In this document: one piece after another, positions 1-32,000 of the stretch
Position numbering within the stretch: position 1 is the first letter of the stretch
Layout of the letters: each line of letters starts with the position of its first letter
Source: Dickeya solani IPO 2222
Lineage (GTDB): Bacteria; Pseudomonadota; Gammaproteobacteria; Enterobacterales; Enterobacteriaceae
Length of the DNA stretch: 32,000 nt
Direction: 5' to 3'
NCBI RefSeq assembly: GCF_001644705.1
Contig: NZ_CP015137.1
Location: 3,660,001-3,692,000, forward strand
Notes under the pieces: generated by a model
What the model saw: the letters and a program-made list of their open reading frames with translations, nothing else
Database searches by the model: none
What the model was told of the DNA's origin: nothing
Translations under genes and position numbers: made by a program

Positions 1-1
1 G

Positions 2-1294
2 GGGCTGGCGCAGAGCTGGACGGTGTCGCCGGACGGTAAGGTGTACACCTTCACGCTGCGCGAGGCGCGTTTTTCCGACGGCTCGCCGGTGACGGCGCAG
101 GACGCCGTGTTCAGCTTGACCCGTATCCGCGACAGCAAGGAGTCCTTGTGGCGTGATTCTTACAGCATCATCGACAAGCTGGAGACGCGGGATGCGCATA
201 CGCTGGTGGTGACGCTGAAATCGCCTTCCGCGCCGTTTCTGTCGCAGCTGGCGTTGCCGAATGCCTCCGTGTTGCCGGAGAAAGTCGTCAGCAGTCTGGG
301 TGAAGAAACCTTTGCCGAGAAGCCGATCGGCTCCGGGGCGTTTGTCATTACGTCCTGGGCGCGCGGCGACAAGATTGTGCTGGCGAAAAACCCCTATTAC
401 TGGCAGGCGGACCACGTCAGCCTGGACGGGGTGGAGTGGCAGACGATCCCAGACGACAATACCCGTATGCTGAAAGTGCAGGCCGGCGAGCTGGATGCGG
501 CGCTGTCGGTGCCGTTCTCACGTCTCGTGTCGCTGCAGAAAGACCCCAACCTCAAGGTGGCGCTGGACCCGTCCACCCGTGAAGACAGCTTGCTGATTAA
601 CCATTCTCATGGGGTGCTCGGCAAGGTAGAAGTGCGCCAGGCGCTGGATTATGCGATCGATAAAAGCGCCATCGTCAAGACCGTGACGTTTAACTATGGC
701 ACGGTCGCCAATTCTTACATTCCCAAAGGCGCGCTCTATTACTACGCCGACAACCTGCAACGCCCGTATGACCCGGAAAAAGCCAAACAGATGCTGAAGG
801 CGGCGGGCGCATCCGATCTGAAACTGAATTATGTGGTCAACGCCGGGGATGAAGTGGACGAGCAAATCGCCGTGCTGCTGCAACAGCAACTGGCGAAAGC
901 CGGGGTTACCGTTAATCTGCAAAAGGTCGACCCCAGCCAGAGCTGGAGCATGCTGGTGGCGGGCGATTTTGACGTGTCGGTGAATTACTGGACCAATGAC
1001 ATTCTGGACCCGGATCAGAAAACCACCTTTGTGCTCGGTCACGACAGCAATATGAACTACATGACCCGCTACCAGAACGACAAGGTCAAGGCACTGGTTG
1101 CCGCCGCGCGGGTGGAACTGGATCCGAAAAAGCGTGAGCAGATGTATATCGACTTGCAGAAGATGGCCAAAGACGACGCCAACTGGATCGATCTCTACTA
1201 CAGCCCGTACCGTAATGTGACGCGCAAGAACATCAGCGGTTTCTACCAGAACCCGCTGGGGCGTTTCTTCCTCGAAGATACGGTGAAGGGGTAA
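2..1294 (+). CDS. ABC transporter periplasmic substrate-binding protein, family 5 (Dpp/Opp/Nik-like); 5' end lies outside the window
   Basis: Frame 2 is open from the first base (GLAQSWTVSPDGKVYTFTLR...), so the GTG at 23 is internal. The sequence pattern (NPYYWQ, DLYYSPY, length of the C-terminal lobe) is typical of family-5 solute-binding proteins. The TAA stop at 1292-1294 is followed by a hairpin terminator. Confidence 0.85.
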   Translation, partial: GLAQSWTVSPDGKVYTFTLREARFSDGSPVTAQDAVFSLTRIRDSKESLWRDSYSIIDKLETRDAHTLVVTLKSPSAPFLSQLALPNASVLPEKVVSSLGEETFAEKPIGSGAFVITSWARGDKIVLAKNPYYWQADHVSLDGVEWQTIPDDNTRMLKVQAGELDAALSVPFSRLVSLQKDPNLKVALDPSTREDSLLINHSHGVLGKVEVRQALDYAIDKSAIVKTVTFNYGTVANSYIPKGALYYYADNLQRPYDPEKAKQMLKAAGASDLKLNYVVNAGDEVDEQIAVLLQQQLAKAGVTVNLQKVDPSQSWSMLVAGDFDVSVNYWTNDILDPDQKTTFVLGHDSNMNYMTRYQNDKVKALVAAARVELDPKKREQMYIDLQKMAKDDANWIDLYYSPYRNVTRKNISGFYQNPLGRFFLEDTVKG

Positions 1295-1298
1295 GGTT

Positions 1299-1328
1299 AA
1301 CCGCTCCCGTTGACCGGGAGCGGTTTTA
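1299..1328. terminator. Bidirectional rho-independent terminator between the convergent SBP gene and amn
   Basis: Perfect 9-bp stem CCGCTCCCG (1301-1309) / CGGGAGCGG (1315-1323) with a 5-nt loop. It is flanked by AA on the left and TTTTA on the right, and sits exactly between two convergent stop codons. Confidence 0.7.
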
Positions 1329-1329
1329 T

Positions 1330-2793
1330 TTACCGGAACGGTGGTTCGTTGAAGGTGCGTAGCTTGCGCGAGTGCAGGTGTTCCGCTTCGGCGCGCAGCA
1401 GGTCCACCGCGCGGATGCCGATCTGCAAATGCTCGGAAATCGCGCCTTCATAGAAGCGGTTGGCCTGACCGGGCAGTTTAATCTCACCGTGCAGCGGTTT
1501 GTCCGACACGCACAACAGGGTGCCGTAAGGCACTCGGAAGCGATACCCCTGCGCCGCGATGGTGGCGCTTTCCATGTCTACCGCCACCGCCCGGCTGAGG
1601 TTGAAGCGGAGCGCCGAAGCAGAATAACGCAGTTCCCAGTTGCGGTCGTCGGTAGTGACCACGGTGCCGGTGCGCAGGCGCTGTTTCACTTCTTCGCCCG
1701 GCATGCCGCTCACCTGCTTGGTGGCGTCGTACAGGGCGCGCTGTACTTCGGCGATACTGGGAATCGGGATGTCCGGCGGCAACACCGAATCCAGCACGTG
1801 GTCGTCGCGCAGGTAGGCATGCGCTAACACGTAATCGCCGATGGTTTGACTTTCCCGCAGGCCGCCGCAGTGGCCGATCATCAACCAGGCGTGCGGCCGC
1901 AGTACCGCCAGATGGTCGCAGATGGTTTTGGCGTTGGACGGCCCGACGCCGATGTTCACCAGCGTAATGCCGCGCCCTTCGCGCGAGATCAGATGGTAGG
2001 CCGGCATCTGATGATTTTTCCACGCCAGGTCCGATACCGCCTGCTGCGGATTGTCGGTGTCGGCGGTGATCAGCGCGCCGCCGGCGCACGCCAACGCCTG
2101 ATACGGGCTGGATGGATCGGCAATTTGGTCGCAGGCCCAGCGTACAAACTCATCGACGTAACGGGTGTAGTTGGTGAACAACACAAACGGCTGGAAGTGT
2201 TCGGCACGGGTGCCGGTGTAGTGGCGCAGGCGCGCCAGCGAGAAATCGGTGCGTAGCGCGTCGAAGTGCGACAGCGGGAAATGGTCAAGCGTCTGCAACA
2301 GGCCGTCGGCGGTTTCATCGCCGATCAGCGCCAGCGACGGCGTGGGGAAGTGCTGCGCCAGCGCGGCGCTCATCGAACGCTCCAGCCCCAGATTGGCGCC
2401 GTCGATCACGTAAGGATAAGGGATCTCCTTGTCCGAAGGCCCGACTTCGATGGTGGCTGAATAGTCGTTTTCCAGAATCGCCAGTTGTTCCGCCAGATAG
2501 TGCCGGAACAACTGCGGCCGGGTGACGGTGGTGCGGTAGCTGCCGCCGTGGGTAAGGCGGCCGTACGCGCGGGTTTTGCTGTGCTTCTGGGACAGCCCGT
2601 CCCAGCTGATGCGCAGCTCCGGGTAGACAAACAGTCCGTTGGCGCGCGCGGCGGCATCCGGCGGTGTGCCGTGGGTAATAAAATCGACGATCGCGGTGCG
2701 CAACGCCTTGACCGCGGCATCATAGTGCGCTTCCAACTGGTCCAGCGCCTCGCTGGCGGACAGGCCTGCGCCAGGTGCATAACTCATCTTCAC
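1330..2793 (-). CDS. amn: AMP nucleosidase
   Basis: 487-aa ORF. The N-terminal region (ALDQLEAHYDAAVKALRTAI...GLFVYPELRISWDG) and the C-terminal nucleoside-phosphorylase-like half (AVDMESATIAAQGYRFRVPYGTLLCVSDKPLHGE) match E. coli Amn as I recall it. Confidence 0.9.
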   Translation of the reverse strand: MKMSYAPGAGLSASEALDQLEAHYDAAVKALRTAIVDFITHGTPPDAAARANGLFVYPELRISWDGLSQKHSKTRAYGRLTHGGSYRTTVTRPQLFRHYLAEQLAILENDYSATIEVGPSDKEIPYPYVIDGANLGLERSMSAALAQHFPTPSLALIGDETADGLLQTLDHFPLSHFDALRTDFSLARLRHYTGTRAEHFQPFVLFTNYTRYVDEFVRWACDQIADPSSPYQALACAGGALITADTDNPQQAVSDLAWKNHQMPAYHLISREGRGITLVNIGVGPSNAKTICDHLAVLRPHAWLMIGHCGGLRESQTIGDYVLAHAYLRDDHVLDSVLPPDIPIPSIAEVQRALYDATKQVSGMPGEEVKQRLRTGTVVTTDDRNWELRYSASALRFNLSRAVAVDMESATIAAQGYRFRVPYGTLLCVSDKPLHGEIKLPGQANRFYEGAISEHLQIGIRAVDLLRAEAEHLHSRKLRTFNEPPFR

Positions 2794-2997
2794 TCCTTTT
2801 TTCCGATGCGATGGCCGACGCCATACAGTGCGTCCATTGTGGCACAGCGCACATCACGGCACGATGGGATAAAAGTGAATTTGAAAAGTCAGGCTCATGG
2901 AATGCGGCGATCGTACCGATATAATTTTGTGATGGTTATCACAAAAAATGGATGTCATTAGTCTATAAAAAAACCACCGAAAGGATAAAGACAAAAC

Positions 2998-3087
2998 CTG
3001 CGCAATTTTTTGCTCAGTTATCAGCATAAATCCCTGTTTGCGCAATGTTTGCAAACGATTCGGGAAGTCTGCGCAATTTTTTGCTCA
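2998..3087 (+). promoter_or_regulatory. Repeated 19-mer / 18-bp imperfect palindrome; candidate activator (enhancer-binding protein) sites upstream of hcp
   Basis: Identical CTGCGCAATTTTTTGCTCA at 2998-3016 and 3069-3087. Each reads TGCGCAA-N4-TTGCTCA, with half-sites symmetric at 6 of 7 positions. A degenerate copy, TGCGCAA-N3-TTGCAAA, lies at 3039-3055. Confidence 0.4.
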
Positions 3088-3146
3088 AATTTGGCTTAGG
3101 GAAGATGACGATGTCATTTTTACCTTTAAAAACAATGAAATAAAAA

Positions 3147-3163
3147 CTGGCATAGTCATTGCT
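3147..3163 (+). promoter_or_regulatory. Candidate sigma-54 (-24/-12) promoter of hcp
   Basis: CTGGCATAGTCATTGCT compared with the consensus YTGGCACGrNNNTTGCW. GG (3149-3150) and GC (3161-3162) are in the canonical register. The element lies about 50 nt upstream of the hcp ATG. Confidence 0.5.
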
Positions 3164-3214
3164 TTATGAACGGGCGAAGTCATACCTAACCGTTCAACAA
3201 CAAGGAGCAAGACT

Positions 3215-3733
3215 ATGCCAACTCCATGCTATATCAGCATCGAAGGTAAAACTCAGGGCAATATCACCGCCGGTGCCTTTACTTCCGACTCCGTCGGCAA
3301 CATCTACGTGCAGGGCCACGAAGATGAGATGCTGGTTCAGGAATTCAACCACATCGTGACCGTGCCGACCGACCCGCAGTCCGGCCAGCCGTCCGGTCAG
3401 CGCGTGCACAAGCCGTTCAAATTCACCGTGGCGCTGAACAAAGCCGTGCCGCTGCTGTATAACGCGCTGGCGTCCGGCGAAATGCTGCCGACCGTAACCC
3501 TGAAGTGGTACCGCACCTCTGTCGAAGGCAAGCAGGAGCATTTCTTCACCACCACCCTGACCGATGCCACCATCGTCGACATCAACAACCAGATGCCGCA
3601 CTGCCAGGACCCGTCCAAGCAGGATTACACCCAGCTTATTGAAGTGTCGCTGGCGTACCGCAAGGTTGACTGGGAGCACACCGTTGCCGGCACCTCCGGT
3701 TCCGACGACTGGCGCGCGCCGGTCGAAGCGTAA
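3215..3733 (+). CDS. hcp: T6SS tube protein Hcp (TssD)
   Basis: 172-aa ORF beginning MPTPCYISIEGKTQGNITAGAF...HKPFKFTVALNKAVPLLYNAL...DWRAPVEA, the classic Hcp1-family sequence. Shine-Dalgarno AAGGAG at 3202-3207. Confidence 0.97.
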   Translation: MPTPCYISIEGKTQGNITAGAFTSDSVGNIYVQGHEDEMLVQEFNHIVTVPTDPQSGQPSGQRVHKPFKFTVALNKAVPLLYNALASGEMLPTVTLKWYRTSVEGKQEHFFTTTLTDATIVDINNQMPHCQDPSKQDYTQLIEVSLAYRKVDWEHTVAGTSGSDDWRAPVEA

Positions 3734-3742
3734 TCGCCTATT

Positions 3743-3768
3743 AACCCGGACTTTGGTCCGGGTTTTTC
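3743..3768 (+). terminator. Rho-independent terminator/attenuator between hcp and vgrG
   Basis: Stem AACCCGGAC (3743-3751) / GTCCGGGTT (3756-3764), loop TTTG, followed by a T-run. Confidence 0.7.
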
Positions 3769-3897
3769 CGTTTTTGTCTGTGCTGAGCGATGGGGTGCCC
3801 ATCGCTGAGTGCAGTCGTATTCATCATGATTTTGCGCTGACGCACGGCATCCGCCGGGTGTGCGGTAGCTATGGAGCCGGGGAAAGGAGGAAGCAAG

Positions 3898-5934
3898 GTG
3901 GCCAACAGTACAGGATTGCAGTTTACCGTGAAAATCGGCGCATTGGCGGAGACCACCTTCGCGGTGGTGGATTTTGAACTCGGAGAGGCGTTGAACCAGC
4001 CGTTCGCGCTGTCGTTGAGCCTTGCCAGCAGCCAGGCGGATATTGATTTTGGCGCGGTGCTGGACCAGCCGTGCGAGCTGACGGTGTGGTACGAAGGCGA
4101 GCTACAGCGCCGGGTCAGCGGCATCGTCAGCCGCTTTGCCCAGGGCGACACCGGTTTTCGCCGCACCCGCTATCAGGCGGAAGTGCGCCCGGCGCTGTGG
4201 CGACTGGGGCTGCGCACCAACGCCCGACTCTTCCAGACCCAGAAACCGGACGCGATTATCGGCACCCTGCTGGAAGAAGCCGGGATTACCGATTACGCCT
4301 TCGCCCTGCGCCATGAACACGCGGTGCGCGAATACTGCGTGCAGTACCGCGAAAGCGACCTGGCGTTCATCAACCGGCTGGCGGCGGAAGAAGGGCTGTT
4401 CTACTTCCACGAATTCGAAGCCGGCAAGCATCGGGTGGTGTTTGCCGACGACGCCGGCGCGCTCAGCAAAGGCCCGGAACTGTTCTTCAATCTCGCCACG
4501 CAAGGCTTGTCGGAAGGCGCTTATGTGCGCCGTTTCCGTTACGCCGAGGCGGTGAGCACCGCCGAGGTGGCGCTGAAGGATTACAGCTTCAAAACCCCGG
4601 CCTACGGGCTGCTGCACAACAAGATGAGCAGCGAGCTGGACCACCAGCGCGAGTCCTACCAGCACTTCGACTACCCCGGCCGCTTCAAGCAGGACCCGAG
4701 CGGCAAGGCCTTTACCGGCTACCGGCTGGACGCGCTGCGTGCCGGGGCGATGACCGGCAGTGGCGAATCCAACGCCGCCGAACTGATGCCGGGCAGCACC
4801 TTTACCCTCACCGAGCATCCGAACCCGGCGTTTAACCTGGCCTGGCAGGTGGTGGCGGTGACCCACAGCGGGCAGCAGCCGCAGGCGCTGGAAGAGGAAA
4901 GCGGCGGCGAGCCGACCACGCTCAGCAACAGTTTCGAGGTGGTGAAAGGCACCACCACCTGGCGGGCGGCGCTGCCGTACAAGCCGATGGTGGACGGCCC
5001 GCAAATTGCGACGGTGGTGGGCCCAGCGGGCGAAGAAATTTACTGCGATCAGTACGGGCGGGTGAAGCTGCAATTTCCGTGGGATCGCTACGGCGCCAGC
5101 GACGACCAGAGTTCTTGCTGGGTGCGGGTCAGTCAGGGTTGGGCCGGCGGTCAGTACGGGTTAATCGCCATTCCACGTATCGGCCATGAGGTGGTGGTGA
5201 GCTTTCTGGAGGGTGACCCGGACCAGCCGCTCATCACCGGTCGGACTTTCCATGCCACCAACCCCACGCCGTATGTACTGCCGGAACACAAAACTCGAAC
5301 CACGTTGCGTACCGATACCCACAAAGGCAGCGGTTTCAACGAACTTCGTTTCGAAGATGAGGCTACCCGGGAGCAGATTTACCTGCACGCACAAAAAGAC
5401 ATGGACGCGGTGATCAACAACATTCATCGCCAGAGCGTCGGGTTGGATCAGCATCTGAGTGTGGCGAACGACCAGTTCCAGCGGGTGGATCGCCATAGCC
5501 ATCGCACCATCGGGCAGGATGATTTTGAACAGATTGGGCAGGACCATCATCAATCGATTGGTCGCCATCTCGTACAGAGCATCACCCAATCATTCAAGCG
5601 CTTTATCGGCGGCGGAGAGATCACCCGTATTGAAGGCAGCCGCCAGACTACGCTGTCTGGTTCGGAAGAGACGCTGATTGGCGCGCATCAGCGCGTGCTG
5701 GTCAATACCGACAGCTACCTCAAAGCGGCGGATATCGTGCTGGAAGCCGGGCAGTCGCTGACTATCAAGGCACCGGGCGGGTTTATCAAAATCGACGGTG
5801 CCGGCGTCACCATTTCCGGCACGGTGGTGAAAATCAACGACGGCGGTTCCGCAGGAGCGGGCACGGCGCCGGTGTCGATCGAGCCGGAGGCCCCCACCAG
5901 ACCGACGCTGCCAGACGCGCCGGACCGGCGTTAA
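3898..5934 (+). CDS. vgrG: T6SS spike protein VgrG (TssI) with no C-terminal effector extension
   Basis: The gp27/gp5-like sequence begins (V/M)[19 protein letters not shown]2345-type beta-helix lies near the C-terminus ([18 protein letters not shown]). I prefer the GTG at 3898 because AAGGAGG at 3885-3891 is correctly spaced. The ORF track starts 27 nt earlier, at the ATG at 3871. Confidence 0.95.
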
Positions 5935-5943
5935 GGAGCCACC

Positions 5944-6756
5944 ATGCCAGGAGCTGCGCGTTTAGGGGACAGCTGTGCCGGTCACGGCTGCTTTCCTGCC
6001 ACCCCGGTGATCGCGGGCAGTGGCGATGTGATTATCAATGGCAAACCGGCGGCGCGTAAAGGCGATGCGGTGTTGCTGCACGCCTGTCCATGCCCGAATA
6101 TGCCGCACGGGGTTCACAACCGGGCGATTTCCGCCGGTTCCGGTACGGTGATCATCAACGGCAAGCTGGCCGCCCGTATCGGCGATGCCATCGGCTGTGG
6201 CGGCTCGGTGGCGGCCGGCAGCGGGGATGTGATTATTGGCGATACGCCTTACCAGTCGCCGGTTAAATCCTGTGCGGAACAGTCGGCGAAAAGCCGCGCT
6301 CCGCTGCTGGCGCTAACGCCGATGCTGCTGCCCGCCATGATGGAATGGGCCGCGACCGCCGAGCTGCCGGTGCTGGATGAGGCACTGACGGTATTACAGC
6401 GTAAAGATCGCTATCTGGCGCGCGCTAAGCTGGCGCAACAGGCGGCGACCATGCCGGGCCTGAAAGACGCCGCCACCCGACTGGCGTTTAACAACGACAG
6501 CATCTTGCGCGCGGAAGCGGCGCAGTATGTTTATCCGGTGGATGAGGTGGCGCGTAAGGTCAGAACGGTATTGCCAAAAGCACCGGTTGGGTTGGTCCAT
6601 TTAACTGCTAAGGAAATTCCAGAACTGGCTGGTGCCAAATTTACGGATCCGGATTCCGGTTTTGGGGCCGCATTGTTCAAATCTGATATTAATGGTGAGA
6701 CGATGCTTACCTTCAGAGGAACAAATAATGCAGTAACAGGGCCAAGGACTGGATGA
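5944..6756 (+). CDS. PAAR-domain protein; the N-terminal part of a PAAR-lipase effector, ending prematurely because of a frameshift
   Basis: Two PAAR motifs (INGKPAARKGD, INGKLAARIGD) lie in a Gly/Cys/His-rich N-terminus. The C-terminal part carries the start of a lipase fold (SGFGAALFKSDINGETMLTFRGTNN) and then stops after 7 more codons. Confidence 0.85.
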   Translation: MPGAARLGDSCAGHGCFPATPVIAGSGDVIINGKPAARKGDAVLLHACPCPNMPHGVHNRAISAGSGTVIINGKLAARIGDAIGCGGSVAAGSGDVIIGDTPYQSPVKSCAEQSAKSRAPLLALTPMLLPAMMEWAATAELPVLDEALTVLQRKDRYLARAKLAQQAATMPGLKDAATRLAFNNDSILRAEAAQYVYPVDEVARKVRTVLPKAPVGLVHLTAKEIPELAGAKFTDPDSGFGAALFKSDINGETMLTFRGTNNAVTGPRTG

Positions 6757-7313
6757 CGAATCTTTCACAAGGAATGGGAAAAGATACAGCACAGTATAAG
6801 CAGGCAATGTACCTTGCAAAGCAAGTTAAAGATATTCTTCCTGCTGATGCGGTTATTGTTGGACATTCTTTGGGCGGTGGGCTTGGTTCTGCTGGTGTAG
6901 GTGCTAGTGGTCTGAAAGGATATACCTTCAATGCTGCTGGACTTCATGAGAATACGGTTAGTCGATTTGGTGGATTGGCGATGGAAAAAATCAATCCATT
7001 AATAAAGACTCAGGCGGTAGATGGAGAAATCCTGACCATGGTGCAGACCTATGGCAAAGCGGCATTACCTGGGTTGTTATCTGGGGCAGGAGCATTGGTT
7101 GGTGGTGGTGTCGGTGCTGCTATTGGGGGGATTACTGGGGTGGCAACATTATTGAGTGGTGCGTTGCCCAAAGCAGCCGGGAATATGATGCCACTTCCTG
7201 CGTCAGGGGGATCGCCGTTGGCACGCCATGGTATGGACCAAGTTATTGCAGGTATCGAAAGTCAAAAAAAGGATGATATTGGCAGTATTACTAAGACACT
7301 CAAGGGGGCATGA
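6753..7313 (+). CDS. Lipase (alpha/beta-hydrolase, class-3/DUF2974-like) catalytic portion; probably the out-of-frame continuation of the PAAR gene
   Basis: Nucleophile elbow VGHSLGGG (Ser codon 6867-6869), candidate Asp (7020-7022) and candidate His (RHGM, 7227-7229). This frame is open from 6729 and reads AKDWMTNLSQG across the upstream stop. ATGA overlap with the upstream ORF. Confidence 0.75.
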   Translation: MTNLSQGMGKDTAQYKQAMYLAKQVKDILPADAVIVGHSLGGGLGSAGVGASGLKGYTFNAAGLHENTVSRFGGLAMEKINPLIKTQAVDGEILTMVQTYGKAALPGLLSGAGALVGGGVGAAIGGITGVATLLSGALPKAAGNMMPLPASGGSPLARHGMDQVIAGIESQKKDDIGSITKTLKGA

Positions 7314-8080
7314 TGCAATGGCTCAAATGGCTGGGAATACTGATTATTGGAATGTTAACCGCCTGTCAGGCGGGGGGAAGCAGCATGCAGGCCAGTGAAT
7401 TTTTCAAACCACCGATGGTTAAGGTGTTATCCAGCATTCAGAAAGGGGATGAAGCCGCGGCCAGGCAACAACTGGCACAGGGGCTAAACCTGAATGTGTT
7501 AGGCGAAGAAGGTATTACCCCGCTGTTGTGGTTGGTGATGCAGCAGGATCAGGCTGGAGCCAGGTTGGCGTTAAAGCTGGGTGCTGATCCTAATTTCCGA
7601 ACGGGTACGGGTTCGTCAGCCGTTAATATGGTGGCTGGTGCGAAATCGCCTGAATGGTTGAAAATGATGCTGGATGCCGGTGGCGATCCTAATTCCCGTG
7701 ATCACAATAAAGTGCCTGCGTTATTTAATGCGATAGCTGAAGAACGCTGGGCGGATATTAAGCTGTTGGTAGAGCGTGGCGCAGATGTGAATTTGACTGA
7801 TGCTCAGCATACAACTAGCGCACATTATGCAGCTTATATTAATCAATACGAGATTGCGTACTGGCTAATAGAGCACGGCTCCAATATTAATACGTATTCT
7901 GCAACGGGTGCGAGTTTGGCCTGGACAGTAGAAGATAGTTTGTCGCTGATGGATCATCGCTCGCCACATTATCCCTGGGCGCTGAAAGTGAAGCAGTTGC
8001 TGCAACAGCGTGGGGTAAAATTTCCCCCCTTATCTCCGGCAGAAGTCAGGGAGCGACGAGCCAAAGGTGAATTACTTTAA
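7310..8080 (+). CDS. Ankyrin-repeat lipoprotein; probable periplasmic immunity protein for the adjacent lipase
   Basis: Signal peptide with lipobox MLTAC (MMQWLKWLGILIIGMLTAC). Four ANK-like repeats (GITPLLWLV..LKLGADPN; ..MLDAGGDPN; ..LLVERGADVN; ..LIEHGSNIN). ATGA overlap with the lipase stop. Low G+C like the lipase module. Confidence 0.7.
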   Translation: MMQWLKWLGILIIGMLTACQAGGSSMQASEFFKPPMVKVLSSIQKGDEAAARQQLAQGLNLNVLGEEGITPLLWLVMQQDQAGARLALKLGADPNFRTGTGSSAVNMVAGAKSPEWLKMMLDAGGDPNSRDHNKVPALFNAIAEERWADIKLLVERGADVNLTDAQHTTSAHYAAYINQYEIAYWLIEHGSNINTYSATGASLAWTVEDSLSLMDHRSPHYPWALKVKQLLQQRGVKFPPLSPAEVRERRAKGELL

Positions 8081-8239
8081 AAAAGACATCGCGGTAATTC
8101 TGTCCGTATTTCAATAGCAATATATTATTTTTTTGTTCGTCATCGTGGTGGGGTTTATTTCCTCTGCCGAGGTTTGTCGCTGTTCTCATTCCGGTTTTTC
8201 CTTATTTACATACCGATTAATTATCCCAGTGAAAAAATC

Positions 8240-9208
8240 ATGACGATAACGGGCTATACCCTGTTTGAACTCAGTCAGCGTTGCTCGCTGCCGCTGTATG
8301 CCATTGTCGATCCGATGCGTTATCCGGCATTGCCGGATTTCTGGCGTGCGTTTCAACCACGGTCAGCGCAGATATGGCAACGCTTGCGCTTTGAGGGTGC
8401 CGGCGACGACTGGCAGCGCTGGGCGCCGATGGTGGTGCAGGTGGAAGAGGGCGGACCGGGGGAAACGTTGCTGCACTGGCTGGCGGATACACAGTCCGCG
8501 CGCCATCAGGGCGTGATGTTGATGCATAGCGAGCAGTCACTGACGCGAGTGGCTGATTTCTGGCAGCAACGTCTGCGCTGCCGTTATCCGGACGGCACGC
8601 TGGCGCAGTTGCGCAGTCACGTACCGGATGTGTTGCGGCTGTGGTGGCAAACGCTGAACGTCGAGGAACAGACGGCGTTTATCGGGCTGCTGGACGGTTT
8701 GTATCTGCCGCTGGCGGAAGACGACTTCAGCGTTCCTTGCCGCTATCAAGCGCTGGTGGGCCAACATGAGGAGCGGCCAGTGCCGCAAGCCACCCACGAC
8801 GACTATCTGATTACCCTAAACCGCGACCAGTTTTATCGGTTATCCAACGACAACCGTCTGCACCGGCTGGCGAATGAGTTGTTTCTGTATGCCGGCACAT
8901 TGCATTGGATGCAGTTGGATATCGAGGTGGTGAAAAGCCACTTTCTCAGCGGCATTACGCTGGCCCGCATCCGCTATCCGCTTGCCTTGGAAACGGAGTG
9001 TGAAGCCTGGTCGGCCCACCGTTGGGTAATCGGCAGCGAGTTTTATCATCATCCTGTTTTTATTCATTTGACCGAGCGTTATTCGCTGGGCGACAGCATA
9101 CGGATTTTTAAATCCGAATCCGCCCAGGTGGAAGACGTTCGCCTTCATTATCACCGGCCCGGCTGGATGCGGGGCGAATTACCGGATACGACGGAGGTTA
9201 TGCCGTGA
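8240..9208 (+). CDS. DUF4123-type T6SS adaptor/chaperone, paralogue 1
   Basis: N-terminal LYAIVDPMRYPALPDFW and WQQRLRCRYPDGTLAQLRSHVPDVL match the DUF4123 pattern (YAxxD ... hLR..l.v..pdG...lRfyDPrvl). I prefer the ATG at 8240 (MTITGYTLFEL) over the TTG at 8174. Confidence 0.7.
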   Translation: MTITGYTLFELSQRCSLPLYAIVDPMRYPALPDFWRAFQPRSAQIWQRLRFEGAGDDWQRWAPMVVQVEEGGPGETLLHWLADTQSARHQGVMLMHSEQSLTRVADFWQQRLRCRYPDGTLAQLRSHVPDVLRLWWQTLNVEEQTAFIGLLDGLYLPLAEDDFSVPCRYQALVGQHEERPVPQATHDDYLITLNRDQFYRLSNDNRLHRLANELFLYAGTLHWMQLDIEVVKSHFLSGITLARIRYPLALETECEAWSAHRWVIGSEFYHHPVFIHLTERYSLGDSIRIFKSESAQVEDVRLHYHRPGWMRGELPDTTEVMP

Positions 9209-10122
9209 CGCTGTCTCAATCTTTTCTGAGTCTGCAACCGGAAACGGAAGCGGCCTGGCAGGCGCGACTGGCCGCAGGCGGGTGCTTTGTGGTCGCCGAA
9301 GCGGCACTGAACGATGCGGTCCCCTGGCTGGCGGAGCGCTGGGGCGGCAGTCTGGAACAAACCCGTCTGTACTGGGGCGAAACCGGACAGGTTCATGCGT
9401 CCGTCTCGCCTTATTGCATTCCCGTCCATCCGGCCAACTGGCCACAGGTGCGTGAACATCTGTTGACGCAGCCAGGCTGGGGACTGGGAGTACAACTCGA
9501 CGGGTTTATGCAGGCTTACTCGCCGCTCGACCAACTGCTGGAGCTGGTAAAACACTTGCGACAGTGGAGTCTGATCGCCACCCAGGAAGGCGACAGCGCT
9601 ATTCTGCGCATCAGCGATTGGGAAGTGATCTCCCCGCTACTGGCGGCGAGTTCGCCGCAAGAAGCCACCGCGCTCTACGGCCCGATCGCCACCTTTTGCG
9701 ATATGGCGCCCGACGGCACCGTACAGAGCCTGACGCTGACCGAACGAACCGCACACAACCCGCCCGATACCTTGCCGCGCTCGCTCAGCGAGGCGCAGTG
9801 GCTGGCGCTACTGGCGCCGGCGACGCGTCAGGCGCTGGACAGCTACATGGCGCATCTCCGCACGCATCACCAGCGCTGGCAGAACAGTGATGACGACAGC
9901 TTGCTGAATTTCACCTGTCAGCAGACCGAACAGGCCCGTATTCAGGGATTTAATAACGACCGCGATATCGTGCGCTATCTGGCGCTGGCCACCGAGCTGG
10001 AACCAGCCTTTATCCACCAGCCGTGGGCGCAGACGATTCTGGCACAGCCGGAGTATATCGGCGCGCAAAACCGTATGGACCGCCTGTATAAGACGGCGAT
10101 TGACCAACTGGACGACGCATAA
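9205..10122 (+). CDS. DUF4123-like T6SS adaptor/chaperone, paralogue 2
   Basis: SPYCIPVHPANWPQV...VKHLRQWSLIATQEGDSAILRISDWEVISPLL follows the same DUF4123 pattern. The GTG start overlaps the upstream stop (GTGA). A related C-terminal helical region is present. Confidence 0.6.
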   Translation: MTLSQSFLSLQPETEAAWQARLAAGGCFVVAEAALNDAVPWLAERWGGSLEQTRLYWGETGQVHASVSPYCIPVHPANWPQVREHLLTQPGWGLGVQLDGFMQAYSPLDQLLELVKHLRQWSLIATQEGDSAILRISDWEVISPLLAASSPQEATALYGPIATFCDMAPDGTVQSLTLTERTAHNPPDTLPRSLSEAQWLALLAPATRQALDSYMAHLRTHHQRWQNSDDDSLLNFTCQQTEQARIQGFNNDRDIVRYLALATELEPAFIHQPWAQTILAQPEYIGAQNRMDRLYKTAIDQLDDA

Positions 10123-10141
10123 CGAAAAAGGATGACTTGTC

Positions 10142-13100
10142 ATGAGTCAGGATAAAAAGGCGACGCTGCTGTCGAGTGAAGACGCAGCCAATCAGAATTT
10201 TGCCACGGATAACCAAATTTCAGGCGGTTGCGCCAAATGCGGCTGCGAAGTGTTGATTCACTACCACTATGACTCCGGGAAACCGGTGCCTAACGCGCCG
10301 TTCATCCTGATTGATAGCAATAAGACGGAAATCCACGGCAAAACCGACGCCAAAGGGTTATGCAAAATTTACGACATGGGATGCGGCACGTTTGAGCTGA
10401 TGCTGGATGAAGGCTCCGACGATTTCAAACCCCGTGAAACCGTGGAAAACAACCCGGTATTACAGTCAAATCCGGCTTATGCGACGCTGGCGGGAGAGTA
10501 TTTCACGCTGTTTTTGTTGCTGCGCAAGCAGGGATTGGTGACCTACGACGCGGATGACAGCAGCGATCGGCATGTGGATGTCGACGGCGCGGGGATTTTT
10601 ACCTCCATTCCCAAGGAGTACCGCAAATCCTATGACCGCTTCTGGGAACTGGATAAACGTATTAACCACGGCAGTCGTCAGCTAAAGAAGGCGATTAACA
10701 AAATCCATCACAGCCTGGCGGCGGAAGTGGCGGACAAAGGCGGGGATGACAACGCGGCGCTGATGCTGTTTTGTGAAATCGCGCTGGGCTTTATTCCGGT
10801 GGTCGGGCAGGCGATGGATGTCTATTCGATCGGCGAGTGGAGCTGGCAGTCTTACCAGGAACCGGCCAAGCTGGAAGACCCGTTGCATATCGCCGAAGGC
10901 GCACTCTGTGCGATAGGGGTAATTCCAGGATTGGGCGACGCGCTGAAGGTCAGCGGGCGGGCGATTATCCGGGCGCTCAAGGTCGGGACGCCGAAAGAGT
11001 TGCAGTTCGCCATCAGGACTATCCGCAGCCTGTCGGACGGCAATCTGGTGAAAGGGCTGACCAAACTGCGCGCTGAGCTGCAAAATTATGGCGCGCAGGC
11101 CAAAGCCCTATTGCTGAAGATTCATGCGGTGCTCAAACAGGTGCTGGCCGAGTCGAAGCTGAAAAACAACTGGATTGTGTCGCTGATGAAAGACAGCTTC
11201 AGCGCCATGATCACCGCGCTGGAAAAGCTGATCGCCAAATATGACAGCGCGCTGGCCTATATTGAGTCCAAATTCAATGAGTTTATCGGCAAGGTCATCA
11301 CCCGCGTGAGCGGCAGCGCCAGGCCGAAGGGGAGCATCGCTAAGGCAGCCGAAGCGCCAAAAGCGCCGGCGCATGCTGAAAGCCAGGCGGCCAAACCGGC
11401 TACCCCAAAATCCGACAATTCAATAACCAAGGCCGATGACGGAAAGCCGAAAAATGCGGTGAGTGAAAAGAAACGGCGCACATCGTCGAAAGAAACCGAG
11501 GACATTAGCGCCGGGAGTAATAAGGGCGAACAGCCGGATCACGCCCCGCAGCAGAAAAAAGCCGGGGAAGAGGACAACGCGTGCAAAGCTGGCAGCGATA
11601 AGTGCCAGAGTGAAGGCGAGCCGGTGGATATGGCGACCGGTTACGTGGTGGACTGGCGCACCGACGTTGAGCTGACGGGGTTGCTGCCGTTATCCATGAA
11701 GCGCTATTACCGCTCAGGCGGGGAGCGGAAACCGGGGCTGTTAGGGGCGCTGTGGCGCACCAACTGGGATATGAGCCTGGAGCTGAAAAACGGCATCGCT
11801 ACCCTGACTGACGGCGAGTTCAACCAGACGGTATTCGTGCTGCCTGACGAGGGAGCGTTCAGCCGCGCGCCGTCCAGCCCGCAGTGGCGGTTGACGCGTC
11901 AACAGGGGCAGCTCGTGCTGCAACATGTGGACGGCTTGCGTTATCGCTTTGAACATGCGCTGGGGCTGCAACTTTGCCTCAGCGCGATGGAAGACCGGGC
12001 GGGCAACCGGATCGCCCTGCTGTGGGATCGCGCCGATCTGTGCTGGATAGCGCTGCCGGATGGCCGTCTGGTACATGTGGAGACACAGCGGCGGCGGATT
12101 GTGAAACTGACGCTGTGCGATGAGCATCGTCAGACGCTAAAAACGTTGGTCAGCTACCGCTACGATGCGCAAGGTCATCTGCTCAGCGTGCGCGCCGGCG
12201 AAGGGCGTAATTTCGATTACCGCTACTCGCCGGAAGGCTGGCTGTTGCGCTGGTCCGATCTGGCTCACACCTGGGTCGAACATGACTACGACGCGCAGGG
12301 GCGCGCGTTGCGCGACAGAACGGCGGAAGGTTTCTGGCCCGGTTCGTTCAGTTACGACGCCGATAGCCTCACCAACCACTATCACAGCGGGTTCGGCGGG
12401 GTGACCACCTATGTGCGCGATGGGCGCAATAATATTCTGTGCCGCCGCGAGCCGGACGGCGGCGAGGTCCAATTCGAGTGGGACAACAACCAGCTGGCGG
12501 CGCAGATTGACCCGCTGGGCCAGCGCACCGTGTATCAGCGTAACGACTGGGGGCAGGTGACGGTGGTGACGCTGCCGGACGGGAGCGTACACCGTTACGA
12601 TTACGACGATGACGGTCAGCTGCTGGCCTATACCGACCCGTTGGGCAACGCCTGGAACTATTCCCGCAACGCTCAGGGGTTGGTGGAAACGGCCAGCGAT
12701 CCGGAGGGGCGGACTTGGCATCATGCGTACACGGCGCAGGGGCTGTTGTCGGCGGTAACCGGGCCGGATGGCCGCGAGCAGCGTTATCATTACAACCGGC
12801 GCGGGTTGCTGGAACGGCTGGAACCGGGCGAGGCGCCGACGGTGACCTTTTTCTACGATGCGCAGGACCGGCTGACGGCGCGACATATCGCGCATGAGCA
12901 AGGCGTGCAGGTGCGGCGCTGGGATTATGAAGGCGGACGCGACACGCCGTCGAAAGTGGTGTACGAAGACGGCAGCGAAACCCGTTTTGGCTACGATACG
13001 GAAGGCAACCTGACCTCGGTGACGGATGCGCTGGGGCAGCGGTACCTGTTCCGCTATGGCGCGTTTGATAACCTGCTGGAAGCGACCGACCCGCTGGGTG

Positions 13101-15124
13101 CGACCGTCCGCTATCATTACAATGCGGAAGCGGAATTCGCCGGGGTGACCAACAGCCAGGGGCAGGCGTGGCAATACCAGTTTGACGCCTGTGGCCGGCT
13201 GAGCGAAGAGCGGCATTACGACGGCCGGGTGTACCGTTACGATTACGATGTGGCAGGCCGGCTGACAGGGCGCAGCGCACCGGACGGCAGCCAGCTTGCG
13301 TACGGGTATGACGTGGGCGGCCGCCTGAGCGAGATTCAGGCCTGCCGTGCGGACGGGGCCAGTGAAGGTGTCACCACGTTCGGCTATGACCTGTCGGGCC
13401 GGCTGCTGAAGGCGGCGAGCCCGGACGCGGTGGTGGAGTACGCGTATAACTGTGCCGGACAGGTGGTGTCGGAGCGGGTAAACGGCGAGGAGGTGCGCAC
13501 CGGTTACGACGACGGCGGGCAGCGGTCGGTGGTGGAAGGGCTGCTGTCGTCGCTGAGTCTGGGCTGGCAGGGCGGGCGGCTGACCACGCTGAGCATCGGT
13601 TCGCATCAACCGCTGACGTTCAGCCACACGGCGTCGGGGTATGAACAGCGGCGCAGCAATGGCGAAGGTTTTGCGCTGCGCCACGAGTGGAGCGCCACCG
13701 GGCTGCTGGCGGGCCAGGCGCTGGACGGGGTAAACGGGGTGCTGGAGCGTCGCTACCAGTACGACGTGCTGGACCGTCTGACGGGCATCACGGACAGTCA
13801 CTGGGGTGAGCAGGCGTTCCGGCTGAACGGCGCCGGGCAGGTGACGGCGGAGCGTCGCGAGCAGGGTCGGCAGCGGCAGGCGCGGCTGTTTGGCTACGAC
13901 AGCGAACAGAACCTGTGCGAGGTGTCGGCGATAGCGCCGGACGGCGCAGGGCGGCTGTCGGCAAAAAACGCGGCGGTGCAGTCGTCGGCGGGTTACGATG
14001 AGGCGGGCCGGGTGACGCAGCGCGGCGGCCGTCAGTATCAGTACGACGCCTGCGGCCGTCTGGTGAGCCGACGGGAAAGCCGTCCCGGCTTCCGACCGCA
14101 GGAAACGCGGTTTGAGTGGGACGCGCAGGACCGGCTGGTGCGGGTGAGTTTGCCGGACGGGGCGCGGTGGCGGTATTGTTACGACGCATTCGGACGGCGG
14201 GTAAGCAAGGTGCGCGAGGGCCAGGTGCCATCGGCGCAGGCGGTAGCGCGGGTGGCGTACCGGTGGGATGGCGACCAGCTGTCGGGCCAGACGCAGTACC
14301 GTGTTGACGGCAGCGTGGCGCGGGCGGTGCAGTGGGTGTACGAGCCGGGGAGTTTCCGGCCGCTGGCGCAGGTGGAGGAGCAGGCGGGCCAGACCCGGCT
14401 GCACTATATCGTGACGGACCTGACGGGCACGGCGCGGGAGCTGTGCAGCGAAACGGGAGAAGTACACTGGCGCGGCGAACAGGGACTGTGGGGACCGCAC
14501 CGGGAGGAGCGGATACCCATTCCGCTACGGCGTTATCTGGGTGATGCGACGAACGAAGAGGTGTACTGCGAGCTGCGTTATCAGGGCCAGGTATACGACG
14601 CGGAAACGGGACTGTACTACAACCGGCACCGCTACTACGACCCGGAGTTGGGGCAGTATATCTCGGCGGACCCGATAGGGCTGGCAGGAGGGCTGAGGCC
14701 GCAGGGGTATGTGCATAATCCGCTGGAATGGGTGGATCCACTGGGATTGGTGGGGTGTCCTGGCGAGAAAAACAAAAAAACCACATATGAAGGTGAAAGC
14801 CGTCGTGATGCATTTAGGCAAGCTAAACGGGATGCTGGAATACCTAATAGCCAGCAGCCTCGTAGTGTAACTAGACCAGACCTTCTTGATGGTGAAGGTA
14901 AGAAAATATTAGATGGTAGTGGACAACCAATTAAAACTAGACAATATGAATTTATTAATAATAAAGGCGAAAAAATATTTATACAGGAACATAGTTTGGG
15001 TCATACAAAAGCTACGCCTTTACATGGGGCAGATCCACATTTCAATGTTAGACCTTCTGATAACTTGAATACAGGTAGTGTTCCTGGAACACATGGGCAT
15101 TACAATTTTCTTAGAGGATACTAA
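10142..15124 (+). CDS. rhs: Rhs-family T6SS toxin (YD-repeat shell) with a non-PAAR N-terminal region and a polymorphic C-terminal toxin domain
   Basis: 1660-aa ORF. The core opens with [20 protein letters not shown] (about 11615). There are many YD repeats (YxYDxxGRL). The core closes with [12 protein letters not shown] (about 14714-14749), followed by a low-GC tail of about 125 aa. Confidence 0.95.
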
Positions 15125-15126
15125 TT

Positions 15127-15516
15127 ATGTGGTTTGAACATGCTATAGGGAAAGAAAAAATAAAATTCATGTTCGATAATGAACTAAGTATTCAACGCAT
15201 TGAAGTTAATAGTTTTTCACTGGAACGGTTTTCAGACTTGAAATTTCACTTTTTTTGTAATGAAATCCCCAGAAAATTTCCTGTGAAATGGAGAGGTGAG
15301 GGGTTTAATGCTCTTAGTCTGGTAATTGTTTTTGGTGATGTGACTCAATTAAATATTGTTGGTTCGAGGGTCGGTTTTTTTTGTTCTCCGCTAATAAATT
15401 CTTCAAGTGATTATTCTGAGATAACGATAAAAAATAGTGATCTTGATTTTTATTGCAGGTCGAGGTTTTTAACCATAGAAAGTATTACGCCATATATTGA
15501 TGAGCGATGGGATTAA
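15127..15516 (+). CDS. Cognate Rhs immunity protein (RhsI-type, family not assigned)
   Basis: 129-aa ORF starting 2 nt after the rhs stop. It has the same low G+C as the toxin tail. It is paralogous to the ORF at 16831-17217, which sits in the identical position after the orphan toxin. Confidence 0.8.
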   Translation: MWFEHAIGKEKIKFMFDNELSIQRIEVNSFSLERFSDLKFHFFCNEIPRKFPVKWRGEGFNALSLVIVFGDVTQLNIVGSRVGFFCSPLINSSSDYSEITIKNSDLDFYCRSRFLTIESITPYIDERWD

Positions 15517-15536
15517 TTATTATGAGTGATTAACCT

Positions 15537-15577
15537 AAAAAGCCGGAAGCGATTTCAACGATCCTTCCGGCTTTTTT
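15537..15577. terminator. Bidirectional rho-independent terminator closing cassette 1
   Basis: AAAAAGCCGGAAGCGAT-loop-ATCCTTCCGGCTTTTTT: a GC-rich stem flanked by an A-run and a T-run. It is repeated after cassette 2. Confidence 0.75.
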
Positions 15578-15595
15578 ATTTAGCCGTCAGCGTGA

Positions 15596-15842
15596 TTACG
15601 CCAGCATCTCACCCGGTGCAGCGCGGAAGATGATCCGACCGGGCAGGGCTTCAATGCTGAACGGTGGGTTGAGTAAACCGCTCTGGGTAAGCCAGTCGCC
15701 TGCCAGCGTCAATTCGCCGTTGTCGCTCACCCAGTCCGCGCCTTCGTGTCGATGCCGTCCAGTTCGGCTATCAGCGCGGCAATATCGGTGTCTTCGTCCA
15801 ACTGGTTCAGCATCAGCTCGTTGCGATAGCCGGACTGGATAA
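15596..15842 (-). pseudogene. SymE/AbrB-fold-like gene remnant, copy 1 (frameshifted and 5'-truncated by the rhs fragment)
   Basis: The minus-strand C-terminus EGADWVSDNGELTLAGDWLTQSGLLNPPFSIEALPGRIIFRAAPGEMLA* resembles the E. coli SymE core (ITLKGQWLEAAGF...GCIVLT). The upstream part (SGYRNELMLNQLDEDTDIAALIAELDGIDTK) lies in a different frame. Confidence 0.5.
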
Positions 15843-16828
15843 CCGGGGTACTGGAGCGTCGCTACCAGTACGACGTGCTGGACCGTCTGACGGGCATCAC
15901 GAGCAGGCTTTCCGTCTGAACGGCGCAGGCGGTAGCGCGGGTGGCGTACCGGTGGGATGGCGACCAGCTGTCGGGCCAGACGCAGTACCGTGTTGACGGC
16001 AGCGTGGCACGCGCGGTGCAGTGGGTGTACGAGCCGGGGAGTTTCCGGCCGCTGGCGCAGGTGGAGGAGCAGGCGGGCTAGACCCGGCTGCACTATATCG
16101 TGACGGATCTGACGGGCACGGCGCGGGAGCTGTGCAGCGAAACGGGAGAAGTGCACTGGCGCGGCGAACAGGGACTGTGGGGAGCGCACCGGGAAGAGCG
16201 GATACCCATTCCGCTGCGGCGTTATCTGGGTGATGCGGCGAACGAGGAGGTGTACTGCGAGCTGCGTTATCAGGGCCAGGTATACGACGCGGAAACAGGG
16301 CTGTACTACAACCGGCACCGCTACTACGACCCGGAGTTGGGGCAGTATATCTCGGCAGACCCGATAGGTTTACAGGGGGGTATCCGGCCGCAGGGATATG
16401 TGCATAACCCGATGGAGTGGGTGGATCCGCTGGGGTTGGTTGGATGTCCCGGTGAGAAAAACAAAAAAACTACATATGAAGGTGAAAGCCGTCGTGATGC
16501 ATTTAGGCAAGCTAAACGGGATGCTGGAATACCAATGAGTCAACAACCCCGTAGTGTAACGAGGCCAGACCTTCTTGATGGTAACGGTAATGTAATGCTG
16601 GATAAGAATGGGTTGCCAATTAAAACTAGACAATATGAATTCCTTAATAATAAAGGCGAAAAAATATTTATACAGGAACATAGTTTGGGTCATACAAAAG
16701 CGACGCCTTTGCATGGCGCAGATCCACATTTTAATGTAAGGCCATCGGATCCCATAACTGGCGTTGCGTTAGACACGAAGACTCCACCGGGAGTACACGG
16801 ACATTACAACTTCCTTAGAGGATACTAA
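15843..16828 (+). pseudogene. Orphan rhs 3' fragment with a variant C-terminal toxin domain (decayed; no credible own start)
   Basis: 15845-15900 matches rhs 13736-13795, and 15921 onward matches rhs 14232 onward at a constant offset of 1689. Relative to the main gene it lacks 16 nt and about 0.4 kb. It has TAG (16079-16081) where the main gene has CAG. The tracked ORF 16100-16828 begins at an internal GTG with no Shine-Dalgarno sequence. Confidence 0.85.
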
Positions 16829-16830
16829 TT

Positions 16831-17217
16831 ATGTGGTTTGAACATGCTTTAGGGAAAGAGAAAATTCAATTTATGTTTGGTAATGAGTTTTCTCTGTTAG
16901 ATTTAGAGTTAATTTCATTTTCTTTTAATGTTTCTAGTTTGTATTTGAGCTTTTCCTGTCGAAATATTCCTGAAAAATATCCTAAAAAATGGGATGGTGA
17001 TGGTTTTAATTCATTGCTGTTAAGTATTACTCTTTCTGATGTTGTTTATTTTGAAAGTAAAGGTGCTAATGTTATGTTTACTTCAACACCAATAATTAAA
17101 ACAGATAAAGAATTTTCGATTCTTGAAATAAATAACCCCAAGCTTTATTTTTACTGCAAATCAAAATTTTTAACAGTTAATGATATCAAACCTTATATTG
17201 ATGACCGTTGGGATTGA
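16831..17217 (+). CDS. Orphan Rhs immunity protein (paralogue of 15127-15516)
   Basis: 128-aa intact ORF starting 2 nt after the orphan toxin stop. The conserved ends (MWFEHA.GKEKI.FMF ... FYC.S.FLT...I.PYID.RWD) are shared with the first immunity protein. About half of the positions are identical in my hand alignment. Confidence 0.8.
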   Translation: MWFEHALGKEKIQFMFGNEFSLLDLELISFSFNVSSLYLSFSCRNIPEKYPKKWDGDGFNSLLLSITLSDVVYFESKGANVMFTSTPIIKTDKEFSILEINNPKLYFYCKSKFLTVNDIKPYIDDRWD

Positions 17218-17224
17218 TTTTCAT

Positions 17225-17265
17225 AAAAAAGCCGGAAGTGATCCAACGATCCTTCCGGCTTTTTT
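17225..17265. terminator. Bidirectional rho-independent terminator closing cassette 2
   Basis: AAAAAAGCCGGAAGTGAT-loop-ATCCTTCCGGCTTTTTT, a near-identical copy of the hairpin at 15537-15577. Confidence 0.75.
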
Positions 17266-17285
17266 CTATTTAGCTGTCAGCGCTA

Positions 17286-17531
17286 TTACGCCAGCATAGC
17301 GCCCGGCTCAGTCCGGAGGATGATCCGGCCGGGCAGTGCTTCAATGCTGAACGGCGGGGTGAGTAATCCGCACTGGGTAAGCCAGTCGCCTGCCAGCGTC
17401 AGTTCCCCGTTATCACCAACCTGGTCCGTGCCTTCAGTAATACCGGGAATAGCCAGATGAACGTCTTTTGGAATTGAGGTGATATATTCCTCAGTTTCAG
17501 GCAGAGGTAGATGGCTGATGTGATCGATTTT
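17286..17531 (-). pseudogene. SymE/AbrB-fold-like gene remnant, copy 2 (81 open codons with no ATG/GTG/TTG start)
   Basis: Minus-strand translation: KIDHISHLPLPETEEYITSIPKDVHLAIPGITEGTDQVGDNGELTLAGDWLTQCGLLTPPFSIEALPGRIILRTEPGAMLA*. It is bounded upstream by a TAA (17532-17534 on the plus strand). The only canonical start codon is 3 codons before the stop. Confidence 0.5.
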
Positions 17532-17736
17532 TTAAGCGATAACAATCTCATCGGCCTGAAGACTTGCGTTCATTCTGAGTGGTTCTGCTCCATCATCCCG
17601 GCCTCGGATGCTTTTTCCCGTTACACATCGGCGACACAGAACTCGCTCGCGTTGGCCTCACCGATAATGCTTTCCCGACGCTCTGTATCCTACATGTCCG
17701 TGCTGGCCCAACAGTTTCGGGTCACCTTGGGTATGG

Positions 17737-18537
17737 TCATGCAGGTTCTTTCATCCATGGCTGAAGAAATTGGTTAAACGCCCGAATAAGGCGTGGTTGT
17801 AGCGCGGTTAACATACCTTTATCCAGTACTGGCCGCCCCGGTTCATCAATGTGCTTACAATCCATGTAGTTCGTATAGCGGAGTTCAAACTGCATGGCCT
17901 CTACCTGTTGGCCATAATGACGACGCAGAATATAAACGCCGGCAAAGGGATCATTGACAGAGGTCGTAAATCCTTCGCTGACAAGAATGTTTTGCAGATT
18001 ATTTATCGTAGCGGCATGGCTTGAAACACCATGCAGGTTGCCTAAACAAATATCGTTATCCGACGGTCCCATAAAAGCATGTAAATCAATCAACAGACAT
18101 GAACCGAAGCGGGCTACTGTCTCCGTCAACAGTTTCCCCAAAGCCTGATGAAAGGGCTCATGATAAAGCCGTATACGCTTGGTAAGTTCGTCATTCCCAG
18201 GATGGGTAGTGTGGGTCCGCTGGCCTGAAAGAAGTGTCTGTGCTACAGGTGTACGACCAAACGGCCCGTAAAGTTCCCCGCTGGCATCTCTGTTAAGGTC
18301 TACAACATAACGGCTGTGGGTCGCTGTTATGGTAGTTACACCAAGGTCAGGTAAGAAGCTAAAAACCTCAGGAATAAACCAGTCGGTGTTTCTTAGCCAC
18401 GCCAGATGCTCAGGAGTAAATTGCGCCGCGATGGTTGAAGGAACATACAAACCACTATGCGGGATGCTGGCGATGACAGGTACTGCCTTAACGCGCGGTG
18501 GTATGATTTCAAAAACGGGATGTTCATGGCTGCTCAT
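17737..18537 (-). CDS. N-formylglutamate amidohydrolase (FGase/HutG) family protein
   Basis: 266-aa ORF with IASIPHSGLYVP...ATHSRYVVDLNRD...LLIDLHAF, matching the FGase-family pattern (PHxG ... SRxxxDxNR ... DxH). Shine-Dalgarno AGGAA is correctly placed on the minus strand. Confidence 0.7.
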   Translation of the reverse strand: MSSHEHPVFEIIPPRVKAVPVIASIPHSGLYVPSTIAAQFTPEHLAWLRNTDWFIPEVFSFLPDLGVTTITATHSRYVVDLNRDASGELYGPFGRTPVAQTLLSGQRTHTTHPGNDELTKRIRLYHEPFHQALGKLLTETVARFGSCLLIDLHAFMGPSDNDICLGNLHGVSSHAATINNLQNILVSEGFTTSVNDPFAGVYILRRHYGQQVEAMQFELRYTNYMDCKHIDEPGRPVLDKGMLTALQPRLIRAFNQFLQPWMKEPA

Positions 18538-19336
18538 ACAGATTCCTATGGCTAAAAACGTATAGGCAATTTGGCTATCGTAAACAAGGTGGTTAACAAT
18601 GGAAATCCACTATGTAGATTGACCATTATGTATTTGGCTATTTAAATGATCTCTTAACGTAATGCCGAACAATTACGCTTGATAAGGCGGGAAAACGGAG
18701 GGCCCAGAGAGGGGTAATTAAAATTGTGTAATCGTCTATTTTTGATATGGTTACTGCAACATCAGGAACAGGTGCGTTTACTGATGAAAAAAAACGATTA
18801 CAGACTCTTACCATCAAGTTAGCAACAAATCTCAAAACCCTGAAAATGGCGATTACACGGAATCGCGCACAGGTTCGAGATTAATCAGCGTTTCAGTCAT
18901 CTCCTTTACCAGTCACGGTAACCAGCTCCCGATAATCAAGCCCATCTCAGCCAGCAGTTTTAAGCTTGATCAGTAAAGGGAGGGTTGGGCTTGCCGTCGC
19001 CCCACACAGTTTCACCGCCCCGCCCTTGTTAGCGGGCGTAGGCCGCGTTGATGCGATTTATCCCACCGTTTCTTATTTCTTCTGTTATTTCCCAAGCTTC
19101 GGCCGACATCCTCGACAAGTAGCCATTCAAAACCGGTGTAAAGTGTCGGCGATAATGCCGATAACGGTGATGGAAGGATGACATGGCGCGCATTAACGCT
19201 ATCCCATGCGCATTCTTGTCGGGCATGCCTTTGTTCATGCGGGCTGCTGGAGTAGAGTAGGTGGTTCCCTGTGGCGATTCCTGAACAGAGGGAGTGGCAT
19301 ATCAGGCAGCGGGCCCTGATGTGAATCAACGGGAGG

Positions 19337-20500
19337 ATGCGTATGGGGATTTCTCCGGCGCTGATTGCGCAGGCCGTTGAATGGCGGCGCAAACTGCATG
19401 CCAATCCGGAACTGGGCTATCACGAGCGTCAGACGTCCGGGATGGTGGCGACGTTGCTTGTCACCTTCGGTTTTCAGGTGCATACCGGGTTGGCGGATAC
19501 TGGCGTAGTGGGAACGCTGGAGAACGGGCCTGGTCCTGTCATTGGGCTGCGGGCCGACATGGATGCGCTGCCGGTTACCGAACTGGGCGATCTGGCTTAT
19601 AAATCCCAGCGTCCCGGCGTCATGCATGCCTGCGGTCATGACGGGCATACCGCCATGCTGCTGGCTGCTGCCTGCCATCTTAGTGAAACCCGCCGTTTCA
19701 GTGGTACGGTGCGCGTGGTGTTTCAGCCGGCGGAAGAGAATCTGGGCGGCGCGCGGCGCATGGTGGAAGAGGGATTGTTTACCCGTTTTCCAATGGATGA
19801 CATCTATGCGTTGCATAACTGGCCGGGACTGCCTGTTGGGCATGTCGGGCTGAGCAGCGGGGCGATGATGGCCTCACTGGACTCGTTTGAAATCGTGCTG
19901 ACAGGCCAAAGCTGTCATGCCGCCATGCCGGAAAACGGCGCCGACCCGATTATGGCCGCCTCTCAACTGGTGCTATCGTTACAGACTATCCCTTCTCGAC
20001 GCTTGTCGCCTCAGTCGTCTGCGGTGATCAGTATCACGCAGATTGCCGGCGGCGAGGCCATCAACGTTATTCCAGAAAAAGTGGTGCTGCGTGGCACGCT
20101 GCGTTGCCTGCAAGCCTCAGTGCGCGAGCAGGTGAAGGCGTTGATTGCGCAGTTTGTGGCGCAAATTCCCGAAGTTTTCGGCGTCACTGGCTCCATTGCT
20201 TATTACCCCGGCTACCCGGTTACCCAAAATGACGCACGGGCGGCGCAGGCGGTGCGCGAGGTGGCGGAAACGACGTTTGGCGCGAGTCAGGTGCATTGGG
20301 AAATCGCGCCTTCCATGGCGTCCGAGGATTTCGCCTGCATGTTGGAACACTGTCCTGGTGCCTATTTCTGGTTAGGGGCCGATGGCGATACGCCCTCTCG
20401 TCCGCTGCATAATGCCTGTTATGACTTCAATGACGCGTTGATTCCACATGGTGTCGCTATGTGGGTGGCGTTGGTGGAAAACCGGTTGCCGATGGGGTAA
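19337..20500 (+). CDS. M20-family amidohydrolase (N-acyl-amino-acid amidohydrolase / hippurate hydrolase-like)
   Basis: WRRKLHANPELGYHERQT...GLRADMDALP...MHACGHDGHTAMLL...FQPAEE is the canonical M20D signature. The ATG at 19343 is better spaced from GGAGG (19332-19336) than the tracked ATG at 19337. Confidence 0.9.
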   Translation: MRMGISPALIAQAVEWRRKLHANPELGYHERQTSGMVATLLVTFGFQVHTGLADTGVVGTLENGPGPVIGLRADMDALPVTELGDLAYKSQRPGVMHACGHDGHTAMLLAAACHLSETRRFSGTVRVVFQPAEENLGGARRMVEEGLFTRFPMDDIYALHNWPGLPVGHVGLSSGAMMASLDSFEIVLTGQSCHAAMPENGADPIMAASQLVLSLQTIPSRRLSPQSSAVISITQIAGGEAINVIPEKVVLRGTLRCLQASVREQVKALIAQFVAQIPEVFGVTGSIAYYPGYPVTQNDARAAQAVREVAETTFGASQVHWEIAPSMASEDFACMLEHCPGAYFWLGADGDTPSRPLHNACYDFNDALIPHGVAMWVALVENRLPMG

Positions 20501-20637
20501 ATGTCTCTGGTCTGGATGGGGTGGCTGGAATAATTGACGCCAATGGAAACTATTTTTCCATAAAGTATGATTTTTATTTTTTCTTGATTCAAATTGCAAT
20601 TGGAATAATAAAATAGAAACTGTTTCCTATAAATTCT

Positions 20638-20667
20638 GTTGCCAGAGTGGTGGCAACCGCTTTTTTT
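20638..20667 (+). terminator. Candidate rho-independent terminator downstream of the M20 gene
   Basis: Stem GTTGCCA (20638-20644) / TGGCAAC (20651-20657), then CGC and T7 (20661-20667). It lies about 140 nt after the stop, so the assignment is tentative. Confidence 0.4.
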
Positions 20668-21054
20668 GGTGATTCATAGCGGATACGCCATGTGATGTGG
20701 CTTTTAATTGAATGATGATTCGGCGCTTTATTTGCTTTTCATGACGAAAATAGTGGTGAAATGTTTCATTTACGTTATGCCCTGGCATGAAAACAATCAT
20801 TTTTGCGCCATGTGAATATTCCATATAAAAAATCAGTTTATTCCTTAAAGTAATTAGTTGGTTAATTATTTTAAAATCTAACGAAATTAGAGAGGCCAAA
20901 AATACCCGTTTTTTGGAAAATTGCAATGCAGGGTTATATCACTGTTTCGCCGGTAATAACGTATATTTTTTAGTTGCCATATCTAATTATATTATTGATT
21001 TTTATTGTATTTTTTTATTTTTTGGAGCTTATGGATATCAAAAATACATTAGCG

Positions 21055-21084
21055 TTGACCATGTGTCAGCGTTATGTGTATGAT
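21055..21084 (+). promoter_or_regulatory. Candidate sigma-70 promoter for the tss core operon
   Basis: TTGACC (21055-21060), an 18-nt spacer, then TATGAT (21079-21084), preceded by an extremely AT-rich tract. This is a pattern match only. Confidence 0.3.
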
Positions 21085-21243
21085 TGGCGAACGAAGCAGA
21101 AATATATCTACACATTTTGAATACAGTTCTGTCGTTTTTTATTGGCTTACTGATTCCATACGGTTTAAGAATGCGTTGATTGAATGCGCCGAGGCGGCGG
21201 GTTCTATTTCGTGCATATCGTCGGTCGAAAAACAAACATATCC

Positions 21244-21364
21244 AAAATAATTCGAGTTGCAGGAAGGCGGCAACTGAATGAATCTCCGGGAGCTTACATA
21301 AGTCAGTGACCGGGGTGAATGAGAGCAGCCAACACACCTGCAACTTGAAGTATGAAGGATATAG
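21244..21364. repeat. ERIC (enterobacterial repetitive intergenic consensus / IRU) element
   Basis: AATTCGAGTTGCAGGAAGGCGGCAAC...GAATCTCCGGGAGCTTACATAAGTCAGTGACCGGGGTGAATGAG...CCAACACACCTGCAACTTGAAGTATGA closely follows the ERIC consensus, including the central region targeted by the ERIC1R/ERIC2 primers, and has the expected long imperfect palindrome. Confidence 0.8.
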
Positions 21365-21472
21365 CCTATTTGTTCGCTGAACAGCCCGATCTGTCATGGA
21401 TTCTGGCGGGTCATTCAGTAGGATTCGACCTTATTTTTTCGGGCCAGGGTGCCCTCACGTTGGTATTGACAT

Positions 21473-21976
21473 ATGGCAAAAGGAACTGACGGTGCATCTG
21501 TCGCACCAAAGGAACGTATTAATATCAAATATGTCCCGGCCACTGGTGGTCAGCAGGCGGAAATTGAACTGCCGCTTACGCTGATGGTGGTGGGAAATAT
21601 GAAAGGACGCACAGAAGAGACGCCGATTGAAGAACGTCAGACGGTGTCTATCGACAAGAACAACTTCACTTCGGTGATGAAAGAGGCCAACCTGGAGCTG
21701 AATTTCAGCGTGCCTAACCGTCTGGAAGAAGACAGCCAGGATGACCTTCCCGTCAAACTCAGCATTGCTTCGCTGAATGATTTCTCCCCCGACCGCATCG
21801 CCCAGCAAGTGCCGGAATTGCACAAATTGCTGGAACTGCGTGAAGCCCTGGTCGCGCTGAAAGGGCCGCTGGGTAATATTCCCGCTTTCCGTAATCGCCT
21901 GCAGGATCTGTTGTCCAGCGAAGAAGCCAGAGCGCAGCTGCTCAAAGAGTTGGATCTGGTGAAACCCGCCGAATAA
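21473..21976 (+). CDS. tssB: T6SS contractile sheath small subunit TssB (VipA/ImpB)
   Basis: 167 aa. KERINIKYVPATGG...ELPLTLMVVGNM is the conserved TssB N-terminus. Confidence 0.95.
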   Translation: MAKGTDGASVAPKERINIKYVPATGGQQAEIELPLTLMVVGNMKGRTEETPIEERQTVSIDKNNFTSVMKEANLELNFSVPNRLEEDSQDDLPVKLSIASLNDFSPDRIAQQVPELHKLLELREALVALKGPLGNIPAFRNRLQDLLSSEEARAQLLKELDLVKPAE

Positions 21977-22007
21977 TTGATTGTTACTGACGAGAAGGGA
22001 AACAAAC

Positions 22008-23486
22008 ATGTCAATGGTTGAAGAACAGGCCCAGACAGGCGCGGTCGGCGGTTCGTCGTCGCTGCTTGAAGAAATCATGGCGCAGGCGCGCATCACCCCG
22101 GTGGATGAAGGTTATAACGTCGCCAAGCAGGGGATCGCCGCACTGGTGGCCAACATTCTGGACAGCGGTAACACGGCCGAGCCGGTGAACAAGGCGCTGG
22201 TCGACAGTATGATCGTTGAACTGGACAAGAAACTCAGCAAGCAGATCGACGTGATTCTGCATGCGCAGGAACTGCAGGAGCTGGAATCCTCCTGGCGTTC
22301 GCTGAAACTGCTGGTCGATCGCACCGATTTCCGTGAAAACATTAAGCTCTTGCTGCTGCACGCCACTAAGGATGAGCTGCTGGAAGACTTTGAGTTCGCG
22401 CCGGAAATTACCCAGTCCGGTTTCTACAAACACGTGTACTCCAATGGCTACGGCCAGTTCGGCGGCCAGCCGATCGGCGGGGTGATCGGCGATTACGCGC
22501 TGACTCAGAGTTCGCCGGACATCAAGCTGATGCAGTATGTCAGCGCAGTGGGCGCCATGGCGCACGCGCCGTTCATCTCCTCCGTCGCGCCGACCTTCTT
22601 CGGCGTGGACAGCTTTACCGATCTGCCGTCCATCAAAGACCTGAAATCGGTGTTTGAAGGCCCGGCCTACACCAAATGGCGTTCGATGCGCGAGTCGGAA
22701 GATGCCCGTTATCTGGGCCTGACGGCGCCGCGTTTCCTGGCTCGTCTGCCTTATGACCCGGTAGAAAACCCGATCAAAGGGTTTAATTACAAGGAAGACA
22801 TCCGCGCCAATCACGAACACTATCTGTGGGGCAACACCGCTTACCTTATGGGTACCGCCATCACCGACAGCTTCGCCAAATACCGCTGGTGCCCGAACAT
22901 TATCGGCCCGCAGAGCGGCGGCGCCATCACCGATTTGCCGGTACACGTCTATGAAGCGATGGGCCAGTTGCAGGCCAAGATTCCGACCGAGGTGTTGATC
23001 ACCGACCGCCGCGAATACGAAATGGCCGAAGAGGGCTTCATCACCCTGACCATGCGCAAAGACAGCGACAACGCCGCGTTCTTCTCCGCGAACTCGGTGC
23101 AGAAACCCAAGGTATTCGCCAACACCAAAGAAGGTAAAGAGGCGGAAACCAACTACAAACTGGGTACTCAGCTGCCGTACATGTTCATCATCAACCGTCT
23201 GGCGCACTACATCAAAGTATTGCAGCGCGAGCAGATCGGTTCCTGGAAAGAGCGTCAGGATCTGGAGCGCGAGCTGAATAACTGGATCAAGCAGTACGTC
23301 GCCGATCAGGAAAACCCGCCGGCAGATGTACGCAGCCGTCGCCCGCTGCGCGCCGCCCAGATCAAGGTGCTGGACGTAGAAGGCGAACCGGGTTGGTACC
23401 AGGTGACCATGGCCGTGCGCCCGCACTTCAAATACATGGGGGCGAACTTTGAACTGTCCCTGGTTGGGCGTCTGGATAAGGAATAA
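22008..23486 (+). CDS. tssC: T6SS contractile sheath large subunit TssC (VipB/ImpC)
   Basis: About 492 aa from the ATG at 22008 (MSMVEEQAQ...). Conserved blocks WRSLKLLVDRTDF, APRFLARLPY and FELSLVGRLDKE. The tracked TTG at 21981 would begin only 5 nt after the tssB stop and adds 9 codons with no better Shine-Dalgarno support. Confidence 0.95.
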   Translation: MSMVEEQAQTGAVGGSSSLLEEIMAQARITPVDEGYNVAKQGIAALVANILDSGNTAEPVNKALVDSMIVELDKKLSKQIDVILHAQELQELESSWRSLKLLVDRTDFRENIKLLLLHATKDELLEDFEFAPEITQSGFYKHVYSNGYGQFGGQPIGGVIGDYALTQSSPDIKLMQYVSAVGAMAHAPFISSVAPTFFGVDSFTDLPSIKDLKSVFEGPAYTKWRSMRESEDARYLGLTAPRFLARLPYDPVENPIKGFNYKEDIRANHEHYLWGNTAYLMGTAITDSFAKYRWCPNIIGPQSGGAITDLPVHVYEAMGQLQAKIPTEVLITDRREYEMAEEGFITLTMRKDSDNAAFFSANSVQKPKVFANTKEGKEAETNYKLGTQLPYMFIINRLAHYIKVLQREQIGSWKERQDLERELNNWIKQYVADQENPPADVRSRRPLRAAQIKVLDVEGEPGWYQVTMAVRPHFKYMGANFELSLVGRLDKE

Positions 23487-23492
23487 CGACTG

Positions 23493-23924
23493 ATGCCGTC
23501 ACTCTCTGCCTGGGAGCGGGGATCTGCGGCCAGCCTGTTTGATCGTATCCGGGGAGAGGAGCGCCGTTCCTCTCCCGAAACGGAGTTGGAAGACTTGATC
23601 GAGTCGGTGAAACGCCAGCTCGATCAGGTGCTGAATACGCGCCCCGGCAGTTGTCGCAGCGCACCCGAGCTTGGCGTGATTGATTTCAATGACGCCACGC
23701 AGGGCGGCGCGGACATTCGGGGCAAGATCCGTGAAGCGATCCGACAGTGCATCTGTCGCTTTGAACCGCGAATTGTCCATGTGGACGTCAGTGCGTCGGA
23801 CTATCTGTCCAATCCGCTGGAGATGTCGTTTCAGGTCACCGCGCATGTGCGGCTGGAAGATCTGGAGCAGGTCACCTCCTTCAATATTCATATGGACAGC
23901 CACCGCCATTACAGAATGATGTGA
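23493..23924 (+). CDS. tssE: T6SS baseplate protein TssE (gp25-like lysozyme-fold)
   Basis: 143 aa. LFDRI...SVKRQLDQVLNTRPGS...IRQCICRFEPRI is the GPW/gp25 family pattern. Confidence 0.9.
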   Translation: MPSLSAWERGSAASLFDRIRGEERRSSPETELEDLIESVKRQLDQVLNTRPGSCRSAPELGVIDFNDATQGGADIRGKIREAIRQCICRFEPRIVHVDVSASDYLSNPLEMSFQVTAHVRLEDLEQVTSFNIHMDSHRHYRMM

Positions 23925-25693
23925 TTATGTCGCTGGAACATTTCTTCAGGGATGAGCTCGCCTATTTGCGTCTGCAGGGACGCGAATTCGCCAAGGCACA
24001 CCCTGAACTTACCCGATTTTTGTCAGAACAGACCACGGATCCGGATGTCGAGCGGTTGCTGGAGGGTTTTGCCTTTCTGACCGGCAGCCTGCGGGCGAAG
24101 ATCGAGGATGAGTTTCCGGAGCTGACGCACGGCCTGCTGGGCATGCTGTGGCCGAACTATTTGCGCCCGGTGCCCAGCATGACCATCATGCAGTTTTCGG
24201 TACTGCCCGGCGCCATCGCGCAACCGGCATTCGTGTCGCGCGGTTGCGAGCTGGACAGCCTGCCGATCGACGATGTGGTGTGCCATTTTCAGACCTGCCA
24301 CGATGCCTGGATCTACCCGGCGGATATCCGCCAGATCAACGCGCAAAGCGGCAACGACATGTCCGCCATCACGCTGGATATCGGCCTGCACGGGCCATTA
24401 TCGCTGGGGGATCTGCAGCTCGATAAACTGCGTTTCTTCCTCGGCGGCGACCGCTATACCGCCTATGAGCTCTATTTCTGGATCGCCAGTCAGTTATCGC
24501 ACATTGAGCTGGAAATTGACGGTAAACGCTTCCGTCAGGAAGCGAATGTGCTGAAAACCGTCGGCTTCGAGCGCGAAGACGCGATGCTGCCGTATCCCGG
24601 CAACGTCTACTCCGGCTACCGCATCCTGCAGGAGTATTTCTGTTTTCCGGAAAGTTTTCTGTTCTTCCAGTTGTCCGGCGCCAGTTGGCCTAACCAGCCG
24701 CTGATGGTGACGGATTTCAAACTGCACTTCTGCTTTGACCGGCCGTTGCCGGCGGAACTGAAAATCCGCCCGGATTCGTTCATGCTCAACTGCGTGCCGG
24801 CCATCAACCTGTTCCGCCATGACAGCGAACCTATCAACCTGGACGGCCGCCAGACCGATTACCCGCTCAAAGCCAGCTATCGCCACGCCGACAGTTTCGA
24901 AATTTTCTCCATCGACAAGGTGGAAGGCTGGGTGGAAGGCAACAGCGGGCGCTCGCGCGGCATTCCGCGGCTCTATCAGCCTTTCGAAAGTTTCCAGCAT
25001 CAAATCGAGCGGGCCAAAGGGCGGCTGGCGCTGTATTACCGCATCCGGGTGCGTGAAGCGGTCAGCGGCGACGGTTTCGATCACCTGCTGTCGTTTGTAC
25101 GCGGCGACGAAAAAGAGGTGATCGATCTTGATGAATCCATTTCGGTCAGCCTGACCTGCACCAACCGTTCGCGTGCGGCGCAGTTGCCGGTGGGCGCCAT
25201 CTGCGTACCGACCGGCAGTTCGCCGTCTTTCGCCACTTTCCGCAACCTGATTCGACCGAGCCGCCCGCTGCGGCCGGCGCTCGACGGCAGCCTGCACTGG
25301 ACGCTGATCTCCAACCTGTCGCTGAACTATGTGTCGCTGCTGCGCCGCGATGCGCTGGTGCAGATTCTGCGTACCTACGACTTCCCGGCGTTGCATGACA
25401 AGCAGGCGGAGCAGGCGTCACGCAAGCGGCTGGCGGGGATCGAGACGATTGAAACCACCCCGGTGGACAGGCTGGTGCAGGGGATGCCGGTGCGCGGGCT
25501 CAAGTCGATCTTGTCGGTACGGCAGTCGGCGTTCTCCAGTGAAGGCGAGCTCTATCTGTTCAGCACCGTGCTGGCGCATTTCTTTTCGTTGTACGCCAGC
25601 GTCAACGCCTTCCATTTGCTGGAAGTGGTCAACATCGATAACAAGGAGCGCTACCGATGGCCGGTGCAGATAGGTCAGCACTCGATGATGTAA
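23921..25693 (+). CDS. tssF: T6SS baseplate protein TssF
   Basis: 590 aa. N-terminus FFRDELAYLRLQGREFAKAHPE is typical of TssF. The GTG at 23921 overlaps the tssE stop; the ATG at 23927 is an alternative start. Confidence 0.93.
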   Translation: MIMSLEHFFRDELAYLRLQGREFAKAHPELTRFLSEQTTDPDVERLLEGFAFLTGSLRAKIEDEFPELTHGLLGMLWPNYLRPVPSMTIMQFSVLPGAIAQPAFVSRGCELDSLPIDDVVCHFQTCHDAWIYPADIRQINAQSGNDMSAITLDIGLHGPLSLGDLQLDKLRFFLGGDRYTAYELYFWIASQLSHIELEIDGKRFRQEANVLKTVGFEREDAMLPYPGNVYSGYRILQEYFCFPESFLFFQLSGASWPNQPLMVTDFKLHFCFDRPLPAELKIRPDSFMLNCVPAINLFRHDSEPINLDGRQTDYPLKASYRHADSFEIFSIDKVEGWVEGNSGRSRGIPRLYQPFESFQHQIERAKGRLALYYRIRVREAVSGDGFDHLLSFVRGDEKEVIDLDESISVSLTCTNRSRAAQLPVGAICVPTGSSPSFATFRNLIRPSRPLRPALDGSLHWTLISNLSLNYVSLLRRDALVQILRTYDFPALHDKQAEQASRKRLAGIETIETTPVDRLVQGMPVRGLKSILSVRQSAFSSEGELYLFSTVLAHFFSLYASVNAFHLLEVVNIDNKERYRWPVQIGQHSMM

Positions 25694-26670
25694 TGCCCGG
25701 TCAGGCGATGTTTCGCCAGGATGCGCGCCACTTCAATTTTTTCCAACTGGTGGAATTGCTTAACCAGATGGAGGGCGTCGACCTGGAGCAGGCGCTCGAC
25801 TTCCGGCCGGAGCTGGAGCGCATTCGCTTTCGTTCTTCCGCGTCGATTGGCTTTCACCCCAGCGATGTCCTGCGGGTGGGGGAGGATGTCGACGGTCGGC
25901 AGGAGCTGGAGGTCGCTTTTCTCGGTCTGCACGGCAGCCAGTCGCCGATGCCGGGGTATTACCTCGAAGAACTGGCGTGGGAGTACGCCCAGGGCGAGCA
26001 GAAACTGGGTGTGTTTCTCGATTTTTTCCATCATCGGCTGCTGACGCTGCTGCACCGCGCCTGGCGTAAATACCGCTACCACGTCCGTTTCCAGAATGAC
26101 GGCGAAGACGGTTTCTCCCGGCTGATGTTTGCACTGGTGGGGCTCGGCAACGACGCGGTGCGCGATAGCTTGCCGGTCAACCGGGCCAAGATGCTGTCTT
26201 ACGCCGGCCTGCTGGCCAGTCCCAGCCGTTCGCCGGAAGTGGTGGCCGGTCTGGTTATTCACTGCTTTGACCTTGAATTCGTGGAGGTCATCGCCTGGCA
26301 GCACCGCAAAGTACCGATTTTCGAAGACCAGCAAAACCGGCTGGGGCGCGCCAACAGCGTGCTGGGTGGGGATTTTGTCATTGGCGACAAGGTGAATGAC
26401 TGTGCCGGCAAATTCCTGCTCAAAGTGGATAACCTCAGCTTCGGCCGTTTTCTCAGTTTCCTGCCCAACGGTGAGCATTTTCAGCCGCTGGTGCGTTTTG
26501 TTTCCTTCATTCTGCGCGATCAACTGGCCTGGGACCTGCGCCTCGGTTTCGCCGAAGGAGAGGCCAGAGGGTTGCGGCTGGGCGATGACCAGAGCAGCCG
26601 TCTGGGATGGAGCAGCTTTCTCGGGCAGCCACCCGCCGACCCGTATGTGACGATTTGTGTGCAGGAGTAA
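25657..26670 (+). CDS. tssG: T6SS baseplate protein TssG
   Basis: FNFFQLVELLNQ and LGLHGSQSPMPGYY motifs. The alternative start at the ATG at 25693 (TAATG overlap with the tssF stop) is at least as likely. Confidence 0.92.
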   Translation: MAGADRSALDDVMPGQAMFRQDARHFNFFQLVELLNQMEGVDLEQALDFRPELERIRFRSSASIGFHPSDVLRVGEDVDGRQELEVAFLGLHGSQSPMPGYYLEELAWEYAQGEQKLGVFLDFFHHRLLTLLHRAWRKYRYHVRFQNDGEDGFSRLMFALVGLGNDAVRDSLPVNRAKMLSYAGLLASPSRSPEVVAGLVIHCFDLEFVEVIAWQHRKVPIFEDQQNRLGRANSVLGGDFVIGDKVNDCAGKFLLKVDNLSFGRFLSFLPNGEHFQPLVRFVSFILRDQLAWDLRLGFAEGEARGLRLGDDQSSRLGWSSFLGQPPADPYVTICVQE

Positions 26671-26672
26671 TT

Positions 26673-27902
26673 GTGAACGAAAACAACCCACTCACGCTGG
26701 TGGTGCTCAACAGCGAACAGCTGGATATCAATTCGCAGGTGCAGCACCGGTTTGATCACCGCGGCGGCACGCTGGGCGCGTCGGAAAAGGATCAATGGCA
26801 ACTACGCGACCGGCTTGGGGCGGTATTGCCTGAACATGCGCGCATCGAACTGCAGGACGGCCATTTCTGCGTGTGCGACCTGAGCGGCCAGACCTTCATC
26901 AACGGCGCGTTATCGCCCATCGGCCGTGACCGCCGGGTGAGTCTGGAGCACGGCGACGAACTGGTGATCGGTCCGTTCCGGCTGGGGGTCTACCTTGAAG
27001 ATCCTGCTCGCGAACAGGATATCGATCAGGTACTGGGTCAGCGCCCCGGCGACGTGCTGGAAGGGTGGCTTGGCGAAGAGCGACATAGCCCGACCGTCGA
27101 AGAGACGACGGCGAGCCAATTTAATGACCCGTTGTGGGCGTTGCAGCAGGAACAGAGCCGCTCGCTGCTGGCAACGGAGGGTGAGCGCGGCGACGAACTG
27201 CCGGCCTCGCTTTCTTCTTTTTCTGCCGTTGAGGACACCATGGATCAGAAATTTGTGGAATTACCGACCATTGACAATCCGCACATTGACAAGCCGCACG
27301 CTGGGGCGGGTCTGGGCGGGCAGGCTGACGCGGTGACGCTGGCGCCGCTGCTGCGCGGGCTGGGCGTATCGCTGAATACCGGTGATGAACAGCAACTGCG
27401 CGACATGCTGGAAGAGATGGGCCGAAGCCTGAAGGCGACGGTGGAAGGTCTGCTGACTCTACAGGCCGATCAGGCGGCATTGGCGGATACCCATCTGCGG
27501 CCGATCGAAGATAACCCGCTGCGGCTGGGGCTGGATTACACCGACACCCTGTCGCTGCTGTTCGCCGACGATAAAAGCCCGGTGCATCTGTCCGCGCCTG
27601 CGGCGGTCAGCGAAGTGCTCAGCAATATGCAGGCGCATCATCGGGCCAACCAGCAGGCGATCGCCGTGGCGCTGGAAAGCATTCTACAGGCGTTTTCACC
27701 GACGGCGCTGCTGGGCCGTTTCGAACATTATCGCCGCAGCGGCGAACGCCAGGCGCTGGACGACGGTTGGGCGTGGCAGATGTACCAGCACTATTACCGC
27801 GAACTGACCTCGCCGCGTCAGCAAGGGTTCCAGAAACTGTTCCATCAGGTGTATGCGCAGGCGTATGACCGCGCGGTTCGCCAGCAACAGGAGCAGAAAT
27901 AA
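26673..27902 (+). CDS. tagH: T6SS-associated FHA-domain protein TagH (Fha)
   Basis: The GTG at 26673 follows GCAGGAG (26661-26667). N-terminal FHA pattern: LTLVVLN...HRFDHRGGTLGASEKDQWQLRD...HARIELQDGHFCVCDLSGQTFINGA. The tracked start at 26607 overlaps tssG by 64 nt and is unlikely. Confidence 0.88.
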   Translation: MNENNPLTLVVLNSEQLDINSQVQHRFDHRGGTLGASEKDQWQLRDRLGAVLPEHARIELQDGHFCVCDLSGQTFINGALSPIGRDRRVSLEHGDELVIGPFRLGVYLEDPAREQDIDQVLGQRPGDVLEGWLGEERHSPTVEETTASQFNDPLWALQQEQSRSLLATEGERGDELPASLSSFSAVEDTMDQKFVELPTIDNPHIDKPHAGAGLGGQADAVTLAPLLRGLGVSLNTGDEQQLRDMLEEMGRSLKATVEGLLTLQADQAALADTHLRPIEDNPLRLGLDYTDTLSLLFADDKSPVHLSAPAAVSEVLSNMQAHHRANQQAIAVALESILQAFSPTALLGRFEHYRRSGERQALDDGWAWQMYQHYYRELTSPRQQGFQKLFHQVYAQAYDRAVRQQQEQK

Positions 27903-28423
27903 TGCTGCGAGCCTTATGGTTATGCGCCTTGATCCTGCTGCTTCCCGGCTGCTCCACGCTCGGCAAGATGGCGAAGGTGGCGGCCAATCCGGATATTCAG
28001 ATAGGCAGCAACGATAACCAGCCGTCCACCGTCGGTTTCAGTCTGGTGGCGGAGCCGGACGTCAACCCCAGCGAGAGCGGCGAAGCCGCGCCAGTTGAGT
28101 TCCAACTGGTGATGCTGGCGGAAGACTCTCGTCTGCTGGCCACCGATTACGACCAGGTAACCACCGATATCGAAAAGGCGCTGGCCAAGAATTACATCAG
28201 CCATCAGGACTACACGCTGCTGCCGGGGCAGTTCAAATACCTGCCGCCGGTCAAGCTGGATGACAAAGTGCATTACATCGGGGTGATCGCCAAGTACGCC
28301 GATCCGGACAGCGCCGAGTGGCGCAAGGTGATCAAACTGAAAAACACCGGCCACACTTATCAGCTTCTGGTGCATCTGCGCCGCGAAGAAGTCGAAATCA
28401 AGAAAGATCAAGAAGAAGAATAA
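27902..28423 (+). CDS. tssJ: T6SS outer-membrane lipoprotein TssJ
   Basis: 173 aa. Signal peptide with lipobox LLPGC. The size and position between tagH and tssK are typical. The ATG overlaps the tagH TAA by 1 nt. Confidence 0.9.
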   Translation: MLRALWLCALILLLPGCSTLGKMAKVAANPDIQIGSNDNQPSTVGFSLVAEPDVNPSESGEAAPVEFQLVMLAEDSRLLATDYDQVTTDIEKALAKNYISHQDYTLLPGQFKYLPPVKLDDKVHYIGVIAKYADPDSAEWRKVIKLKNTGHTYQLLVHLRREEVEIKKDQEEE

Positions 28424-28425
28424 CT

Positions 28426-29763
28426 ATGTCGAGCCGAAATCGGATTATTTGGCGGGAAGGGCTGTTCATCAAGCCACAGCATTTCCAGCAACAGCAAAGA
28501 CACACGGACTACGCGTTGCATGCACGCCTCAGCGCGCTCAGCGATTATTTTTACGGCCTGCAGTCACTGGCGATCAACGAGGAATACCTCAACTTCGGGC
28601 GCATTGCGCTGGTGAACGCCACCGGCGTGATGCCGGACGGCACGGTATTCAACATTCCGGGGGATGACGCGCTGCCGCAACCGCTGGAGATCACCGATGT
28701 CGCGCTGGCTAACCAGAAAGTGTATCTGGCGCTGCCGCTGGCGGTGAACGGCGTCAGCGAAGTGGGGCAGACGGGCGCCGGCATCGCCACCCGCTTGCAG
28801 TCGCATCGTCACGATGTGCGCGATTTGCACAGCGAGGGCGGCGACGTGGTGTCGGTGGAGGTGGGCAAGGTCAGCCTGCGGCTGATGCTGGAACGCGATG
28901 ATCGCAGCGCCTACGCCTCGCTGGCGATAGCCAACATCCTCGACAAGCGGCCGGACGGCGGTCTGGTGCTGGACCCCAATTTTATGCCGTGCAGCATCAG
29001 CGTCACCGCCATTCCGAGCCTGAAACGCTTTTTGGGCGAGTCCGCCGGTCTGGTGGCGGAACGCGCCCGTAGTCTGGCCCAGCGTATCGCCGCACCCGGT
29101 CAGCAAGGGGTGGCGGACGTGGCGGAATTCATCATGCTGCAACTGCTTAACCGCGCTCAGCCGCAGCTGTCGCATCTGGCGCGCCTCGGTACGTTGCACC
29201 CGGAGCGGCTGCACGAAGCGCTGGTGCAACTGTGCGGCGAACTGATGACCTTTACCGACGAGTCGCGTCTGCCGCCGGAGTTTCCCGCTTACCGCCACGA
29301 ACATCAGCAATCCAGCTTCGAGCCGCTGATGATGGCGCTGCGTCAGGCGCTGAGCACCGTGCTGTCGCCGCGCGCGGTGTCGATTCAGATGAAAGCGCAG
29401 CCTTACGGCGTGCGGGTGGCGCTGGTGGGCGACGCCGAACTGATGGCCGGCGCCGAATTTGTGCTGGCGGTGCGCGCTCGTATGCCGCAGGAGCATTTGC
29501 GCAAACAGCTGTTGCAGCAAACCAAGATCGCTTCCAGCGACAAAATCCGCGAACTCATCAGCCTGCAACTGCCCGGCGTGCCGCTGCTGCCGTTGCCGGT
29601 GGCGCCGCGTCAGCTGCCGTATCACGCCGGCTACAGCTACTTCCAGCTGGACAGACAAAGCCCGGCCTGGAAATCGCTGGTCACCAGCAACACGCTGGCG
29701 TTCCACATCGCTGGCGAATTCCCGGAACTGGACATGCAACTGTGGGCCATCCGCGGCCAGTAG
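28426..29763 (+). CDS. tssK: T6SS baseplate protein TssK
   Basis: The ATG at 28426 gives MSSRNRIIWREGLFIKPQHFQQQQRH, the canonical TssK N-terminus. The tracked start at 28318 lies inside tssJ. Confidence 0.93.
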   Translation: MSSRNRIIWREGLFIKPQHFQQQQRHTDYALHARLSALSDYFYGLQSLAINEEYLNFGRIALVNATGVMPDGTVFNIPGDDALPQPLEITDVALANQKVYLALPLAVNGVSEVGQTGAGIATRLQSHRHDVRDLHSEGGDVVSVEVGKVSLRLMLERDDRSAYASLAIANILDKRPDGGLVLDPNFMPCSISVTAIPSLKRFLGESAGLVAERARSLAQRIAAPGQQGVADVAEFIMLQLLNRAQPQLSHLARLGTLHPERLHEALVQLCGELMTFTDESRLPPEFPAYRHEHQQSSFEPLMMALRQALSTVLSPRAVSIQMKAQPYGVRVALVGDAELMAGAEFVLAVRARMPQEHLRKQLLQQTKIASSDKIRELISLQLPGVPLLPLPVAPRQLPYHAGYSYFQLDRQSPAWKSLVTSNTLAFHIAGEFPELDMQLWAIRGQ

Positions 29764-29779
29764 TTAACAGGAGGATCCC

Positions 29780-30556
29780 GTGAGTACCGACATCATCAAA
29801 AGCGATCAGTTGGGCGACCTGTTGTATGACAACGCCCGGCAACTGGACATGGATTCCGATTACTGGTTTCGCCTGCGCGGGCAGAGCATCAACCCGATGA
29901 TCGACGCCGTTACCCCGTTGCTGGGCATGGTGGAGCGCGTGCGTCAGATGTCCGAATACGACGGCGTGGCGGAGCTATACCAGCGCGTGCAGTCCGAAAT
30001 TCAGGCTATCGAGCAGGAACTGCATTCCCACGGTTACGAGAACGGCGTGATTCTGTCGTTTCGCTACATTCTGTGCACCTTCATTGACGAAGCGGTGATG
30101 GGGCGGGAGTGGGGCGGGCAGAGCGTGTGGTCCGCCCATTCGCTGCTTACCCGTTTTCACAATGAAACCTGGGGCGGCGAGAAGGTATTCGTGCTGCTGG
30201 AAAAGCTGTTGGATGACCCGGTGCGCTACCGCGACATTCTGGAGTTCATCTACCTGTGTCTGTGCCTCGGTTTCGAAGGCCGCTACCGGGTGATGACGCA
30301 GGGACGCGAAGAGCTGGATCGGGTAGTGCGCCGCTTGCACGACACCCTGCGTCCGGAGCCGGAAAACCCGCCGACGGTGTTCCACCTCAATCTGGGGCAG
30401 CAGTCTTCCCGTTACCAACTGCGTAAACAGATTTCGTTGCGCACCCTGTTTATCGGCCTGTGCGTGGTGATGGTCGCGGCGTTTGGCCTCTATCACCACC
30501 AGCTAACCAACCAGACCCAGGACGTACTGCGTCAGCTGGGAGAATTATTACAATAA
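29780..30556 (+). CDS. tssL: T6SS membrane-complex protein TssL (DotU family), short form with no peptidoglycan-binding extension
   Basis: 258 aa. The GTG start follows ACAGGAGGA. DotU pattern NPMIDAVTPLL...EFIYLCLCLGFEGRY, with a single C-terminal TM segment (LFIGLCVVMVAAFGLY). Confidence 0.9.
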   Translation: MSTDIIKSDQLGDLLYDNARQLDMDSDYWFRLRGQSINPMIDAVTPLLGMVERVRQMSEYDGVAELYQRVQSEIQAIEQELHSHGYENGVILSFRYILCTFIDEAVMGREWGGQSVWSAHSLLTRFHNETWGGEKVFVLLEKLLDDPVRYRDILEFIYLCLCLGFEGRYRVMTQGREELDRVVRRLHDTLRPEPENPPTVFHLNLGQQSSRYQLRKQISLRTLFIGLCVVMVAAFGLYHHQLTNQTQDVLRQLGELLQ

Positions 30557-30571
30557 CAGGAGCGTATTCTC

Positions 30572-32000
30572 GTGATTCGAATCGAACTGCCGATCCTGGT
30601 TGAGCGACTCAACCCGCTGTGCCGCCACATGATGGAAGAGGCGGCGGCGCTGTGCATTCAGCATCAGGGCGCGGAGATCCGCATTGAGCACCTGCTGCTG
30701 AAAATGCTGGAGACGCCGTTGTGCGACGTGCGCCAGATCATCAAACGCGCCGGGATGGATGCCGACGAACTGTCGGCATTGCTGCAACCCAATGCCGCGG
30801 ATAAAGGGTTTGAGTCAGGCTATCCCTCGTTTTCGCCGCTGCTGGTTGAGTGGTTGCAGGACAGCTGGCTGCTGGCCTCGGCCGAACTCCAGCACGCCCG
30901 GCTGCGCAGCGGCGTGCTGCTGCTGGTGCTGTTGATGACGCCGACGCGCTATCTGTCGGCCACGGTAACCCGCCAACTGGCTCAGATTAACCGCGAACTG
31001 CTGCGTCAGCAGTTTGACGAATGGGTGAAAGACTCGGCGGAAACCGAGGTGATTTCCGCCGCCGGCGCGACGCCGGAGCAGGCGGCTGCAGCCACCACCC
31101 AGCTGTCTCGTTATACCCAGAATGTCACCGAGTCCGCCCGTCAGGGCAAGCTGGACCCGGTGCTGTGCCGCGATCATGAAATCGACCTGATGATCGACAT
31201 TCTGTCCCGTCGCCGTAAAAACAACCCGATCGTGGTTGGCGAGGCCGGGGTGGGTAAGAGCGCGCTGATTGAAGGACTGGCGCTGCGCATCGTCGCCGGG
31301 CTGGTGCCGGAGCGGCTGCGTGACGTGGAACTGTTGACGCTGGATTTGGGCGCGATGCAGGCCGGCGCCTCAGTGAAAGGCGAATTCGAGAAGCGTTTCA
31401 AAGGGGTGATGCAGGAAGTCAAAGAGTCGCCGAAACCGGTTGTCCTGTTCATCGACGAGGCCCACACCTTAATCGGCGCCGGCAATCAGGCCGGTGGGCT
31501 GGATGTGTCCAACCTGCTTAAACCGGCGCTGGCGCGCGGCGAACTGCGCACTATCGCCGCCACTACCTGGAGCGAATACAAGAAATACGTGGAAAAAGAC
31601 GCCGCGCTGTCGCGTCGTTTCCAACTGGTGAAAGTGGGCGAGCCGAACGTTGACGAAGCCACGGTGATTCTGCGCGGGCTGCGCAGTATTTATGAACAAT
31701 CGCACGGTGTGTTGATCGACGAAGAAGCCCTGCAGGCGGCGGCCAATCTGTCCGCCCGTTATATCTCCGGGCGTCAGTTGCCGGACAAAGCGATCGACGT
31801 ACTGGATACCGCCTGCGCACGCGTCGCCATCAACCTGACTACGCCGCCGCGCGCGGTCAGCCAGTTGCAGACCCGTTTGCATCAGCAGGCGCTGGAAATC
31901 GCCCAACTGGAGCGTCAGGGCCGCATCGGTCTTGGCGACACGGCGGAGCGGCTGGCGACGCTGCGTGACGCCAGCGAAACGGACGCCGCGACGCTGGCGC
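30572..32000 (+). CDS. clpV: T6SS AAA+ ATPase TssH (ClpV); 3' end lies outside the window
   Basis: This ORF is absent from the track because it has no stop inside the window. My own translation from the GTG at 30572 (after ACAGGAG) gives VIRIELPILVERLNPLC... Walker A is VVGEAGVGKSA (31232-31264) and Walker B is VVLFIDEAH. ALSRRFQLVKVGEP is also present. Confidence 0.93.
   Translation, partial: MIRIELPILVERLNPLCRHMMEEAAALCIQHQGAEIRIEHLLLKMLETPLCDVRQIIKRAGMDADELSALLQPNAADKGFESGYPSFSPLLVEWLQDSWLLASAELQHARLRSGVLLLVLLMTPTRYLSATVTRQLAQINRELLRQQFDEWVKDSAETEVISAAGATPEQAAAATTQLSRYTQNVTESARQGKLDPVLCRDHEIDLMIDILSRRRKNNPIVVGEAGVGKSALIEGLALRIVAGLVPERLRDVELLTLDLGAMQAGASVKGEFEKRFKGVMQEVKESPKPVVLFIDEAHTLIGAGNQAGGLDVSNLLKPALARGELRTIAATTWSEYKKYVEKDAALSRRFQLVKVGEPNVDEATVILRGLRSIYEQSHGVLIDEEALQAAANLSARYISGRQLPDKAIDVLDTACARVAINLTTPPRAVSQLQTRLHQQALEIAQLERQGRIGLGDTAERLATLRDASETDAATLA

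Follow-up and report, generated by a model that had tools for sequence, protein, structure and literature searches.

A short island of T6SS genes in Dickeya solani IPO 2222 contains two overlapping reading frames, one with a PAAR domain and the other with a lipase signature, and raises the question of whether these are two genes or one broken gene and, in the latter case, what kind of break divides them. We analyzed the island within a 32,000-nucleotide stretch of DNA (hereinafter, the window), in which the genes and the lesion are arranged as follows:

3215-3733, + strand: hcp, which opens the hcp-vgrG-paar/tle6-tli-rhs island and encodes the T6SS tube protein (PF05638 T6SS_HCP, E=1.3e-32)
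3871-5934, + strand: vgrG spike gene; ORF1 begins 10 nt after its end (Phage_GPD, Phage_base_V and Gp5_trimer_C)
5944-6756, + strand: ORF1, 5' part of the interrupted paar-tle6 gene, with PAAR at aa 1-99 (5944-6240), a linker and a lipase part at aa ~150-266
6739-6741, + strand: lesion, GGG versus GGGG in intact alleles, a 1-nt deletion (DNA alignments)
6753-7313, + strand: ORF2, 3' fragment of 186 aa, corresponding to intact-protein residues 271-456 (ORF call; precomputed PF26363 'Phospholipase-like' match)
7310-8080, + strand: tli, intact ankyrin-repeat lipoprotein immunity gene with the lipobox MLTAC, its ATG overlapping the ORF2 stop (Ank Pfam families)
8174-10122, + strand: two tandem DUF4123 adaptor/chaperone genes, 8174/8240-9208 (8240 being the start given by gene callers) and 9205-10122 (PF13503, E=1.4e-23 and 4.9e-21)
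10142-15516, + strand: PAAR-less Rhs toxin gene (10142-15124) with an HNH/EHHH nuclease C-terminus, and Imm50 immunity gene (15127-15516) (Pfam profiles)

Direct translation of ORF1 yields a 270-aa product with the C-terminus ...TFRGTNNAVTGPRTG*. The frame of ORF2 is open from 6729, its earliest start codon being the ATG at 6753, where the stop of one frame and the start of the other overlap as ATGA. Addition of a single G to the GGG tract fuses ORF1 and ORF2 into a 456-aa protein, and this joined frame is far beyond chance, because more than 80 full-length orthologues confirm it. The intact orthologues (P0001-P0084) are 99% to 53% identical over the full length; the closest, from D. solani itself (P0001), matches the repaired protein at 452 of 456 positions (99%) without a gap. 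Each is a single ORF, about 451-464 aa long over the whole set and 456-464 aa in the comparison of at least 16 species, and consistent retention of two ORFs with an ATGA junction, which the earlier note on this DNA had listed as a finding that would speak against a break, was not seen. The layout of the ORFs and the 1-nt frameshift in the G-run, both read in that note from the letters of the window, are borne out by the ORF calls, the gapless match of the repaired protein and the DNA alignments. The note also expected GGGG and one ORF of about 457 aa in relatives: the single ORF was found throughout, and D. dadantii and two lineages of intact D. solani do have GGGG, but elsewhere the tract is not kept, with GGA AAA, GGT GCA or GGC GTT in other species.

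The protein divided by this break can be assigned to a family. In a phmmer search against the PDB, the repaired protein matched Tle of Enterobacter cloacae (7ubz_B, E=1.5e-28) over residues 155-449, across the junction, and the best Foldseek match was 9cys_A (E=3.2e-17, target-normalised TM-score 0.73), followed by fungal class-3 lipases. PF11187 (Mbeg1-like/DUF2974) likewise crosses the junction, scoring 22.9 bits against a cut-off of 21.1 over residues 237-316 of the repaired protein; ORF1 alone and ORF2 alone have no match to this profile. Thus, a single domain spans the junction, the opposite of what the note had named as a second contrary outcome. Its class-3-type assignment holds at the level of the fold (Foldseek) but not of the Pfam profile, given that Lipase_3 has no match at E<=0.01, and the precise family is Tle6: by homology, the lipase is a Tle6 effector similar to E. 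cloacae Tle (PDB 7ubz/9cys). The 7ubz_B alignment (chain offset +159), with residue conservation counted over 121 homologues, places the codons of the key residues:

6421-6423, + strand: Arg160, in ORF1, equivalent to Tle Arg180, a MODIC cross-link partner; R in 121/121
6867-6869, + strand: catalytic Ser309 (GHSLGG), equivalent to Tle Ser341; S in 121/121
7026-7028, + strand: Glu362, equivalent to Tle Glu393, likely catalytic acid; E in 111/121 and D in 8/121
7227-7229, + strand: catalytic His429, equivalent to Tle His448; H in 116/121
7266-7268, + strand: Lys442, in ORF2, equivalent to Tle Lys461, the other MODIC cross-link partner; K in 116/121

The triad of E. cloacae Tle is Ser341/Glu393/His448 (PMC11470151). 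The candidate Ser and His codons of the earlier note (6867-6869 and 7227-7229) are intact and family-invariant or nearly so. Its candidate acid, Asp360 (7020-7022), is conserved as D in just 89 of the 121 homologues and was ruled out in favor of Glu362, the residue aligned with Tle Glu393, on the basis of the 7ubz numbering and the presence of E or D at the latter position in 119 of 121. The codons of both residues are intact in the window.

In the AlphaFold model, three strands (217-220, 240-247 and 253-257) precede the break and four (303-308, 326-329, 354-359 and 414-418) follow it, splitting a seven-strand sheet 3+4, whereas helix 262-277 spans it; residues 1-146 (PAAR and linker) are modeled with pLDDT <50, and we make no structural claim on this region. 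The helix, which comes after the FRGT strand and is cut at its start, is probably the lid. The lipase portion of ORF1 consists of helices alpha1-2 and the three strands, followed by four frameshift-encoded residues, PRTG, and ORF2 contains the remainder of the putative lid, the nucleophile elbow (GHSLGG), the four other strands and the complete catalytic triad. The lost G shifts the frame at codon 267, and residues 267-270, including the family-invariant Asp269 (121/121) and Trp270 (120/121 homologues), are present in neither product. No uninterrupted polypeptide with the whole lipase domain is encoded, and in the window Tle6 is represented by a pseudogenised copy. The orthologues, the 7ubz_B alignment and the model all agree with the original description of a PAAR-lipase specialised effector broken inside an alpha/beta-hydrolase fold upstream of the catalytic Ser.

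Comparison of alleles within D. solani, based on loci from contigs encoding the proteins, sets the direction of the change. The intact D. solani and D. dadantii loci have GGGG, and therefore the window carries a one-base deletion; GGG was found in the window, in two clonal D. solani genome assemblies and in the Logan read-level assembly of run SRR3111247. The lost G is the sole indel over paar-lipase and tli (5944-8080) relative to the intact locus. Between 2944 and 9756, the window is identical to CP051457 and CP016928 (the latter from strain RNS 08.23.3.1.A), both from clonal D. solani, whereas it differs from the intact D. solani allele by 13 nt, only one of these inside the lipase part, with an additional divergent patch in vgrG (4250-5000). 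The exact 270-aa product is encoded on at least 24 contigs of independent D. solani assemblies (26 blocks; 15 contigs exceed 1 Mb), and the exact 186-aa product on 16 contigs. As judged from these assembled sequences, the deletion has been passed on to every assembly that carries the window allele. Four residues distinguish the window allele from the intact D. solani protein; at three of them (154, 175 and 279) it retains the residue that outgroups share, and at the fourth the outgroups vary. The allele has no extra stops or indels. The lesion appears to be recent, because no further decay has accumulated, in line with the first of the three options raised in the earlier note, a very recent lesion. 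One clonal strain has T338R in ORF2, at a family-invariant Thr; this substitution may be a sign of relaxed constraint on ORF2 and was counted in favor of the explanation that we prefer, namely, that a real, inherited and recent 1-nt deletion has turned the PAAR-Tle6 gene of D. solani, a clonal pathogen of potato, into an ordinary pseudogene, which we consider highly probable.

The other two options of the note fared less well. If the tract had been miscounted during sequencing or assembly, the true genome would read GGGG and contain a single 456-aa gene. Homopolymer miscounts are common, and some D. solani assemblies (L005, L006 and L008) do have private indels elsewhere in the locus, but even these encode the exact 270-aa product; the recurrence of this identical truncated product on contigs of independent assemblies, along with GGG in the two aligned clonal assemblies and in the Logan assembly, refutes the error reading, to which we assign practically no probability. 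A phase-variable ON/OFF switch, operating by slipped-strand mispairing in the G-run, would explain why the lesion lies inside a homopolymer and why G3 and G4 both occur within the species. However, the tract is just 3-4 nt long, and known contingency tracts are much longer. Moreover, the G4 strains differ from the window at ~1% of flanking sites and thus represent another lineage rather than revertants, the G-run, inspected in 16 species, lacks conservation, every carrier of the window allele is OFF, and a look-up of its exact repaired protein among ~15 billion proteins gave no match. With a short, unconserved tract and no ON protein of the same allele, the switch is unsupported and very unlikely. 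The full-length protein could also be restored without any change in the DNA, by programmed -1 ribosomal frameshifting or by transcriptional slippage, since the two frames overlap at 6729-6756 and a -1 shift there would rejoin them. Direct reading of this interval in the ORF1 frame revealed no X XXY YYZ heptamer, however, nor is there a long A/T run on which RNA polymerase could slip, and there is no conserved recoding signal because no orthologue shares the frameshift; we regard recoding as extremely improbable.

More elaborate is the possibility that the two products form a working split toxin, in which ORF2, translated by reinitiation at ATGA, would co-fold with the ORF1 product on cytosolic Tli, and the Arg160-Lys442 AGE (MODIC) cross-link would tether a two-chain PAAR-borne lipase. 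Several features fit. Apart from the ATGA overlap, there is a Shine-Dalgarno-like AAGGA at 6744-6748, upstream of the ORF2 ATG, and the predicted anti-SD duplex at this start (-5.4 kcal/mol) is inside the range of real genes here, although 18% of all ATGs match it; owing to the coupling and AAGGA, ORF2 has a usable start and the C-terminal fragment may be made, a point that weighs against the pseudogene explanation. The break lies after the FRGT strand, where the probable lid helix begins, and the lid is displaced in the Tle-Tli crystal structure (PMC11470151). Arg160 and Lys442, both near-invariant, lie on ORF1 and ORF2, respectively, and in E. cloacae the cross-link keeps alpha1 and alpha13 joined even once proteolysis has removed the core (PMC11470151). 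Finally, translation from a strong start inside tli could give a cytosolic form of the immunity protein. Against the split toxin stand the loss of residues 267-270, with Asp269 and Trp270, from both fragments, the 3+4 division of the central sheet, the lack of any other taxon that keeps such a split, and the T338R change already present at an invariant residue in one strain. Furthermore, the SD-like site and the ATG are fortuitous, because they are part of ordinary coding sequence common to intact alleles. A functional two-chain lipase is, in our estimate, as improbable as the switch.

Under the pseudogene explanation, the ancestral gene downstream of vgrG would have encoded a 456-aa specialised T6SS effector, with the N-terminal PAAR sitting on the VgrG tip and the C-terminal part forming a Tle6 phospholipase with the triad Ser309/Glu362/His429. 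The ankyrin lipoprotein Tli would neutralise this lipase and probably also activate it; the tli product of the window is homologous to E. cloacae Tli (7ubz_A; E=4.1e-17 over residues 30-241), and an exact-sequence look-up of the 255-aa Tli in the protein collection gave no match. Loss of one G from the ancestral GGGG then shifted the frame at codon 267. We infer that the phospholipase is inactive and, hence, that the lineage has lost the toxin, tli presumably being kept as protection from relatives with the intact toxin. Both cross-link residues, Arg160 and Lys442, are retained, which we counted against certainty of a complete loss of function.

The fate of the N-terminal half bears on the downstream Rhs. 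The PAAR domain of ORF1, N-terminal and beside vgrG, is recognized by PF05488 above the cut-off (E=2.7e-19) and matches the PDB PAAR proteins 4jiv_D and 4jiw_D (E=1e-16 and 4e-14), whereas the match to NF033420 (E=5.6e-32, 109.7 bits) is under the NCBI equivalog cut-off of 124. Within the 32-kb window, neither the Pfam-scanned ORFs, nor a six-frame scan by a family HMM, nor the Rhs N-terminus yielded a second PAAR, although this HMM, being family-specific, could overlook a highly divergent PAAR-like domain. Within these bounds, the claim that ORF1 holds the only PAAR of the locus stands. The Rhs itself has no PAAR profile match, and its N-terminal 500 aa have no PDB relative. The rest of the genome probably encodes further sources of PAAR; DUF1795/Eag accompanies other Rhs families of Dickeya, and such chaperones normally serve Rhs proteins bearing PAAR. 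It is plausible that the truncated product still caps VgrG: the PAAR-bearing stub, if still made, may go on doing so, and the capped spike would stay usable for the DUF4123-adapted, PAAR-less Rhs.

Collectively, these results suggest that the clonal D. solani lineage, the source of most sequenced isolates, has lost an antibacterial or membrane-targeting T6SS toxin and kept the immunity gene and the PAAR tip. To be 'disarmed but immune' is a familiar result of effector turnover, and the broken PAAR-Tle6 gene does not challenge current understanding. In practical terms, the length of the tract, G3 or G4, can serve as a simple marker of lineage, and the deposited calls, 'PAAR motif protein' together with 'phospholipase' or 'hypothetical protein', should be read as one pseudogene. 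The literature on D. solani T6SS, pseudogenes and frameshifts, as far as our incomplete coverage extends, does not mention the lesion. The strain provides a natural PAAR-only truncation that could be used to probe whether a PAAR stub suffices for VgrG loading and Rhs delivery, and it is also suited to asking whether the activation chemistry of Tle6 tolerates a broken backbone.

Among known systems, the closest is the Tle/Tli pair of E. cloacae (Tle6; PDB 7ubz, 9cys; 10.1101/2023.03.28.534661; PMC11470151), which shares the lipase domain, the positions of Ser, Glu and His, the cross-link Arg and Lys, the adjoining ankyrin lipoprotein immunity gene and the location straight after vgrG. Unlike E. 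cloacae Tle, which has an N-terminal VgrG-binding domain, the Dickeya protein is fused to PAAR and has an extra Gly/Ala-rich hydrophobic insert (residues ~373-404), and in the window lineage its gene is broken by the frameshift. PAAR-fused homologues in Dickeya have already been listed by Jensen et al. (10.1101/2023.03.28.534661). The intact PAAR-Tle6 orthologues of D. solani, D. dadantii, Pectobacterium, Brenneria, Aeromonas, Lonsdalea and Shewanella represent the same gene, unsplit, and the intact loci of D. solani and D. dadantii have the same order, vgrG, paar-lipase and a gene at the tli position; in contrast to these single ORFs, the window copy is one G short and encodes 270 + 186 aa. 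Slp of Serratia marcescens (Cianfanelli et al. 2016, PMC4924876), a VgrG-dependent T6SS lipase effector and a homologue of E. cloacae Tle (PMC11470151), is by published description not a PAAR fusion (PMC4924876, PMC11470151). More distantly, fungal class-3 lipases and feruloyl esterases, such as those of Rhizomucor miehei (4tgl) and Aspergillus niger (FaeA), share the alpha/beta-hydrolase fold (Foldseek E=1e-5 to 1e-3) at an identity of just 13-18%. The helix after the FRGT strand appears to match the fungal lid helix in position, and the fungal enzymes have a disulfide where Tle6 has the AGE cross-link (PMC11470151).

In the PAAR-lipase locus of D. solani IPO 2222, a PAAR-Tle6 effector gene has become a pseudogene through a recent frameshift that is fixed in the clone; its immunity gene is retained. 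As the earlier note had described, the effector gene is spread over two overlapping reading frames:

5944-6756: ORF1 (5′ fragment), 270 aa, C-terminal end ...MLTFRGTNNAVTGPRTG followed by the stop codon
6729-7313: ORF2 (3′ fragment), open from 6729, first start ATG 6753, stop at 7313; 186 aa, including the GHSLGG motif
7310-8080: tli, intact; ankyrin-repeat lipoprotein, Tli homologue (7ubz_A match, E=4e-17)

ORF1 encodes the PAAR domain (PF05488, E=2.7e-19; also NF033420), and its stop codon overlaps the ORF2 start in an ATGA. The G+C content drops from ~65% to ~45% from ~6500 on, across the lipase part and the next gene. Adding one G to the GGG at 6739-6741 yields a 456-aa protein. The database entry closest to it, a Dickeya solani protein of equal length annotated "PAAR domain-containing protein", is 452/456 identical with 0 gaps; more than 80 further homologues of ~451-464 aa, from Dickeya, Pectobacterium, Brenneria, Samsonia, Aeromonas, Lonsdalea, and Shewanella, cover the repaired protein over its full length. 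At the lesion, where the window reads ACA GGG CCA AGG ACT GGA TGA, two intact D. solani lineages (loci L001/L002 and L031) and D. dadantii CP077422 (L030) read ACA GGG GCC AAG GAC TGG ATG; the ancestral run was thus GGGG, and one G was lost in the window. Within the paar-lipase and tli genes, this is the sole indel between the window and the intact D. solani locus. Sixteen other species likewise have the orthologue as a single ORF, of 456-464 aa. The main interpretation of the earlier note, a PAAR-lipase effector broken by a frameshift, is therefore right.

Over residues 155-449, and across the junction, the repaired protein aligns to the T6SS lipase effector of PDB 7ubz_B/9cys (E=1.5e-28), the lipase domain of Enterobacter cloacae Tle, whose authors named the family Tle6 (PMC11470151). 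That enzyme has a Ser341/Glu393/His448 triad and a lid helix, alpha6, that the ankyrin immunity protein Tli sequesters, and its activity requires a Tli-dependent methylglyoxal (MODIC) cross-link between Arg180 and Lys461 (PMC11470151). The same group reported that Dickeya has homologous lipase domains fused to PAAR, invariably with linked ankyrin immunity genes (bioRxiv 10.1101/2023.03.28.534661). With a 7ubz chain offset of +159, and conservation counted over 121 homologues, the equivalent residues are:

Tle Ser341 = Dickeya Ser309, codon 6867-6869, kept in 121/121
Tle Glu393 = Dickeya Glu362, codon 7026-7028, E in 111/121 and D in 8/121
Tle His448 = Dickeya His429, codon 7227-7229, kept in 116/121
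Tle Arg180 = Dickeya Arg160, codon 6421-6423, kept in 121/121
Tle Lys461 = Dickeya Lys442, codon 7266-7268, kept in 116/121

The catalytic acid is accordingly Glu362 and not Asp360, as previously proposed, since the latter position is D in just 89/121 homologues. For the intact orthologue, the AlphaFold prediction has high confidence in the lipase domain (pLDDT ~85-97 at residues 150-372 and 405-456); 9cys_A is its top PDB match (E=3e-17), and fungal class-3 lipases and feruloyl esterases rank next. The proposed class-3 character thus holds at the level of structure, but the Pfam Lipase_3 profile gave no match; the profile search recommended in the earlier note instead returned Mbeg1-like/DUF2974, matched by the repaired protein only, at residues 237-316, spanning the junction. 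Between the confident segments lies a Gly/Ala-rich, glycine zipper-like hydrophobic stretch, GLLSGAGALVGGGVGAAIGGITGVATLLSGAL (window ~7059-7154, residues ~373-404), of low model confidence but conserved in the family consensus. In the 7ubz alignment E. cloacae Tle mostly lacks this stretch, which may insert into membranes.

The break falls inside the fold, upstream of the catalytic Ser, as anticipated. In the model, strands 217-220, 240-247, and 253-257 precede it, strands 303-308 (leading into the nucleophile elbow), 326-329, 354-359, and 414-418 follow it, and helix 262-277, probably the lid judging from its position after the FRGT strand, spans it. The ORF1 product consequently comprises the PAAR domain, linker, alpha1 with Arg160, and three strands, and ORF2 the triad, four strands, and Lys442. 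Neither product contains residues 267-270 (AKDW): ORF1 turns to PRTG, and ORF2 can start only at Met271. Because the domain is split and these residues include the near-invariant Asp269 (121/121) and Trp270 (120/121), an inactive lipase is by far the likeliest predicted outcome. A two-chain lipase, templated by Tli and covalently re-tethered, is conceivable because the cross-link partners Arg160 and Lys442 sit on separate fragments, and the ORF2 start combines ATGA coupling with an AAGGA site; the anti-SD duplex of -5.4 kcal/mol is comparable with those of rhs and imm50 here, although 18% of all ATGs reach the same value. Given the loss of Asp269-Trp270 from both fragments, the 3+4 division of the sheet, and the lack of a conserved split elsewhere, such an enzyme is highly improbable.

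Nor is the lesion a sequencing or assembly error, an option raised previously. At least 24 contigs, of which 15 exceed 1 Mb, encode the exact 270-aa product, and the exact 186-aa product is recorded on 16; the sources name D. solani, including D s0432-1 and RNS 08.23.3.1.A. CP051457 and CP016928 are identical to the window over 2944-9756, the same GGG is present in the Logan assembly of run SRR3111247, and the exact 270-aa product is unchanged in assemblies that have private indels at other points of the locus. The other suggestion, an ON/OFF switch, is not supported, and neither is recoding. Codons at the site differ among the 16 other species (GGA AAA, GGT GCA, GGC GTT, and others), so the homopolymer is not conserved, and no X XXY YYZ heptamer is found in the overlap 6729-6756 when the sequence is read directly. 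The GGGG strains of D. solani differ from the window at ~1% of flanking positions and therefore represent another lineage rather than revertants; a collection of ~15 billion sequences contains no exact copy of the window allele's repaired protein.

The frameshift thus marks a pseudogene, and sequence comparison indicates that it is recent, one of the options listed in the earlier note. Relative to the intact D. solani locus, the window allele has no further stop or indel. Of 13 nucleotide differences from the intact allele, 12 lie in the first 523 nt and one in the lipase part; they change four amino acids (positions 59, 154, 175, and 279). At the last three, the window retains the residue common to 21 close outgroups, which places these changes in the intact lineage; position 59 is N or S among outgroups. 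One clonal assembly (GCA_002921195.1) carries C to G at window position 6955, producing T338R in ORF2 at a residue invariant in the 38-sequence family alignment, an anecdotal hint consistent with constraint relaxed after the frameshift. In Brenneria rubrifaciens ICMP 1915 (L025, 4001-5366) the orthologue extends over three frames, implying frameshifts at two points, near residues 136-139 and 343-344. A different record of this species has an intact 456-aa protein, and the ICMP 1915 form could reflect either a separate pseudogenization or an error in long-read assembly. Elsewhere in the locus, 78 of the 170 mismatches against intact D. solani fall in a 750-bp patch of vgrG (4250-5000), which suggests recombination among vgrG copies.

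The gene order is hcp, vgrG, broken paar-tle6, tli, two DUF4123 genes, and Rhs, with the following features beyond tli:

8174-10122: two tandem DUF4123 adaptor genes upstream of the PAAR-less Rhs; the first starts at TTG 8174 (mechanical ORF list) or 8240 (gene callers)
Rhs, 1660 aa, HNH/EHHH C-terminus, with Imm50 next
16100-17217: orphan rhs C-terminal module after the main Rhs/Imm50 (RHS core end and HNH/EHHH toxin, 89% identical to the main Rhs C-terminus), then a second Imm50, just 50% identical to the first
further on: T6SS core genes tssC, E, F, G, fha, tssJ, K, L

Pfam on the main ORFs, a six-frame family-HMM search, and the Rhs N-terminus revealed no second PAAR in the window, bearing out within these bounds the claim that ORF1 holds the only one. 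The 270-aa stub could plausibly continue to cap VgrG, and the Rhs could depend on it. DUF1795/Eag-type chaperones usually accompany PAAR-bearing Rhs proteins, and DUF1795/Eag is associated with other Rhs families of Dickeya; the D. solani genome therefore probably has further PAAR sources elsewhere.

The tli product has a lipoprotein signal with lipobox MLTAC. An internal ATG (7385-7387, Met26) directly follows the lipobox Cys and is preceded by GGGGGGAAG (anti-SD duplex -9.4 kcal/mol); it could yield a cytosolic Tli form such as E. cloacae needs for Tle activation. Whereas D. solani has one gene at the tli position, D. dadantii CP077422 (L030, 2871-4371) has two tandem 255-aa genes at and after it, following an intact paar-lipase; no Pfam match is recorded for the first, and just faint ankyrin matches for the second.

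The papers found on D. solani T6SS, pseudogenes, and frameshifts do not mention the lesion. PAAR-Tle6 is a known effector type. The lesion matters locally, for the biology and annotation of D. solani, and does not represent a new kind of system.
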